Part shown: positions 1 to 41,658 of the stretch, piece after piece | How the letters are laid out: each line of letters starts with the position of its first letter | How positions within the stretch are numbered: the stretch's first letter is position 1 | Source of the DNA: a virus | Length of the DNA: 41,658 nucleotides | Strand: one strand, 5' to 3' | Virus record (IMG/VR): IMGVR_UViG_3300050490_000017 | Notes under the pieces: generated by a model | Told to the model about the DNA's origin: nothing | The model's database searches: none | The model's input: the letters and a program-made list of their open reading frames with translations, nothing else | Program-made: the position numbers and the translations under genes

Positions 1-127
1 GGCCGCCTGCTTTAAACCATCGAGACGTATCCCGGCGGCCTATAGTACGGATCAAGAAAGGGAGTGAGGAAGGTCGCGAGTGGGCCCGACATGTCGATAT
101 GCGCTTGGACTGTCGGGTGGATGTTGT
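1..127. repeat. Terminal direct repeat, identical to 41532-41658 (circular-contig overlap or terminal redundancy)
   Basis: Read directly. Both copies run from ggccgcctgctttaaacc to ctgtcgggtggatgttgt and are 127/127 identical by eye. Confidence 0.95.
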
Positions 128-1274
128 CAGAATATGTCGCGGGGTCGCCCTGATAAGGCCGTCCGTCGTAGGCGCCGTCACAATAACCATCAGCGCCGGC
201 CAGGAGCCAGTTGTTATAATCGGTCTTCACCGTATTCATGGCGCCGGTAAAGGTGCCACGGTTGAGGCAGCAACTGGCGAGCATCAGAACGGGAAGACCG
301 TACGGGCCGATCGTCGTCTTAGTCTTCGTAGCGCATGCGATGAAGTCGGTCTGCATGCTAACAAGCGATCGGCTTGCCGCGATATCGTTCGTGGCAAGCT
401 GCATCATCACCCATGTCAGGTATTCAATATCAGTCCACTGCAGCGGAGCGAGCGCAGGTGTGTTGTTCTGCATCTTGTTGGCGTCGAGCGCGCAGAACAT
501 CCACGGCATGACAACGCCATTGACGTTGTTCAGCGCGCGCTTGATGTAGCCGCCTGTCGTCGACGTGTTCGTGTCGTTGAGATACTGCGCGATGCTGTCA
601 CCAACAACGCGGCCGGCGGCCATGGGAGCGTCTGGGATGCCGCTGATCATCCAGGGCCAGCATGTGTTGCCGCCGCCCGATCCTGATGCGTTCATGGCAC
701 CGTTGCCGTTAACCTGAGCGCCGCCGACAGTTCGGAAGCCCTGCGATGACGGCCCATTCATGTTCATGCCGTTGATGTTGTCTAGGGCTGGGTCGAAGAC
801 GCCAGTCGATGCATTCTTGACGGTGCGCGTGGCGCGCGTGAATATAGAGCTGCCAGCCGCAAGAAGATTGCCTGGAACCGGAATTATGTCCGTAGCTATT
901 TTGCCGCCCGCGAGCATGTCTTTCGATATAGCTCCAGCGTCATAGGTAGCCGGAGTGGTCGTTGCACCCTGCTCAAGCGCCCTTCGCCAGATGCTCGTAG
1001 CCGCAGGGGAAGACACCTCGGCGCCGCCGCCCGAGTTAATCCGGATCTGGATATCGTGAATGATAGGATCGCGGCAGTTAGCGGGGCCGATGACATGGCC
1101 GTTTCTGATCTGGTTTGCCGTATATGAACCGCCTGCTGCCATTAAGGTTGGGGCAAGGTTAGGTTCGGCGCAGAAGCTGGCAATAAGCTGCCGCTGTGTG
1201 GGGGCCGGGTGCACCACGCCTCCGGCGCCGCCGACGCCAGTAAGCGCCAGGTTCAGTCCAAGCATGAGACTCAT
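12..1274 (-). CDS. SGNH/GDSL-type esterase domain protein (420 aa), last gene of the lysis/tail transcription unit
   Basis: From ORF 12..1385. Start moved to ATG 1274 (MSLMLGLNL), which overlaps the o-spanin stop as ATGA. SGNH-like blocks are visible in the translation: VVGDSIAQ (GDS), QLATNDI (xND) and SDNIHPT (DxxH). Confidence 0.6.
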   Translation of the reverse strand: MSLMLGLNLALTGVGGAGGVVHPAPTQRQLIASFCAEPNLAPTLMAAGGSYTANQIRNGHVIGPANCRDPIIHDIQIRINSGGGAEVSSPAATSIWRRALEQGATTTPATYDAGAISKDMLAGGKIATDIIPVPGNLLAAGSSIFTRATRTVKNASTGVFDPALDNINGMNMNGPSSQGFRTVGGAQVNGNGAMNASGSGGGNTCWPWMISGIPDAPMAAGRVVGDSIAQYLNDTNTSTTGGYIKRALNNVNGVVMPWMFCALDANKMQNNTPALAPLQWTDIEYLTWVMMQLATNDIAASRSLVSMQTDFIACATKTKTTIGPYGLPVLMLASCCLNRGTFTGAMNTVKTDYNNWLLAGADGYCDGAYDGRPYQGDPATYSDNIHPTVQAHIDMSGPLATFLTPFLDPYYRPPGYVSMV

Positions 1275-1600
1275 TGGCTTTTCCCGTATTTCGATTTCAC
1301 ATCGTCGTAGAATTTGGCACAGAGGCCCGTACGCGCGTCTTGCTCGTCGGCCGCCGTCATCCACCGGACCTGCACGGCAAACCACTCGTCGCCTTCCTGC
1401 GGGCTAATGCGGCGCATCTTGCCCCTGCACTTCGGTGGGAGGTCGGGAAGGTTGGTTGCGCTCTCCGCGACAGCTTTCTGAGACGACGCACGCGAAAGCC
1501 GCTCATCGAGGTTTGCGCACCCGCTCAACACGATCGAGATCATCGCGAGTGACGCGAGAACCGCCGCCCTTGTTGCCGGCAATCGCCTGTTCATCAGCAT
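1271..1600 (-). CDS. o-spanin (outer-membrane lipoprotein spanin subunit)
   Basis: 109 aa. Signal peptide with lipobox VLSG-C (MLMNRRLPATRAAVLASLAMISIVLSGC). The gene starts inside the 3' end of the i-spanin gene (98-nt overlap). It lies directly after the endolysin. Confidence 0.75.
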   Translation of the reverse strand: MLMNRRLPATRAAVLASLAMISIVLSGCANLDERLSRASSQKAVAESATNLPDLPPKCRGKMRRISPQEGDEWFAVQVRWMTAADEQDARTGLCAKFYDDVKSKYGKSQ

Positions 1601-1871
1601 CGCGCCTCTTCTGAGCTTCGATATCGAGTTGTTCGGATTCTTTGTCGGCCTGTTCGCGGATCTGCTGGCCCATGATGATGTCGCGCTCGAGCTTCTTCAC
1701 CCGGGCGTCAGATGCGTCTTTCTCGGATTGCAGGACATAGCCTGAGAGAACTGCCTTATCGTGCTCATGGAGCCACCAGCGGAAGCCGCCAATGAGAGCC
1801 GCGAGAAGCAGGAGGCCGCCGACGATAGAACCAATCCACCTTCCAATCGGCGTGGCAAGGAAGGCGAGCAT
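1503..1871 (-). CDS. i-spanin (inner-membrane spanin subunit)
   Basis: From ORF 1503..1955. Start moved to ATG 1871 (MLAFLATPIGRW), which forms an ATGA overlap with the endolysin stop. It has an N-terminal TM helix followed by a charged coiled-coil segment. Confidence 0.7.
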   Translation of the reverse strand: MLAFLATPIGRWIGSIVGGLLLLAALIGGFRWWLHEHDKAVLSGYVLQSEKDASDARVKKLERDIIMGQQIREQADKESEQLDIEAQKRRDADEQAIAGNKGGGSRVTRDDLDRVERVRKPR

Positions 1872-2335
1872 CAGATGCCATCCAAGCAGAACTGACGTTC
1901 CTTCTGCCGGCGACGGGTGAGCCCGGGGAAGACGATGCCGGCGGCGCGGTTCCACCTCAGAAGAGCTTCACAGCCTTCAGCGGTCTTGCCTTGGTTGATG
2001 AGCTTGACGGCAGTGGAGCCGCACGCAGCCCGAATGCCGACGTTGTAGGCGAATGAAGTGAGAGCCACGAAACGAGCGTCTGGCAGAGGAACGCGGGTGC
2101 ACCCCTCGATGCCCTTGGCGTAGGTTTGCAGTTCCAGAGACAGCATCGCCTTGCACTGCTCGATGGTCTTGTGGTCGCCGGGTTTCACGCCGTTGGTAGA
2201 CCCGTAACAGATCGTCCACGGCTGCCCCTGCGTGGCCGGGTCAGGATAGGCGTTCTGCCGAAGCCCTTCGAAGCTTCCGACCAGAGCCACAGCCATTGCA
2301 GCCGCAGCGCTACCCTTCTGTAGGCGGTTTGCCAT
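1871..2335 (-). CDS. Endolysin, GH24 (T4/P21-type) lysozyme with a probable SAR N-terminus
   Basis: 154 aa. Carries the GSFEGLRQNAYPD....WTICYG catalytic E-D-T pattern. The weakly hydrophobic N-terminus GSAAAAMAVALVG resembles a signal-anchor-release segment. Confidence 0.9.
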   Translation of the reverse strand: MANRLQKGSAAAAMAVALVGSFEGLRQNAYPDPATQGQPWTICYGSTNGVKPGDHKTIEQCKAMLSLELQTYAKGIEGCTRVPLPDARFVALTSFAYNVGIRAACGSTAVKLINQGKTAEGCEALLRWNRAAGIVFPGLTRRRQKERQFCLDGI

Positions 2336-2564
2336 TCAAATCCCCTGATACTTTCTGTTGAACGAAGATGCGGGCGATGATCGCCGCGACGGCTAAGAGG
2401 CCGGTGATCGCCGACATGGCGAGCTGGATGTAGATGTTCCTTGCCACCCATGTCGCAGCGACGAAGGTGTAGATTGGCTCAAGGATGATGAAGAACAGCG
2501 CCAGGACCATCAGCCGGATCGACCAGGCGTGCTTGACGACCGCGCGCCAGTTGTTGACGAGCAT
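2310..2564 (-). CDS. Holin (multi-TM small membrane protein)
   Basis: From ORF 2310..2624. Start moved to ATG 2564 (MLVNNWRAV), which has a GGAG 8 nt upstream. The first 20 codons of the tracked ORF are the terminator hairpin. Three hydrophobic segments are present. The gene overlaps the endolysin start by 26 nt. Confidence 0.6.
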   Translation of the reverse strand: MLVNNWRAVVKHAWSIRLMVLALFFIILEPIYTFVAATWVARNIYIQLAMSAITGLLAVAAIIARIFVQQKVSGDLNGKPPTEG

Positions 2565-2591
2565 GGATAGGCTCCAGATTGTGGATACGGC

Positions 2592-2618
2592 AAAGAAAAA
2601 GGCGCCCCGAAGAGCGCC
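2592..2618 (-). terminator. Intrinsic terminator between the tail module and the lysis cassette
   Basis: The minus-strand RNA reads GGCGCUC-UUCG-GGGCGCC, a 7-bp stem (including one G-U pair) with a UUCG tetraloop. It is followed by UUUUUCUUU. Confidence 0.7.
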
Positions 2619-2648
2619 ATGCATCGTCCAGACGTGAGGAACGAAGGT

Positions 2649-3188
2649 TCAGGGAATAATGTCAAACCCTCTTGCCTTGATCCGCCCCTTGATGGTCAGC
2701 ACTGGGTCGTTGTTCGTCGGGTCAAGCCTGATTTCGACAGCGGTAACACCGCCGATGATCAGGTGAATAGGCAGAGGCGTGGCGCCGTCCCATGCGAGCG
2801 ATCCGACCTCGATGCAATCCGGTTTGATCCCGACGCGGGCCGATCTGGTCGGAAGTCCTTCATGGTCGATGGTGCTTCTGTCCATGACATCGACCCAGGC
2901 GTAGCCGTTGGCGGGATGCGGGGTGCAGTTGTTGCCGGGAGCGATATCGAGCGCCATCGTATGAAGCTCGTTGTTAGGGTGGATCTCCGCAACCGTGATC
3001 TTGGCCGGCTGCGTTGCGGGGCGATCCCGGAAGCCATAGGTAGTGTATGCCCAACGAAGAGACGCTGCGATCGTGTCGATAAGTGCCATTGCTTGTGCCT
3101 TTGAAGTTAAGATGGGGATGGATAAGGCGATCATTCCCGCCTTAGCGAGGAAGGCCCGCCGATGGATTCCGGTGATCTTCTCAATCAA
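2649..3188 (-). CDS. Tat-signal (twin-arginine) exported protein, function unknown
   Basis: 179 aa with a TTG start. The N-terminus MIEKITGIHRRAFLAKAGMIALSIPILTSKAQA-M matches the S/T-R-R-x-F-L-K motif, followed by an h-region and an AxA cleavage site. Confidence 0.65.
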   Translation of the reverse strand: MIEKITGIHRRAFLAKAGMIALSIPILTSKAQAMALIDTIAASLRWAYTTYGFRDRPATQPAKITVAEIHPNNELHTMALDIAPGNNCTPHPANGYAWVDVMDRSTIDHEGLPTRSARVGIKPDCIEVGSLAWDGATPLPIHLIIGGVTAVEIRLDPTNNDPVLTIKGRIKARGFDIIP

Positions 3189-3204
3189 TCGAGGATTGTC
3201 CTAG

Positions 3205-4296
3205 TTAAACTGTACCTCGATTATCAACCCAGCCGATTGTTGCCAAGGTGAACGCTGAAATAGCCCCAGAATTAATGATCACAGCGATATATATCTGTGC
3301 AGATGTGTTGGTTTCGAAATGAGCCGGCAAGATATCGTGAGCCGTTGACGCCGTGTTCGCCAGGGATGTCGTGAACACACGTATCGCGGTGTTTGTCGTC
3401 GCGCCCTCCCAGGCTGAACCGATGTCAAATTTTGCATCGGTGCTGGCCGTTCCCGTTGCCATATCAGCAGCCATAATGGGGAATACATTGATACCTGTCG
3501 GGACGCTCAGCGCGAACAGCGCCGAGGCAAGGGCTGACGTCGAGCTTCTGTCTGTCTTGCCCACCCTCCTGAAGATGTTTCCGGTTTGCTTGAAGACGAC
3601 GATTGCCGCGCTTTCGCGGATGATGGAGCCGATGCGGCGCTTCCGGTCATAGTTCGTCGGCATCGTCGGAGACGTGGCAGAGGTAGAAAACAAGGCATCG
3701 ACAACGCCGGTATCGGACCTCTGGATAAGCCACACATGATACGTGGTGTTGGCTATTGCACCAGTATCGAGGCCGCCGGCATTTGTGCCGACTGCCCACG
3801 CCGCATCGAGCCGCTTGGTAAGGCCGGATGCCAATATCATGAGGTAAGGGGTCGCGCCATCGCTCGCAGCCGATCCAACCGCAATGTCAATATCATTCGT
3901 CGCGTCGGAGCCGTTGTTGGACAGCGTGAGGCCGTGGAGATACCCCTGTATGCCAAGGCCAGATATGACGGTGGACGTGATCTCTCCAGTTATCGATACT
4001 CCAGTAGGAGAGAAAGAAACCATCTCGATGCCGTTGCCGGAAAAGCCGATGGTGTTTGCCGCTTTCCTGTAGATGCCGGTGTCCGTATCGGAGCTGAACG
4101 TCAGCGCAGGCAGCGGCGCCGTACCATTTTGCAACGGAAGCGGCGCGTTCATCCCGGCCTGCCCGTCGCGAGGCAGGGAGTTCGTAAGCTGATCCGCGAC
4201 GTCGTCGAAGTTCGCGTTGACTTCGTCCGGGTCAGCTATCGTATCGATGACGAATGTGTTAATAACGGAACTGGTCCCGCTGCCGTTTCTTGGCAT
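3205..4296 (-). CDS. Tail fibre / receptor-binding protein
   Basis: 363 aa. The N-terminus (NANFDDVADQLTNSLPRDGQAGMNAPLPL..PALTFSSDTDTGIYR) is the conserved phage tail-fibre N-terminal pattern seen in alphaproteobacterial phages. The C-terminus is variable and S/T/A-rich. A GAGG RBS lies 7 nt upstream. Confidence 0.7.
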   Translation of the reverse strand: MPRNGSGTSSVINTFVIDTIADPDEVNANFDDVADQLTNSLPRDGQAGMNAPLPLQNGTAPLPALTFSSDTDTGIYRKAANTIGFSGNGIEMVSFSPTGVSITGEITSTVISGLGIQGYLHGLTLSNNGSDATNDIDIAVGSAASDGATPYLMILASGLTKRLDAAWAVGTNAGGLDTGAIANTTYHVWLIQRSDTGVVDALFSTSATSPTMPTNYDRKRRIGSIIRESAAIVVFKQTGNIFRRVGKTDRSSTSALASALFALSVPTGINVFPIMAADMATGTASTDAKFDIGSAWEGATTNTAIRVFTTSLANTASTAHDILPAHFETNTSAQIYIAVIINSGAISAFTLATIGWVDNRGTV

Positions 4297-4317
4297 CGCT
4301 GTACCTCATACTTGGAG

Positions 4318-4494
4318 ATGTTTTTGAAGCAGATCGATCACGACCCGAATGAGAATGTGAAATTCCCCGACTATGGGGATCGCCAGTGGGCGAAGAAGAA
4401 ATTCGGTGAGAACCCGAAGCCTGCCGATCTTTTCTTTTATATTTTGCCGACTGCGGCGGTTGCTATCGCGCTGTATCTGTTCCGCGGCTATTAG
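4318..4494 (+). CDS. Small tail-anchored membrane protein (58 aa) encoded antisense inside the structural operon
   Basis: Sequence MFLKQIDHDPNENVKFPDYGDRQWAKKKFGENPKPADLFFYILPTAAVAIALYLFRGY. It fills the 194-bp gap between two minus-strand genes. Hand-counted GC3 is 38/58 in a locally lower-GC stretch. It is the 3' end of tracked ORF 3586..4494. Confidence 0.5.
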   Translation: MFLKQIDHDPNENVKFPDYGDRQWAKKKFGENPKPADLFFYILPTAAVAIALYLFRGY

Positions 4495-6488
4495 CGACTT
4501 GGCGCAGTGCTTCCGGCGCCGATGAGAGCGTTGACGATTGCTTGTTGAGCCCGCGTAAGCGTTTCCCCTTTACGGACAGCCGCCGCCAGTTCAGCCCGCG
4601 CCTGCGTCGGTTCAGACTGCAGAAGCATGCGAGCGATCATATCCCTCGTGCCTTGGTTTCTTCCCTGCACGGCATTGACGCCACGCTGCAGCGCCTGCAT
4701 GCCGGCAGAACGAAAGTTGCCCGTCAAGGCATTGCCGGCGATCCCGAGCATGGTCGGGTCGAAACCCATCATCTCTGTCGCATCAGCAAGGTTGTCAGCC
4801 GTGCGAGAGCCGCCAAGAGCTTGGTTGGCTGTCTCGAACATGCGCTGTTCACGGGCAATTCGTTCGCCCATGACATCGCCTCGGCCTGGAGCCGCGAAGG
4901 CCGGGAACTCCTGCTCTGTCTTGCCGGTGATCAGTGCGCGGGCCTTGTTCGTCGTCGGAGACATCGAGGCGGCTTCGGTACGGGCGATTAGAGGGTCAAC
5001 ATAACCAACGCGGAACGGCTGTTGCTGATCCGGCTGCAACTGGTTGAAGCCCTCGATGTTGTCTGCTGCCCTTGTCCTCGACGAGGAAGCGGCCGCGCCT
5101 TGGTCGATCGCGCCGATGGCCTGGCTTTCGCGACGGAACTGATCGCGCGCTGCAGCGTATGGTTCTGACGCTGTGGCGAGGGAATCGTCCAGCGCGTTTC
5201 TGATCGGGATAAGCTCTCGCTGGATCGTTGGATTGGCTCTTGCCGTCTCGATCATCGAATCCAACTCACGCTTGGCTCGGAGAGCGGCGTTGAAATCGGT
5301 GAGAACAGAATTGCCATCGGTTAGGTAGCCGCGGGCTCTCCTTACGGCGCCTTCGATGCTGTCATCGGCGATGTTCGTGAGCGGGGCGCTGCCGCCCTGG
5401 CCTAGGAATGTGTCCGCCTGATTGATCGCTGCAGTCGGGTCAACCGTTCCGGCCGACTGGCGCACGGCAGCATAGTTCGCATCAGCGGCGGCGTCTCTGG
5501 CTTCCGTCATGGCTGTTCTGGTCTGAGCGGCTGTCTGCGGAGCGTCAAAGCCCTCAGAGAGCGCATTGACAAGGCGATCGGTCTGCCCTGCCTGGCGGCG
5601 CTGGAGCTGTTCGGCAATCTGCTGGCGCATATCTCCCGGCGAGCGCGCTACACCCGTCAGCATGCGTTGGCCAGAATTGCCCAGCGCATCGGCGACCATG
5701 TATTCCGGTTGGCCTTGCTGCCCTGCGCGCATCACCTCGTCGGCCACATCGTCGGCGCTGCGGCCGGATCTCATGAGCGCTTCCGCTATGGCGTTCTGAG
5801 CGCGCGTCGTATTACCGAGGCCCATCATCGAGCCAATGGCACTGGCTGTGCCGCCGACAAGCGATGTCACCGGGCGCGCGGCCGCACCAACAGCACCCCC
5901 GATCAGCGCTGGGATGCCGATATCCTGATCATGCCCATAGGCAGACAGTGCGCCTTGTGCCGTGCCGGATGCAGCATCTGCGGCCATGCTGCCCAAATAG
6001 CTGCCCCTTATAGCTTGGGCGACCCTTGGTGCCACTTGAGACACAGCTTCGCCTGCAAGGCGGTTGACAGCCGTGCCTCCGTGGATAGCCCCGCCGACAG
6101 AGGCGATCGCATTCGCGGTCGGGTGCTCTTCTTGGTACTGCTGGCGAGCGTTCTGATATTGCCCGCGGATCGTGTTGTATTCCTCACCGACTGATTTATC
6201 CGTGAACGGCGCACGGATGATCGCGTTCGCTCCGGCGGCTGCCTTGCCAGGAAGGCCAAACCCAAGGTCATCCACATAGACAGAAGAGGCGTCGACCTTT
6301 TGGCTTCCGGTATCGAGAGTGGCGTGCGGCTTCGGTTTGGCTGCTTCTCGCTGTGCATCCAATTGGCCGTAGATGAGGGAACGCAGTTCTTCGCCAGTCT
6401 GAGGCGTAGCAGACGCTTCCGCTGCTTTCTGACGAGCGCGGGCCAGCACAAGTGCCCGCTGCTGCTCGACGGTCATTTCTTCAGCCAT
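4491..6488 (-). CDS. Large internal virion / ejection protein (665 aa)
   Basis: The size, the position between the lysozyme-domain ejection protein and the tail fibre, and the A/G/Q-rich composition are typical of podovirus internal core proteins. No specific motif was recognised. Confidence 0.45.
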   Translation of the reverse strand: MAEEMTVEQQRALVLARARQKAAEASATPQTGEELRSLIYGQLDAQREAAKPKPHATLDTGSQKVDASSVYVDDLGFGLPGKAAAGANAIIRAPFTDKSVGEEYNTIRGQYQNARQQYQEEHPTANAIASVGGAIHGGTAVNRLAGEAVSQVAPRVAQAIRGSYLGSMAADAASGTAQGALSAYGHDQDIGIPALIGGAVGAAARPVTSLVGGTASAIGSMMGLGNTTRAQNAIAEALMRSGRSADDVADEVMRAGQQGQPEYMVADALGNSGQRMLTGVARSPGDMRQQIAEQLQRRQAGQTDRLVNALSEGFDAPQTAAQTRTAMTEARDAAADANYAAVRQSAGTVDPTAAINQADTFLGQGGSAPLTNIADDSIEGAVRRARGYLTDGNSVLTDFNAALRAKRELDSMIETARANPTIQRELIPIRNALDDSLATASEPYAAARDQFRRESQAIGAIDQGAAASSSRTRAADNIEGFNQLQPDQQQPFRVGYVDPLIARTEAASMSPTTNKARALITGKTEQEFPAFAAPGRGDVMGERIAREQRMFETANQALGGSRTADNLADATEMMGFDPTMLGIAGNALTGNFRSAGMQALQRGVNAVQGRNQGTRDMIARMLLQSEPTQARAELAAAVRKGETLTRAQQAIVNALIGAGSTAPSR

Positions 6489-8788
6489 AGTTTCCGATCC
6501 TCTGGCGGCACGAATTTCCAGACATTCTCGTCCATGCCTTCGGGAACTGGCATGGTGCTGAGATCCTCTGGCTGCTCGGTCGGAGCTGCGGCTTGAGGCT
6601 CTTCCAAAGGCGGAAGACTGCCGGCCTGGGCCACGGCGTTGACCATCGTGCGAACGCGGCGCTTCTTGTTCTCGATCGACTCCTTGGACTCGCCGGGACG
6701 AGGCGTAAGGATATCGGTCTGCTTCCTTACCTCTTCTGGTGTCGCGGTGGCGCCTGAGACGCTATACAGATACGAAGAAACGATGGTCTGCAGCGAGTTT
6801 GCCGCCTTCTGGTATTCTGGGGTCGTGGCGAACTCGCTGAACGGAAGCTTGGAATAGGCTTGGTTCTTCGTATCGGCGAGGGCATTGTAATTATCCTCGA
6901 CGACCTGCAATTCCGGCTTGATGACCGAAAACAGCGACTGGTTTTTGCGCTCGCCCTCTGTCAGGAGCTTTTGCGGCTTACCACCGGTAAGCGGGATGAT
7001 GCCTGGGTTTGCAGACGCAGCGCCCTGCTGAGATGTCGGCGTGTTGGGACCGGCTGCAGGAGGCGCAACCGCTTGTGGAGCGGGGCCGGCCGCATTCGCG
7101 CCACCATCGCCGAACAAATCAATAGTTGGCTGCTGCGCCTGTGGCGCGCCTTGCTGGCCCTGCTGCTGCTTGAAGATTCCTTGTGGCGTCAGGAACATCA
7201 TCGCGCCCGTGCTCGGGTCCGTGATCGTCTTGCCGGCACCGAGCTGCTGGGCCTGGTCAGCGGTGATCTGGCCACTCTCTATAAGGCCATTGAGGGCCTG
7301 AGCTTCGACAGAGTTTCCGCCGAAACGGAAGCCGCTGTTTGGCTTGTCCGTCTCGTCCTGGGGCCGGAACGCCTTCTTCTCGTCGTTGTCCCATAGCCAG
7401 CCATCGCCGAGATTGGTCACGTTCGCACGCTTGCCGGTCTTGGCCTTTAGAGCCTCGAGCTGAGCCTGCTTGTAATCCTGCTCGAGCTTATAGGACGGAT
7501 CGGCGCGCTGTGTGTTCAGCTTGTAATCCTCGCGGGCACGCCATTTCTGCTCTTCCTGCTGCTGCTGATACTCCTGCATGAGCATCTGCTGGCCCATTTC
7601 CTGGGTATATGGGTTCTGGAGGAGGGCTGCGATCTGCGCGCGCCTGTCGGGCTGGCTTCCCATAGCTTGCGGCTGGCTCCCGACCTGCTGAGCCTGTGCT
7701 ACCTGCTGAGGAGATGCTGGAGACCCGCCAAGCAGGGCCTGCATAATCCCCTTGTTCGGGTCGGCATTCATCAACTGCTGGCTGTTCTGAAACTCTGGCG
7801 GGATCTGGGCCGAAGGCATGCCTACAGGGGGCACGCTGGCGACGTTCGGCGCTGGTCCGACCGCAGAGGCGGGAAGAGGCGGCAACGCAGCCTGCGGGGC
7901 TGTCTGAGACTGCGGCATAGGCTGTGCTGGAGCATTCGCACGCATTTGCCCTGCTGCCCCAGGCATGGGGATGCCGATTGACTGGTCAAGGCTTGCCACC
8001 TCGCCTGGAGCGCTTGCCGTCGGCTGATTGGCGAAGGCAAGGGCCTTCTGCGTCCACGCGTCCCGGCTGCCATAATTTGGGGTGCCTGGCCGAAGAAACT
8101 TATCAGTGAACACGCGGCCGGCGGTCATGGCGTCGGGAGCACTGCGCAGATCTCTGAGAACGACGCCTTCCGGAGAGTTGGCGAGTTCGTTCTTCAGGAA
8201 GCCGTAGTTCGCCTCATAACTGTTCGGATCAAGACCGTTGTTCCCGGTCCATGCTTCGAATTCCTTGCGGCGCGGGCCTGTCCATTGTGCATAGCCATAG
8301 CCTCCACGCGAGCCTGGAACTGTCGGGTTGACCTCCTGCATCGTGCCGAAACCTGCCGACTCATGGCCAAGCTGCCCGACGACGCCGGCCGCCTGCTCTG
8401 GAGTGAGCTGAAAATCCTTGGAAAGGTCACTGACCAGGCGCGGGGCAACCGTGTCCCATTCCTTGCCGGCCGTCGGCTTGGCGGCGATTTGCCCAGAAGG
8501 CGAAACGGAAGGCATAGAGCCGCCAGTCTGGCCGGGAGTACCAAGCAATGTGTTGGCAAGGAGCGTACTGGCGCTTGCGCGGTTCGTCGCATCCTGCCGC
8601 TCGGCTTTCCCGGCCTGATATTGGCCTGTCAGCGTCATCGCAAGGCGGCCGGCAAGTTCCAGCCCTGAAGAAGGGGGCTTGCCGCCTGATCCCGCCTCGA
8701 TGAGTGCCTGCGCCATCCTGCGGCGGCGCTCGACCTCCTGCGGTGTCTGACCTGCCTTGTTTGCAAATACGGCCTCAAGGATCGCCAT
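6473..8788 (-). CDS. Ejection / internal virion protein with a tail-lysozyme (peptidoglycan hydrolase) domain
   Basis: 771 aa. GQLGHESAGFGTMQE....GGYGYAQWTGPRRKEF matches the phage tail-lysozyme (Phage_lysozyme2-like) pattern. The central region is long and Q/P/A-rich with low complexity. Confidence 0.65.
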   Translation of the reverse strand: MAILEAVFANKAGQTPQEVERRRRMAQALIEAGSGGKPPSSGLELAGRLAMTLTGQYQAGKAERQDATNRASASTLLANTLLGTPGQTGGSMPSVSPSGQIAAKPTAGKEWDTVAPRLVSDLSKDFQLTPEQAAGVVGQLGHESAGFGTMQEVNPTVPGSRGGYGYAQWTGPRRKEFEAWTGNNGLDPNSYEANYGFLKNELANSPEGVVLRDLRSAPDAMTAGRVFTDKFLRPGTPNYGSRDAWTQKALAFANQPTASAPGEVASLDQSIGIPMPGAAGQMRANAPAQPMPQSQTAPQAALPPLPASAVGPAPNVASVPPVGMPSAQIPPEFQNSQQLMNADPNKGIMQALLGGSPASPQQVAQAQQVGSQPQAMGSQPDRRAQIAALLQNPYTQEMGQQMLMQEYQQQQEEQKWRAREDYKLNTQRADPSYKLEQDYKQAQLEALKAKTGKRANVTNLGDGWLWDNDEKKAFRPQDETDKPNSGFRFGGNSVEAQALNGLIESGQITADQAQQLGAGKTITDPSTGAMMFLTPQGIFKQQQGQQGAPQAQQPTIDLFGDGGANAAGPAPQAVAPPAAGPNTPTSQQGAASANPGIIPLTGGKPQKLLTEGERKNQSLFSVIKPELQVVEDNYNALADTKNQAYSKLPFSEFATTPEYQKAANSLQTIVSSYLYSVSGATATPEEVRKQTDILTPRPGESKESIENKKRRVRTMVNAVAQAGSLPPLEEPQAAAPTEQPEDLSTMPVPEGMDENVWKFVPPEDRKLWLKK

Positions 8789-9726
8789 TAAACGCCCCCG
8801 ATCATCGAGTAGTTGACCTGATAGAAATCGCCATGCTTGCGGACAGCTTCAGGCATCACATCAGCCACTTCATGGGCCATGACGCCGCGCTCTCTGGCGC
8901 CGAAGATATCGTAATCATAGACGCCAATGCCGAGGCGATGCGTGCCGACACGCTGGATATTGCTCTTCAGCCTGGCATCGGAGAACACCCAACCGCCAAG
9001 CGCTGTGCCGAGACCGAGAAGGCCCGACATTTTCGACTGGTAGCCCTGCATGTTCTGATTATAGGCATTGTTGGTGATGCCGGCGACGTCGGTTCCGTTC
9101 ACCCCAGGGGTCGGCGTATTGACGAAGTTCGGGGTCTGGACCTGGCCCCCGCCCATCAGCGCCGAAATCTCGTTGATCGGCTGGTTGCGCTCGGCAAGGG
9201 CTTCCTGCACTGACTGCCCCCTGCCCTGCAGCAGAAGCTGGTTATAGGCATCGTTAGTCTGCTGGCCAACGGCTTCCGTGGCTCGCTTATATGCCTCGGT
9301 TCCAGGCCGTACGCCCTTGTTGAGCAACTCGGCCTCAGTCGATTTCTCACGCTGGGCAATGACCGGATCGAGGCGCACGCGCCCAAGCTCCATCAGACGG
9401 CTTTCCGTCGCCTCATTCGACAGATTGACCGGCTTGGAGAGGACGCCGCTCAGCCTGTCGGTCTGCCCGATCGCCAAGTTGTTCAGCTTCGAGCCGAGCT
9501 GCGTCTGCTGGTTATAAAGCTGCTGCTGCTCCGGAGAAAGCGACTGGGTGGCGGTAAACCGTGGCGTTCCGTCCGACCATGTGCCGTTCTGCGAGTAGTT
9601 CAGGTTGCCGTAGGGCGTGATCTGATTCGTGGCATTGAGACCGTACTGCGTTACGGCCGTCGCCTTGTTGCTTTCGGTCTGAGCGGCCGCAGTCTTCGCC
9701 GGATCTGGCGCCTTCGGAGCTGACAT
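8788..9726 (-). CDS. Virion protein with a C-terminal Peptidase_S74 intramolecular-chaperone domain
   Basis: Start moved to ATG 9726 (MSAPKAPD), an ATGA overlap with the upstream stop. The C-terminus FSDARLKSNIQRVG....GVMAHEVADVMPEAV....YQVNYS is the auto-cleaving chaperone signature (S-D-x-R-L-K). Confidence 0.7.
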   Translation of the reverse strand: MSAPKAPDPAKTAAAQTESNKATAVTQYGLNATNQITPYGNLNYSQNGTWSDGTPRFTATQSLSPEQQQLYNQQTQLGSKLNNLAIGQTDRLSGVLSKPVNLSNEATESRLMELGRVRLDPVIAQREKSTEAELLNKGVRPGTEAYKRATEAVGQQTNDAYNQLLLQGRGQSVQEALAERNQPINEISALMGGGQVQTPNFVNTPTPGVNGTDVAGITNNAYNQNMQGYQSKMSGLLGLGTALGGWVFSDARLKSNIQRVGTHRLGIGVYDYDIFGARERGVMAHEVADVMPEAVRKHGDFYQVNYSMIGGV

Positions 9727-10142
9727 CAGTCTTCCTTCCAATAGCCGTTCAGGATCGCCTCATTCCGGAGAAGACTGAACACAAGTCCGTCCTCGTCACC
9801 GTAGAAAAGCCGCGCGACACCTTCGAATTTGAATTTGAATTTGGGCGCCATCTTCCGCACCCGCTTGTTGGATCGCCGCGTCGTCACAGAAAGGCGCTGG
9901 CAGCCGAGTTCCCGAAACACGATGTTGCCGAGCATGTCCCATGAATCGCGCGCAACGCAGCCGCGGCCGGCAAGCGAAAGCTCGATGCCGTGACCGGAGT
10001 AGTTCGTCAGGACGAAGCCGCCGACCAACCGCCCTTCAGGAGTGATCACGCCCAAAGTCCGCGTCACATCGCTATACTGGTCGCCCGTCATCCCGGCCAC
10101 ATATGCAGAGACGATCGCGTCTTCCCCGAGCAGGAAGTTCAT
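9726..10142 (-). CDS. GNAT-like (acetyltransferase-fold) protein, 138 aa
   Basis: The pattern LVGGFVLTNY..IELSLAGRG......FRELGCQRLSVTTRRSNKRVRKMAPKFKFKFEGVARLFYG resembles the RimJ/L-type GNAT core. The gene has ATGA overlaps on both sides. Confidence 0.4.
   Translation of the reverse strand: MNFLLGEDAIVSAYVAGMTGDQYSDVTRTLGVITPEGRLVGGFVLTNYSGHGIELSLAGRGCVARDSWDMLGNIVFRELGCQRLSVTTRRSNKRVRKMAPKFKFKFEGVARLFYGDEDGLVFSLLRNEAILNGYWKED
9825..9842. repeat. (GAATTT)x3 hexanucleotide tandem repeat inside the GNAT-like gene
   Basis: Read directly as gaatttgaatttgaattt. It encodes KFKFKF on the minus strand. Confidence 0.9.
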
Positions 10143-11722
10143 ATGAATTCGCCAGTCTCGAGAGTGATGTTGAAACCGTTCACCTGAACGAGGGAGGGTC
10201 GCGTCGACTCGATGTTCTGGGGCACGTCAACACGGATCTTCAGCGCCGCATTCTGCCCGAGAGCCGCTGTAGAAAGCCAGTCAGTCAGGGTGAATTGCCC
10301 CCTGGACCAGTTGTCTCGGCCCCAGATCATTTGGCCCCAGAGAGAACCGTTGGTGACGCCTTGGGTGGAGAGGTAGGAATATGTCGACGTGTCCTTAAAA
10401 TCGACGTCGATCAGAAAGTTGACGGCCACGGCGTAATTGGTCGTTACCAGCGGCTGCACCATCGTCCAGCGCTTCTTGGCGCCGCGGTTGCCATAGTACT
10501 GGAAAGAGGTCTTCATGATGGCCGTGAATGCGCCGGTATAATCAGCACCCGTCACATCGGCCTCGTAGACAACGCCGTCATTGCCACCGAAGAACAGACG
10601 ATCGTCCATCACTTCCCAGCAATTGGCGTTCTGCCCGATGAACCTGCACCAGGCGCCGGTCAGCGTGTTCATGACATATTGATGCTGGGTGACGTTCTCG
10701 ACGAGCGGAACGTTGATGATCGCCATGTTCCCCTTCGGGTAGCTCACCACCTCCCAGCCGAAGGAGTCGCCATAGGCGCGGGTAGCGTCGTTCATGGCCC
10801 GCTGGATGTTCTTGGTGATCGCCACACGCGAAACGGCGCCGCGATCGAGTGAAAGGGCCGTGGAAAGCGGATAGCAGCCGTCAACGCTGATGATCGCCAG
10901 ATCCGAGCCGACCTTGCGGAAACAGCGGCGGCCAAGCGGCGCACCGAGATCGAAGACGCCGATCAGGCTCCATGTCGCGGCATTATCCGGGTCTGTCCCG
11001 GCGTAGATGATAATCTGCCCCCGCGAGGTGGCAAATACGGCGTAATCGTCAGGACCAGAGCCAGCATCGCGCGACCATGTGCCCATCGCCATGACATAGC
11101 CGCCCCTGGACATCAGGCCGCCAAGCTCGAATTCCGTTGCTGCCCCGCCGATCTGATCGACGTCGAGATAGGCAACCTTCGTGCTTTCCGTCAGGCACAC
11201 CCAAATTCGGTTCTTGTGGATATTGACGTTGATGATGTCTTGAGGGGTGATCCCGGTGATGGCAGGCGTCAGAGCAAAGACCGTACCGTTGTAGGTGAAC
11301 GGCAGATCTGCCCCGTTGCAGCACCATGCATACTGACCGCCAGTTCCAACGAAATTGACATACTGGATGCGGCTGTTCGTCAGATTGGTGATCACGGCGT
11401 CTGGAGTCGGGCCGACAGCCCCGGATGCCGTCGTTTCGTAGATATCGCCGCCGGCAATCGCGAACTGCTTGGAGCCGGAAGCCCCGCTATAGACGACGAT
11501 CGTCTCCACAGGGTCCGTGACGCCCGTTGGCCGGTGGCGCGTAAAGCCTTTTCGAAGCTCCACATATTCTGCTTGTGGAAACCAGTTGTCGAGCTGGATG
11601 GCGCGTTTCGGCGACATTTCTGCGAGGGGCGATGTCGTATCCCATCCCTCTGTCGGGGCCGGCATCGACGCGCCATTGGCAGCACGCCTGCGCTGAGAGC
11701 CTGATGAGAGAGCCTGCAGCAT
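10139..11722 (-). CDS. Tail tubular/nozzle-like virion protein (527 aa)
   Basis: Start moved to ATG 11722 (MLQALSSG, ATGA overlap). It is beta-rich and sits after an adaptor-sized protein and before the ejection proteins, as T7 gp12 does. The call rests on position and size only. Confidence 0.35.
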   Translation of the reverse strand: MLQALSSGSQRRRAANGASMPAPTEGWDTTSPLAEMSPKRAIQLDNWFPQAEYVELRKGFTRHRPTGVTDPVETIVVYSGASGSKQFAIAGGDIYETTASGAVGPTPDAVITNLTNSRIQYVNFVGTGGQYAWCCNGADLPFTYNGTVFALTPAITGITPQDIINVNIHKNRIWVCLTESTKVAYLDVDQIGGAATEFELGGLMSRGGYVMAMGTWSRDAGSGPDDYAVFATSRGQIIIYAGTDPDNAATWSLIGVFDLGAPLGRRCFRKVGSDLAIISVDGCYPLSTALSLDRGAVSRVAITKNIQRAMNDATRAYGDSFGWEVVSYPKGNMAIINVPLVENVTQHQYVMNTLTGAWCRFIGQNANCWEVMDDRLFFGGNDGVVYEADVTGADYTGAFTAIMKTSFQYYGNRGAKKRWTMVQPLVTTNYAVAVNFLIDVDFKDTSTYSYLSTQGVTNGSLWGQMIWGRDNWSRGQFTLTDWLSTAALGQNAALKIRVDVPQNIESTRPSLVQVNGFNITLETGEFI

Positions 11723-12426
11723 CAGAGCGACCATGATCCATCTTGAACGCCAGGGTAGCGCGGGCGCCCGTAATTTACCTGCTGTGTGAAGCTGAGAGTA
11801 CGCTTCGAACCATCGCGGGCCAACGCCTGCGATACCTGAAGCTCGTAGGTGCGGAACGCCTCGGCATAATCGAAGCCCTTGGCCTTCAGAAACCGCCAGA
11901 TAACCCCGAGCGTGATCAATTCCTCGTCGAGGATTGCCGTGTCGGTGTCAACCGTGAATGCCGGCTTCTCGACGGATGCTTGGTCAAGAACCCAGTTTTT
12001 CGAGATGTACTCGAACGCATAGGTGTCGCCGGCCGGCGGAATCGGGATCATCAGCACATTGCCGCCACGGATGCGGTAGCTGTCATAGAGCACGGTGGCG
12101 ATGATTGACTTCTGCGCCTGCCAGTCTGTCGGGCTGAGAGGTCCGAGAACCTGGCGCTTTCTCGTCCTGTTGTAGAACGTCTCGTTCAGCATATGGTCGT
12201 AGTCGGTCGGAATGACGGAGGCTTGCGTCTCCAGCGCGACCGAGGTGAACGTCTTTTCCTTCGTGAGCTTTTCCCACGATCCGCGGCGCATCAGTTCCTT
12301 GCCTTCCTGATTGGCAAGCGCACGCATCTGCCGAGCGGTATCAGCGGTATTTGCGAATACCGTGGTCCCGCTCAGCGTGATGGCGATGCGATCGACTGCG
12401 TCAGTGCAGATCGTGAGAATGGTCAT
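11722..12426 (-). CDS. Virion protein (adaptor / tail tubular A-like position), 234 aa
   Basis: ATGA coupling to both neighbours. The call is by position only. Confidence 0.3.
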   Translation of the reverse strand: MTILTICTDAVDRIAITLSGTTVFANTADTARQMRALANQEGKELMRRGSWEKLTKEKTFTSVALETQASVIPTDYDHMLNETFYNRTRKRQVLGPLSPTDWQAQKSIIATVLYDSYRIRGGNVLMIPIPPAGDTYAFEYISKNWVLDQASVEKPAFTVDTDTAILDEELITLGVIWRFLKAKGFDYAEAFRTYELQVSQALARDGSKRTLSFTQQVNYGRPRYPGVQDGSWSL

Positions 12427-13010
12427 GCATCTTCCTTCGTCGTCTTGCGGCGCGAGCCTTCCTGCTTTTCGTTCAATTCCTTGAGGAGCTGCATGGCCGC
12501 TTCAAGCTCTTCGCGCATGGTCTTGTTTTCGTCGCGCAAAGCAGCCACCTCGGCAGCGACCGGCGCCGTGCTCTGACGAGCCTCGAGGAATGCCTTGGCC
12601 TTGCCCTGAAGCTGAAGGATGCCGGGAAGACCGAGCTTGCCGAGATCGGCCTGGGAGGAATTGGCGAGGTCTTCGACGCTGAGGACGTGGCGTTCCTTGA
12701 GAACGCGCGACTGTTCCGGCGTGACGCCAGGCCAGGCATCGATCGGGTAGCCGCTGACCGGTGCCTTTTCCTGGCGCTTCCATGCGTCGTAGTAGGGCTG
12801 CAGGACGGCCCACTTGGCCGGGTCTTTCATGACGCGCCGGATCTTGTCTTCGGTGATCGTCGCGTTCGTGGTGCCCTTCTTGGTCCACTGGACCCACTCG
12901 ATGGCGGCCAGTTCGTCGCCGTCCGTGCCTTCGTAGTCCGTCCAGAACTTTAGCGGGAAGATGTGCGCCGGCTCGTGCTCGACGCGGGGCATGAATTCAT
13001 CCATTGTCAT
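12423..13010 (-). CDS. Hypothetical structural-module protein (195 aa) with a C-terminal coiled coil
   Basis: Tracked ORF with a GGAGA RBS upstream. Its stop is coupled to the next gene. Confidence 0.55.
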   Translation of the reverse strand: MTMDEFMPRVEHEPAHIFPLKFWTDYEGTDGDELAAIEWVQWTKKGTTNATITEDKIRRVMKDPAKWAVLQPYYDAWKRQEKAPVSGYPIDAWPGVTPEQSRVLKERHVLSVEDLANSSQADLGKLGLPGILQLQGKAKAFLEARQSTAPVAAEVAALRDENKTMREELEAAMQLLKELNEKQEGSRRKTTKEDA

Positions 13011-13043
13011 TCTCCGATTGTGGGCGCCGGAATGGCGTTGCCG

Positions 13044-13223
13044 TCAAAGCGAGTGCCAGACAAGCCGAAGACCGGGGTGGATCTCCATCAGCTCGTCGAA
13101 TTGCGATTCATGCGGCTTGGCACTGGCGATCTCTTCAGCCGCCTGCCGTACGTTGCCGCTGGAGCAGAGATGCGCGATACGGGCCTTGAGAGCCTCAAAC
13201 TTCTGTTCAGACTTCTTTGCCAT
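13044..13223 (-). CDS. Hypothetical small protein (59 aa)
   Basis: From ORF 13044..13238. Start moved to ATG 13223 (MAKKSEQKF), which has a GAGGAG 7 nt upstream. The tracked start lies in the terminator U-tract. Confidence 0.5.
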   Translation of the reverse strand: MAKKSEQKFEALKARIAHLCSSGNVRQAAEEIASAKPHESQFDELMEIHPGLRLVWHSL

Positions 13224-13235
13224 CGTCGTTCTCCT

Positions 13236-13267
13236 CAAAAAGAAAGGGGCGAGTTTTCCCCGCCCCT
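13236..13267 (-). terminator. Intrinsic terminator downstream of the capsid/decoration genes
   Basis: The minus-strand RNA has a 7-bp stem AGGGGCG / CGCCCCU followed by UUCUUUUUG. Confidence 0.7.
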
Positions 13268-13274
13268 ATTGTTG

Positions 13275-13769
13275 TCAGTACGGGAAAGCGCACATGATGA
13301 TCTTTGCCGAGGCATCGATCGCATAGGCGCACACCGTATCCGTCACGGCAGCGGCAACCTTGAGGGTGCCATCGGTCGTGGCCGACATGATCAGAGCGTT
13401 ACCGTCTGCGCCGGAGACCAGAGCCGTTGTCAGGGTTGCTACGCCCTTGACCTGGATCCAGCCGTATTCGCCAGTGCCAGGGGCGCCAACGAGCACGCCC
13501 GCGCCATTGGCCGCAGTGTCGGAAACGTCCGACGTGACGACGTTCGACGCGCCGGCAGAGACGCCGCCAGGGGCATAGAAGCCCACGGCATTGCCGGCGA
13601 CCGCCGCAATAGCTCCAGCACCGGAATTGTACTGGACGAAGCGGTAGGTCTTGTTGTCATTGGAGACGAAGATGTCACCAATGCCGGGAGCAGTACCGGA
13701 TTCCGAGCCCGTGAGGTCGGCTGCCGTATACGTCTTGGTGAGATTTGCACCGAAACCCATATCAGACAT
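13275..13769 (-). CDS. Head decoration / cement-like protein (164 aa)
   Basis: It lies immediately after the major capsid gene. It is G/A/V-rich with a beta-type sequence (GWIQVKGVATL). The call rests on position and composition. Confidence 0.35.
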   Translation of the reverse strand: MSDMGFGANLTKTYTAADLTGSESGTAPGIGDIFVSNDNKTYRFVQYNSGAGAIAAVAGNAVGFYAPGGVSAGASNVVTSDVSDTAANGAGVLVGAPGTGEYGWIQVKGVATLTTALVSGADGNALIMSATTDGTLKVAAAVTDTVCAYAIDASAKIIMCAFPY

Positions 13770-13781
13770 TGTCGTTTCTCC

Positions 13782-14747
13782 TTATGCCGCGTCGATCAGG
13801 ACGCCCTGAAGCGCGCGGTTCGAGCAGGTAAGCTGCCCCTGCCAGATGATCGGGATGACGACGCCGTCCTGGTTGATCGACATTTTCTCGTCGAGCGTGG
13901 TCCAGTTGGCATCGCGGTGAACGACCATTTCCAGGTAGTCGGTGTTGATGAAGTACATCTTTTCGCCAGTGGTGGCGAAGTTGGTGTTGTCATCGAACAT
14001 GACGTCCGCTGTGACAAACTTCAGCGACTGGAAGCCGGCCGTCGCGGTGTCTGCCGTCGCATAGCGCTGCAGATCCTGAAGACCTTCCCAGTAGAAGCCG
14101 AAGAAGTCATGCGTGGAAACGATGAGGTCGGGCTTGTCGGTGCCGCGAACGAGCGAAAGCCAAAGGGTGTTCATGTACCCCTTGATGTTCGCCTTGGTCA
14201 CGGTGTTGGTGCCAGGCGCCTCATAGAACTTGTTCTTCCAGAAGGTGTAGGTCGACGAGTTGATCCCGCCTACGGTGCCGGTGCCGGCGTTCTGGATGAG
14301 CTGCGCAAGTCCGCCCATCTGGTTCGTGAGAGAACCATCCGAGTAGACGTCGAGGGACATGTTGTTGGCCGCCGTGCGCATGGCATTGCGGGTACGGGAC
14401 GAGGCCAGATCGATGATCTGTTCCTTGCCGTTGTTCATGCGAAGCTCGCGACCCGACGCCGTGACGTGAACGGCGGCCTGCACCCAGTCGTATTTGGCGG
14501 CCGACAGGACGTCGGAAGCCTGAACGTTCAGGGTGTCGTAACCGGCGTAGCGCTGGTAAGTGCTGTTTTCGGCATAATCGAGCGGGCGCACGATTTCATA
14601 GCCGCCGGAGAGCTTCTTGATCTTCCCGCGGCTCTTCAACCGCGAATAGAGGGCATTGTTCTTCGACACGTTGTCCGACACTTCGGCCGGATGGTTGCGA
14701 AGGGTAGTCGTCACCATTTCGGTGAACACACTGTTTGGGCTAGGCAT
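13782..14747 (-). CDS. Major capsid protein (321 aa)
   Basis: The position after the scaffold gene, the size and the sequence pattern are typical of HK97-fold podovirus coat proteins. A terminator follows shortly downstream. Confidence 0.75.
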   Translation of the reverse strand: MPSPNSVFTEMVTTTLRNHPAEVSDNVSKNNALYSRLKSRGKIKKLSGGYEIVRPLDYAENSTYQRYAGYDTLNVQASDVLSAAKYDWVQAAVHVTASGRELRMNNGKEQIIDLASSRTRNAMRTAANNMSLDVYSDGSLTNQMGGLAQLIQNAGTGTVGGINSSTYTFWKNKFYEAPGTNTVTKANIKGYMNTLWLSLVRGTDKPDLIVSTHDFFGFYWEGLQDLQRYATADTATAGFQSLKFVTADVMFDDNTNFATTGEKMYFINTDYLEMVVHRDANWTTLDEKMSINQDGVVIPIIWQGQLTCSNRALQGVLIDAA

Positions 14748-14776
14748 TGTCCATCACCTTGATTGTTGAAAGTGGA

Positions 14777-15844
14777 TCATCCGTTGCTGTAAAGACGGTC
14801 GTAGACCTGAGACATCGTGTCTTCCATCGAGCCGCCCTTGGTTGGGCTGGTGCCCTGGACGCTCTTCTGGTTGATGCCGCCGGCCTGCTTCGCTTTGCGA
14901 ACTGCGTCAGCCTCGTCGGCCTTGCGCTTGTCTTCAGCCGCCTTCTGCTGGTCAGCCTGCAGGCGCTGACGTACATCAGGGTTGGCGTAGACCGCTCGGT
15001 CGTAGGCTTTCTTCAGCACTTCGCCGTAGTTGAGACCGGGCTCCTTGGACTTGATCACAGGGATCAGGCCCATTAGCTCGTCCTCGACGTCGCCGAAATA
15101 CGGGTTTTCGCTAGCGAATTTGTCGATCGTCTGGGCAACGGTGGCCGTCTGCGCCTGCTGTTCGCTGCGCTCGCGGGCCGTGAGAGAGTTCTTGATCTCG
15201 GCAAGTTCCCTGCGGAGCTGTAAGACTTCACCGTTGGATGATTGGTCTTGCTGAGGGTTGCCGGTCGCGAACTGACGCAGATCAACGCCGTAATGCCTTG
15301 CAATCTGCTGGATGCCTTCGACGGGGTTCTCCGAGAGCGTCCGGTCGACATAGAGAACAGTTCGAAGACCGTCCTCCACCGAAATACCGTGCTTCGTGAA
15401 AATCTCGCGATGCTGTTCCAGATGATTACGCAGCGGCTCGAACGCCTTGACCTGCTCCCCTTTCTGAGTGATGGCCTGGTGCGCCTCCCTTTCCCGCTGT
15501 GCAACGTATTCCTGCACGTCGGGTGAAAGGTTGGGGAACTTGGCTTTCATCTCAGCCGACCATGAATTGGGCGCCTCGATGGCCGGTTTTGCCGGTTCGG
15601 GGGCCGTTTCCAAGGGCTGGTCGTTATTGTCTCCGGTCTTCACCTCGGCTGCGGCTTCCGCGCCTTCAGGCTTTACCGGTGTATCTGATGCGAACTTGCC
15701 GCCGTCGTCGCGGTTCGGGTTCATCTTGTCCCAAACCTGAGACATCGTGTCTTCGAAACTGGGGGCCGCCTCTGCTGGTGTCGAAACGGGTACAGGGGCG
15801 CTTTCGGTGGCGACCGGAGCCGCACCGTTGATCAGTTCATCCAT
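14777..15844 (-). CDS. Scaffolding protein (355 aa)
   Basis: Acidic, A/E/Q/K-rich and predicted helical. It lies between portal and capsid. Confidence 0.6.
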   Translation of the reverse strand: MDELINGAAPVATESAPVPVSTPAEAAPSFEDTMSQVWDKMNPNRDDGGKFASDTPVKPEGAEAAAEVKTGDNNDQPLETAPEPAKPAIEAPNSWSAEMKAKFPNLSPDVQEYVAQREREAHQAITQKGEQVKAFEPLRNHLEQHREIFTKHGISVEDGLRTVLYVDRTLSENPVEGIQQIARHYGVDLRQFATGNPQQDQSSNGEVLQLRRELAEIKNSLTARERSEQQAQTATVAQTIDKFASENPYFGDVEDELMGLIPVIKSKEPGLNYGEVLKKAYDRAVYANPDVRQRLQADQQKAAEDKRKADEADAVRKAKQAGGINQKSVQGTSPTKGGSMEDTMSQVYDRLYSNG

Positions 15845-15879
15845 GTTCTGGTGTCCTTAGCTATTCGCCAGAAGGCGGG

Positions 15880-16200
15880 TTAAGCGGTTCCACGCTTGAT
15901 GTCATTGCCGGCGCGCCATGCATCGGCGATCGCCTGCTTCTCAGCCTTGGAAGACTGGAAATTCTCGGAAGTACGCTTCCACTCGGAAGGGTCGACCTCG
16001 CGGGTGTTGGTGCGCTTGAAGTGTTCCCGACGCGCATAGCGACCGTCAACCACACCGTCTCCTAGTGGGGATTTGTAGGCGGGGATATCGGAGACGACCA
16101 TCGGGGCAGCAATCGGCTTTGCGCGCTCGCCCTCGGAAAGCATAGGCTCCCCAGTGCGCTTGTTCACGTATTGGCCGCCACGAAACACGTAGACCGTCAT
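15880..16200 (-). CDS. Hypothetical protein (106 aa)
   Basis: Tracked ORF with an ATGA overlap with the portal stop. Confidence 0.6.
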   Translation of the reverse strand: MTVYVFRGGQYVNKRTGEPMLSEGERAKPIAAPMVVSDIPAYKSPLGDGVVDGRYARREHFKRTNTREVDPSEWKRTSENFQSSKAEKQAIADAWRAGNDIKRGTA

Positions 16201-18383
16201 GCGTCTTCCTTCTGTGGCTGTCTGGCCATCCTGGCCTTATGCTCCACTGTCTCCATCCCAAGGCGAGCCTTGTGTTCAGTAGCCTGGGCGTTGATCTCGG
16301 CTGTCCGCTGATGAATGCTGGCGTCAAGCAGGGAGGCGCGCTCCTTCATCGCAAGTTCTCGCTCCTTGAAGGCCAGTTCCTGCTCACGATAGGCAATATC
16401 GGCCTGCATCTTCTCCATCTGGAGATTGTGCTCATCGCGCTTCATCTGCATGTCCATTTCCTTGGACTGCTTCTCTAGCGATGCCTGCATCTGCATCTTG
16501 TCCATCTCGGACTTCTGCTTCTGCTGCTCGGCCTGTTGTGCCTGCTCCTGAGCCTGTTGCGCTGGATCTGGCTGGCCTTCAGCCTTCGATGCATCATCCT
16601 CGAGAGTTGCCAGCGCATCCTCGGCCGACTTGCCGAGCTTGTAGTTGCGGGCGAACGACGAGTAGATGACGACGGCGGCCTTCTTCGAAATGATGTTCGC
16701 CTGAACGGCCGGTGCGGTTGCCTGGATGTATTGCGCTGTGCCCTGCAGGAACATGCTCATGTTCTCCTGCGAGCGGGCGAGATCGGCGCGGATCGTGGAA
16801 TCGCTCTCGACATCGATGCGGTATTGGCGCTGGATATCCGAGCGCAGAAGCTGCAACACCTCTTCGAATGTCGGCTTCTTCAGCATCTCCTCGGCTTCAT
16901 CAGGGATTTGCGCCGGCTGACCGGTCTGCTGAGCCTTGGCCTGCTCCTGCTGGATCTTCGCCTGCACCATCTGCTTTTCCTCGGCAGTGGGAAGCTTGAT
17001 GCCGGTCATCATGAGAAGCGTCTGAGGCTGGAACTTGTTGGCGATCAGCTCGGCCTTGATGCGAAGCAGGTCACGGGCATAACGCGCCGCCTCCTTCTGC
17101 TTCTTCTGGATGCGCTGCGAGCCGAACTGCGCCTTGATGTTCTGGGCGCCAAGCGTTTCGTTCGGGTCTGATGCGCCGCGGAGAATGTCTGATATGCCGG
17201 TGATCTCGTAGATGACCTGCTTGACCTGCTCACGCTGCACATAGAGGCCCTGGATGACCGCCTGCACCATGTCGATCGGCATCAGCCAGATGGCCTTCTC
17301 GAGGCCACCAGCCTGAGAATAGAGCGCTGTCGCGTCCTGCATCGGCACTAGATCGCCGTCTTCGGAATCAGCAATATCGCCAAACTCGCCAATCTGGCCG
17401 TCGCGCACGCCGCGGACCTTCAGCATCTTGATCAGCGCGTTGATGCGAACCGTGATGTTGCTCAGCTCCTCGGCCTGGGCCTTGTACATGCGATAGGGAG
17501 GGATCGGTACAAGCGTGTCGCTCGTCTGGATCGCCATCAGCGGGCGCGGGATCGGGAAGAACTGCGTCAGCCCGAGCGGGTCTTTCTGGACCCTGATCGG
17601 TGCCTCCTTGTAGCCGGTCGCGATGAAGATGACTTCGCGCTTTTCCTTGTCCCAGATTTCCCAGACACGGCCGCGCTTGAATATCTCCGGCGGCGGGCTG
17701 TCCTGGCTCTGCTTCTCTGCGTCCTCAGTCGAGGAATAATCGAGGTTGACCTTGCCACCAAGCTCCGGCGACAGCTCGATCAACTGATCACGGGTCAGGA
17801 ACAGTTCAAATGCAATCCACGGCACATCGTACCAACAGCGAGCAGGCCCACGGCGGAAGTTTGCCCACGGCACATGCTCGGAGGGCACTTCTTCCCATGC
17901 CAGCTTCTCGCCCGTCTCCTTGTCGCCTGAGATGTAGGGCACATAGCGAACGCGAGTGACGGCACGGCCCACAAGCTCCGAGTCCTGAACGGCAGCTTCC
18001 ATGTTCGGGTCGAACTGGTCGACGTCCAGATCATAGGACAGGCAGCGCTCGATGAAGGCGCCGGCTTCCTTGGCAACCGGATCGTCCTTGTCGTAGCGGT
18101 TGCGCACATCCGGGATCGGCGTCGAGTTGTAGACGGCAGGCGTCATGGTCTCGACGTTCGAATACAGGATGTTGAATTCCTGCTGACGCTCGAGCGCACC
18201 GTTACGGCTGCTGTCGCCGTTGCGGAAGGTCTTGACCGTCGTTTCCGCTTCCTTGCGCCAAGACATCTCTTCGCGAGATGCAAGGTCAATAGCCGAGAGC
18301 CAGAGCTTGACGAGGCCAGCATCTCCGCTGCCTGCGTCCTTCTCGGTCTCGAACTCTGCGGTGTTTGCGGTTACGTCAGCCAT
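16197..18383 (-). CDS. Portal protein (728 aa)
   Basis: Size and position two genes downstream of terL, after a 77-aa ORF. The C-terminal tail is long and Q/E/K-rich with coiled-coil character. Confidence 0.75.
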   Translation of the reverse strand: MADVTANTAEFETEKDAGSGDAGLVKLWLSAIDLASREEMSWRKEAETTVKTFRNGDSSRNGALERQQEFNILYSNVETMTPAVYNSTPIPDVRNRYDKDDPVAKEAGAFIERCLSYDLDVDQFDPNMEAAVQDSELVGRAVTRVRYVPYISGDKETGEKLAWEEVPSEHVPWANFRRGPARCWYDVPWIAFELFLTRDQLIELSPELGGKVNLDYSSTEDAEKQSQDSPPPEIFKRGRVWEIWDKEKREVIFIATGYKEAPIRVQKDPLGLTQFFPIPRPLMAIQTSDTLVPIPPYRMYKAQAEELSNITVRINALIKMLKVRGVRDGQIGEFGDIADSEDGDLVPMQDATALYSQAGGLEKAIWLMPIDMVQAVIQGLYVQREQVKQVIYEITGISDILRGASDPNETLGAQNIKAQFGSQRIQKKQKEAARYARDLLRIKAELIANKFQPQTLLMMTGIKLPTAEEKQMVQAKIQQEQAKAQQTGQPAQIPDEAEEMLKKPTFEEVLQLLRSDIQRQYRIDVESDSTIRADLARSQENMSMFLQGTAQYIQATAPAVQANIISKKAAVVIYSSFARNYKLGKSAEDALATLEDDASKAEGQPDPAQQAQEQAQQAEQQKQKSEMDKMQMQASLEKQSKEMDMQMKRDEHNLQMEKMQADIAYREQELAFKERELAMKERASLLDASIHQRTAEINAQATEHKARLGMETVEHKARMARQPQKEDA

Positions 18384-18616
18384 CAGTACAGCGCGACAAT
18401 GCCGGTTGCTGTCGTGTTCGTCGCCATGACCTTATAGGCCGACACAGGCATGAACCCGACAGGTACGTTGGTGAAGGTGACGGCCGATGATTGGGCATCA
18501 GCCAGCACGGCGACATTGCCGGTCACGCCGATATAGAGGGCACGGCAGCCAACGATCGTTGCATCACTAGGCGTCACTGCGGCATAACGAATGGCCGGGG
18601 CTACGGATTCACTCAT
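18383..18616 (-). CDS. Hypothetical small beta-rich protein (77 aa)
   Basis: Tracked ORF, coupled to terL (ATGA) and to the portal gene (1-nt overlap). Confidence 0.6.
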   Translation of the reverse strand: MSESVAPAIRYAAVTPSDATIVGCRALYIGVTGNVAVLADAQSSAVTFTNVPVGFMPVSAYKVMATNTTATGIVALY

Positions 18617-19992
18617 GCACGCCTCCTTTTTTCCTGGCGTTTGAGAAGTTCTGCGAAGGTGAGGTTGGACTTGATCAGGCCGGTCTTTTCATCGGCGTGG
18701 AACGAGATGTCTTTCTTCGGCGGCTCTTTTGGCTTGTCAGCGATGGCTTCCCGCCATGCGAGCCCGAGATAGCGAAACGATGAACCGATGTGTTCGGCCC
18801 AATCCTTCACCGGGTTCTCCCGGAAGGTCTTGAGTTCGTCATCCCATTCGCGCCGGTAGTTCTTCAGGCCCTCGATGCCGAGTTCACACCGTGTCTGGTC
18901 GAAGACGGCCACCTGTATCGTCTTGCGGCCGGCGTTGATGCCATCAGCCACACTGACCTTGGCCACTCGTCTTGGCTTGCGACCGAGTAGCTGCAGAGTT
19001 TCGACCCTGGTGCGCTTCGTGCCCCATTCCGTCACTACAGCGTCATGCGGGACGTAATCGTTGCCCTTGTAGCCCCTGTCATTGAGCCAGCGAATCCAGT
19101 CTTCCAGATCGTCAGACTCAGGCCGGTAGAAATCGACGATGCGCGGCTTGCCCTCCACGACCTGAAAGCACCAGATCGGATTGTTGACCGCCTTTCCCAA
19201 GTCCCATGCCGTATGGACTGGATAGCGCTCGTCAACTGCGACCTCGCAGATCCGGCCGTCGCGTTCAGCCTGTGCAATCTCAGCACCCCAATAGGCGCCG
19301 ACCATCGCTCCAGAGAAGGAGCAGTAATATTCCTGCTCGAACATCGCCAACCCAAGGTCGATGCCGTACAGATCCTGATATTCCGCCAGGCTTTCCGCCA
19401 GTTGCTCTGGCGATAGGGCTCCGGTCTGCGTGATGCTCGACAGTTCAGCGAACCAGTTGTCATTGCCAACGGCGCGATCGAACATCGTCTTGGCGTGGTT
19501 GTTGCCGCGGGGCGTCGTGATGAACGCTGCCGTTCCGTTCGACTCCTCGATCATCGGCTTGTGATATGCCCACGCACCGGGATTGCAGAGTGCCCATTCA
19601 GAATAAGCTATGCCGACAGGACCAGAGCCAACCGTTGCATCGTACCGGTCAGAGCCGAGGAGCTGCCATGTCGAGCCCCACGTCGTCTCGATGAACATGT
19701 CGTTGTCATTGATGCGCTTGCGGATCTCTGGCGGGAATGCCTCATCAATCCGGCGCTTGCCCGTATGGCCGTTGACGCCGTTCCAGATTGCCTTTCGGGC
19801 CTGGGCATATTCGGGGAAACAATGCCAGTAGGTGCCGACGCGCTTTTGAGACAGTTCGCGGAAGCCGTTGAGGACGATCTCATCCTTGCCCCAGCGGCGA
19901 TGGGCGATTTCGATCAGCCGCTTTTTCTTCTGGTTGACGAGCGCTTCATGAAAGGCTCGCTGATACCAGCGGACGCGGAACTGATGGATCAT
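18613..19992 (-). CDS. terL: Terminase large subunit
   Basis: 459 aa. HRRWGKDE is Walker-A-like and GIAYSEWA is Walker-B-like. A C-terminal nuclease-type region is present. ATGA overlap with terS. Confidence 0.9.
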   Translation of the reverse strand: MIHQFRVRWYQRAFHEALVNQKKKRLIEIAHRRWGKDEIVLNGFRELSQKRVGTYWHCFPEYAQARKAIWNGVNGHTGKRRIDEAFPPEIRKRINDNDMFIETTWGSTWQLLGSDRYDATVGSGPVGIAYSEWALCNPGAWAYHKPMIEESNGTAAFITTPRGNNHAKTMFDRAVGNDNWFAELSSITQTGALSPEQLAESLAEYQDLYGIDLGLAMFEQEYYCSFSGAMVGAYWGAEIAQAERDGRICEVAVDERYPVHTAWDLGKAVNNPIWCFQVVEGKPRIVDFYRPESDDLEDWIRWLNDRGYKGNDYVPHDAVVTEWGTKRTRVETLQLLGRKPRRVAKVSVADGINAGRKTIQVAVFDQTRCELGIEGLKNYRREWDDELKTFRENPVKDWAEHIGSSFRYLGLAWREAIADKPKEPPKKDISFHADEKTGLIKSNLTFAELLKRQEKRRRA

Positions 19993-20363
19993 TTTCCTTC
20001 TTCTGGGGTTTGTTCGTAAACCGTCTGGAAGATGACGGACATATCGCCGGAGTGTTCGACTTCCTGCTTTTCGCGCCAGTCGTCAGCAGCCATGTTCTTC
20101 AGCCCGAAGATAACGAGGGTAGCGTTGCCGCCACCATCAGCAGCATTCTTGCGGCCAAGTCGTTCCCACCAAGCCGAACATTTTGCCTTGGCTATCTTTA
20201 CGGCTTCCGAAAATTCGGGGTTCTGCTCCATCCATTCGTTGATGGAAGAGCGAGCAACGCCAATCTCAGCAGCGAACGATGTGAGGCTTGCGCCGTCCGT
20301 CATGTGCTCAATGACTAGGTCACAATAAGCGTCTTGGTATTTGGAAGGCCGGCCGGCTGGCAT
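19989..20363 (-). CDS. terS: Terminase small subunit
   Basis: From ORF 19989..20789. Start moved to ATG 20363 (MPAGRPSKYQDAYCD). It has an HTH segment (LTSFAAEIGVARSSINEWM) and a conserved FGLKN..DDW tail. Confidence 0.85.
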   Translation of the reverse strand: MPAGRPSKYQDAYCDLVIEHMTDGASLTSFAAEIGVARSSINEWMEQNPEFSEAVKIAKAKCSAWWERLGRKNAADGGGNATLVIFGLKNMAADDWREKQEVEHSGDMSVIFQTVYEQTPEEGK

Positions 20364-20515
20364 CAGATCTTCCCCAGGAGGAAGAGCACAAGCACGATGA
20401 TGAGCACGAGGCCGAGCCCACCGGATGGGCCATAGCCCCACGATGCGCTGTAGCCGTGAATGGGAAAGGCGCCGATGAGGAGCAGAACCAGAAGAATGAT
20501 GAGGATGGTGGACAT
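20363..20515 (-). CDS. DUF3309-like small membrane protein (50 aa)
   Basis: Not in the ORF track because it is under 60 aa. Sequence MSTILIILLVLLLIGAFPIHGYSASWGYGPSGGLGLVLIIVLVLFLLGKI. The WGYGPSGGLGLVL core matches DUF3309. Its stop overlaps the terS start (TGATG). Confidence 0.65.
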   Translation of the reverse strand: MSTILIILLVLLLIGAFPIHGYSASWGYGPSGGLGLVLIIVLVLFLLGKI

Positions 20516-20519
20516 TGGC

Positions 20520-20559
20520 TTTACTTTCCGTAGTTACAGGATAGAATGCCGTAGTTACA
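20520..20559 (+). promoter_or_regulatory. Putative sigma70-type promoter with two 11-bp direct repeats (candidate operator) for the BrnA-like gene
   Basis: TTTACT (20520-25), a 16-nt spacer, then TAGAAT (20542-47). CCGTAGTTACA occurs at 20528-38 and 20549-59, a 21-bp period. A GGAG lies 8 nt before ATG 20577. Confidence 0.4.
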
Positions 20560-20576
20560 CAACCGGAGACGAAGAA

Positions 20577-20831
20577 ATGGTGATCCGATTTTCTGGCGAC
20601 ACCGCGGCCCACCAAAGGGATCAGGCAAAGCAGGAGAAGGCTTTTGCCGCTCAGCCACGTGTCGATGTTGACGGGCAAGCGCTTGCAAGGAGTGGCCGCA
20701 AACCAGACCCCAACGCCAAGCAGCTCTTGACGCTTCGCCTTGATCCTCAGGTGATTGAGCATTTCAGATCTACCGGCGAAGGCTGGCAAACCCGTATGAA
20801 CGAAGCGCTTCGAAAGGCTGCTGGCCTATAG
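20577..20831 (+). CDS. BrnA-family (DUF4415-like) antitoxin homologue with no adjacent toxin gene
   Basis: 84 aa. The C-terminus KQLLTLRLDPQVIEHFRSTGEGWQTRMNEALRKAA matches the BrnA antitoxin pattern. It is the 3' part of tracked ORF 20460..20831. Its orientation opposes the surrounding operon. Confidence 0.7.
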   Translation: MVIRFSGDTAAHQRDQAKQEKAFAAQPRVDVDGQALARSGRKPDPNAKQLLTLRLDPQVIEHFRSTGEGWQTRMNEALRKAAGL

Positions 20832-20960
20832 CGCCATCCAGCAATCCGAGCATGGCGGCTGATACGTCGCACACGAAGACAGCCAAAACGCCAGCGCGAA
20901 AGCACCAGCGACTACTGCAATCCAGATTATGCCGCGACGGTAGCGTTGCCAGAAGGTCAT
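20826..20960 (-). CDS. Tiny putative lipoprotein (44 aa)
   Basis: Not in the track. Sequence MTFWQRYRRGIIWIAVVAGAFALAFWLSSCATYQPPCSDCWMAL, with a positively charged n-region, an h-region and lipobox LSS-C. ATGA overlap with the upstream micro-ORF. Confidence 0.4.
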   Translation of the reverse strand: MTFWQRYRRGIIWIAVVAGAFALAFWLSSCATYQPPCSDCWMAL

Positions 20961-21046
20961 GGGTGGCCGCTCATGATGATGGAGATCATCGCCGCGACGT
21001 TAAGCACTTGAGCCGCCCAGAAGGCGATTGCCTCGGCTTTCTTCAT
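20957..21046 (-). CDS. Micro-ORF (29 aa), hydrophobic/amphipathic peptide
   Basis: Sequence MKKAEAIAFWAAQVLNVAAMISIIMSGHP. A GAGG lies 5 nt upstream. It is coupled to the next micro-ORF. Confidence 0.3.
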   Translation of the reverse strand: MKKAEAIAFWAAQVLNVAAMISIIMSGHP

Positions 21047-21153
21047 CTCTCTACCTCAGAATATGCAGGGATCTTCACAAACCAGCTTGGCGCCGATCTT
21101 CAGGCGTATCCTGCCTATGCGGCAGTGCCAGTGGGAGGTGAGGAGGAGGTGCA

Positions 21154-21327
21154 TCAGGCCAGAAGCTCGCGAAACCAATCGATATGCCTCTGCAATTCCT
21201 CTGGGTATTCCACCTTCTCCCCTTCACTCCAGACCTTGATGAGCGACTGTGCCGCCATCTTGAACTCGGTGAGGAGGGCGTGTTCGGTAATCGTGGGGGC
21301 TGCGTCGGAGTCTTCGGTGAGAGGCAT
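21154..21327 (-). CDS. Hypothetical acidic protein (57 aa)
   Basis: From ORF 21154..21339. Start moved to ATG 21327 (MPLTEDSD), which has a GGAG 7 nt upstream. Confidence 0.5.
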   Translation of the reverse strand: MPLTEDSDAAPTITEHALLTEFKMAAQSLIKVWSEGEKVEYPEELQRHIDWFRELLA

Positions 21328-21341
21328 GGTAATCTCCAACG

Positions 21342-21369
21342 AAAAACCCGCCTCAGAGATCTGGGCGGG
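21342..21369 (-). terminator. Intrinsic terminator at the end of the early-left operon
   Basis: The minus-strand RNA reads CCCGCC-CAG-AUCU-CUG-(A)-GGCGGG, giving 9 bp with one bulge, followed by UUUUU. It lies 10 nt after the stop of the 215-aa gene. Confidence 0.7.
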
Positions 21370-21379
21370 CTATTTGGCC

Positions 21380-22027
21380 TCATCTGGAGGCGTAGTTCGA
21401 TGATTGAATATCCCAACCGATAACCTGATTTGCGCTTTGACGCAAGTCCTTCCGTTTGGCAATAGCGTCTAATCCCCTGCGCAACCACAGCAATTGCTGG
21501 GAACCCATGCCGCGCAGATGGTCATAACTCATAACCGCTGTATTATGAACCATCTGCTTTACCTGCGGGCCGTCCTCAAGCCTGAGCAACAAGCCGGTGA
21601 TCTCCATCATCGAGTTTGAGGCACGTCTGGCGCGATCGGTGACGCTTTGCGTCTCATCCCCGTCGTGGCCCTTGATCGAAAACAGCGATTGTGCCCGAGC
21701 CGATGGGAACGGGATGCCAACCATGCGATAGTAGCGGGCCATGATCTCCGCGTACTCATCGCCGGCCTTCAGTTGCTCTTCGGTGATCGATCCGTCGAGG
21801 CGCATTCTTCCAAGAACGTAGCCCGCCAGCTGGCCACGCACCGTGTCATCAGCCACCTTCTCGCTCCAGCCGTCAATACGACGCCTTGCCTCGATTGCCA
21901 CGCTCATGACTTCCTTCTGTGTCTCGCTTCTCTTGAGATCTCCACTCGGGTAGCGCTCGCCTTCCTTGCGTGGACGCCCTGCACCCTTGTTTGCCTTGGA
22001 TCTCGTCTTTGATGCCTTGCCGCCCAT
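21380..22027 (-). CDS. Hypothetical protein (215 aa), basic N-terminus; candidate regulator by position only
   Basis: Tracked ORF with a GAGGAG RBS. It is the last gene before the terminator. No recognisable motif. Confidence 0.6.
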   Translation of the reverse strand: MGGKASKTRSKANKGAGRPRKEGERYPSGDLKRSETQKEVMSVAIEARRRIDGWSEKVADDTVRGQLAGYVLGRMRLDGSITEEQLKAGDEYAEIMARYYRMVGIPFPSARAQSLFSIKGHDGDETQSVTDRARRASNSMMEITGLLLRLEDGPQVKQMVHNTAVMSYDHLRGMGSQQLLWLRRGLDAIAKRKDLRQSANQVIGWDIQSSNYASR

Positions 22028-22042
22028 CAGTCTGTCTCCTCG

Positions 22043-22498
22043 TTAATCTGCCGAATTAATGTCAATGAGAGGCTTTCCACGCTCGATGCCGATACCGTTC
22101 TGAAGGAGCTGTGTTTTTCTGCACCACATGCACATTGGCTCTCGGCCAGCTTCGTCTGCGCCATGCTTGAGAGAGTGCTTGATGTATTTCGAGCGCCTGA
22201 CCTCGTATGAGCCGCACACACAGCGGACGACCCAGCGCTTCTTGTCCTGCGACGAAAAGGCAGCTATCCCCATGACCCTTAGGCGCCCGATGCTTGTGCC
22301 CTTCAGGTCCACATAGTTCGGATCGTTGTATTCTTTCTTCGTGGCCTGCCGCAGTTGGATAGGGATGTCGGTGTGAACGTCTATGTCGCGCGGCTTCCAG
22401 TCGAAGTGTTCGCCCTTCCCGGAAACAAGTGCTGCGGTTTTATTCGCTGGCGACAGAGGCGCTACAGCATCCATGTCAATTCGAGAAAAGCCTTTCAT
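22043..22498 (-). CDS. Zn-ribbon-containing protein (151 aa)
   Basis: From ORF 22043..22549. Start moved to ATG 22498 (MKGFSRIDMD), which has a GAGG upstream. Cysteine pairs CVCG and CMWC suggest a four-Cys zinc ribbon. Confidence 0.5.
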   Translation of the reverse strand: MKGFSRIDMDAVAPLSPANKTAALVSGKGEHFDWKPRDIDVHTDIPIQLRQATKKEYNDPNYVDLKGTSIGRLRVMGIAAFSSQDKKRWVVRCVCGSYEVRRSKYIKHSLKHGADEAGREPMCMWCRKTQLLQNGIGIERGKPLIDINSAD

Positions 22499-22511
22499 AG
22501 TCGATACCTCG

Positions 22512-22730
22512 CTATTGAATGATGCCGCCGCGTAAAGCCTTTGCGACAAGATGCACGCTGTTGACCGCGTGAAGTTTCATCTTGGCATTGGAGATATGGT
22601 TGTTGACCGTGATGTACGAGATGCCGAGGATCGTCGATATGACATCAGCGGTCTTGCCCTCTGCCAGCCACTTGAGGACTTCCAGTTCTCGTTGGGTGAC
22701 GACCGTACGCTCCTTGAGATCGAGGCTCAT
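22512..22730 (-). CDS. LuxR/GerE-type HTH protein, DNA-binding domain only (72 aa)
   Basis: TQRELEVLKWLAEGKTADVISTILGISYITVNNHISNAKMKLHAVNSVHLVAKAL is a textbook GerE helix-turn-helix. Start moved to ATG 22730 (ATGA overlap). Confidence 0.75.
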   Translation of the reverse strand: MSLDLKERTVVTQRELEVLKWLAEGKTADVISTILGISYITVNNHISNAKMKLHAVNSVHLVAKALRGGIIQ

Positions 22731-22966
22731 CAGTCGATCCACCCTTCTCTTATCGCCTTAGCCACAAGGCCGGTTTTGTTGACTACGTCGGCCCGTTCCA
22801 TTGCCTCCTTCAGCCGTCGCTCGACTGATCTGGAGTTATAGCCGGTGATGACGCCGGTCTCGGAAGAGGTCTTTCCATACGAAGCCCAGAGTACGCATTC
22901 CCATTGCTTCTTTGTGAACGGATGTGGGTGCTGCTGCTCCGTGAACGCTGATACATGTACGGTCAT
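22730..22966 (-). CDS. Second, divergent LuxR/GerE-like HTH-only protein (78 aa)
   Basis: TKKQWECVLWASYGKTSSETGVITGYNSRSVERRLKEAMERADVVNKTGLVAKAIREG follows the same GerE layout but is more degenerate. Confidence 0.6.
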   Translation of the reverse strand: MTVHVSAFTEQQHPHPFTKKQWECVLWASYGKTSSETGVITGYNSRSVERRLKEAMERADVVNKTGLVAKAIREGWID

Positions 22967-22967
22967 G

Positions 22968-23411
22968 CTACTCCGGGGCCTCCTGGTTGCTGGATTGTGC
23001 TGCTTGCGAGATGATCGGATTGTTCGGAAACATTGCTGCGAGCTTCTTGCGGGCGCTCAGGCTACCATTCGTGGCTTCCTTGAGCAGCTTCAGCTTCTCG
23101 GCTGATACCTTCGGCTGCGGCTTCTCTTCCGGGGGCTCGATGCGTGGCCGGCGCTCTGCGGCGATCGTCATCTGTTGAAACCGACATTCCTCGGCAAACT
23201 CTGCGCAGCTCGGGGCGAAGGCGTTGTTATGGCCTGCCACCTCTCCACGCATGAACCGGCCGGCGGCGCGCGCCAGTGCTTCCGGCTCAATGCCGCCTGA
23301 CGCCATGAGATAGGCTCGTATCTGCATATCCGGGTCCATTGTCGATGAGGCTGGGAAGCCCGAAAGCATCGCCGCGATAATCGTTGCTGGTGAGGTATTC
23401 ACGCGCTGCAT
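22968..23411 (-). CDS. Hypothetical protein (147 aa from ATG 23411)
   Basis: From ORF 22968..23417 (TTG start) or ATG 23411. It overlaps the upstream gene by about 125 nt in another frame. Confidence 0.55.
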   Translation of the reverse strand: MQRVNTSPATIIAAMLSGFPASSTMDPDMQIRAYLMASGGIEPEALARAAGRFMRGEVAGHNNAFAPSCAEFAEECRFQQMTIAAERRPRIEPPEEKPQPKVSAEKLKLLKEATNGSLSARKKLAAMFPNNPIISQAAQSSNQEAPE

Positions 23412-23673
23412 CGGCAATTGTCCTACGTGATGAGTTGCGTTGAACGGGCTGGGGCTCGTCAGACCAGCGCTCTTGATTTAGCCAGGTCGTCGGGTGCGGG
23501 ATGAACTGCTGTTCCTTGCTGGTGTAGTAGGCTATTTGCCTCTCAAGGCCGGCCATGATGCCGTCGAAGCTTTCGAGCTTCAGGGCCTTCTCGAATGACT
23601 TGCGGGCAGCGCCCTTGCCGATGCGGCGCGGGTAGGCGCGCCAGAATGTTTCGAACTGATCTTCCTTGCTCAC
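23287..23673 (-). CDS. Conserved phage protein (128 aa), function unknown
   Basis: Carries FETFWRAYPRRIGKGAARKSFEKALK ... IPHPTTWLNQERWSDE. I recognise this motif pair from prophage early regions but cannot name a family. Confidence 0.55.
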   Translation of the reverse strand: MSKEDQFETFWRAYPRRIGKGAARKSFEKALKLESFDGIMAGLERQIAYYTSKEQQFIPHPTTWLNQERWSDEPQPVQRNSSRRTIADAAREYLTSNDYRGDAFGLPSLIDNGPGYADTSLSHGVRRH

Positions 23674-23927
23674 TTGACCACCTTCAGCTTGCGTTTTGAT
23701 GGGGGTTTGCGCGGCCCGTAGCCGGCGCCGAATGCTTGATCGTCCATGTGATGCCCAACGGGATCATTGCCGAGCTGCTCGCGCACCTTCTCGACGCCAA
23801 CCTCCACGTCCATCTGATAGACGCGGTCGCCTGGGCAGTGATCGTTGACGCAGAAGAATTCGATTGGCTCGTCGCTGTAGATAGTCCAGCAGCCTTGTTC
23901 ATCGATGTTCATGACGACGCGGTTCAT
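23670..23927 (-). CDS. Hypothetical protein (85 aa)
   Basis: From ORF 23670..23960. Start moved to ATG 23927 (MNRVVMNIDEQG, ATGA overlap). Confidence 0.55.
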   Translation of the reverse strand: MNRVVMNIDEQGCWTIYSDEPIEFFCVNDHCPGDRVYQMDVEVGVEKVREQLGNDPVGHHMDDQAFGAGYGPRKPPSKRKLKVVK

Positions 23928-24214
23928 GCTGCTTCTCCACTCGATACAGCCACAGCCCAATCGATCGCCTCTTGCGCGCTGGCAAGCTTCACGACCTTGG
24001 CGCCGCGCCAGGCATCATCAAATTCACGCTGGTTTTCGTTTAGGGTCTTGCCGTAGCCCTTGTGGCCGGTCTTGCATTCTACGAGGTAGTTCCGGCCTCG
24101 ATGCCCGACGAGCAGATCCACGGGTTGGTTCAGCCGGTAGACGCTGAAGCCACACTGGACGAGAGCGCTGACAATCTCGGGCTCGCTGATGTCTCGTTTC
24201 GCTGCGCGTCTCAT
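23924..24214 (-). CDS. PD-(D/E)xK nuclease (VRR-NUC / resolvase-like), 96 aa
   Basis: PVDLLVGHRGRNYLVECK fits the D...(D/E)xK nuclease core. The small size is typical of phage VRR-NUC proteins. Confidence 0.6.
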   Translation of the reverse strand: MRRAAKRDISEPEIVSALVQCGFSVYRLNQPVDLLVGHRGRNYLVECKTGHKGYGKTLNENQREFDDAWRGAKVVKLASAQEAIDWAVAVSSGEAA

Positions 24215-24477
24215 CAGCGCGCCTCCTTGCCGACATACGGAACGCGGCCGCGCTTTTCCTTCGTGATCCCAACGGCGTGATAGTACCGGCGCTGATATTC
24301 AAGCTGGTAGTCTCGACGGCTCAGATATCGGCCGATGTACTCCTGCTGAGAGGTGTCACCCTTCTCTTCGCTGCGCAGGGCGTGGATCTTCCTCTCGACG
24401 TCGGGGACCGGGATCTTGAGGATCTCGGATATCTGGAGGTAGTCCTTGCCGGAGCGGAAGAGTTCGAGGACGTTCAT
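24214..24477 (-). CDS. Hypothetical protein (87 aa)
   Basis: Tracked ORF, coupled at both ends. Confidence 0.55.
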   Translation of the reverse strand: MNVLELFRSGKDYLQISEILKIPVPDVERKIHALRSEEKGDTSQQEYIGRYLSRRDYQLEYQRRYYHAVGITKEKRGRVPYVGKEAR

Positions 24478-25118
24478 GCTGCTGTCCTCTCTGCTTCGAG
24501 GCGGCTGACCGATCGGGCGATCGAAATGAGAATGTCGCGGAAGGCTTCAGGGGTGGCGTTGCGGATGCGGGTCTTGTCCTTGCCGCCAACCGCTGCCATG
24601 ACGCCAATACGGCGGGCTTTCTCGTAGCCGTAACGCTCTACGGCATAGGCCGGCAGACGCTGTTCAGCTCGGCCCCAACGAAGGCTTGGCGGCTCTATAT
24701 CGACCGCATAGAGCCATGTCGGCTTACGGGAGAAGTGGCCGTAGTGACCTTGTTCAACCTGGCATGTCCAGCCGCCGAAACTGTCAGCGCGGCTCCATCC
24801 CATAGATCCCGGCCGCATCAGCCCGAAGAAATCCCATGCGAGACTATCTTTCGGGTGCTCAAGAACGCCGCCATAGTTCCGTACTGCCGTGAGCGCCGCG
24901 GCGAAACAACCGCCGTCCTCGCCTACCCGGTATTGACCTGGCTTGCGGGTCGAGCCGGTTGCGAAGCGTCCCCAGCGCTGGCAAGGAGGATGAGCCACCA
25001 CCGGGTGAGGGCCGGTATAAGACCGCGCGTCTCGTGGCTGGTCCCAAGGATCTACGCCCTCGATGCCGAAGTAGCCCCCGTTGCTCTCGACATAGAGCGC
25101 TGCAATCTTGGCCATCAT
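24474..25118 (-). CDS. Minimal C5-cytosine-methyltransferase-like protein (214 aa)
   Basis: Motif-like strings occur in canonical order: ALYVESNGGYFG (degenerate motif I), AHPPCQRWG (motif IV, PCQ), GVLEHP (motif VI, ENV-like) and IRNATPEAFRDILISI (motif X-like). There is almost no room for a target-recognition domain. Confidence 0.45.
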   Translation of the reverse strand: MMAKIAALYVESNGGYFGIEGVDPWDQPRDARSYTGPHPVVAHPPCQRWGRFATGSTRKPGQYRVGEDGGCFAAALTAVRNYGGVLEHPKDSLAWDFFGLMRPGSMGWSRADSFGGWTCQVEQGHYGHFSRKPTWLYAVDIEPPSLRWGRAEQRLPAYAVERYGYEKARRIGVMAAVGGKDKTRIRNATPEAFRDILISIARSVSRLEAERTAA

Positions 25119-25369
25119 TGGCGGCGCTCCTCAGTTCTGGATATTGCCGCTCTCGCCGCGACCACAGCCGGAATATCGTCTGCGAATTCATCGCCAACCA
25201 GAGAGCGAAGAAGTTCCTTGAGAGCATCCAACAGTTCGTTATTCGAACCTCGAAGCTGTTCGATCTCCGAGGCTGCCTCTTCCATGTCATCAACACCAAG
25301 ACCGCACATTTCAGGAGGCATAAAATGCTGAAGGCCGATCTCCTTCCGAATGCGCTCAACGATGTCCAT
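25115..25369 (-). CDS. Hypothetical acidic protein (84 aa)
   Basis: From ORF 25115..25375. ATG 25369 has an AAGGAG 7 nt upstream. Confidence 0.55.
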   Translation of the reverse strand: MDIVERIRKEIGLQHFMPPEMCGLGVDDMEEAASEIEQLRGSNNELLDALKELLRSLVGDEFADDIPAVVAARAAISRTEERRQ

Positions 25370-25419
25370 CGTCACTCTCCTTCAACTCCGGGCAGATCCA
25401 TTCCGCCCACGAGGCACCC

Positions 25420-25758
25420 TTATCTCTCAGCCATGCCGCGATTTTCATCCGCCGCGACAAGCTCAGCCATCTGACGAAGACGGGCGGTCTTGGCTCTGTA
25501 TTCTGCATGTTCGTCCCTCGCTCTTTTGAGAGCTTCAGCCGTCTCGAAAAGCTCCACCATCTGGTGATGCCTCACGATCCTGCTCTCGTTGTTCCACCAC
25601 CCCCGCAGGCGGCGCTCTGTCCATCTCATGTCTGGCTCGTCACGGTGCGGGAAGCGTCGGTTCAGCTCCTTCCACGCCGTGTGGAGCATGTCTCCGACGT
25701 GCCGCTTCCCGTGCGCTATCTCGGTAATCAAGAAGTTTGCGGTTGCTACATCGTCCAT
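25420..25758 (-). CDS. Hypothetical protein (112 aa from ATG 25758; tracked ORF extends to 25836)
   Basis: Tracked ORF. The start is uncertain because both candidate starts have weak RBSs. Confidence 0.5.
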   Translation of the reverse strand: MDDVATANFLITEIAHGKRHVGDMLHTAWKELNRRFPHRDEPDMRWTERRLRGWWNNESRIVRHHQMVELFETAEALKRARDEHAEYRAKTARLRQMAELVAADENRGMAER

Positions 25759-25894
25759 TTTCCTACTAACGCCCTGTTTTAGTTTTCCCGAATCCTCGGG
25801 GGAAATTCCCGACACTGCCGCTCTCCTTTGGTGCATCTTCGCTCTTGTTCACCGGAGCTACTGAAGATGACCAAATGGGACACTCAGATACTAG

Positions 25895-26142
25895 GAGACG
25901 AAGGAGCCGCCCTTGCCGGGGCACTGGCCCCTTCGTCTCGCTCAGGCACCCGCCGCCGGGAACCAGCAATTTTAGTATTCAGCCAGCGCCCCGCCGCCCG
26001 GATATCGCCGGCTGATGCGATGGAGCCCGATGAGGGTTTCGAGTCCTTGGGCTCCATCGCCGTTCGATTGCTTGCTGAATGGAGCAAGCCGCGTATGAGG
26101 TTGCTGGCGCCGCCCCAAGGAGGGGGAAAGGGCGACGCCAGC
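25895..26142. ncRNA. Hairpin-dense non-coding segment (candidate structured RNA; strand unresolved)
   Basis: Four perfect or near-perfect stems: 25895-25904/25930-25939 (10 bp), 26017-26028/26049-26060 (12 bp), 26071-26076/26083-26088 (6 bp) and 26103-26109/26136-26142 plus 26111-26115/26130-26134 (7+5 bp). There is no codon-phase GC bias (about 67/63/58 percent, hand count). Confidence 0.35.
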
Positions 26143-26158
26143 GCCTGACAGTCCTCGA

Positions 26159-26347
26159 TCAGGGAGGGGGGAGAGAGCTGTCGGGGTTGGAAACTGGTGA
26201 CTGTTCGTCGATAATGGCGTCTATTGCCGCGACCAGATGGCAAAGCAGATGGTCGATCGCGCGGGGAGAGCCAATGTTGTAGTCAGGCTCATTCCGAGCG
26301 ACCATGAGCACGTCACGGATTTCTTTCAAACGCGCCTTGTCGCTCAC
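26159..26347 (-). CDS. Hypothetical protein (62 aa, GTG start)
   Basis: Tracked ORF with a GTGA overlap with the upstream stop. Confidence 0.5.
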   Translation of the reverse strand: MSDKARLKEIRDVLMVARNEPDYNIGSPRAIDHLLCHLVAAIDAIIDEQSPVSNPDSSLPPP

Positions 26348-26523
26348 GACGCGAACTCCTTCGAAATCACGTGAACGAGGATCGCCTCAAGCTCAGCGTC
26401 GTTTTCGACATTCGGATGGTTGCGATCGAGATTGCGCTTGAGGAAGTCCACGAACGCCTTGACCATGCAGAACGACGCGGCTCCGACGGGAATTGCGATG
26501 AAGATGGGGGCGAATTCGGTCAT
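26344..26523 (-). CDS. Small membrane protein (59 aa)
   Basis: Not in the track. Sequence MTEFAPIFIAIPVGAASFCMVKAFVDFLKRNLDRNHPNVENDAELEAILVHVISKEFAS. ATGA overlap upstream and GTGA overlap downstream. Confidence 0.5.
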   Translation of the reverse strand: MTEFAPIFIAIPVGAASFCMVKAFVDFLKRNLDRNHPNVENDAELEAILVHVISKEFAS

Positions 26524-26846
26524 GCCGGCACCTTTACGGTTGGCTTGTTCAGCATTGAGGTGAAGATGGAAATGTCTGTTTTGCGCTCGATGACGGGACG
26601 GAAGCGGGTAGCTCTGAAGCCAGTGCCAGGCCAGTCCTTCGCTTCGGCTACAGTCAACGCAACGCCTTCTCGTCCGGTCACAGGATCATGGCCGTAGAAA
26701 ACTTCTTTCACTGTGTATATTTCGCCCTCGACGAGTTCCGACCACCATTTGCGATAGGAGATCAGGCCGAGAAACTTCCTCTTCTCCCAAGTGGTGTTAT
26801 GAGCATCGATGCAAACGACCTTCTGCCCGACATGAAAGCTCACCAT
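26520..26846 (-). CDS. Hypothetical protein (108 aa)
   Basis: Tracked ORF in the operon. Confidence 0.6.
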   Translation of the reverse strand: MVSFHVGQKVVCIDAHNTTWEKRKFLGLISYRKWWSELVEGEIYTVKEVFYGHDPVTGREGVALTVAEAKDWPGTGFRATRFRPVIERKTDISIFTSMLNKPTVKVPA

Positions 26847-27043
26847 GATTGCACCTCTTGTTTTTCGTGGAGGATTTCCTGAAGAGCCTTGAGTACACCG
26901 GCGAACTGACCCGCAGTGATCGTCACCTCATCGTCGTAAAGTCTGAACAGATTTGCTTGGGTGATGACGACGTTGCCGTCGTTCGTGTGCTCGATCTTGA
27001 TTTCGCCGGGGCTGTATTCGGTTTCTGTATTGGGATTGGTCAT
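26840..27043 (-). CDS. Hypothetical protein (67 aa)
   Basis: Tracked ORF with an ATGA overlap upstream. Confidence 0.55.
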   Translation of the reverse strand: MTNPNTETEYSPGEIKIEHTNDGNVVITQANLFRLYDDEVTITAGQFAGVLKALQEILHEKQEVQSW

Positions 27044-27300
27044 GCTGCGTCGCCTTCTTTGGGAAAGCTTTCCACATGAGCACCATCACTAATCTGTTGA
27101 GCGATGAACCCGGCGGTAAAGGCATCTTGGAACTGACCACGGCTCTTCATGTGCTCTTCCAGGCTGCGGCAGGCGTCAACGCAACGCTGGCGCTCTGCGA
27201 GTATGGCGCGGCAAAGCATCGGGATTTCCTGGCTTGGCTCCATCTCGTCAAACGAGCGGCAAGCTATCTCCCAAACCTCGTTGCTGAACTCGTCTGTCAC
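27040..27300 (-). CDS. Hypothetical protein (86 aa, GTG start)
   Basis: Tracked ORF with a strong GGGAGGGAG RBS upstream. Confidence 0.6.
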   Translation of the reverse strand: MTDEFSNEVWEIACRSFDEMEPSQEIPMLCRAILAERQRCVDACRSLEEHMKSRGQFQDAFTAGFIAQQISDGAHVESFPKEGDAA

Positions 27301-27334
27301 GCTCTCTCCCTCCCTGTGGTTCTATCTGTGGGGT

Positions 27335-28441
27335 TCATGCTGCGTCGCCTTCGCGCTGGATGGAGGTGATTTCAGCGAGCTTTGCTTGGTACGCAGCCGA
27401 CGCGTCTTCAGGATTTTTGAATGAACCGAGATACCGGTTCCGACCGCAAATGCAGATTTGAGCCATGTATCGGTTATTCGATATCGTCACGCCGAGAGGA
27501 AGATCGAAGTGTTTCGTTCTTGAGGACTTCCGTTCGCGGCTACTCAGCTTCCGGCGCACGTCAACCATGACTTCCTCATGCCGAGGGTGGCTTTTTCGAT
27601 ACGGGTTGTTGGGCTGGAAAGTGACGTTGTGAAGCGCTGGAGCTATATAGACATTCCCAATCGAGTATTCGCCCTGGTCTCCAAACCGGCACATGACGTA
27701 TTCGTCTCTCCGGCGCCCTCGCAATGCCCATTTCCCAGAAGCCTCCCATACGCTCCACCATTCGGAGAACGTCATGGTCCAAGCGATCGATCGACGACGC
27801 GCGTTCATGCGCTGGCTGTTGAAGCATGTGACTGGCTGGGTTATTTCTGGTCGAAGTTGCCTCGCCAGTTCGTGGATCCTGATGTATTCCTCGACGGAGC
27901 AGCCATACTTTTTCTGGTAACGACGCTCCTTCACAGCCTTGCGAGCCGATTCATTGCGAGAAGCCACGACGCGCTGGCCACCATCGGCAGCCGTCATGCC
28001 GTGACGCTTCTTGATGATCTGCCGAACTCGTTCGCGAGTGACGCTGAAAAGCTCGCCAATCTCCGCCAGCGTCTTCCCACCTCGATACATTGCCGCCATC
28101 GCGTCAGCCCTGTCTCTGTCGAACGGGGTATCCATCGGATGGGCAAATGTGATGCTATGTTCGCGGGCGATCCGGCTGACAATATTGAGCGAGATACCAA
28201 GACGATCGGCGGTTTGCTGGCGGGTAAAGCCCGTCTCTGCTGCTTCGATGATCTGACCAACTCTGGGATCGTCTCCCAATTCTTCCCGCTCGACGCTAAC
28301 ACCAAAATCGAAACCGAAGCGTTTGGAGTAGCTAAGCAGTGTGGCTCGGGTGAAGCCGGATGCTTTGCTGGCCTCCGAAAGAGAGAGGCCCGAATATTGG
28401 CCGATCGTCTCGGCTCGCTTTTCCCAGAGTTCGTTTCTCAT
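27335..28441 (-). CDS. Multi-HTH DNA-binding protein with a C-terminal AP2 domain (368 aa)
   Basis: It carries a sigma70-region-4-like HTH (GKTLAEIGELFSVTRERVRQII) plus at least two further HTH-like segments. The C-terminus LPLGVTISNNRYMAQICICGRNRYLGSFKNPEDASAAYQAK matches the AP2 fold pattern. ATGA overlap with the cro-like gene. Confidence 0.6.
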   Translation of the reverse strand: MRNELWEKRAETIGQYSGLSLSEASKASGFTRATLLSYSKRFGFDFGVSVEREELGDDPRVGQIIEAAETGFTRQQTADRLGISLNIVSRIAREHSITFAHPMDTPFDRDRADAMAAMYRGGKTLAEIGELFSVTRERVRQIIKKRHGMTAADGGQRVVASRNESARKAVKERRYQKKYGCSVEEYIRIHELARQLRPEITQPVTCFNSQRMNARRRSIAWTMTFSEWWSVWEASGKWALRGRRRDEYVMCRFGDQGEYSIGNVYIAPALHNVTFQPNNPYRKSHPRHEEVMVDVRRKLSSRERKSSRTKHFDLPLGVTISNNRYMAQICICGRNRYLGSFKNPEDASAAYQAKLAEITSIQREGDAA

Positions 28442-28662
28442 GCCGCACTCTCCTGCGACGCGATCAACATTCCCTCGTACAGGTCAGGCCGCAGCTCGTG
28501 GCGCGGTATCCCTGTCTCTCGGGAAATGGCCACCAGTTTGTCAGCAGGGACGATGTCCCACTGGTTGATGGCGCCAGGAGTGATGTTCAGAGCTGCCGCC
28601 AATTTGGTGAGACGACCGCGCTCGGCTTTGAGGTACTTGTAGAGGGGGGATCGCTTTTTCAT
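28438..28662 (-). CDS. Cro/YdaS-type HTH regulator (74 aa), first gene of the early-left operon
   Basis: RGRLTKLAAALNITPGAINQWDIVPADKLVAISRETGIPRHELRPDLY matches the Cro/YdaS family pattern. It is divergent from the XRE repressor gene. Confidence 0.8.
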   Translation of the reverse strand: MKKRSPLYKYLKAERGRLTKLAAALNITPGAINQWDIVPADKLVAISRETGIPRHELRPDLYEGMLIASQESAA

Positions 28663-28668
28663 CCCTCG

Positions 28669-28707
28669 ACTATAGTCCGACTACAATTATAGCGCAACTA
28701 TTATTTT
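28669..28707. promoter_or_regulatory. Left operator/promoter module (two 17-bp-spaced TAGT-N3-ACTA sites, back-to-back promoters)
   Basis: TAGTCCGACTA at 28673-83 and TAGCGCAACTA at 28690-700. Leftward promoter: TTGCGC (28697-92), 17-nt spacer, TATAGT (28674-69). Rightward promoter: ccGACt, spacer, TATTAT (28699-704). 34/37 identical to the inverted copy at 29957-29993. Confidence 0.6.
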
Positions 28708-28711
28708 CAGT

Positions 28712-29083
28712 GTGGCTATGTGGAAAATGAGAAAAATTCAGTTCAAGACTCCTAGTATGGCTAGAAGCAAGGAACCGCTTAGGACAGAGGGCGTACGCCA
28801 CTACATCAGGGAGTGGCGCAAGTTCCGCGGTTTGACGCAGGAGAGGCTTGCCGAGCGAACGCCTTTTACCCACGGCGCCATTTCTCAGGTCGAAACCGGC
28901 CGCACCAGCTACACGCAGGAAATGCTAGAAGCCCTCGCAGTCGCGCTCGATTGCACTCCAGGCGATCTTCTCAACGTAAATCCGTTCAAAGAGGGTGATG
29001 TCGTCGACCTGATGCGGCTCATCAACGACAAGAACCGCGACCAGGCTATCCGCGTCCTTCGGGCGTTGACCGGGAACGACTAG
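28712..29083 (+). CDS. XRE-family HTH repressor (cI-like, no peptidase domain), up to 123 aa
   Basis: IREWRKFRGLTQERLAERTPFTHGAISQVETGRTSYTQEMLEALAVALDCTPGDLL is a canonical XRE HTH. The start is uncertain (GTG 28712, ATG 28718, 28727 or 28760). Confidence 0.8.
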   Translation: MAMWKMRKIQFKTPSMARSKEPLRTEGVRHYIREWRKFRGLTQERLAERTPFTHGAISQVETGRTSYTQEMLEALAVALDCTPGDLLNVNPFKEGDVVDLMRLINDKNRDQAIRVLRALTGND

Positions 29084-29301
29084 AGAATTTTCGAAACCAA
29101 AACGAATTCTAGGTTTTTATCGACCGTCACCCGCCATTGGCCGCCGGCAAGCTTCCTCATGGTTTCGGATAACTGACCGGCTTCGGTGAGGCATAATTCC
29201 ATCGATGCCGACTGAGCGGCTGCAGGCTTCAGAACTGCGGAAGCGGCGACACCGGTTGTAATGGCTCTGATGACTTCGCGTCTTGTTTGCATCTGGTGCA
29301 C
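29080..29301 (-). CDS. Small Tat-signal secreted protein (73 aa precursor)
   Basis: MHQMQTRREVIRAITTGVAASAVLKPAAAQ-S has a twin arginine, an h-region and an AxA-type site. A GGGGAG RBS lies 9 nt upstream. Its stop shares the palindrome CTAG with the repressor stop. Confidence 0.55.
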   Translation of the reverse strand: MHQMQTRREVIRAITTGVAASAVLKPAAAQSASMELCLTEAGQLSETMRKLAGGQWRVTVDKNLEFVLVSKIL

Positions 29302-29505
29302 TCCCCCCGATTTTCCTATTAGGCTGGCGCATTTTAGGGATTTATCAACTTACGATATCGAGAGTTCCCCGAATCCGCTTCGGGTGGTTAATAGATGTAC
29401 ACGAGTGCATGGCGATTTCCTGCCTCGATCTTATCCTTGTTCGATACTGTCCCACCCTTCCAATTATTCCCCTCAGAGCAAGAACCTCTTTAAAACAAAT
29501 AAAGT

Positions 29506-29584
29506 CCGTTCTTAAGCATGACCGTTCTTATGGGTGCATTACCACGCACCTTACTACGTGCATCACCATGCACCTTAGAACGGT
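29506..29584. repeat. Iteron-like repeat cluster downstream of the winged-helix gene
   Basis: CCGTTCTTA at 29506-14 and 29522-30, with an inverted copy at 29576-83. The 20-bp repeat GTGCAT(T/C)ACCA(C/T)GCACCTTA occurs at 29534-53 and 29558-77 (18/20 identical, 24-bp period). The second copy contains the perfect palindrome GTGCAT-cacc-ATGCAC. An A/T-rich tract lies at 29481-29505. Confidence 0.8.
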
Positions 29585-29919
29585 CCTGATAGCTCGACAG
29601 GAACAAGCTCATAGGCGTTAAATCTTTTTGTATGGCCCGGGATTTTTACGCGGGTTGCCCTGATAAGGTTTTCTGATTTCAGCTTTGCAACTGCGCTTTT
29701 GACGATCCTGACGCCACAACTCAAGTCATCCGCTATTCGCCCCTGCGACAGAACCCAGATGCCGCTGGAAGGGTTGATCGACGACGCGATTCTGATCGCC
29801 ACCAGCTTCTCTACATAGGTCATCTCGCCTTTAGGTCGGCAGAGCACGTGCTTAATCCAATTGTCGCGCATGCGGTAAAATTCCCCGGCTGGGGATAGCT
29901 GTCTCTGTCTGGTGTCCAT
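29575..29919 (-). CDS. Winged-helix (HTH_36-like) DNA-binding protein (114 aa)
   Basis: VAIRIASSINPSSGIWVLSQGRIADDLSCGVRIVKSAVAKLKSENLI follows the pattern of HTH_36 replication-initiator or regulator N-domains. A GGGAG RBS is present. It is transcribed inward from the right operator module. Confidence 0.55.
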   Translation of the reverse strand: MDTRQRQLSPAGEFYRMRDNWIKHVLCRPKGEMTYVEKLVAIRIASSINPSSGIWVLSQGRIADDLSCGVRIVKSAVAKLKSENLIRATRVKIPGHTKRFNAYELVPVELSGPF

Positions 29920-29946
29920 CTCCCAACATTATCTGAATATTTTTGG

Positions 29947-29995
29947 TAGTGCCACTAAAAAAATAGTTGCGCTATAATTCTAGTGGGACTATAAC
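29947..29995. promoter_or_regulatory. Right operator/promoter module (three TAGT-N3-(A/G)CTA sites at exact 17-bp spacing, back-to-back promoters)
   Basis: TAGTGCCACTA at 29947-57, TAGTTGCGCTA at 29964-74 and TAGTGGGACTA at 29981-91. Rightward promoter: TTGCGC (29967-72), 17-nt spacer, TATAAC (29990-95). Leftward mirror promoter: -10 TATTTT (29965-60). Confidence 0.6.
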
Positions 29996-30063
29996 TGGTA
30001 ATCACACAAGCAGAACGACAGGCACACCCCCGCCGCTCTGCTCCACGAGGAGAGGATGAGAAG

Positions 30064-30402
30064 ATGAGCAACGAAAAGATCGCCCAGTCTATCGCTGACA
30101 TGGTGACGGAATGGGTTGAGGGCGGAATTCGTGGCGGGACCGATTGGCGTAATGGCCTGGCGGTCATCATCGAGAAGCGTCTTGATCGCTTCAAGACTTT
30201 GCAGCCAATCGCGACGGCAGACAAGGATGCCGAACGGCTGACGCTCTGCATTGTTCGCAACGGCGTTCTCGAAGAACTCCACCTTGGCGGTTACCGGTAC
30301 GCGATCAACGACGACGAGGTGTCATGCTGGTGGAGCGACCAAAGCGACGACGAAATAGTTCCGACGCATTGGATGCCAGCACCGGCGTCTCCCACCGCCT
30401 AA
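30064..30402 (+). CDS. DUF551-like protein (112 aa), first gene of the early-right operon
   Basis: A GGAGAGG RBS is present. The C-terminal VPTHWMPAPASP motif is shared with 37583..37966. Confidence 0.5.
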   Translation: MSNEKIAQSIADMVTEWVEGGIRGGTDWRNGLAVIIEKRLDRFKTLQPIATADKDAERLTLCIVRNGVLEELHLGGYRYAINDDEVSCWWSDQSDDEIVPTHWMPAPASPTA

Positions 30403-30456
30403 CCACCCACCCCGCAGAACGCCCCGCCGCTCTGCAAGCAACTGAGGAGACGGAAG

Positions 30457-30912
30457 ATGGCACAGTTCCACCAAGTCGAATTGATCACCAGAAACGGAAA
30501 CGCGCTGTACCTCATGCATGTCCGTGGCGGCGTCATGGAGTGGACGAGCGATGCCGAGCAGGCGCTGACCTACGACGATCTCGACGAAGCCGAGACTGAT
30601 GCGAAAGCATACGGCGGCGAGGTCAGCAGCTTCGAAAGCCCGTACCGCGGTCGCTATCCCGAGAGCCTCTATGCCGGGGAACCACCTGTCCTTCAGTCGG
30701 CAGTAATCGCCTTTGAAGCGATGAAATCCATTGCCGGCCTCGTGTTCGAAGCTGGAGGAGATCCGGAATATGCCGAAACGTGGATCGAGGGCATCTCGAA
30801 CGATATCGAGCTTTCGTTTCAGAGCGCTCGTGAGCCTGTTGTGACACCGGTTTTCCGGCCTCGTCGTGGGCTTGGGTTGGTCGTCGGCGTAGATATGAGG
30901 GGAAGGCCATGA
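30457..30912 (+). CDS. Hypothetical protein (151 aa)
   Basis: Tracked ORF with a GAGGAG RBS. Confidence 0.6.
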   Translation: MAQFHQVELITRNGNALYLMHVRGGVMEWTSDAEQALTYDDLDEAETDAKAYGGEVSSFESPYRGRYPESLYAGEPPVLQSAVIAFEAMKSIAGLVFEAGGDPEYAETWIEGISNDIELSFQSAREPVVTPVFRPRRGLGLVVGVDMRGRP

Positions 30913-31193
30913 GCGATACAGTAAAGCATACGACGGGACCGTGGGTAGTCGATTACACGACTGGAGAAATTCTGGCCGCTGATCGTCGGGTGGCATCAAC
31001 GCAAAGTGGCGGAGTTTTCAACCTTTACGATGCCAACCTGATCGCCGCCGCTCCAGAGATTCTGGACGCTCTTCTTCTCGTAATGAGTTGGATCAAAAAT
31101 TGGGATCCGAATTTCTCGGAAGATGATGAATGGTTCGATCAGGATCGCCCAAAGATTGAGGCGGCAATCGCCAAAGCCGAGGGCAGGTCATGA
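30909..31193 (+). CDS. Hypothetical protein (94 aa)
   Basis: Tracked ORF with an ATGA overlap. It carries a GPW....NLIAAAPEILDAL pattern common in phage early proteins. Confidence 0.6.
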   Translation: MSDTVKHTTGPWVVDYTTGEILAADRRVASTQSGGVFNLYDANLIAAAPEILDALLLVMSWIKNWDPNFSEDDEWFDQDRPKIEAAIAKAEGRS

Positions 31194-31396
31194 GCAAGGC
31201 ACAACGCACCGCAGCTCTGCACCAGCTATCTGCCGCCGAAGAGCACGGTTCAGTCCGGTACGGCCTTTCGAGGCACCCAGCTCTGGTCATCGCGATCAAG
31301 GATCGAACTCGTACGCACCAGTATTGGTCGGCACAGTACGCAGCCTTCGCCAGAGAGCAACTCGGCATATCGGAAGAGGATCAGTTCTTTGCGTGA
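31190..31396 (+). CDS. Hypothetical protein (68 aa)
   Basis: Tracked ORF with an ATGA overlap. Confidence 0.55.
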   Translation: MSKAQRTAALHQLSAAEEHGSVRYGLSRHPALVIAIKDRTRTHQYWSAQYAAFAREQLGISEEDQFFA

Positions 31397-31622
31397 CCTT
31401 AGTTACACCGTCACAAGAGACATCACCCCAGACGAGTGCCATTGGCTGAAAAGCACGGTTGAGGCAGGAACGATCGTCTACCGGTATTTTGGCTACACAT
31501 ACGGCTGTATCGGCAGCGGCATGGCCGTCACCCGCGAAGAAGGCAAGACCCCGTTCTTCGAATTGCCGCGTGATGCTCTCGTGCTCATCGACACCGTTAA
31601 GGCCGAAGAGGTGACGAGATGA
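31389..31622 (+). CDS. Hypothetical protein (77 aa, TTG start)
   Basis: Tracked ORF with a GAAGAGGA 8 nt upstream. The 3' end lies in the 36-bp junction repeat. Confidence 0.55.
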   Translation: MRDLSYTVTRDITPDECHWLKSTVEAGTIVYRYFGYTYGCIGSGMAVTREEGKTPFFELPRDALVLIDTVKAEEVTR

Positions 31623-31626
31623 GCGA
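31591..31626 (+). repeat. 36-bp gene-junction repeat, copy 1 (35/36 identical to 32940-32975)
   Basis: acaccgttaaggccgaagaggtgacga(g/a)atgagcga spans the last 8 codons, the stop and the RBS of one gene and the ATG plus 2 codons of the next. Confidence 0.95.
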
Positions 31627-31831
31627 CTGCCGCACCTGCAAGCACAACACCTACAGAGATCTCAAGGACTGCAAGTTCGTTAGCTGCGGGCACCCGATCA
31701 CGCTGGCGAAGACGCCAAAGTATGAGTCCGGCGATCCTGCTTGGGTCAACGCAATGACGGCCGACATGAAGATTTCTGAGATGTTCAGCTACGACATGCT
31801 CGAATGCCCGACTTGGGAGGCGCTGTCATGA
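31619..31831 (+). CDS. Cys-rich small protein (70 aa)
   Basis: Tracked ORF with an N-terminal CRTC pair and further Cys residues. Confidence 0.55.
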   Translation: MSDCRTCKHNTYRDLKDCKFVSCGHPITLAKTPKYESGDPAWVNAMTADMKISEMFSYDMLECPTWEALS

Positions 31832-32466
31832 CCGACTGCATCATCAAAGCCTTCGGCGGCTGTGTCTGCAAAGACAAGCTCTCGTGTTCCATCCCGGGGT
31901 GCTGCAAACCACATCACAGAAAGGGCTATTGCAACGGGCATTATCAGCGCCTGTTGAAGTACGGAGACCCGCTTGGCGGCGGAACTTCGCCTGGCGAGCC
32001 CATGCGGTTCATCCTTGAAGTTGCCCTGCCCCACAATTCCAAAGAATGCCTGCCCTGGCCGTTCAGTAAGGGTCGTGGTGGCTACGGACAGCTCTCGATC
32101 AACGGCAAGAAGGTCGTAGCGACACGATACGTCTGCGAACTCGTCAAAGGGCCTCCTCCTACGCCCGAGCATGAAGCTGCGCACAGCTGCGGCAAGGGGA
32201 AACTCGGCTGCATCAGCCCAATCCATCTGGACTGGAAGACTCCAGCACAGAACCAAGCGGACAGGCTGGAGCATGGCACGAGTAACAGCGGAGAACGCAA
32301 CGGCAACGCCAAGCTGACAGAGGCTGATGTACGAGAAATACTAGCCATGAAAGGTGTTGAATATCAAAGCAATCTTGCCGCGAGGTTCAGCGTGTCACCG
32401 CAGGCTATTTCCGACATCCACGCTGGCCGCGTATGGGGTTGGCTATCAGAGGGAATCTCAGCATGA
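31828..32466 (+). CDS. HNH homing-type endonuclease (212 aa)
   Basis: Start moved to ATG 31828 (ATGA overlap). It has an N-terminal CxxxGC....GYCNGHYQRLLKYGDP zinc motif. It also carries CLPWPFSKGRGGYGQL ... AHSCGKGKLGCISPIHLDWKTPAQNQAD (HNH_3-like) and a C-terminal HTH-like tail. Confidence 0.8.
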   Translation: MTDCIIKAFGGCVCKDKLSCSIPGCCKPHHRKGYCNGHYQRLLKYGDPLGGGTSPGEPMRFILEVALPHNSKECLPWPFSKGRGGYGQLSINGKKVVATRYVCELVKGPPPTPEHEAAHSCGKGKLGCISPIHLDWKTPAQNQADRLEHGTSNSGERNGNAKLTEADVREILAMKGVEYQSNLAARFSVSPQAISDIHAGRVWGWLSEGISA

Positions 32467-32729
32467 GCCGGTTCGAGAACACATGGAGGATCGAAGTACT
32501 CCTCCCCAGCGGAACCACGCAATATTTCGATGGCACCGATCTTACCCCAAACCGCGATGACGCGCTGAACTACAGCGATATCGTAGAGGTTGTCGAAGAC
32601 TACCGCCGCCTATGCGAACAGGGCCTGGACGCCAGCATCGAGGTCTCAAAGAGGTTCACCGGCCACAGCGCCGCCTCTCGTCTTGAGCGCTTCTATGCAA
32701 CCACCCTTCATTCCATAGCGGCCGAATAG
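32463..32729 (+). CDS. Hypothetical protein (88 aa)
   Basis: From ORF 32433..32729. Start moved to ATG 32463 (ATGA overlap). Confidence 0.55.
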   Translation: MSRFENTWRIEVLLPSGTTQYFDGTDLTPNRDDALNYSDIVEVVEDYRRLCEQGLDASIEVSKRFTGHSAASRLERFYATTLHSIAAE

Positions 32730-32740
32730 GGAGCATTTCG

Positions 32741-32971
32741 ATGATCACCGACGAGAACCGTCACGAAGTTACGATGCTCCTTGCGACTGGCCTAGGCGCC
32801 GCCAGCAAGTTCAGCGCCCTTTCCTTAGCCCATGACGGGATAGAGGACGAAGACAGTCGGCGCCTGATAGGCGGGCTACTTCGATCCTACCAGACAGATG
32901 TCGACATCAACTTCAACCGCCTCGCCACCGTCCTTGGCTACACCGTTAAGGCCGAAGAGGTGACGAAATGA
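32741..32971 (+). CDS. Hypothetical protein (76 aa)
   Basis: Tracked ORF with a GGGAG RBS. The 3' end lies in junction-repeat copy 2. Confidence 0.55.
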   Translation: MITDENRHEVTMLLATGLGAASKFSALSLAHDGIEDEDSRRLIGGLLRSYQTDVDINFNRLATVLGYTVKAEEVTK

Positions 32972-32975
32972 GCGA
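32940..32975 (+). repeat. 36-bp gene-junction repeat, copy 2
   Basis: See copy 1. The copies are 1,349 bp apart. Confidence 0.95.
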
Positions 32976-33222
32976 GATAGATTGGAGGTCAATGTTCAAA
33001 GGCGTCTTGTCGCGAATGCGGGATGCCGGTGAAAGCAATGAGATGGGCGCCCGATGGATGGCGACTGAAGCCGAAGCTGCAGTCTACGATCTGACCGCAG
33101 AACGTGACCGGCTGCGGGAAGCGCTGGCAGACGCAGCCGATAAGCTTGAAGCACTTCTTTTCCTCTGGCCGGCTCATCCACTCGTAGTAAAGGCCCGCGC
33201 TGCCCTGAAAGGTGATGAGTGA
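32968..33222 (+). CDS. Hypothetical protein (84 aa)
   Basis: Tracked ORF with an ATGA overlap. Confidence 0.55.
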   Translation: MSEIDWRSMFKGVLSRMRDAGESNEMGARWMATEAEAAVYDLTAERDRLREALADAADKLEALLFLWPAHPLVVKARAALKGDE

Positions 33223-33425
33223 TGACCGACATCCAAGCCCGCCTTTCCGAGACGAACGCCAAGATCCAGGACGAGCTTGCCAACCGCGCCCGTCTCCATG
33301 ACGCCGCTGGAAAGGCCATCGTGATGATCTGGATGGCTGCAGCAGTGTTCTTCGGCGCCATGCTCTCGGAGCCGCAGGTGAAGCGAGTGGATCTTCGAAA
33401 TCAGGAGGTGACATGGACAAAGTGA
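33219..33425 (+). CDS. Hypothetical protein with one TM segment (68 aa)
   Basis: Tracked ORF with the hydrophobic stretch AIVMIWMAAAVFFGAMLS. Confidence 0.55.
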   Translation: MMTDIQARLSETNAKIQDELANRARLHDAAGKAIVMIWMAAAVFFGAMLSEPQVKRVDLRNQEVTWTK

Positions 33426-33574
33426 TGCTCAGAACGCGCGTCGACCAGGCTTTGAGGATCCGCGCCACCGCCCTTCGATATCTCCGCCGTGGGGATCGTT
33501 TCAATCACCGCCTGCTCATGAAGGAAGTTCGTCTTCCGCTCCTGCAGGCTCGTCAGTGGAAGGTGAAGCAGTGA
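33413..33574 (+). CDS. Hypothetical basic protein (53 aa)
   Basis: Not in the track. Sequence MDKVMLRTRVDQALRIRATALRYLRRGDRFNHRLLMKEVRLPLLQARQWKVKQ. An AGGAGG lies 5 nt upstream. Confidence 0.45.
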   Translation: MDKVMLRTRVDQALRIRATALRYLRRGDRFNHRLLMKEVRLPLLQARQWKVKQ

Positions 33575-34335
33575 ACGCCATCGTAGCAGAAAACCCGCGC
33601 GCTGTCTTGGGCGGGAACCAACCGCCGGCAGAACTTACTGCCTTCGAGGCCGTCAAGATCAACATCACCGATCTCTATGACGAGGCTCGCCTGTGGCTGG
33701 ACGGAACGCCGGTCGAGACGCAGGAGCAGGCGGATGCGCTGAACACGCTCAAGGCCCGCATCAGGGACGCGATCAAGGCGGCTGAGACGCAGCGGGTCAT
33801 TGAAGGTGCTCCGCATAAGCAGGCGATCGACGAAATTCAGGCCCGCTACAACGAGCTGATAGGCAACAACAAGTCCGTCACCGGTATCGCGCTCAAGGCC
33901 GAGGAAGCCTGCAACAAGGCTCTGAAGCCATTCCTGCTCGAACTGGAGCGCCAACAGCAGGAAGCCGCCCGCATCGCCCGTGAGGAAGCCGCTCGCAAGC
34001 AGGAAGAGGCAATGGCCGCCATGCGCGAGCGTGACGCCGCCAACCTGCAACAGCGCGAAGACGCGGAACGCCTCGTTCAGGAGGCCAAGGAAGCCGAAGC
34101 AGCGGCAAATCAAGCTGAGAAGGCCAAGGCCCACGCAAAGGGCGATGGACGCGCCACGGGGCTGCGTACGGTCTACCGCGCCGTCCTCATCGACCGCCAG
34201 CTTGCCGCCAAATGGGTTTGGCTTGATCGCAACGAAGAGCTGATGACGTGGATCCAGGATCAGGCCGACAAGGCCGTCCGTGGCGGCGTCCTGTCAATCG
34301 CCGGTTTTGAAGTTATCGAAGAGAAGGTGCTGTGA
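33571..34335 (+). CDS. Coiled-coil protein upstream of the annealase (254 aa from GTG 33571)
   Basis: From ORF 33556..34335. GTG 33571 forms a GTGA overlap with the upstream stop. The central coiled coil is long and E/A/Q/K-rich. The function is unknown. Confidence 0.55.
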   Translation: MNAIVAENPRAVLGGNQPPAELTAFEAVKINITDLYDEARLWLDGTPVETQEQADALNTLKARIRDAIKAAETQRVIEGAPHKQAIDEIQARYNELIGNNKSVTGIALKAEEACNKALKPFLLELERQQQEAARIAREEAARKQEEAMAAMRERDAANLQQREDAERLVQEAKEAEAAANQAEKAKAHAKGDGRATGLRTVYRAVLIDRQLAAKWVWLDRNEELMTWIQDQADKAVRGGVLSIAGFEVIEEKVL

Positions 34336-35087
34336 TGCCTACGACCGAAGAACTGAAGCAGTTGTTTGCCGAGTTCCCGCGTGACGCCGTAAGCTGGCGT
34401 GCGCAGTCCGTGACCAAGGATGGCACGAAGGCCCTCGCCCTCGCCTATATCGATGCCCGCGACGTGATGGACCGCCTCGACGACGTGTGCGGTTCCGAGA
34501 ACTGGCAGGACCGGTACGAGTTCCACGGCACACGCACGATCTGCTATCTCTCCATCCGCATCGATGATGAATGGATCACCAAGGCCGATGGCGCTGGAGA
34601 CAGTGACGTTGAAGCCGAAAAGGGTGCCATCTCGGATGCCCTCAAGCGCGCCGCCGTCAAGTGGGGTATCGGGCGCTATCTCTACCACATCGTCTCCCCT
34701 TGGGTTCCCTGCGACAGCTACGAGACCGAATACCAGGGCAAGAAAAAGCAGAACTGGAAGTCATGGAAGGAAGATCCATGGTCGCACGTCCGCGGCCAAC
34801 GCCCTGCCCCTCAGAAGAAGCCTGCAGCAGCGCCTATTCCTCCGAGCCCAGCGATGGAAAGCCTTTGGCGGGAGATGGAGGCGATATCGTCAAGCCGTGG
34901 CCTAGAACTGTTCTGGAAGGACAACGTCAAGACGATCCTTGGCTTCGACGACGGGAACAAGAAGCGCTTCGTCGACATGAAGGACGAGTTGAAGGCCAAG
35001 TTTGCACCGCCGCCGGCTGAAGGGGATTCGTTCCCCGGTTCTGTCTCTGATCGCGAAGCACTGCGTCAACCGATGGCGGGTGGCTGA
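34332..35087 (+). CDS. Rad52/Rad22-family single-strand annealing protein
   Basis: LALAYIDARDVMDRLDDVCGSENWQDRYEF ... KGAISDALKRAAVKWGIGRYLY is the Rad52-type SSAP signature. The start is GTG 34332 or ATG 34335. Confidence 0.85.
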   Translation: MMPTTEELKQLFAEFPRDAVSWRAQSVTKDGTKALALAYIDARDVMDRLDDVCGSENWQDRYEFHGTRTICYLSIRIDDEWITKADGAGDSDVEAEKGAISDALKRAAVKWGIGRYLYHIVSPWVPCDSYETEYQGKKKQNWKSWKEDPWSHVRGQRPAPQKKPAAAPIPPSPAMESLWREMEAISSSRGLELFWKDNVKTILGFDDGNKKRFVDMKDELKAKFAPPPAEGDSFPGSVSDREALRQPMAGG

Positions 35088-35089
35088 TC

Positions 35090-35509
35090 ATGGCAAAGAA
35101 GGCATCCGAAAACCCGCCTTGCTACGTCTTAAGGGATGGCGACCGCCTTATAGGTGAGATGGAAATGGATCGCGACTTGATCCGCCAGTTCCCCGCCGGA
35201 CAGCGTATCCGCGTCGAGCTACGCACCGGGCGCGTTCCTGACCGTCTGCGCTTCTACTGGGCCTTCCTCCGCAACGTCGTCGAGGCGACAAACTGCGCGC
35301 CGAACGAGAAGATCCTCCATCAGCTCGTCAAGCTCCGTACCGGCCACACCGACGACGTGATCATGGGCGGATACGTAATCAAGGTGCCGGCCTCGATCTC
35401 GTTCGAGAACATGGACGAACCGACGTTCGTCCGCTTCTTGGACTCTGCGATAGAGTTCATCGCGCTTGAGTTTGGCATCACCCCTGAGAGTGTGGAGAGA
35501 GCAGCATGA
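35090..35509 (+). CDS. DUF1367-like phage protein (139 aa)
   Basis: The pattern RVPDRLRFYWAFLRNVVE ... SISFENMDEPTFVRFLDSAIEFI resembles DUF1367. This is from memory only. Confidence 0.4.
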   Translation: MAKKASENPPCYVLRDGDRLIGEMEMDRDLIRQFPAGQRIRVELRTGRVPDRLRFYWAFLRNVVEATNCAPNEKILHQLVKLRTGHTDDVIMGGYVIKVPASISFENMDEPTFVRFLDSAIEFIALEFGITPESVERAA

Positions 35510-35706
35510 CACTCCCAAACGAAATCATCATGAAGGAAATGGCGAAGATCGCGATTGAGCAGGCGACAGAAATGTTTGCCGAGATGGCGATTGATATGTC
35601 GAACAAGATCCCCTCCGGAATTTCCGGGAAAGAGGCTCTTGTTATCTTCGCTGAAAGCATTCGAGGAACGAACCTTGAGCTTTACGGGAAAGGTCGGGGC
35701 TTATGA
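35506..35706 (+). CDS. Hypothetical protein (66 aa)
   Basis: Tracked ORF with an ATGA overlap. Confidence 0.5.
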   Translation: MTLPNEIIMKEMAKIAIEQATEMFAEMAIDMSNKIPSGISGKEALVIFAESIRGTNLELYGKGRGL

Positions 35707-35888
35707 CCGACACGACCCGCCAGCACCTGATAAAATATCCCAACGCTCGCACCTCCACCGTCGTCTACCTTCAGAAGCGTGCGGAGACCACCCAGCGCCT
35801 TCGCCAGGAACTCGGCATGCAGAAGTCACGCAAGCCTTGGTGGAGGCGCGTCCTAACGGCTCTTAGCGGCCAGGAGACAAGCAAGTGA
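35703..35888 (+). CDS. Hypothetical basic protein (61 aa)
   Basis: Tracked ORF with an ATGA overlap. Confidence 0.5.
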   Translation: MTDTTRQHLIKYPNARTSTVVYLQKRAETTQRLRQELGMQKSRKPWWRRVLTALSGQETSK

Positions 35889-36061
35889 TCACAGCCGTAT
35901 CGATAGCTCTTTATGCCGCTGCCGCCTTCTTTGCTGCCGGACTCGGCGTCACTGCTGAGAAATTTAAGTTCGACAAAACCGCTGCTGGTGAAGCGAAGTC
36001 TGGGATAATCGTTGTTCTGGTGGCTTTCAGCTTGGCTGTCATTTTGCAGGTGCTCGGATGA
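35885..36061 (+). CDS. Two-TM small membrane protein (58 aa, GTG start)
   Basis: Not in the track. Sequence VITAVSIALYAAAAFFAAGLGVTAEKFKFDKTAAGEAKSGIIVVLVAFSLAVILQVLG. GTGA overlap upstream and ATGA overlap downstream. Confidence 0.45.
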   Translation: MITAVSIALYAAAAFFAAGLGVTAEKFKFDKTAAGEAKSGIIVVLVAFSLAVILQVLG

Positions 36062-36438
36062 GCCGCCTGGAATTCTCGCGCAAGACCAAGGCCGCAATCA
36101 TCGCCCGAGCCGCCGGCTATTGCGAAGCCTGCTCTGCTGTCCTCAAGTCTGGAGAGGGAGAGGTCGATCATATCCTTCCTTGTGCGCTTGGGGGAGAGCC
36201 GACCGTTGCCAACGGGCGCCTGATCTGCCGTGTCTGCCACGTCGAAAAATCCGCAACCGATATTCGCAGCATCCGCAAGGCCGATCGCGTACGGGACAAA
36301 TCCACTCGCGCCGTCGTTCCCAAGCAGAAGATCCGCAGCCAAGGATTCGCGGTGTCTGAGAAGGCAGAGAGGCGACAGAGCAAGCCGCCGTTGCCAAATC
36401 GCCCGCTCTATCGCTCTCATGAGGATACACAGCCATGA
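36058..36438 (+). CDS. HNH endonuclease (126 aa)
   Basis: YCEACSAVLKSGEGEVDHILPCALGGEPTVANGRLICRVCHVEKS is the classic CxxC...DH...N...CxxCH HNH core. Confidence 0.85.
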   Translation: MSRLEFSRKTKAAIIARAAGYCEACSAVLKSGEGEVDHILPCALGGEPTVANGRLICRVCHVEKSATDIRSIRKADRVRDKSTRAVVPKQKIRSQGFAVSEKAERRQSKPPLPNRPLYRSHEDTQP

Positions 36439-36764
36439 CCAAAGCTATCGATGACGTGATTGCAGAACGTGAGCGCCAGCAGGCCGCTGAGGGTTGGACG
36501 ACCGAGCACGATGATATGCATACCGAGGGAGAATTGGCCAAGGCTGCGAGTTGTTACGCCTATGAGGCTGGCCGCACCGATCATCAGCGAGATTGCGATA
36601 AAGGGGTTCCCCCAATGCCGTGGCCATGGAGTCGGAAGTGGTGGGAATCCACAGATCGGCGGCGCGATCTTGTCAAAGCGGCAGCATTGGCAATCGCTGA
36701 AATCGAACGTCTCGATAGATTGACGCCATGCGCTGCCCTTCAGGCCAAGGAGCCCACACCATGA
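36435..36764 (+). CDS. Conserved hypothetical phage protein (109 aa)
   Basis: Tracked ORF carrying ERERQQAAEGWTTEHDD ... AALAIAEIERLDR. I recognise this as a recurring phage protein but cannot name it. Confidence 0.55.
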   Translation: MTKAIDDVIAERERQQAAEGWTTEHDDMHTEGELAKAASCYAYEAGRTDHQRDCDKGVPPMPWPWSRKWWESTDRRRDLVKAAALAIAEIERLDRLTPCAALQAKEPTP

Positions 36765-37330
36765 CAGACCATGAGCGCGGCGTTGAGGCTGCAAAGAATA
36801 TCCTATTGCTGAGAGCGCATGAGCTTTCAGCGCAAGAACTGGCCGAAGCCGCCATCTCTGCCTACCTCGCCACCACCGAACCCTCCAAGCCCGTGGCGGA
36901 GGCGGTGAAGGCTCTTGAATGGAGGGACGGACGAAATGCGGAGACGGTTTTCAATGTTGTCCAGCACGCCACAATTCTCGGGGCAGAGGAACTAGTTGGC
37001 TTGGAATATACGATACTCGGGCCGGATCGCCATGGCCTATTCGAAGTGATCCTTGGCGACAAGATCATCAACTTCGGCAATAGCGAAGAACAAGCTAAAG
37101 TCGTTTCCCAACTGGATTATCAACGTCGGATCATGTCCGCTCTCTCCACCCCTCCCCAGGCTGTCGAAAAAGTCCCAGACCAATTCGAGTTGGCAATTCG
37201 AGAGATTGCGAAGATGCCTTACTACACGCTGCCTCTCGATGACGCCAAGATAGACAGCCTGTTCAAGCGCTACAATAAAGCCGTGGCCTTGGCTGATGCC
37301 GCTATCTCAGGAGGCTCTTATGCAGATTGA
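36761..37330 (+). CDS. Hypothetical protein (189 aa)
   Basis: From ORF 36728..37330. Start moved to ATG 36761 (ATGA overlap). Confidence 0.55.
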   Translation: MTDHERGVEAAKNILLLRAHELSAQELAEAAISAYLATTEPSKPVAEAVKALEWRDGRNAETVFNVVQHATILGAEELVGLEYTILGPDRHGLFEVILGDKIINFGNSEEQAKVVSQLDYQRRIMSALSTPPQAVEKVPDQFELAIREIAKMPYYTLPLDDAKIDSLFKRYNKAVALADAAISGGSYAD

Positions 37331-37586
37331 GATCAAGGGGAAAATCAGCACCGATCCGCGCGACCGCGTTCTGGCGATCGAGGCTGTGGCGAAATCAATC
37401 TGTCAGATGACAGGGCTAGATCCTGCCGAAGGCGTGATGATGCTACTCACGGCGGCCGCTCACCTCACGGCGGTGTATTCTGGAAAGTCGGCAGACCAGA
37501 ACATCATGACGCTGGCTAGCTGCCTCGGCAACGCAACGGTGGCTGCAGACGATTTCTTCAAGCTGAAGAAGGTTCCCACACCATGA
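37320..37586 (+). CDS. Hypothetical protein (88 aa)
   Basis: From ORF 37296..37586. ATG 37320 has a GGAGG upstream. Confidence 0.55.
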   Translation: MQIEIKGKISTDPRDRVLAIEAVAKSICQMTGLDPAEGVMMLLTAAAHLTAVYSGKSADQNIMTLASCLGNATVAADDFFKLKKVPTP

Positions 37587-37966
37587 CCGACCCTACAGAA
37601 AACCTCTCCAAGGCCCAACCCAACCGGGGGGTATGCCCCACCGACGAATCCGATCGCCGCGCTTTCGAAGCAGGATGGCAGACGATGGACACAGCGCCGA
37701 AGGATGGGAGCATGATTCTCGTCTATAACCCGATGTTCGGCGTATACAGCACGTCTTACACAACGCAATGGGTTGACGGCGACGACGATTACCAAGGTTT
37801 CCCGTGCGGCTTTCACGAAGGCATCTTCGGCGCTTGGGACTGCCAGCCCACCCACTGGATGCCATTACCGGAGCTGCCAAAGGCAACCACCGCCCCCAAG
37901 CCCTTCACGTTCGCCGATCCCAATGCCCAGCGGGAGTGGGAAAGACAAAGGAGGGAAAGGGAATGA
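37583..37966 (+). CDS. DUF551-like protein (127 aa)
   Basis: GWQTMDTAPKDGSMILVY ... PTHWMPLPELP is the DUF551 pattern. Confidence 0.6.
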   Translation: MTDPTENLSKAQPNRGVCPTDESDRRAFEAGWQTMDTAPKDGSMILVYNPMFGVYSTSYTTQWVDGDDDYQGFPCGFHEGIFGAWDCQPTHWMPLPELPKATTAPKPFTFADPNAQREWERQRRERE

Positions 37967-38139
37967 CAGCCTCCGCACTCCTTCGTCGGTCTGACCTAAA
38001 GCGCATGGCTGAAATCGCCAAGGCGGAAGGCGTGCGCGTGTCAATAGAGATTGACGGCAGGATTATCAGCATTTCCCCCGATATCCACAAGCCAGTTGAG
38101 GAAGACGCGGTTGCCAAGGGGAAGAGGATACGCCTTTGA
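37963..38139 (+). CDS. Hypothetical small protein (58 aa) immediately upstream of int
   Basis: From ORF 37804..38139. Start moved to ATG 37963 (ATGA overlap). No excisionase-type HTH was recognised. Confidence 0.45.
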   Translation: MTASALLRRSDLKRMAEIAKAEGVRVSIEIDGRIISISPDIHKPVEEDAVAKGKRIRL

Positions 38140-39239
38140 TCCCCGACATGCCCCGGAAGCTCCCGCTCAACGTCACCAGGCAACGAACCCGTCACGGTAA
38201 GGTCGTCTTCTATTATCGCGTCGAGAAGGGTCCGCGGACTCGCCTCCCCGATATTGGCGATCCAGATTTCGCCGAAGCCTATGCTGCTTGCGTCTCTGGC
38301 GCTCCGATCAAGAAAAAGGCCAACGAGGACGCCCGCACGCTTGCATGGCTCATCGCCCGGTATATGGAGAGCAGCGCGTGGAAGGAACTGTCAGACGGCA
38401 CGCGCCGGCAGCGCAGCAATATCTTCCATCACGTCAAGACCGATAGCGGCCACGTTCCGTTCAAAGATGTAACCTCGGATTCAATCGAGAACGGCCTTGA
38501 GGATCGTCGGCATACGCCCGTCCAGGCCAATAATTTCCTGAAGGCCATGATGGGCCTCTTCAAATGGGCCAAGAAAGATCACCACGTCGAGGTGAACCCG
38601 ACCGTTGGCGTGGATCGCCTCAAGGTGAAGTCTGACGGCTTCCCGGCTTGGGATCTCGCGGACGTTCGCCGCTACTGCCTGAAATGGGAGATTGGCACTC
38701 CTCAGCGCCTTGCGCTCGAAATCGCGATGCATACCGGATTTCGCCGATCGGATCTCGTCCTCGTCGGCAAGCAACATCTGCGCGACAATGTGCTTTCGCT
38801 GCGGACCACAAAGACCGGTTCTGTCGTCACGGTGGAGTTGCCGCAACGAGTTCTGGATATCATCAAGGTCACGAAGACGGGGGATTTCCACTTCCTCGTC
38901 ACGAGCTTCGGGAAGCCGTTCTCTACTGCAGGATTTGGGAATTGGTTTGGGGAAGCGAGCCGGGAAGCCGGCATCGAGAAGAACACGCATGGTGTTCGCA
39001 AGCTGGCCGCGACAATGGCAGCCAACGGTGGCGCCACCGCTCATGAACTGATGAGCCAGTTCGGGTGGGCCAATTCCAAGCAGGCCGAAGTCTACACCAG
39101 AGGAGCAGACAGGGCGCGCCTTGGCGTCAAGTCTTCTCGGATCGTATCGGAACAGCTTGGGAACATTCTTCCCCCTCACCCTGAAACCGGTGAGGGATTT
39201 ACAGCGAAAAATAAAACGAAATCAATGCCTAAAAAGTAG
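38136..39239 (+). CDS. int: Tyrosine recombinase / phage integrase
   Basis: HTGFRRSDLVLV (Arg box) and HGVRKLAATMAANGGATAHELMSQFGWANSKQAEVYTRGA (H-x-x-R ... Y) are present. The start is TTG 38136 (RBS spacing fits) or ATG 38148. Confidence 0.9.
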   Translation: MIPDMPRKLPLNVTRQRTRHGKVVFYYRVEKGPRTRLPDIGDPDFAEAYAACVSGAPIKKKANEDARTLAWLIARYMESSAWKELSDGTRRQRSNIFHHVKTDSGHVPFKDVTSDSIENGLEDRRHTPVQANNFLKAMMGLFKWAKKDHHVEVNPTVGVDRLKVKSDGFPAWDLADVRRYCLKWEIGTPQRLALEIAMHTGFRRSDLVLVGKQHLRDNVLSLRTTKTGSVVTVELPQRVLDIIKVTKTGDFHFLVTSFGKPFSTAGFGNWFGEASREAGIEKNTHGVRKLAATMAANGGATAHELMSQFGWANSKQAEVYTRGADRARLGVKSSRIVSEQLGNILPPHPETGEGFTAKNKTKSMPKK

Positions 39240-39373
39240 TGTGGTGCCCCCGCCAGTTGTGCTATTATTGGCTTAAATCAATAGCTTAAGCCAAATGGTG
39301 AGGGGAATTTGGCCCGTTGATATCATTTGGCTTTCTAAATCGTCGCCCTCACCTTTCATGAAAGGATTAAGCC
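39240..39373. other. Probable attP region (repeat-rich, non-coding)
   Basis: It lies directly after int. Motifs: 9-bp inverted repeat 39268-76/39286-94; ATTTGGC at 39307-13 and 39325-31, inverted at 39290-96; GGTGAGGG at 39297-304 with CCCTCACC at 39346-53; palindrome CCTTTCATGAAAGG at 39352-65; tRNA-3'-end-like TGGTGCCCCCGCCAG at 39243-57. Confidence 0.55.
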
Positions 39374-39730
39374 TTGAAAAGTCTCCAAGATGCAGTTGAC
39401 GAGATGTACGACAAAGCCGCCGCGCAGATACAAACAACCGGAATTGCCGAGGGACCTAACTCCCTAACAGGGATAGAGCGGCTTCGTCTCCATTGCGTAG
39501 ACCCAGAGATATTCTCGATCGACTTGGACGATATTGAGCTAGCTCTGGTCGAACACGACACCGCGCTGGAAGAGTTTTGGCACCTGTGTGAGGCAGGAGC
39601 CGGAAACTTAGAGAAGGCAGCTCAGATCTTAGAAGCAAAACTTACTTCTGCACTGACAGACGATACGCGTACGATGATTAGAGAGGTTGCCGCGGCTATC
39701 CGCACCCTCAAAGGAGGATTGATCCCATGA
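39374..39730 (+). CDS. Hypothetical protein (118 aa, TTG start)
   Basis: Tracked ORF with an AAAGGA 7 nt upstream. The region has lower GC. Confidence 0.5.
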   Translation: MKSLQDAVDEMYDKAAAQIQTTGIAEGPNSLTGIERLRLHCVDPEIFSIDLDDIELALVEHDTALEEFWHLCEAGAGNLEKAAQILEAKLTSALTDDTRTMIREVAAAIRTLKGGLIP

Positions 39731-39939
39731 TGAACAAGGTTTCCATCATACGCCGCGTGACCTTGTGCGCCCTCGGTAGGTGCCCATGCGCCCCCAGATC
39801 AGACGAAACTGGATGCTGGGGAGAATGCATCCACTGCGACCAGCGATTCGGCTTTGTCGATCGCGCCACGCTCAGGGCTTATGCGGATCGGGAATACGCT
39901 GCCTATCTTGAGAAGGAGACCGCGAATGCCCAAAAATGA
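39727..39939 (+). CDS. Cys-rich small protein (70 aa)
   Basis: Tracked ORF with an ATGA overlap. The pattern CPC...C...CIHC suggests metal binding. Confidence 0.5.
   Translation: MMNKVSIIRRVTLCALGRCPCAPRSDETGCWGECIHCDQRFGFVDRATLRAYADREYAAYLEKETANAQK
39913..39930 (+). repeat. 18-bp start-site repeat AAGGAGACCGCGAATGCC, copy 1 (copy 2 at 40669-40686)
   Basis: Read directly. It contains an AAGGAG RBS and the ATG of the next gene. Both downstream proteins begin MPK. Confidence 0.9.
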
Positions 39940-40477
39940 TCCGAATGACCGTTATATGAAGAAGCCAACCAACCACTACCAGCCTCTTGGCGACTGCGAG
40001 ATTGAGAACAAAGTAGTTACCTATGGGGATCTGGTGCGTGAAGGCCGGCGGATTGGCCGTAGCGGCGACCGGGAAGAGATCGATAATTTTAAGCACCAGA
40101 GCGAGCTGCACTCGATGATAATGCAAGGGAGGTTTGGACAAGGCATGGGAATTAAAGAACCTCAACCAATCTACAGCGGCCCCGAACTCCCTTACCATCG
40201 GGACAAGAACGGTCGCGAGATCAAATACTGCAAGGTCCGCCACGATTGCGGCAAGATATACGACATCCACGGAACGGGCCTGAAAATGCCTGGGGATGGC
40301 TACAGCCTCTTGGCATGGAACGAAGACGATAAGCTGGTCTTCCTCGATACCAGAGACGTCGTTGTCCATGATGAGAGCATTGAATCAGACATCAAGGAAA
40401 TGGCGATCGTCGCGGCTGTGGTTTTGGCAATTCTGTTGCCGGTAGCCATAACAGCAAAATTGTCTTTTGGGTGGTGA
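39926..40477 (+). CDS. Tail-anchored membrane protein (183 aa), function unknown
   Basis: From ORF 39854..40477. Start moved to ATG 39926 (MPKNDPNDRY), preceded by AAGGAG. It has a C-terminal TM helix, MAIVAAVVLAILLPVAITA. Confidence 0.55.
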   Translation: MPKNDPNDRYMKKPTNHYQPLGDCEIENKVVTYGDLVREGRRIGRSGDREEIDNFKHQSELHSMIMQGRFGQGMGIKEPQPIYSGPELPYHRDKNGREIKYCKVRHDCGKIYDIHGTGLKMPGDGYSLLAWNEDDKLVFLDTRDVVVHDESIESDIKEMAIVAAVVLAILLPVAITAKLSFGW

Positions 40478-40479
40478 CG

Positions 40480-40704
40480 ATGGACTGGAAAACAATAGAC
40501 TCGGCTCCCGAGGGCGTCGAGATCATGACCAAGATCGATGACGAGCACGGCGAGCGCAACGTTCAGTCTCTCGTCAAGCGCACCCGCATTCCAGGCGAGA
40601 CGCGCCCGATGTTCTGGACAACAGACGGAGCCATGTATGTCTACTACATGCCCACGCATTGGGCCATCAAGGAGACCGCGAATGCCAAAGCATGTTTTCA
40701 ATAG
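40480..40704 (+). CDS. Short DUF551-like protein (74 aa)
   Basis: MDWKTIDSAPEGVEIMTKI ... YYMPTHWAIKE follows the same W..IDxAP.....THW pattern as 37583..37966. Confidence 0.5.
   Translation: MDWKTIDSAPEGVEIMTKIDDEHGERNVQSLVKRTRIPGETRPMFWTTDGAMYVYYMPTHWAIKETANAKACFQ
40669..40686 (+). repeat. 18-bp start-site repeat, copy 2
   Basis: Identical 18-mer, 756 bp downstream of copy 1. Confidence 0.9.
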
Positions 40705-40912
40705 CTTTCAGCCTTACGACCGCGAGAGACAACTGAAGATCCAGCGCGACCTTGGCATTATCCCAGAAGAGCCCGAGCCAGATGTTTCGACGCCTGGGGT
40801 CTTCGTCCAGATTGTCGACGGGTGTCCGGTCGTATCGGTGAGGTGCGGCGATATCTCAAAGCTTGACGAGCTGACTGCACTGGCGCGGAAAATTCTTGCG
40901 GCGGTCGGCTGA
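40682..40912 (+). CDS. Hypothetical protein (76 aa)
   Basis: From ORF 40538..40912. Start moved to ATG 40682 (MPKHVFNSF), preceded by AAGGAG. Confidence 0.5.
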   Translation: MPKHVFNSFQPYDRERQLKIQRDLGIIPEEPEPDVSTPGVFVQIVDGCPVVSVRCGDISKLDELTALARKILAAVG

Positions 40913-41010
40913 TGTTTAACCGCTACCGCTTCCAAGCCCTCGTCGTAGCAGCAGGATTGATAGTGGTGCTGGGGGTTGAAGGGTGGAAGTGGGCTATCAG
41001 TTTATTTTGA
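40912..41010 (+). CDS. Possible 32-aa TM peptide
   Basis: Not in the track. Sequence MFNRYRFQALVVAAGLIVVLGVEGWKWAISLF. TGATG coupling to the upstream gene. It overlaps the convergent DUF1515-like gene end by 14 nt. Confidence 0.25.
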   Translation: MFNRYRFQALVVAAGLIVVLGVEGWKWAISLF

Positions 41011-41404
41011 GCCAATGCCGAAGCGCCGCCACTGCGCCGTCGCCGACGTAGGTGATGATTCCGCCGATGGTGAGGCCGGCGAAGGCGATCAGCCCTGAGA
41101 TGCCATAACCGATCGACTTCATTCGTTTCCACTCCTCCAGCGCCGGCTGGACGGCTGTGTGGTTCTTCTCCACCGTACCCTTGATGCTTTTTATCTCTTC
41201 CCGCAGTGTTGCATCTACGCCGCTGCTGATCTCGACCACCTTATCCAGCAGGTTGATCTGCCGCATTTGCTCATCGAGCCGGCGATGAATGACCGCTCGG
41301 CTTTCGTGGGCGCTCTGCTTCTCCTCCTGAAAGTCTTCGCGGATTCGCTTTACGCCTTCCTCGACGCGCCCGAGCATCAAAAGTATGTCGTCATTGGATG
41401 TCAT
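40997..41404 (-). CDS. DUF1515-like coiled-coil protein with a C-terminal TM segment (135 aa)
   Basis: Tracked ORF with a coiled-coil N-terminus and the C-terminal stretch GYGISGLIAFAGLTIGGIITYVG. It resembles the Rhizobium/Agrobacterium prophage DUF1515 family, from memory. Confidence 0.5.
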   Translation of the reverse strand: MTSNDDILLMLGRVEEGVKRIREDFQEEKQSAHESRAVIHRRLDEQMRQINLLDKVVEISSGVDATLREEIKSIKGTVEKNHTAVQPALEEWKRMKSIGYGISGLIAFAGLTIGGIITYVGDGAVAALRHWLKIN

Positions 41405-41508
41405 TACAACGCCCTGCTGCCTGCCTTTTAAGTCTTAGGGAAGGTTTGGGCCGTATATTTGGCTCAGCCTTGGCGATCCCCACGCGGGTCGTCTTTGGTC
41501 AGGCTCGG

Positions 41509-41528
41509 CGTTCTGCTCTAACAGAACG
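41509..41528 (-). terminator. Hairpin downstream of the SGNH gene (weak terminator candidate)
   Basis: CGTTCTG-ctctaa-CAGAACG forms a 7-bp stem. No clear U-tract follows on the minus strand. Confidence 0.25.
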
Positions 41529-41531
41529 TCG

Positions 41532-41658
41532 GGCCGCCTGCTTTAAACCATCGAGACGTATCCCGGCGGCCTATAGTACGGATCAAGAAAGGGAGTGAGG
41601 AAGGTCGCGAGTGGGCCCGACATGTCGATATGCGCTTGGACTGTCGGGTGGATGTTGT
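41532..41658. repeat. Second copy of the 127-bp terminal repeat (contains a duplicate of the 3' end of the SGNH gene, 41543-41658 minus strand)
   Basis: Identical to 1-127. Confidence 0.95.

Follow-up and report, generated by a model that had tools for sequence, protein, structure and literature searches.

In canonical brnTA toxin–antitoxin (TA) modules, the gene for the toxin BrnT (PF04365) lies immediately upstream of brnA, and the C-terminal ribbon–helix–helix (RHH) half of the BrnA protein controls brnTA transcription (PMC11980606). This RHH half binds and represses the module's own promoter. Phages can carry such modules too. The upstream BrnT gene is kept in Bordetella phage vB_BaM-IFTN4, where it is annotated as such, and in Burkholderia phages, e.g., vB_PR2a; in vB_PR2a, the upstream ORF is annotated as hypothetical. 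Orphan antitoxins are a known category (PMC7354431, which also discusses Dmd), and those of phages are known as a means of counter-defence, as with the DarG-like enzymes directed against DarTG1 (PMC11825919). T4 Dmd and the DarG-like proteins are antitoxin homologues encoded on a phage that lacks the toxin, and they retain toxin neutralisation. Orphan genes of this kind in phages mostly receive the label "antitoxin", and a counter-defence role is then taken for granted. A different role is played by Arc and Mnt of Salmonella phage P22, small autoregulated RHH repressors whose operators overlap their promoters. Their genes form part of an accessory control region surrounded by late genes, and their target is an antirepressor gene.

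The window analyzed here, a DNA stretch of 41,658 nucleotides, is a metagenome contig (ENA ERZ27257618, k141_3415103). An exact repeat of 127 bp at its two ends indicates a circular assembly and thus a complete phage genome of ca. 41.5 kb. The phage is temperate, as follows from the presence of a tyrosine integrase (38136–39239) and of a CI-like repressor (28712–29083) paired with a Cro-like gene. Among cultured phages, it is closest to RHph_N2, RHph_Y25, RHEph18, and RHph_N3_2, all of them Rhizobium phages, and its named protein homologues are of Rhizobium and Sinorhizobium origin. No Rfam family is matched anywhere in the genome. Between position 12 and ca. 28.6 kb, the genes are almost all on the minus strand; the brnA-like gene is one of two plus-strand genes within this array of ca. 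28 kb. Together with its upstream region, the gene forms a cassette (20516–20831) that is best read, from its sequence and that of its relatives, as a toxin-less descendant of a brnT-brnA module, a moron-like unit kept by temperate rhizobiophages. The features of the cassette and its immediate surroundings are collected in Table 1.

Table 1. Features of the brnA-like cassette and its neighbours, in coordinates of the window.
Feature	Position	Strand	Remarks
terS, small terminase subunit	19989..20363	-	PHROG 309, E 6e-32; weak Pfam matches GP3_package and Sf6_terminase
DUF3309 membrane protein, 50 aa	20363..20515	-	PF11752, E 2e-21; divergent, start 61 bp from the brnA start
-35-like hexamer TTTACT	20520..20525	+	promoter scan; directly adjoins the region where ribosomes would bind for the divergent DUF3309 gene
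Putative operator box 1, GTAGTTAC	20530..20537	+	core of the 11-bp repeat at 20528-20538; quasi-palindrome GTA-NN-TAC
-10-like hexamer TAGAAT	20542..20547	+	promoter scan; between the two boxes
Putative operator box 2, GTAGTTAC	20551..20558	+	forms the core of the repeat at 20549-20559 (11 bp); spans the predicted transcription start
Shine-Dalgarno GGAG	20565-20568	+	8 nt before the ATG; GGAG or GAGG aligned in relatives
brnA-like gene	20577..20831	+	84 aa, monocistronic; ATG 20577, TAG 20829-20831; PF14384, PHROG 4692
Codons 1-38	20577-20690	+	N-terminal region, fast-evolving
Codons 39-84	20691-20828	+	predicted RHH half, conserved
sm44, 44-aa lipoprotein-like ORF	20826..20960	-	from the ORF list; convergent; right-hand cassette boundary

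The 84-aa protein belongs to the same Pfam family as canonical BrnA, PF14384 (BrnA_antitoxin, DUF4415), which it matches with an E value of 9.4e-20 and 71.2 bits (cut-off 26.1) over profile positions 10–68 of 68. This bears out the BrnA-type assignment proposed in the initial annotation. PHROG 4692, "antitoxin from a toxin-antitoxin system", is also matched (E 3e-18), while searches with the protein and its neighbours gave no significant models in NCBIfam and no matches in PADLOC. The start codon chosen here is supported by the homologues, which begin with MAI[KR]F or MALFHQ. Residues K48, R54, G67, G69, W70, Q71, R73, and R79 are invariant in 41 homologues, and the pattern of an RHH fold, a strand (LLTLRLD) followed by two helices, is present in the sequence. 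The predicted RHH half, with dN/dS values of 0.04–0.17 over dS of 0.4–1.2, is under strong purifying selection as judged from these substitution ratios. One homologue (P0067) combines this RHH tail with a T5orf172 domain in a single fused protein, which suggests that the tail may be a portable DNA-binding module.

The AF2 monomer model of the protein has low confidence (pLDDT 67, pTM 0.24), with helices at residues 9–24, 57–66, and 70–81. The RHH strand does not form in this monomer, modelled with no dimer partner, and the model is compatible with an RHH protein whose strand would form only in the dimer. A sequence search of the PDB with the protein returned no match at E ≤ 1, and a Foldseek search of the PDB with the low-confidence model returned nothing meaningful.

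The gene differs from a canonical brnTA operon in that brnT is missing and brnA stands first and alone behind the promoter. To look for the toxin, a BrnT profile was seeded with the annotated BrnT of vB_BaM-IFTN4 and the hypothetical ORF upstream of the Burkholderia phage brnA, and was expanded to 143 BrnT ORFs from the loci described below. Against six-frame segments of at least 40 aa from the whole phage genome it gave no match at E ≤ 10. With filters off and segments down to 20 aa, the best match reached only 6.9 bits (E 0.5). Since the genome is complete and circular, the orphan status of the gene is firm, in line with the initial annotation, which had seen no BrnT-like ORF nearby. The brnA-like gene has no co-oriented neighbour and is thus monocistronic. 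The RHH half is 43–54% identical to that of the brnTA-carrying phages of Bordetella and Burkholderia, which, unlike the present phage, keep a BrnT ORF upstream and have the module at other genome positions.

In order to place the gene among its relatives, 160 loci encoding BrnA homologues were fetched from viral and bacterial collections. A BrnT ORF lies immediately upstream in 150 of the 180 BrnA matches in these loci, and the remaining 30 are solo. The closest fetched relatives are all solo (L004–L017, which are 14 distinct loci, together with L031, L034, and L087, the last of which duplicates L010), and most of them are viral contigs of ca. 42–46 kb or prophages. Where the flanks are recognisable, brnA lies on the opposite strand between terL and the genes for a conserved 215-aa protein and GerE-like proteins. 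In a chromosomal prophage of Rhizobium johnstonii (L167), the cassette occupies this position too, although the terS, terL, portal, and coat genes are of other families (Terminase_2, Terminase_3, P22 portal and coat). The cultured phage RHph_N3_2 likewise has a DUF4415 gene (EVB98_066) in the same slot, where it is solo and antisense, with the regulatory block on one side and the packaging genes on the other. It differs from the present gene in its length of 72 aa, an identity of 33–44%, and an upstream region in which no GTA-NN-TAC boxes are recognisable. The brnA-like gene goes unmentioned in a paper on temperate phages of Rhizobium.

The cassette is absent from RHph_N2 and its relatives. 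Homology with RHph_N2 resumes at 20837–20882 (93% identical), a few bases past the brnA stop codon. Its presence or absence at the same position among related phages marks the cassette as a discrete, dispensable module in a constant slot, and any gate function that it has would likewise be dispensable. Of the properties of a moron, the gene has its own promoter and a presence/absence polymorphism; it has no terminator of its own. The suggestion in the initial annotation of a moron expressed in the lysogen is plausible on these grounds, as the phage is temperate and the related RHph_N2 does without the cassette. The description of the cassette as "inserted" needs correcting in so far as it suggests a recent event, the cassette being a conserved though dispensable feature of a whole phage lineage.

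The DUF3309 gene, the divergent neighbour, is the first of the block DUF3309-terS-terL. The terL and portal genes to the left of terS are named from the gene order and from homologues in related loci rather than from profile matches. The brnA-like gene is, as had been described, antisense to the surrounding operon, being a plus-strand gene directly upstream of DUF3309, terS, and terL. From this geometry, transcription of the cassette would collide head-on with transcription directed toward terS. The term "late leader genes", applied earlier to the genes on the other side, is a label only, those genes having no assigned function. The divergent gap measures 52–97 bp in most solo loci, and the divergent neighbour encodes a small hydrophobic protein in 7 of the 17; other neighbours, terS itself included, occupy this position in the remaining 10.

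Both hexamers and both 11-bp repeats reported in the initial annotation are present at the positions in Table 1, and both the promoter, which is of the sigma-70 type, and the boxes recur in relatives that have otherwise diverged, so that the proposal of an own promoter with operator-like repeats holds. The promoter in itself is a modest match: its hexamers agree with the consensus at 9 of 12 positions only, and TTTACT-16 nt-TAGAAT is one of two promoter-like matches in 2.4 kb, where 0.9 are expected. The 11-bp repeat CCGTAGTTACA is present in two exact copies at a distance of 21 bp, with no further copy in the genome, and this pair is the sole close exact repeat of at least 11 bp in the whole phage genome. 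In first-order Markov simulations of genomes of the same composition, 23.5% contained at least one such repeat (mean 0.28). The repeat is thus not significant alone, and the pair appears convincing only through its conservation in relatives.

Just upstream of brnA, 15–16 of the 17 solo loci have a pair of boxes of 8 bp, which read GTAGTTAC or a variant of the form GTA-NN-TAC; in most loci the two boxes flank a -10 hexamer and are spaced 21–22 bp apart. The order in the solo upstream regions is -35-like hexamer, box, -10-like hexamer, second box, Shine-Dalgarno sequence, and ATG. At the position of TTTACT the relatives have TTGACT, TTGAAT, TTGATT, or TTGCAT, and the -10 position reads TAGAAT, TATAAT, TATATT, or TACAAT. 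In an alignment of 12 upstream sequences, the GTA of both boxes and the TAC of box 2 are invariant and the TAC of box 1 is nearly so, while the alignment diverges around the boxes, with a mean column identity of 50%. The boxes themselves vary among the solo loci (GTAGCTAC, GTAACTAC, GTATATAC, GTATTTAC), and the two-box layout is kept. Since the letters drift and the layout stays, the functional core is taken to be the 8-bp quasi-palindrome GTA-NN-TAC rather than the 11-mer. L013 and L167 have the boxes 12–13 bp apart, with no -10 hexamer between them.

In the whole genome there are three GTARYTAC sites, compared with 0.34 expected, and two of them are at the brnA promoter, the only place in the phage genome with paired boxes. 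The third copy of GTAGTTAC, at 40013, was considered as a further operator and is attributed to chance, as it is lone, intragenic, and devoid of the flanking T/A context.

The same box is also common at the promoters of canonical brnTA operons. Of 82 non-redundant canonical loci, 45 (55%) have one or more GTA-NN-TAC boxes in the 120 bp that precede brnT, whereas among 1640 windows drawn at random from these loci only 33 do. The Rhizobiales brnTA promoters mostly have GTATATAC, often twice. The presence of one box at both solo and canonical promoters makes it look like the ancestral operator of BrnA. Taken together with the reported role of the RHH half in brnTA transcription (PMC11980606), the shared box indicates that the solo cassette has probably retained the ancestral promoter-operator-RHH circuit. 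The counterpart of canonical autorepression would then be the autorepression predicted here.

The N-terminal half behaves quite differently from the RHH half. The BrnAs that are paired with BrnT have a common N-terminal motif, DPD-x2-PE-x-T-x-E-x-F (consensus ..AADPDDAPELTDEDFAKA..), and a profile HMM of this motif detects it in 106 of 107 paired proteins with a median of 27.7 bits. The 14 solo-clade proteins scored all remain at or below 2.1 bits, the 84-aa protein at -0.9 bits; the canonical motif is thus absent from this protein and from the whole solo clade as scored. From its co-occurrence with BrnT, we infer that the missing motif may be the toxin-binding element. In its place, the solo proteins have N-termini specific to their clade and of two types, MAI[KR][FY], to which the 84-aa protein belongs, and MALFHQI[KR]R. 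Profiles of these N-termini match solo loci only, and neither type occurs in any BrnT-paired BrnA. When searched against 5.8 billion proteins, the solo N-terminus profile found the same clade only and no other protein context, so that other contexts give no clue to its function.

Among the relatives, the N-terminal half has dN/dS values of 0.27–0.43, and the rate of its evolution is ca. 5 times that of the RHH half. The first 5–9 residues are conserved, and the remainder is quick to change. At the DNA level, the promoter region (20516–20590) and the RHH half with the sequence downstream of it (20690–20885) are conserved, at up to 90–92% identity, while 20591–20689 between them is not, which points to mosaic exchange of this block. 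The possibility that the solo N-terminus is the remnant of a fused BrnT N-terminus (MxIxF...) was also considered and rejected, as the BrnT HMM gives only 1.6 bits and, in hhalign comparisons with the BrnT alignment, neither solo subgroup exceeds a probability of 0.5%.

On the basis of these comparisons, the 84-aa protein is more likely to be a DNA-binding regulator than a canonical BrnT-neutralising antitoxin. We see about an even chance that it is, more specifically, an autorepressing BrnA-derived RHH regulator that acts as a local gate or insulator at the packaging operon, its N-terminus possibly adding a function. Expression of the brnA-like gene would be due to the sigma-70 RNA polymerase of the host and would not depend on the late operon. 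BrnA dimers would bind both boxes and repress their own promoter, and the protein would be held at a low, steady level whenever that polymerase has access, e.g., in the lysogen. Repressor bound at the boxes and a promoter firing outward would jointly gate or insulate DUF3309-terS-terL from minus-strand read-through. Since the sole paired boxes of the genome are located here, 15–45 bp upstream of the packaging block, the output would most likely be local. The variable N-terminus may contribute an additional function at the protein level. Arc and Mnt of P22 may be comparable to such a cassette, but no antirepressor-like target is evident at the present locus. An unlikely variant is that the cassette works as a DNA-level device and not as an antitoxin, the lineage having retained just the operator-binding half of BrnA and the ancestral operator. 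It would serve as a gate of the packaging operon and/or as an occupier of the identical GTA-NN-TAC operators of resident brnTA modules, by which a host TA system would be manipulated via its promoter and not via its toxin.

The main alternative to consider is that the protein is an orphan antitoxin in the usual sense, its N-terminal arm neutralising a host- or plasmid-encoded BrnT, or some other toxin, in counter-defence or anti-addiction. It would then block abortive infection or post-segregational killing, and the promoter would represent normal type II TA control. The family membership is clear, an autoregulatory arrangement of this kind is usual for type II antitoxins, Rhizobiales and other phages do have brnTA modules, and the phage precedents named at the outset (PMC11825919; Dmd, as discussed in PMC7354431) show that such proteins occur. 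The fast N-terminus with its two types and mosaic block exchange would fit a changing partner specificity, and its pattern of 5–9 conserved first residues followed by quick change fits a partner-binding arm as well. In contrast to Dmd and the DarG-like proteins, however, it is the toxin-associated part that is absent here and the DNA-binding part that is conserved: none of the 14 scored solo proteins has the canonical motif, and the profile searches met the solo N-terminal types neither in BrnT-paired BrnAs nor in proteins of any other kind. In addition, PADLOC gives no match, and tblastn searches for BrnT on Rhizobium and Sinorhizobium plasmids show none among the matches listed. The neutralisation of a host BrnT, one of the two roles suggested in the initial annotation, is thereby weakened, and we regard this explanation as rather unlikely. 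The other suggested role, addiction of the host, is baseless without a toxin. It is also quite improbable that the phage protein acts in trans by binding the operators of brnTA modules resident in the host, its plasmids, or rival prophages, possibly as mixed dimers with a resident BrnA, so that host TA transcription is rewired and the toxin itself is left untouched. The identity of the box at canonical promoters, including those of Rhizobiales, would allow this, as would the strand residues T52 and R54, which show little or no variation whether the proteins are solo or paired; the phage genome, moreover, offers no second paired site, the copy at 40013 being single and within a gene. However, repression of a TA operon would be likely to release the stable toxin, to the detriment of the lysogen, and the Rhizobiales modules mostly have GTATATAC and not GTAGTTAC.

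The position of the operator close to the ribosome-binding site of the divergent gene raises the further possibility that BrnA is a repressor or antidote of a divergent membrane protein (DUF3309, or a 63–66-aa protein with two TM segments) that is potentially toxic and holin-like. A very hydrophobic small ORF is indeed divergent in the 7 solo loci mentioned above, but the neighbour differs in the other 10, RHph_N2 has DUF3309 without brnA, and the DUF3309 gene is part of a long operon with no evident promoter of its own, which makes this explanation very improbable. Finally, the loss of the toxin and of the canonical N-terminal motif could be taken to mean that the gene is a functionless, decaying brnTA remnant. 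This is scarcely credible, since the ORF is intact, the RHH half has the low dN/dS values given above, and many phages and prophages, though divergent, share the promoter, the boxes, and the position; selection and conservation together effectively refute it.

What is new in the favoured explanation, that of an autorepressing regulator at the packaging operon, is a coherent phage clade that would keep only the DNA-binding half of BrnA and its operator, in a fixed genomic slot. If confirmed, it would caution against taking solo antitoxin homologues for anti-toxin weapons, and GTA-NN-TAC would become a candidate operator consensus for the BrnA family. It would also add a small, testable regulatory element at the early/late boundary of poorly studied temperate rhizobiophages.

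At the right-hand end of the cassette, the scan detects no terminator-like site on the plus strand after the brnA stop codon, and the predicted fold of 20800–20960 (z = +0.99) is not a stable structure. The stop codons of brnA and the convergent sm44 overlap within the palindrome CTATAG. To the right of sm44 there are small ORFs, the gene for the conserved 215-aa protein, and two GerE/LuxR-like genes. Homologues of sm44 also adjoin brnA in three of the solo relatives (L004, L008, and L015).

A GTA-NN-TAC box, the 8-bp motif present twice just upstream of the solo brnA gene of the window, is also found upstream of canonical brnT-brnA operons, 45 of 82 of which carry it, as compared with 2% of random windows. 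At these operons, which include those at loci L018, L051, L061, L092, L095, L110, and L123 as well as others, the box stands ahead of brnT in the forms GTAGTTAC, GTAGCTAC, and GTATATAC. On the basis of this sequence distribution, GTA-NN-TAC is a candidate for a family-wide BrnA operator, a role for which we found no description in the accessible literature. The window contains one further, single copy of GTAGTTAC inside an ORF (see the table below), which lacks the flanking context seen around the operator boxes and is probably a chance occurrence.

The BrnA relatives vary at their N-termini. In the homologue P0067 (144 aa, from a Logan assembly), a T5orf172/GIY-YIG-like domain is joined to the ribbon-helix-helix (RHH) tail of solo BrnA, while P0002 (124 aa) carries the two solo N-terminal types in tandem, followed by the RHH. 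Comparison of these two proteins suggests that the N-terminal part is exchanged as a module. On the toxin side, plasmid matches H87-H91 and H96-H100 show BrnT paired with an HTH-type or MqsA-type antitoxin instead of BrnA on many plasmids of Acetobacteraceae, Azospirillum, and Methylobacterium among the matches listed, and the partners of BrnT are therefore interchangeable.

In 7 of the 17 loci, the divergent neighbour of solo brnA encodes a very hydrophobic small protein, which is of two kinds, either DUF3309 or a 63-66-aa type with two TM segments, and its gene lies immediately ahead of terS. On the other side of brnA, the convergent 44-aa ORF overlaps it such that the two stop codons share the palindrome CTATAG. 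A 46-bp part of this ORF (20837-20882) is 93% identical to the Rhizobium phages RHph_N2, RHph_Y25, and RHEph18, in which the homologous small ORF has been left unannotated.

Features of the window discussed in the text
Feature	Position	Strand	Remarks
Hydrophobic neighbour	20363-20515	-	Upstream of brnA; also at L008, L013, L015, L167
44-aa ORF	20826-20960	-	Lipobox-like LSSC, Cys-rich tail
GerE/LuxR-type HTH gene	22512-22742	-	Clear match, Pfam E 1e-16
Small paralogue	22730-22966	-	Neighbour of the GerE/LuxR-type gene, weak resemblance to it
93-aa gene	25867-26148	+	Second + strand gene, embedded in minus-strand array
Single GTAGTTAC copy	40013-40020	+	Within ORF 39854-40477

The 93-aa gene, which gives no Pfam match, may be a further antisense accessory cassette. 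The GerE/LuxR-type gene and its paralogue, which related phages conserve upstream of their brnA slot, are candidate late regulators.

Finally, the ends of the window form an exact 127-bp direct repeat (1-127 and 41532-41658). Such a repeat is the signature of a circular assembly, and the window therefore constitutes a complete temperate phage genome of ca. 41.5 kb.

What the first reader, a model, noticed from the sequence alone, without database searches (positions are those of the whole stretch)
25759..26158. A 320-400 nt hairpin-dense non-coding island inside the early-left operon: candidate structured RNA with a CCUCC (anti-SD-like) loop
This tightly packed genome has almost no intergenic space, yet this interval lacks a convincing gene. 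The two tracked ORFs (25828..26148 plus strand, 25884..26243 minus strand) share a third-codon phase and are S/P/R/A-rich. My hand count of GC by codon phase is flat (about 67/63/58 percent). The DNA instead encodes four strong stems of 10, 12, 6 and 7+5 bp (coordinates in the feature table) and a 9-bp direct repeat CCCGCCGCC (25949, 25990). Read on the minus (operon) strand, the largest hairpin presents the loop UUUCCCCCUCCUUG. This is the kind of C/U-rich anti-Shine-Dalgarno loop used by alphaproteobacterial regulatory sRNAs. On the plus strand the same loop reads AAGGAGGGGGAAA. Alternative roles are a processing or antitermination element, or a protein-binding or origin structure.
Basis: partly seen in the sequence, partly recalled or inferred. 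Interest (0 to 1): 0.7.

Follow-up and report, generated by a model that had tools for sequence, protein, structure and literature searches.

The report
Hairpin-packed small gene, opposite strand
The "non-coding, hairpin-dense island" is most likely a small, fast-evolving protein gene on the opposite strand of a Rhizobium phage early operon, and its DNA also carries eight hairpins kept by compensatory changes, so one stretch appears to serve both a protein and a folded RNA.

Summary
The hairpins are real and conserved. The window minus strand folds far better than shuffles (z = -6.7). About 44 related Rhizobium phage and prophage loci keep the same eight-hairpin layout, with compensatory changes (0 of 500 shuffles reach the observed covariation). 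The CCUCC-type loops of the first two hairpins recur in nearly all loci.

The "no gene here" reading fails. The plus-strand ORF 25867..26148 (93 aa) has a canonical GGAG 9 nt before its ATG. That start and an ORF of usually 83-103 codons recur in most loci. This frame has the most synonymous differences, the best BLOSUM scores and almost no stops. dN/dS is about 0.5. A shared helix motif (ESLG..AVRL) persists even where DNA similarity is lost.

This gene runs divergently from a conserved 131-aa gene, with start codons 51 nt apart, and converges on the upstream operon ORF.

Some features are not explained by the protein: the loop CCUCC motifs, the GGCGGCGG motifs (read in different frames in different homologs) and the stem covariation.

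Best reading (about 0.45): a dual-use locus. In the operon-sense transcript the stretch is an untranslated, structured spacer of about 370 nt. It starts with two cuckoo-like anti-SD hairpins and ends in a hairpin that occludes the next gene's ribosome-binding site. No Rfam family matches.

The parts
25867..26148 (+). Small protein-coding gene, 93 aa. ATG at 25867, SD GGAG at 25854-25857, stop TGA at 26146-26148. Mostly disordered, with one conserved helix (LGSIAVRLLAEW).
   Evidence: The open frame, SD and ATG are conserved in most of 44 loci. Variability by codon position is 0.36/0.33/0.43, p = 0.007. This frame is best by synonymous fraction, BLOSUM score and stop count. dN/dS is 0.27-0.75. 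Gene callers call it in 56 clusters, and P0121 is identical at 93 aa. It is annotated in RHph_N2 as EVC05_063. AF2 model.
26144..26185 (-). H1: hairpin with a C-rich loop (CUCUCCCCCCUCCCUGAUC). It contains the stop codon of the upstream operon ORF (UGA, 26161-26159).
   Evidence: Local fold. In 12 homologs, unrelated upstream ORFs read into H1 in the same frame and, in nearly all of them, stop in its loop or 3' arm. C-rich loop motif recurs.
26103..26142 (-). H2: 14-bp hairpin with loop UUUCCCCCUCCUUG (anti-SD-like; resembles the 16S 3' end and the cuckoo motif). It overlaps the variable C-terminal codons of the plus-strand gene.
   Evidence: Covariation: 82% of cells paired, 7 of 12 pairs with double changes. 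Loop motif conserved while the encoded amino acids are not.
26070..26089 (-). H3: 7-bp hairpin with loop CCAUUC. Its antisense encodes the conserved ..LAEWSK.. block.
   Evidence: Trp (TGG) to Phe (TTT) replacement and Ser/Arg codon-family switches in homologs.
26017..26060 (-). H4: 12-bp hairpin, the most strongly covarying helix.
   Evidence: 95.8% of cells paired, 8 of 12 pairs with changes on both sides, none broken in the 10 core pairs.
25979..26015 (-).
   Evidence: The motif is read in different plus-strand frames in different homologs (QRPAA versus DRRP), so the constraint is on nucleotides.
25940..25967 (-). H6: small hairpin UCCCGGCGGCGGG (second GGCGGCGG copy, repeat at 25949), plus GCCUGAGC, which is nearly invariant in the closer homologs.
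25895..25939 (-). H7: 14-bp hairpin with G.U pairs at its base on the operon-sense strand.
   Evidence: 83% of cells paired, 6 of 14 pairs with double changes, GC/GU alternation.
25815..25887 (-). H8: long interrupted hairpin spanning the divergent start regions. Its 5' arm holds the reverse complement of the plus gene's ATG. Its apex holds GCUCC, which is the plus gene's SD on the other strand. Its 3' arm pairs with the SD (GGAG, 25826-25823) of the minus-strand 131-aa gene.
   Evidence: The SD region is at least 7 of 9 nt paired in 32 of 41 homologs, against 17 of 47 control genes in the window.
25420..25815 (-). Conserved partner gene (131 aa from GTG 25815, function unknown). It has a basic leader of about 19 codons before a second Met. 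In some homologs this leader is a separate 11-codon uORF overlapping the main start (ATGA).
   Evidence: The element lies directly upstream in 26 of 36 loci by nhmmer, and the same layout appears in the rest by folding.
26159..26347 (-). Upstream operon ORF (62 aa). It terminates inside H1 and converges on the plus-strand gene's stop, 10 nt away.

Best explanation
The interval is a dual-use locus.

(1) Shown by sequence evidence: the plus strand encodes a real, fast-evolving small protein (93 aa, largely disordered, one conserved amphipathic helix). The gene is divergent from a conserved 131-aa gene, with start codons 51 nt apart, and convergent with the last upstream ORF of the minus-strand early operon.

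(2) Shown by sequence evidence: the same DNA carries eight hairpins whose pairing is kept by compensatory substitutions. It also carries nucleotide motifs (CCUCC loops of H1 and H2, two GGCGGCGG copies) that the protein does not explain.

(3) Inferred: early-operon transcription reads through this opposite-strand gene. The resulting operon-sense RNA of about 370 nt cannot be translated, so it is kept as a compact string of hairpins.
- Its first two hairpins present anti-Shine-Dalgarno-type CCUCC loops, like cuckoo/alpha-r14 sRNAs.
- Its last hairpin (H8) pairs the ribosome-binding site of the 131-aa gene with the complement of the plus gene's start region.
- Translation of the next gene would therefore be gated by unfolding, cleavage or antisense pairing of H8.
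- The structured spacer would also resist Rho loading, RNase attack and full duplex formation with the complementary plus-strand mRNA.
For: Gene:
- Conserved open frame, SD and ATG.
- Three-base periodicity in a frame-agnostic alignment, p = 0.007.
- Plus frame 0 has 25.5% synonymous differences and mean BLOSUM +0.74 with 0.9% stops. Four other frames have 11-13%, about -0.4 and 4-7% stops.
- dN/dS 0.27-0.75.
- Called by gene finders in 56 clusters.

Hairpins:
- z = -6.7.
- 72% of cells paired against 39-47% for slid partners, 47 pairs with double changes, 0 of 500 shuffles.
- The same architecture appears in loci that the DNA profile did not detect or matched only at the 3' end.

Nucleotide-level constraints:
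- H2 loop motif conserved while the encoded residues vary or the ORF has already ended.
- GGCGGCGG is read in different frames in different homologs.

Strand: isolated G.U on the operon strand 84 against A.C 57, and 102 of 172 hairpins are more stable on that strand.

SD occlusion.

Read-through: no promoter-like or terminator-like site within the element on the operon strand, although a promoter-like plus-strand site abuts H1 at 26187-26215. The nearest operon promoter-like site is at 29928-29955.
Against: - The strand preference is modest. The sequences are related, so the p-values are optimistic, and whole-element energies do not favour one strand consistently.
- SD pairing in MFE folds is common in this GC-rich window: 36% of control genes reach 7 of 9.
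- No transcript data exist, and read-through of the early operon is assumed.
- No promoter for the plus gene was found.
- HNH endonuclease genes split the element at four different points in relatives, so neither the full RNA nor the full ORF is indispensable.
- The function of either protein is unknown.
Confidence: 0.45

Rival explanations
1. Only the plus-strand gene matters. The hairpins act in its own mRNA (stability or translation control), or they are DNA-level quasi-palindromes kept perfect by template-switch repair or recombination. There is no role for the operon-sense RNA.
For: Strong coding signal. Both strands fold well: plus strand z = -3.8, and the antisense is more stable in 4 of 14 whole elements. 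Hairpin 'alleles' are shuffled in a mosaic pattern among relatives.
Against: G.U against A.C counts and hairpin energies lean to the operon strand. The CCUCC loops of H1 and H2 lie at or beyond the end of the ORF and are conserved as nucleotides. H1 overlaps the stop of the upstream operon ORF in a fixed frame in all homologs examined.
Confidence: 0.22
2. A cis-antisense switch. The plus-strand mRNA and the operon-sense leader are fully complementary, mirror-image hairpin RNAs. They meet through G-rich and C-rich loop kissing, as in CopA/CopT, RNAI/RNAII or sar/ant. This mutually controls the 93-aa gene and the 131-aa gene, whose short leader ORF couples translation as tap or repY do.
For: Divergent starts 51 nt apart sit within one large palindrome, H8. 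The stem-loops on both strands are conserved. The 11-23-codon leader is either fused or a separate uORF with ATGA overlap. The stems diverge fast next to a slowly evolving neighbour gene, as with specificity determinants.
Against: No promoter was found for either partner near the overlap. The loops are long and lack the YUNR-type motif typical of kissing loops (my knowledge). There is no evidence that the two transcripts coexist.
Confidence: 0.2
3. One reading: a purely non-coding structured RNA or sRNA with anti-SD loops, in which the plus-strand ORF is a chance open frame.
For: Cuckoo-like geometry of H1 and H2 (PMC4615179). Weak sub-threshold Rfam resemblance to ar7, 6C and CcsR1. The predicted protein is mostly disordered.
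Against: Stops are depleted about 5-8-fold in one frame only. That frame also shows synonymous excess, Ser/Arg codon-family switches, a W-to-F replacement and a conserved SD plus ATG. A protein motif is shared by loci with no detectable DNA similarity.
Confidence: 0.07
4. A nut-like site for Nus factors (boxA). The conserved H8 apex GCUCCUUGAACAAG recruits NusB/NusE for antitermination or translational repression, as in lambda nutL-N or suhB.
For: GCUCCUU equals the Aquifex boxA core GGCUCCUU (PMC3177189) and is close to the E. coli consensus GYUCUUUAANA (PMC5725501). The rhizobial rrn leader carries UUUUUUGACAAUUGAAGAU and two GGCGGCGG copies. The downstream protein is small with a basic N-terminus.
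Against: By my count from alignment A5, exact GCUCCUU is present in about 10 of 41 homologs. The key G2 is often U or A. The motif is half-paired in H8. It is fully explained as the reverse complement of the plus gene's AAGGAGC ribosome-binding site. The profile search against rrn leaders was not significant.
Confidence: 0.04

Closest known systems
Cuckoo RNA family (alpha-r14 RF02344, CcsR1 RF02791, NfeR1/RcsR1) of alphaproteobacteria
   Same: H1 and H2 are two adjacent hairpins of 32-45 nt with helices of at least 6 bp, loops of 9-19 nt and short linkers. The loops carry CCUCC-type anti-SD motifs, and several homologs have the exact CUCCUCCC. As with CcsR1-4, the hairpins lie immediately behind a small upstream ORF (my knowledge).
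   Different: No match to the Rfam models (CcsR1 13.7 bits against a cut-off of 65.3; no ar14 hit). The window's loops are CCCCCUCC rather than CCUCCUCCC. The hairpins are part of a longer eight-hairpin array inside an operon. H1 contains the upstream ORF's last codons and stop, and H2 overlaps an opposite-strand gene. No own promoter or terminator was found.
Cis-antisense control regions with structured leaders and leader peptides (R1 CopA/CopT-tap-repA; IncB/IncI RNAI-repY; P22 sar/ant)
   Same: Mirror-image stem-loops on two complementary transcripts. The RBS of the controlled gene is buried in a hairpin. A short leader ORF is coupled to the main ORF. The stems diverge fast.
   Different: Here the antisense partner would be a 93-codon translated mRNA, not a short untranslated RNA. 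There are eight hairpins over about 370 nt. No promoters are mapped. The controlled gene is of unknown function.
Opposite-strand 'moron'-type genes embedded in phage operons
   Same: A small accessory-looking gene, fast evolving, lies in opposite orientation inside an otherwise co-directional early region. It is absent or truncated in some relatives.
   Different: It is tightly linked to one neighbouring gene as a divergent pair in all loci. It lacks a recognisable promoter and terminator. Its coding sequence is overlaid by conserved hairpins.
Lambda nutL-N leader (boxA/boxB plus an RNase III hairpin in front of a small basic protein)
   Same: A long structured leader with an SD-proximal hairpin lies before a small protein with a basic N-terminus. 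A boxA-like string is present.
   Different: The boxA-like string is not consistently conserved and is explained by the other strand's SD. The element is 3.7 kb from the promoter-like site. No boxB equivalent was identified.

Membership tests
Protein-coding gene (plus strand 25867..26148) | Open reading frame kept in homologs despite substitutions and indels | tested here: met
   An ORF of 83-113 codons starts at the conserved SD+ATG in 34 of 44 distinct loci. A further six loci that the first scan missed or mis-started carry ORFs of 60-101 codons at the same position. Codon pairs containing a stop: 0.9% in this frame against 4-7% in the others.
Protein-coding gene (plus strand 25867..26148) | Ribosome-binding site and start codon conserved in position | tested here: met
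   GGAG or AAGGAG lies 7-10 nt before an ATG that sits 47-57 nt from the divergent gene's start in most loci.
Protein-coding gene (plus strand 25867..26148) | Codon-phase substitution pattern and purifying selection | tested here: met
   Position-3 variability 0.434 against 0.359 and 0.330, p = 0.007. Synonymous fraction 25.5% against 11-13%. dN/dS 0.27-0.75. The signal is weaker than in the neighbouring gene (0.13-0.44).
Protein-coding gene (plus strand 25867..26148) | Evidence of translation or of a folded product | not testable with these tools
   AF2 mean pLDDT is 59, and only helix 61-71 is confident. No Pfam or PHROG family matches.
Cuckoo RNAs (RF02344 / RF02791) | Two to four adjacent hairpins of 24-50 nt, at least 6 bp, loops of 9-27 nt, linkers of at most 10 nt (PMC4615179) | tested here: met
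   H1 is 42 nt and H2 is 40 nt with a 1-nt linker in the window. Relatives are similar.
Cuckoo RNAs (RF02344 / RF02791) | Loop motif CCUCCUCCC in each hairpin | tested here: inconclusive
   The window loops contain CCCCCCUCCC and CCCCCUCC. Exact CUCCUCCC occurs in many relatives. The published motif list (IUPAC variants) was not available to test.
Cuckoo RNAs (RF02344 / RF02791) | Score at or above the Rfam gathering threshold | tested here: not met
   CcsR1 scores 13.7 bits against 65.3, and there is no ar14 hit. There are no gathering-level hits in the window or in 20 homologous loci.
Cuckoo RNAs (RF02344 / RF02791) | Discrete stable small transcript | not testable with these tools
   No promoter-like or terminator-like site flanks H1-H2 on the operon strand. 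Processing cannot be assessed.
Conserved structured RNA (generic) | Base pairs kept through compensatory changes beyond controls | tested here: met
   Sequence-only MAFFT alignment with the window's fold projected: 72.2% paired against 38.7-47.3% for slid partners, covariation score 0.247 against 0.129, 0 of 500 shuffles. H4 is 95.8% paired.
Conserved structured RNA (generic) | Strand asymmetry (G.U tolerated, A.C not) | tested here: inconclusive
   84 G.U against 57 A.C, and 102 against 70 hairpins favour the operon strand. An earlier MFE-based count was 50 against 48. The sequences are not independent.
boxA / nut site | 8-nt core (G/U)GCUC(U/C)UU with G2, C5 and Y6 conserved, single-stranded | tested here: not met
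   By my count, exact GCUCCUU occurs in about 10 of 41 homologs. Position 2 is G, U or A. The motif is paired with GAGC in the H8 apex. Literature: PMC3177189, PMC5725501.
Intrinsic terminator / independent transcription unit | GC-rich hairpin followed by a U run; promoter upstream | tested here: not met
   No terminator-like site lies in 25800-26200 on either strand. A promoter-like site lies on the plus strand at 26187-26215, abutting H1. No hairpin is followed by a U run.
Group I intron (considered because HNH genes sit inside the element in relatives) | Match to the intron core model; exons that join into one ORF | tested here: not met
   No Intron_gpI hit even at E up to 10. The flanking ORFs are unrelated between phages.

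The most novel reading that the evidence does not exclude
A truly bifunctional stretch. A translated, fast-evolving opposite-strand gene and an operon-sense regulatory RNA share the same 300 nt and co-evolve. The RNA has cuckoo-like anti-SD hairpins at one end and an RBS-occluding hairpin at the other. Together they would form an RNA/protein switch that times delayed-early gene expression in rhizobiophages. Hairpin 'alleles' exchanged between phages would act as specificity determinants.
Probability: 0.25. Interest if true: 0.75.

Novelty: new variant of a known kind. Interest (0 to 1): 0.5.

Why it matters
If both constraints are real, this is a compact example of a DNA-phage region where a protein frame on one strand and an RNA fold on the other are selected at once. 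Synonymous sites of one hairpin arm drive non-synonymous change in the other arm. That would explain why the small protein evolves so fast.

It also defines an unannotated element family of about 44 loci in Rhizobium, Ensifer and Allorhizobium prophages that carries cuckoo-type anti-SD hairpins. That gives a concrete, testable link between phage early regulation and the host's anti-SD sRNA logic.

Practically, it is a warning on both sides. Flat codon-phase GC and dense hairpins do not prove that a region is non-coding. A called ORF does not exclude a functional RNA.

Tried and rejected
- **Rfam:** no family at gathering thresholds in the window or in 20 homologous loci. Only weak sub-threshold hits to 6C, ar7 and CcsR1.
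- **tRNA/tmRNA:** none in the element.
- **Repeated host element (RIME/REP-like):** no match in 7.3 Gb of plasmids.
- **Second copy in the window (putL/putR-like):** none.
- **Promoter or terminator consensus scans:** no terminator-like site and no operon-strand promoter-like site in the element. One plus-strand promoter-like site abuts H1 at 26187-26215. No clear plus-strand promoter in the conserved upstream alignment.
- **Targets of the GGAGGGG complement in the window:** no enrichment.
- **Pseudoknot between the H3 loop and the GAGUG after H7:** suggested by RNAalifold and by an AAAC/GUUU switch in L174 and L134. It is not general in divergent loci, and the H3 loop CCA is better explained as the Trp codon of the plus gene. 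Dropped.
- **boxA/nut idea:** I fetched rhizobial rrn leaders. Only short motif resemblance was found, the profile search was not significant, and the motif is explained by the plus gene's SD.
- **Group I intron** (because of the HNH inserts): no model hit and no exon continuity.
- **Function of the 131-aa protein:** no Pfam family, only PHROGs of unknown function, no PDB match. AF2 pLDDT was 64 and Foldseek hits were meaningless.
- **Function of the 93-aa protein:** no family.
- **RNAalifold on a MAFFT alignment of 41 H8 regions:** failed because the variable arm misaligns.
- **Two over-degenerate DNA patterns:** these wasted genome and metagenome scans on chance GC-rich hits.

Full report
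**1. Observation**

The interval lies between two minus-strand ORFs. One is 26159..26347 (62 aa). The other begins, on my reading, at GTG 25815, preceded by AAGGAG. The direct repeat CCCGCCGCC is at 25949 and 25990. The loop AAGGAGGGGGAAA, which reads UUUCCCCCUCCUUG on the minus strand, is at 26117-26129.

As RNA, the minus strand of 25800-26195 folds to -196.8 kcal/mol (z = -6.7, 0 of 100 shuffles as good). The plus strand gives z = -3.8. Local folding gives eight hairpins, H1 to H8. Rfam has no family here, at gathering thresholds or meaningfully below them. There is no tRNA in the element.

**2. Relatives**

Sensitive blastn against phage genomes matched only this island, not the flanking genes, in Rhizobium phages RHph_N2, RHEph18, RHph_I1_23 and RHph_Y1_10. 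Nothing matched in plasmids.

Pattern scans and a profile added prophage and metagenome copies. Searching with the downstream protein added 36 more loci. In total there are about 44 distinct sequences.

The element always sits directly upstream of a homolog or analog of the same small gene. nhmmer finds it in 26 of 36 of these loci. Folding shows the same layout in the others.

**3. The structure is conserved**

I used a purely sequence-based MAFFT alignment of 12 sequences and projected the window's own fold onto it.
- 72.2% of cells pair, against 38.7-47.3% when partners are slid.
- 47 pairs show changes on both sides.
- 0 of 500 shuffles reach the observed covariation.
- H4 is 95.8% paired, with 8 of 12 pairs doubly changed. 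H2 and H7 follow.

Each homolog folded on its own gives the same eight hairpins with different stem sequences.

The loops of H1 and H2 carry CCUCC-type motifs in nearly every locus. Several have the exact CUCCUCCC of the cuckoo/alpha-r14 sRNAs (PMC4615179). None of 20 homologous loci hits any Rfam family.

**4. The turn: the other strand is coding**

Every homolog has one long open frame on the antisense strand, which is the window's plus strand. The translations align in a single frame. The evidence that this is a real gene is as follows.
- **Conserved start.** A canonical SD (GGAG or AAGGAG) lies 7-10 nt before an ATG that sits 47-57 nt from the divergent gene's start. In 34 of 44 loci this opens an ORF of 83-113 codons. 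A relaxed re-scan found the same start, with ORFs of 60-101 codons, in six loci that the first scan missed or mis-started. A few loci remain unresolved.
- **Codon periodicity.** In the frame-agnostic nucleotide alignment, variability by codon position is 0.359/0.330/0.434, with permutation p = 0.007.
- **Best frame of six.** This frame has 25.5% synonymous differences and mean BLOSUM62 +0.74, with 0.9% of codon pairs containing a stop. Four other frames have 10.6-13%, -0.33 to -0.50 and 4-7% stops. The mirror frame on the other strand is intermediate, as expected.
- **Purifying selection.** dN/dS is 0.27-0.75 in 18 pairs, against 0.13-0.44 for the neighbouring gene.
- **Protein-level substitutions.** There are Ser AGC to TCG/TCT switches, Arg CGT to AGA switches, and a Trp-to-Phe replacement in the conserved block ..LGS(I/L)AVRL(L/V)AxWSxPRM.
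- **Motif outlasts DNA similarity.** The same ESLG..AVV.RL motif occurs in loci whose DNA the profile did not detect or matched only at the 3' end.
- **Gene callers agree.** They predict it in 56 clusters, including an identical 93-aa protein. RHph_N2 annotates it as EVC05_063.

The product has no Pfam or PHROG family. AF2 predicts it to be mostly disordered with one confident helix at residues 61-71.

**5. What the protein does not explain**

- The H2 loop motif is conserved as nucleotides while the encoded residues vary (QGGGKG, PGGVET, QRGK-stop, QEG-stop). In some homologs the ORF ends inside the loop.
- H1 lies beyond the plus gene. It contains the stop codon of whatever unrelated upstream operon ORF precedes it, always in the same frame.
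- The conserved GGCGGCGG of the H5 loop is read in different frames in different homologs, for example QRPAA against DRRP.
- In H4, the arm encoding G-S-(I/L)-A changes mostly at third positions. The complementary arm's peptide changes freely (AMEP, ESDL, ASDL, ASSP, AIEP), yet pairing is kept.
- A strand-neutral stem search finds 84 isolated G.U on the operon strand against 57 A.C. It also finds 102 of 172 hairpins more stable on that strand. This lean is modest and the data are not independent. Whole-element energies are ambiguous.

**6. Geometry**

The plus gene (25867..26148) and the 131-aa minus gene (from 25815) are divergent, with start codons 51 nt apart. The plus gene's stop (26146-26148) converges on the upstream ORF's stop (26159-26161).

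H8 (25815-25887) is a long interrupted palindrome across the divergent starts.
- Its 5' arm is the complement of the plus gene's ATG region.
- Its apex GCUCC is the plus gene's SD on the other strand.
- Its 3' arm pairs with the minus gene's SD.
- In 32 of 41 homologs at least 7 of 9 SD-region nucleotides are paired, against 17 of 47 control genes in the window.

The minus gene has a conserved basic leader of 11-23 codons. In the I1_23/L128 group this leader is a separate uORF ending in ATGA.

No terminator-like site lies in the element. The only promoter-like site nearby is a plus-strand match at 26187-26215 that abuts H1. The nearest operon-strand promoter-like site is the divergent pair at 29928-29978, 3.7 kb upstream.

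**7. Interpretation**

I commit to a dual-use locus, with confidence of about 0.45 for the RNA half and about 0.9 for the gene. The gene itself is supported by sequence evidence. The RNA role is inferred as follows.
- Early-operon transcription reads through the opposite-strand gene.
- The roughly 370-nt operon-sense stretch is untranslatable and is kept as a compact hairpin array.
- The cuckoo-like CCUCC loops at its 5' end could act on Shine-Dalgarno sequences.
- H8 at its 3' end gates translation of the next gene.
- The dense structure would also limit Rho loading, RNase attack and duplex formation with the complementary mRNA.

The rivals are:
- the hairpins serve only the plus mRNA or are DNA quasi-palindromes (0.22);
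- a cis-antisense kissing switch like CopA/CopT with leader-peptide coupling (0.20), which overlaps with the main model;
- a boxA/nut-like site (0.04).

I tested the boxA idea by fetching rhizobial rrn leaders and reading PMC5725501 and PMC3177189. I set it aside because the motif is not consistently conserved and is explained by the plus gene's SD.

**8. Other points**

The region evolves far faster than its neighbour. For the window against L329, pS/pN is 0.60/0.45 here and 0.11/0.02 in the adjacent gene. Hairpin variants are shuffled among relatives.

HNH-AP2 endonuclease genes are inserted at four different places in the element in relatives. Neither the complete RNA nor the complete ORF is therefore indispensable.

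**9. Verdict**

The inference that it is non-coding is not right. The thing itself is a new variant of known kinds, an embedded opposite-strand small gene overlaid by a conserved structured RNA with cuckoo-like hairpins. It is of moderate interest until transcript and translation data decide which constraints are functional.

Noticed in passing
L003 3237-3794 (RHph_Y1_10); L137 about 1650-2210; L140 about 5630-5922; L340 about 2110-2410: HNH endonuclease genes with an AP2-type C-terminus (..AAYRRAA..HGEFA..) are inserted into the element at four different points: between H3 and H4, within H4, before a divergent H4, and directly before H7. This looks like intron-less homing into the only DNA conserved among these mosaic phages.
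   Followed up: partly
window 27335-28441 (-) and 28335-28426 (+): The window's own 368-aa ORF matches HNH endonuclease and HTH families. ARAGORN calls a 92-nt tRNA-Ala(tgc) on the opposite strand inside this ORF. That call is probably a false positive or an unusual tRNA-like sequence.
   Followed up: no
window 29575-29919 (-) and 23287-23673 (-): Two separate small ORFs, about 6 kb apart, match the N-terminal part (31-116) and the C-terminal part (176-266) of the same replication-initiator family, phrog_270. This is either a split or domain-shuffled initiator, or two independent domain proteins.
   Followed up: no
window 25759-25815 (-); L002 and L128 equivalents: The basic N-terminal extension of the downstream gene (11-23 codons; MSGISPEDSGKLKQG.. 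in the window's subfamily) is in-frame in most phages. In the I1_23/L128/L129 group it is a separate 11-codon uORF (MTKIKAGKTKK) overlapping the main ATG as ATGA. Its RNA can also form a small hairpin, CCCGA..UCGGG.
   Followed up: partly
L359 240-275 and 379-441 (Rhizobium sp. Q54 rrn leader); L360 equivalents: The rhizobial rRNA operon leader carries two GGCGGCGG copies flanking a boxA-like UUUUUUGACAAUUGAAGAU. The phage element likewise has two GGCGGCGG copies. Overall similarity is not significant.
   Followed up: partly
window 25830-26190 against L329 and L330: Phages whose downstream gene is 91-94% identical in protein differ by pS about 0.6 and pN 0.34-0.45 across the element. Hairpin variants also occur in mosaic combinations in 45 predicted proteins. 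This suggests module exchange or diversifying evolution.
   Followed up: partly
window 29928-29978: A back-to-back pair of sigma-70-like promoter matches lies between the divergent ORFs 29575-29919 (-) and 29955 onward (+). This is the likely early control region of the prophage.
   Followed up: no
window 26159-26347 (-) and homologs in L172 and L209: The 62-aa upstream ORF belongs to a small family sharing ..SPRAIDHLL.HLVA.IDA.. with no Pfam match. In other phages its place is taken by DUF551-like or unrelated proteins that nevertheless end with the same element-encoded tail (N/E)P(D/E)S..PP.
   Followed up: partly

Follow-up and report, generated by a model that had tools for sequence, protein, structure and literature searches.

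We analysed the immunity region that a temperate phage of the Rhizobium type carries in a window of 41,658 nucleotides, the whole stretch of viral DNA under study. Sequence comparison makes it highly probable that the region is an operator-promoter pair of the lambda/P22 type, placed around the gene of a small XRE-family repressor (Table 1). According to this model, an XRE dimer would bind 11-bp TAGY-N3-RCTA cores set in contiguous 17-bp units, three units per module. In each module O1 would cover the outward -10 hexamer (CTATAG or CTATAA) and O2 would hold the -35 element GTTGCG, and occupancy of both sites would switch off the leftward cro/late operon and the rightward recombination/integrase operon. 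At the innermost position, O3 would lie over the inward transcription starts and probably exert negative control, including autoregulation, when the repressor is high. The Cro-like protein, which has a similar recognition helix, would recognise these operators as well and serve as counter-repressor in the lytic phase. The OL/OR-like logic proposed in the first-pass annotation, in which one repressor controls both early operons, is the best reading of the region, in view of the shared repeat, the co-variation of the recognition helices and the joint inheritance of the modules with XRE and Cro.

Table 1. Features of the immunity region, in order along the window. Operator assignments and promoter elements are predictions.
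Feature	Position	Strand	Remarks
Cro-like gene, 74 aa	28438..28662	-	First gene of the leftward operon, which heads towards the late genes
Outward -10 hexamer, left	28670..28675	-	CTATAG on the - strand
Left module, OR-like repeat arm	28671..28707		92% complementary to 29957-29993
Left operator O1 (putative)	28673..28683		TAGTCCGACTA; outer CTA half-site within the outward -10 hexamer
Left operator O2 (putative)	28690..28700		TAGCGCAACTA; holds the outward -35 GTTGCG (- strand, 28698 down to 28693)
Left operator O3 (putative, weaker)	28708..28718		CAGTGTGGCTA; one mismatch; 18 bp from O2; adjoins the start of the XRE frame
Extra exact match	28753..28763		TAGTATGGCTA; overlaps the XRE ATG; not conserved in L083, L163, L166, L167
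XRE-family gene, 108 aa, putative CI-like repressor	28757..29083	+	Frame open from GTG 28712
Small gene, 73 aa	29080..29301	-	Convergent with XRE, 4-nt overlap; PHROG 32610 (unknown function)
Conserved non-coding block	29447..29484		CTGTCCCACCCTTCCAATTATTCCCCTCAGAGCAAGA; 35/38 columns identical in the window, L083, L084 and L001
Two 18-bp palindromes	29533..29574		GGTGC-N8-GCACC, 24 bp apart; directly past the winged-helix stop (29575-29577)
Winged-helix gene, 114 aa	29575..29919	-	Inward-transcribed, beside the right module
Right operator O3 (putative)	29947..29957		TAGTGCCACTA; shares bases with the -35 region of the best candidate for an inward promoter
Right module, OL-like repeat arm	29957..29993		Inverted match to the left arm
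Right operator O2 (putative)	29964..29974		TAGTTGCGCTA; holds the outward -35 GTTGCG (29966-29971)
Right operator O1 (putative)	29981..29991		TAGTGGGACTA; CTA overlaps the outward -10 CTATAA (29989-29994)
First gene, rightward early operon	30064..30402	+	

Inverted repeat and operator motif

The 37-bp module had been described as occurring twice in inverted orientation, and this is borne out. The two arms are complementary at 34 of 37 positions with 1249 nt between them; the runner-up inverted pair in 28400-30200 is 19 nt long at 74%, and none other is comparable. Exact matches to TAGYNNNRCTA were scanned for in the whole window. Six were found (at 28673, 28690, 28753, 29947, 29964 and 29981), all of them between 28673 and 29991, as the proposed confinement of the 11-mer to the two loci had predicted. 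The expected number is 0.44 from 100 shuffles, none of which reached six, and the stricter pattern TAGTNNNRCTA marks the same places. Repeat and motif confinement are both far beyond chance. With one mismatch tolerated the motif is unenriched in the window (22 found against 19 expected), and the sites counted as operators are the exact matches plus 28708, which is conserved in relatives.

The finer description of the sites needed correction. The exact 17-bp period applies to the right module (17 + 17 bp) but not to the left one, where the spacing is 17 and then 18 bp. The form TAGT-N3-(A/G)CTA fits site 28690 solely on the - strand, since the + strand reads TAGC there. The sites that had been listed are present, but the sixth exact match, at 28753-28763, had been missed; it is probably a chance occurrence, since it is absent from relatives.

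Three sites separate the divergent Cro-like and XRE genes, and the three exact sites of the right module stand upstream of the recombination/integrase operon, whose downstream genes encode an HNH endonuclease, an exonuclease, Erf, NinB and an integrase. The position and half-sites of left O1 are kept in L083, L085, L163, L166 and L167. The weak third left site is also conserved, because O3 is likewise degenerate in these relatives: its first base is C rather than T in L083, L085, L163 and L167, as in the window, and in L166 the deviation is at the final base instead (CAG..CTG). Across six loci of the same type, the 36 sites give T35 A36 G36 Y36 NNN R36 C36 T36 A30/G6 with variable centres. Such invariant half-sites around variable centres read as the signature of a protein-binding site and not of simple duplication. 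Further strict sites were not found in the 5-6 kb loci of L083, L085 and L166, nor did the relaxed pattern give any in L166. When the O2-N6-O1 arrangement was scanned against 185,579 species genomes, scattered matches appeared in unrelated taxa and none in Rhizobiaceae.

In the 11-bp core the strongly conserved triplets are separated by only about 8 bp, a small distance for a dimer of the 434 type. The 434-type fit would hold only if the half-sites extend outward (WWTAG). Such an extension is suggested by L091, L100 and L109, in which the helix type is the same and (G)WTAG-N5-CTAW(C) units stand singly, at distances of 30-35 bp. The same isolated TAG-N5-CTA units rule out the 14-bp, 434-like CTA-N6-TAG as the dimer site. 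With a spacing of 17 bp, neighbouring sites would not share a face of the helix, and cooperativity in the manner of lambda is therefore not obvious.

Predicted promoter elements in the modules

The outward hexamers TTGCGC-N17-TATAGT and TTGCGC-N17-TATAAC are present as placed in the first-pass annotation, but as consensus matches they are indistinct. They score 8/12 against the rhizobial sigma-70 consensus CTTGAC-N17-CTATAT (PMC2873474), several nearby candidates tie with them, and an E. coli-type promoter scan misses them. Consensus promoter scans are not discriminating. The predicted outward promoters are supported instead by their conserved register, which the TAG and TTCAGTCAA operator types have in common (GTTGCG/CTTGAC, N17, CTATAG/CTATGT/GAATAT) and which fits the PMC2873474 consensus. 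The ATG of cro (28662) lies 7 nt past the left outward -10 and is not preceded by a Shine-Dalgarno sequence, and for this reason we infer a leaderless cro mRNA. The distance from the -10 to the Cro ATG, judged by eye, is 6-8 nt in L083, L085, L163, L165, L166, L167, L001 and L084 as well. Of the inward elements proposed earlier, the -10 TATTAT is not kept in L166 and L167, and several inward candidates score alike. The best inward candidate at the right is GTGGCA-N16-GATAAT, with the winged-helix ATG 8 nt past its -10.

The arms could be regarded as merely a duplicated strong promoter for the host RNA polymerase, in which case the right module would not be bound by a repressor. The -35/-10-like hexamers found in both arms, and the overlap of the CTA half-sites with the -10-like CTATAx, would agree with such an explanation. 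It is very unlikely to be correct: O3 and the inner half-sites are not part of the outward hexamers but are equally conserved, and the repeat type shifts in both modules at once, together with two HTH proteins, while the TTG register of the -35 stays fixed.

XRE and Cro-like proteins

The XRE protein is more likely to be 108 aa long, starting at ATG 28757, than 123 aa as annotated at first; the in-frame N-terminal extension is conserved in the closest relatives. Pfam assigns the protein to HTH_31 (9.5e-12, 45.5 bits, cut-off 27) and HTH_3 (1.8e-10, 41.1 bits, cut-off 23). The model of its HTH domain superposes on the N-terminal domain of P22 c2 with an rmsd of 1.2 A at 38% identity, and also on the 434 repressor and Cro. 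The domain is of the P22 c2/434 type, with the five helices of that family. The C-terminal 30 residues are modelled as two short helices with low confidence. The Pfam search of XRE returned HTH families only and no Peptidase_S24 cleavage domain. By analogy, the missing cleavage domain suggests that the repressor may be inactivated by a partner protein. When the ORFs of the window in all six frames were searched with a profile of the XRE tail for a SinI-like antirepressor, XRE alone was recovered. The rhizobial LexA box GAAC-N7-GAAC has a single match, which lies inside the integrase gene and is at chance level.

The Cro-like protein matches Pfam YdaS_toxin (1e-08, 35.3 bits, cut-off 30), P22_Cro at a level marginally below the cut-off (6e-07, 29.6 bits against 30.2) and PHROG 35 (transcriptional repressor). 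Its recognition helix, ITPGAINQW, is similar to that of XRE and varies with the operator type across relatives.

Between the window and phage RHph_I1_23, the differences in XRE cluster in the HTH helices, and the C-terminal half is about 85% identical. In the comparison with L084, too, identity falls in the HTH segment. These observations bear on the possibility that the sites are bound by Cro alone, XRE acting elsewhere or through protein contacts. Cro tracks the operator as well as XRE does, and co-variation alone cannot tell whether XRE, Cro or both bind. The clustering of XRE differences in the HTH is, however, to be expected solely from a helix that reads the operator, and a repressor gene between its own operators is the standard design. 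Binding by Cro alone is thus given very little probability, and binding by both proteins is retained in the model.

Comparison with related loci

About 40 related phage loci (L-numbers) were compared. The paired architecture occurs with other repeats in many of them: the region upstream of XRE and the region 0.4-1.6 kb downstream give an inverted match scoring 13-33, against about 10 for the upstream control. The arm distance is thus not conserved, which speaks neither for nor against OL-OR looping. Both modules of each relative carry one and the same repeat. Across at least six immunity types, operator sequence and the recognition helices of XRE and Cro vary in concert. The XRE helix 3 T.GAISQ is paired with the operator TAG-N5-CTA, S(S/T)(V/I)SQ with TTCAGTCAA, SQSK(I/L)SR with ATGCAT-N3-ATGCAT, SVGNLS with TTTTAC.., SKGYISD with GTTCGC..GCGAAC and SHVTVSN with TTAAG... 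In four of these types (TAG, TTCAGTCAA, ATGCAT and GTTCGC) the Cro helix is similar to that of XRE, reading for example TPGAINQW, PSTISQW, SQSQVSRI and SKGYLHD.

The window, L163, L084 and L001 form a natural 2x2 swap, which shows the two modules moving together with XRE and Cro. Identity between the window and L163 is 66-94% over Cro, the left module and most of XRE and 86% in the right module, but 22-44% in the interior save for the conserved block. Relative to this, the pattern is reversed in the comparison with L084.

The swap decides on the role of the 114-aa winged-helix protein, which had been taken for a second regulator of the switch. As a rival to the XRE model, this protein, alone or with XRE, would recognise TAGY-N3-RCTA in a two-repressor switch; its gene adjoins the right module, its likely promoter overlaps O3 and its model is a confident DNA-binding fold. 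Gene and operator are inherited independently of each other. In L084 the winged-helix protein shares 77% identity with that of the window, yet the operator (TTCAGTCAA), XRE helix and Cro are all completely different, and L163 has operators, XRE and Cro of the window type with a winged-helix protein just 30% identical. The slot is empty in L091 and occupied by a lipoprotein gene in L139, yet both have paired modules. The winged-helix protein also has co-varying palindromes of its own at another place. Its role as operator binder is largely refuted by the swaps, and a two-repressor switch is exceedingly unlikely.

An invertible 1.25-kb segment of the Hin/Gin kind, flipping the immunity genes between two promoters, comes close to impossible: inverted repeats of about 35 bp round a segment of about 1 kb are typical of such systems, but Pfam and PHROG reveal no invertase or recombinase gene in 27.3-31.2 kb, a single orientation with XRE adjoining Cro is seen in RHph_I1_23, RHph_N2 and the L163-L168 genes and upstream Cro matches in 35 loci, and the arms of relatives lie 0.4-1.6 kb apart with differing contents.

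Interior genes

The operator pair around XRE leaves the remaining interior genes as exchangeable cargo: since the modules travel with XRE and Cro and not with the winged-helix gene, the winged-helix gene and the gene for a small, putatively secreted protein appear to stand outside the operator system. The winged-helix protein has a weak match to Pfam HTH_36 and matches PHROG 270 and 391 (replication initiators) in their N-terminal part, the PHROG 270 match (6.5e-08) being confined to positions 31-116 of 383; its model (pLDDT 90) is a generic winged helix. A full O-like or Rep initiator would also carry a C-terminal domain for helicase loading or oligomerisation and have iterons at an origin; of these features, the window shows the N-terminal match and two adjacent palindromes. 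Each variant of this protein is accompanied by a different palindrome pair at the same place, and the palindromes at 29533-29574 are candidate binding sites for it. The 73-aa protein has a predicted Tat-like signal peptide (TRREVIRAIT.., by eye) and is 79% identical in L084, despite the different immunity type. The core of the conserved non-coding block, TCAGAGCAAGA, is also present in L104, L105, L128, L163 and L164 amid unrelated flanks. Rfam gave no match for the block, nor for any known RNA family in 28300-30400. A 'tRNA-Ala' called by ARAGORN at 28335-28426 is a false positive, being 92 nt long, inside a coding region and without Rfam support.

Discussion

The first-pass annotation held that the switch could not be assigned to any described phage system. 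This was overstated, for the layout is the lambda/P22/434 scheme. The lambda immunity region consists of OL/PL, rexAB, cI, PRM/OR/PR and cro. As in lambda, the repressor and cro genes diverge here from a tripartite operator whose weaker third site adjoins the repressor gene, a second tripartite operator with the same sites controls, by prediction, the other early operon (here recombination genes and integrase), and accessory genes, expressed from the prophage in lambda, occupy the interval from the repressor gene to the second operator. The two differ in several respects. The sites here are 11-bp cores in contiguous 17-bp units, whereas lambda has 17-bp sites with spacers; the repressor, at 108 aa, is without the S24 self-cleavage domain; transcription of the cargo starts on the OL-like side, runs inward and is not shared with the repressor; the leaderless message suggested here is that of cro and not of cI; and N or Q antiterminators were not identified here.

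The likeness to P22 immC (c2, cro, OL, OR) and to 434 rests on the superposition of the XRE HTH described above. XRE and Cro have recognition-helix residues in common here, as do the repressor and Cro of 434. Unlike in P22 and 434, there is no LexA-type C-terminal domain for cleavage and oligomerisation; operator sequence and length differ, and the sequence likeness ends at the HTH. What sets this switch apart is just its operator sequence and its small repressor, which lacks a cleavage domain.

Homologues of XRE are found in the Rhizobium phages RHph_I1_23 (MN988556; 65% identity) and RHph_N2 (MN988533; 48.5%) and in Sinorhizobium phage PBC5 (50.6%). RHph_I1_23 and RHph_N2 share with the window the gene order and the paired inverted modules, about 1.25-1.28 kb apart, and differ from it in the operator repeats, which are TTCAGTCAA in RHph_I1_23 and GT(C/A)AC-N7-GT(G/A)AC in RHph_N2. 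Their records are annotated just with 'HTH-type regulator' or 'cro-like repressor', and a literature search by the name RHph_I1_23 and by topic returned no paper on the phage or these operators. The C repressor of Rhizobium phage 16-3 is likewise a rhizobiophage repressor that reportedly acts on two operator regions, OL and OR, with the motif ACAA-N4/6-TTGT; it is a much larger protein than XRE with a different operator motif, and it is absent from the tblastn matches to XRE at E <= 1e-3. SinR resembles XRE as a small protein of this family with a short helical C-terminal tail (SinR, 1b0n, ranks 31 among the fold matches), the tail here being modelled with low confidence; in contrast to the SinR/SinI pair, the window has no SinI-like paralogue of the tail.

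A group of temperate phages of soil and Rhizobium, whose records carry generic regulator annotation only and whose switch is undescribed in the literature searched, thus gains a concrete putative operator (17-bp units of TAGY-N3-RCTA) together with a proposed repressor and counter-repressor. The switch is well supported, but it is of an ordinary kind with a known layout and leaves the general understanding of such switches unchanged; its binding-site sequence was found nowhere in that literature. At least six natural helix/operator pairs on one conserved promoter scaffold provide a series for the study of HTH-DNA recognition and heteroimmunity, and the model is testable in the cultured relatives RHph_I1_23 and RHph_N2. 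Separating the core switch from the exchangeable cargo also guards against annotating the winged-helix gene wrongly as a repressor.

A further proposal, which taken as a whole we consider doubtful, is that the interior is an exchangeable second immunity or exclusion cassette and, separately, that the XRE tail is a common docking surface for a single induction factor. The cassette may comprise the winged helix resembling the N-terminal part of Rep proteins, the co-varying palindrome pair, the invariant 38-nt element and the small exported protein, and its expression in the lysogen may depend on a promoter that O3, the innermost operator, controls. The C-terminal tail of XRE is conserved across at least six immunity specificities.

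Inverted operator-promoter modules bracket the immunity island

The immunity island is bracketed by a 37-nt inverted repeat, the arms of which are complementary at 34 of 37 positions and lie 1249 nt apart; it is the sole outstanding inverted repeat within 28400-30200. In a genome pattern scan, TAGY-N3-RCTA was found six times in 41,658 bases (expected 0.44), all within 28673-29991, and 0 of 100 shuffles gave six sites; the stricter TAGT-N3-RCTA pattern points to the same positions. The right module carries three exact 11-mers with a period of 17 bp. Two, 17 bp apart, are present in the left module, and a third site with one mismatch lies 18 bp beyond them. The sixth exact match covers the ATG of XRE, the proposed CI-like repressor. 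Relatives read AAGC.., GAGC.. or TCGC.. at this position, and the unconserved match is probably a product of the ATGGCTA start context. The one-mismatch motif is not enriched elsewhere in the window (22 vs 19 expected). The first-pass annotation had described the repeat and the motif; both hold, with small details corrected. This is a real, well-delimited pair of operator-promoter modules.

Features of the immunity region and of related elements in the window
Feature	Coordinates	Strand	Remarks
368-aa protein	27335-28441	-	second leftward-operon gene
ARAGORN tRNA-Ala, 92 nt	28335-28426	+	probable false positive
Cro/YdaS-family protein, 74 aa	28438-28662	-	family matches
Cro start to -10	28662-28675		
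Left arm	28671-28707		
Left sites	28673, 28690, 28708		third site CAGTGTGGCTA
TATTAT	28699-28704		inward promoter of first-pass annotation
XRE N-terminal extension	28712-28756	+	in frame; MAMWKMRKIQFKTPS; MWKM..
CTATGT	28716-28721		alternative repressor promoter candidate
Sixth exact 11-mer	28753		covers XRE ATG
XRE-family HTH protein, 108 aa	28757-29083	+	family match; frame open from 28712
73-aa protein	29080-29301	-	Tat-like signal TRREVIRAITTGVAASA, judged by eye
Non-coding block, 38 nt	29447-29484		CTGTCCCACCCTTCCAATTATTCCCCTCAGAGCAAGA
Palindrome pair	29533-29574		GGTGC-N8-GCACC, 24 bp apart
114-aa winged-helix protein	29575-29919	-	weak HTH_36; PHROG matches to N-terminal winged helix of replication initiators
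GATAAT to winged-helix ATG	29919-29933		
Right sites	29947, 29964, 29981		
Right arm	29957-29993		
Operator-like site	39254-39264		CAGTTGTGCTA, one mismatch

The rightward operon (from 30064) contains HNH endonuclease, exonuclease, Erf, NinB and integrase genes, and the leftward operon starts with cro and heads towards terminase and structural genes. By analogy with lambda, the left module is OR/PR-like and the right module OL/PL-like. No replication initiator was recognisable in the leftward operon. Its second gene encodes a protein with several HTH motifs (HTH_23, Sigma70_r4), the C-terminal part of which matches HNH-endonuclease PHROGs. The tRNA-Ala called by ARAGORN within this coding region, on the opposite strand, is probably a false positive, because an Rfam scan of the interval found no tRNA. 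One operator-like site lies directly downstream of the integrase gene; such one-mismatch sites are overall at chance level.

Recurrence of the architecture and conservation of single sites

As a mosaic relative of Rhizobium phages, the window shows nucleotide matches only in patches. RHph_I1_23, the sole annotated phage with nucleotide similarity in this region, has an identical gene order, and its two intergenic regions form an inverted pair ~1.28 kb apart with a different repeat, TTCAGTCAA. The XRE proteins are 65% identical; their differences cluster in helices 2 and 3 of the HTH, with ~85% identity over the C-terminal half. The comparison was extended to 144 XRE homologues and 160 loci from genomes and viral contigs, with further loci added through exact-protein look-ups and RHph_N2. 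The 220 nt upstream of XRE were matched in inverted orientation against 0.3-3.2 kb downstream, with the upstream 2.9 kb as control. Scores of 13-33 were obtained in dozens of viral loci (control ~10), at arm distances of 0.4-1.6 kb. The family therefore shares the architecture but not the repeat sequence. Comparative evidence strongly supports the OL/OR reading.

In all six loci of the same helix type (window, L083, L085, L163, L166, L167), two strict sites in the left module are followed 18 bp on by a weaker third (CAG.. in five, ..CTG in L166), and the three sites of the right module are all strict, at a spacing of 17 or 18 bp. The outer triplets hardly vary among the 36 sites (T35 A36 G36 ... 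C36 T36 A30/G6), position 4 is always Y and position 8 always R, and the three central bases are free to vary. No additional strict site was found across the 5-6 kb loci of L083, L085 and L166. Judged from these alignments, the operator sites are under site-specific selection. L091, L100 and L109, of the same helix type with dispersed sites, contain isolated (G)WTAG-N5-CTAW(C) units; the probable binding unit is therefore the outward-extended 11-mer core, and not a CTA-N6-TAG pairing.

Promoters and translation starts

Both outward hexamer pairs proposed earlier are present (GTTGCG-N17-CTATAG left, GTTGCG-N17-CTATAA right), but their scores are not distinctive: each matches the rhizobial sigma-70 consensus CTTGAC-N17-CTATAT (PMC2873474) at 8 of 12 positions, and an E. 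coli-type scan favours other hexamer combinations. In every same-type relative the -35 TTG lies within O2, the middle site, and the CTA half-site of O1, the outermost, supplies the first bases of the -10. Phages of the TTCAGTCAA type have CTTGAC-N17-(CTATGT, CTAAGT or GAATAT) at the equivalent place. At the sequence level, this conserved register is better evidence for outward promoters than the consensus score.

The Cro ATG lies 6-8 nt past the -10-like hexamer, with no Shine-Dalgarno, in eight loci inspected by eye (L083, L085, L163, L165-L167, L001, L084); the cro message is therefore likely to be leaderless. The winged-helix mRNA is likely to be leaderless as well: GATAAT stands 8 nt before its ATG, the -35 region falls within innermost site O3 of the right module, and there is no Shine-Dalgarno. 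The TATTAT hexamer suggested earlier for the inward repressor promoter is present in the window but not conserved in L166 and L167; CTATGT is an alternative candidate. XRE may start at ATG 28757 or at ATG 28718/28727; L083, L163 and L167 keep the extension frame open, in part through synonymous changes, and L085 and L166 lack it.

XRE and Cro as the probable operator-binding proteins

In XRE, residues 17-73 are modelled with confidence as a five-helix HTH domain. It can be superposed on the N-terminal domain of P22 c2 (38% identity, rmsd 1.2 A), as well as on 434 repressor and 434 Cro. The winged-helix model is confident (pLDDT 90) yet generic in fold, matching the CodY C-terminal domain, TFE and plasmid Rep N-terminal domains. 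In all groups compared, the operator type tracks helix 3 of XRE, and the Cro helix resembles it in the four types where it is readable. The same repressor-Cro-operator relationship is known for the 434 and lambda pairs.

Operator types and recognition helices in the related loci
Operator	XRE helix 3	Cro helix	Loci
TAG-N5-CTA	T.GAISQ(L/V)E	TPGA(I/V).QW	11
TTCAGTCAA	S(S/T)(V/I)SQLE	PST(I/V)SQW	7
ATGCAT-N3-ATGCAT	SQSK(I/L)SR	SQ(S/A)Q(V/I)SRI	5
TTTTAC..	SVGNLS	not comparable	2
GTTCGC..GCGAAC	SKGYISD	SKGYLHD (from L117)	2
TTAAG..	SHVTVSN	not comparable	2

We regard a natural 2x2 swap as the decisive sequence comparison on who binds. Between the window and L163, nucleotide identity in 50-nt bins is 66-94% over Cro, the left module and the greater part of XRE, and 86% over the right module, whereas the interiors, a conserved block excepted, reach 22-44%; the winged-helix protein of L163 belongs to the RHph_I1_23 type (68% identity) and shares only 30% identity with that of the window. 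With L084 the interior is common (62-98%; winged-helix protein 77%, small exported protein 79%), and both modules, Cro (41%) and the XRE HTH differ. Both modules therefore travel together with XRE and Cro even where the DNA between them is unrelated, and the winged-helix gene segregates independently. Its position is taken by a lipoprotein gene in L139 and by nothing in L091. We infer that the binders are XRE and Cro; the winged-helix protein, earlier taken for a second regulator of the switch, is cargo instead.

XRE residues 80-108 (NVNP.KEGEVVDLMRLIND.NRDQAIRVL.AL) are highly conserved across immunity types and modelled with low confidence as two helices; residues 75-106 (28979-29074) are ~85% identical between phages of different types. 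The tail, which matched no Pfam family, could serve in oligomerisation or in the docking of an antirepressor, and may also be a recombination linker for cargo exchange. XRE has no S24 cleavage domain, and no SinI-like paralogue or meaningful LexA box was found.

The switch had been considered not assignable to a described one, but its design is classical lambdoid. It differs in its 11-bp core within contiguous 17-bp units, half-sites that double as the -10 start, a small repressor without a cleavage domain, a probable leaderless cro and a cargo slot transcribed inward. The searchable literature yielded no account of a TAGY-N3-RCTA operator or of how these phages are switched.

Elements of the cargo slot

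Directly past the winged-helix stop codon lie two 18-bp palindromes, a pair unique in the window. In relatives, a different pair accompanies each winged-helix variant at the equivalent place: GTTTC-N7-GAAAC in L001 (3722-3770) and L163, CGCATATTTGCG in L104 and GTGCAAATTTTGCAC in L128. This suggests that the palindromes are good candidates for binding sites of the winged-helix protein, a correlation confounded by tight linkage. The neighbouring non-coding block is near-invariant in four loci, and its core TCAGAGCAAGA is kept in five further loci with unrelated flanks. It is CU-rich on the + strand (anti-Shine-Dalgarno-like), matches no Rfam family and cannot convincingly be read as a promoter.

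The 73-aa ORF, with a twin-arginine-like signal, is convergent with XRE and overlaps its stop by 4 nt. Phages of other immunity types carry homologues at this place (79% identity in L084), and the product may be a lysogenic-conversion or exclusion protein. In the cultured relative RHph_N2 (L189), the slot holds ~660 nt without an annotated gene (3020-3690); no tRNA or significant Rfam match was found in this stretch, at the end of which a terminator-like hairpin, GCCCCCGAAGC..GCTTCGGGGGC, precedes a T-rich tract.
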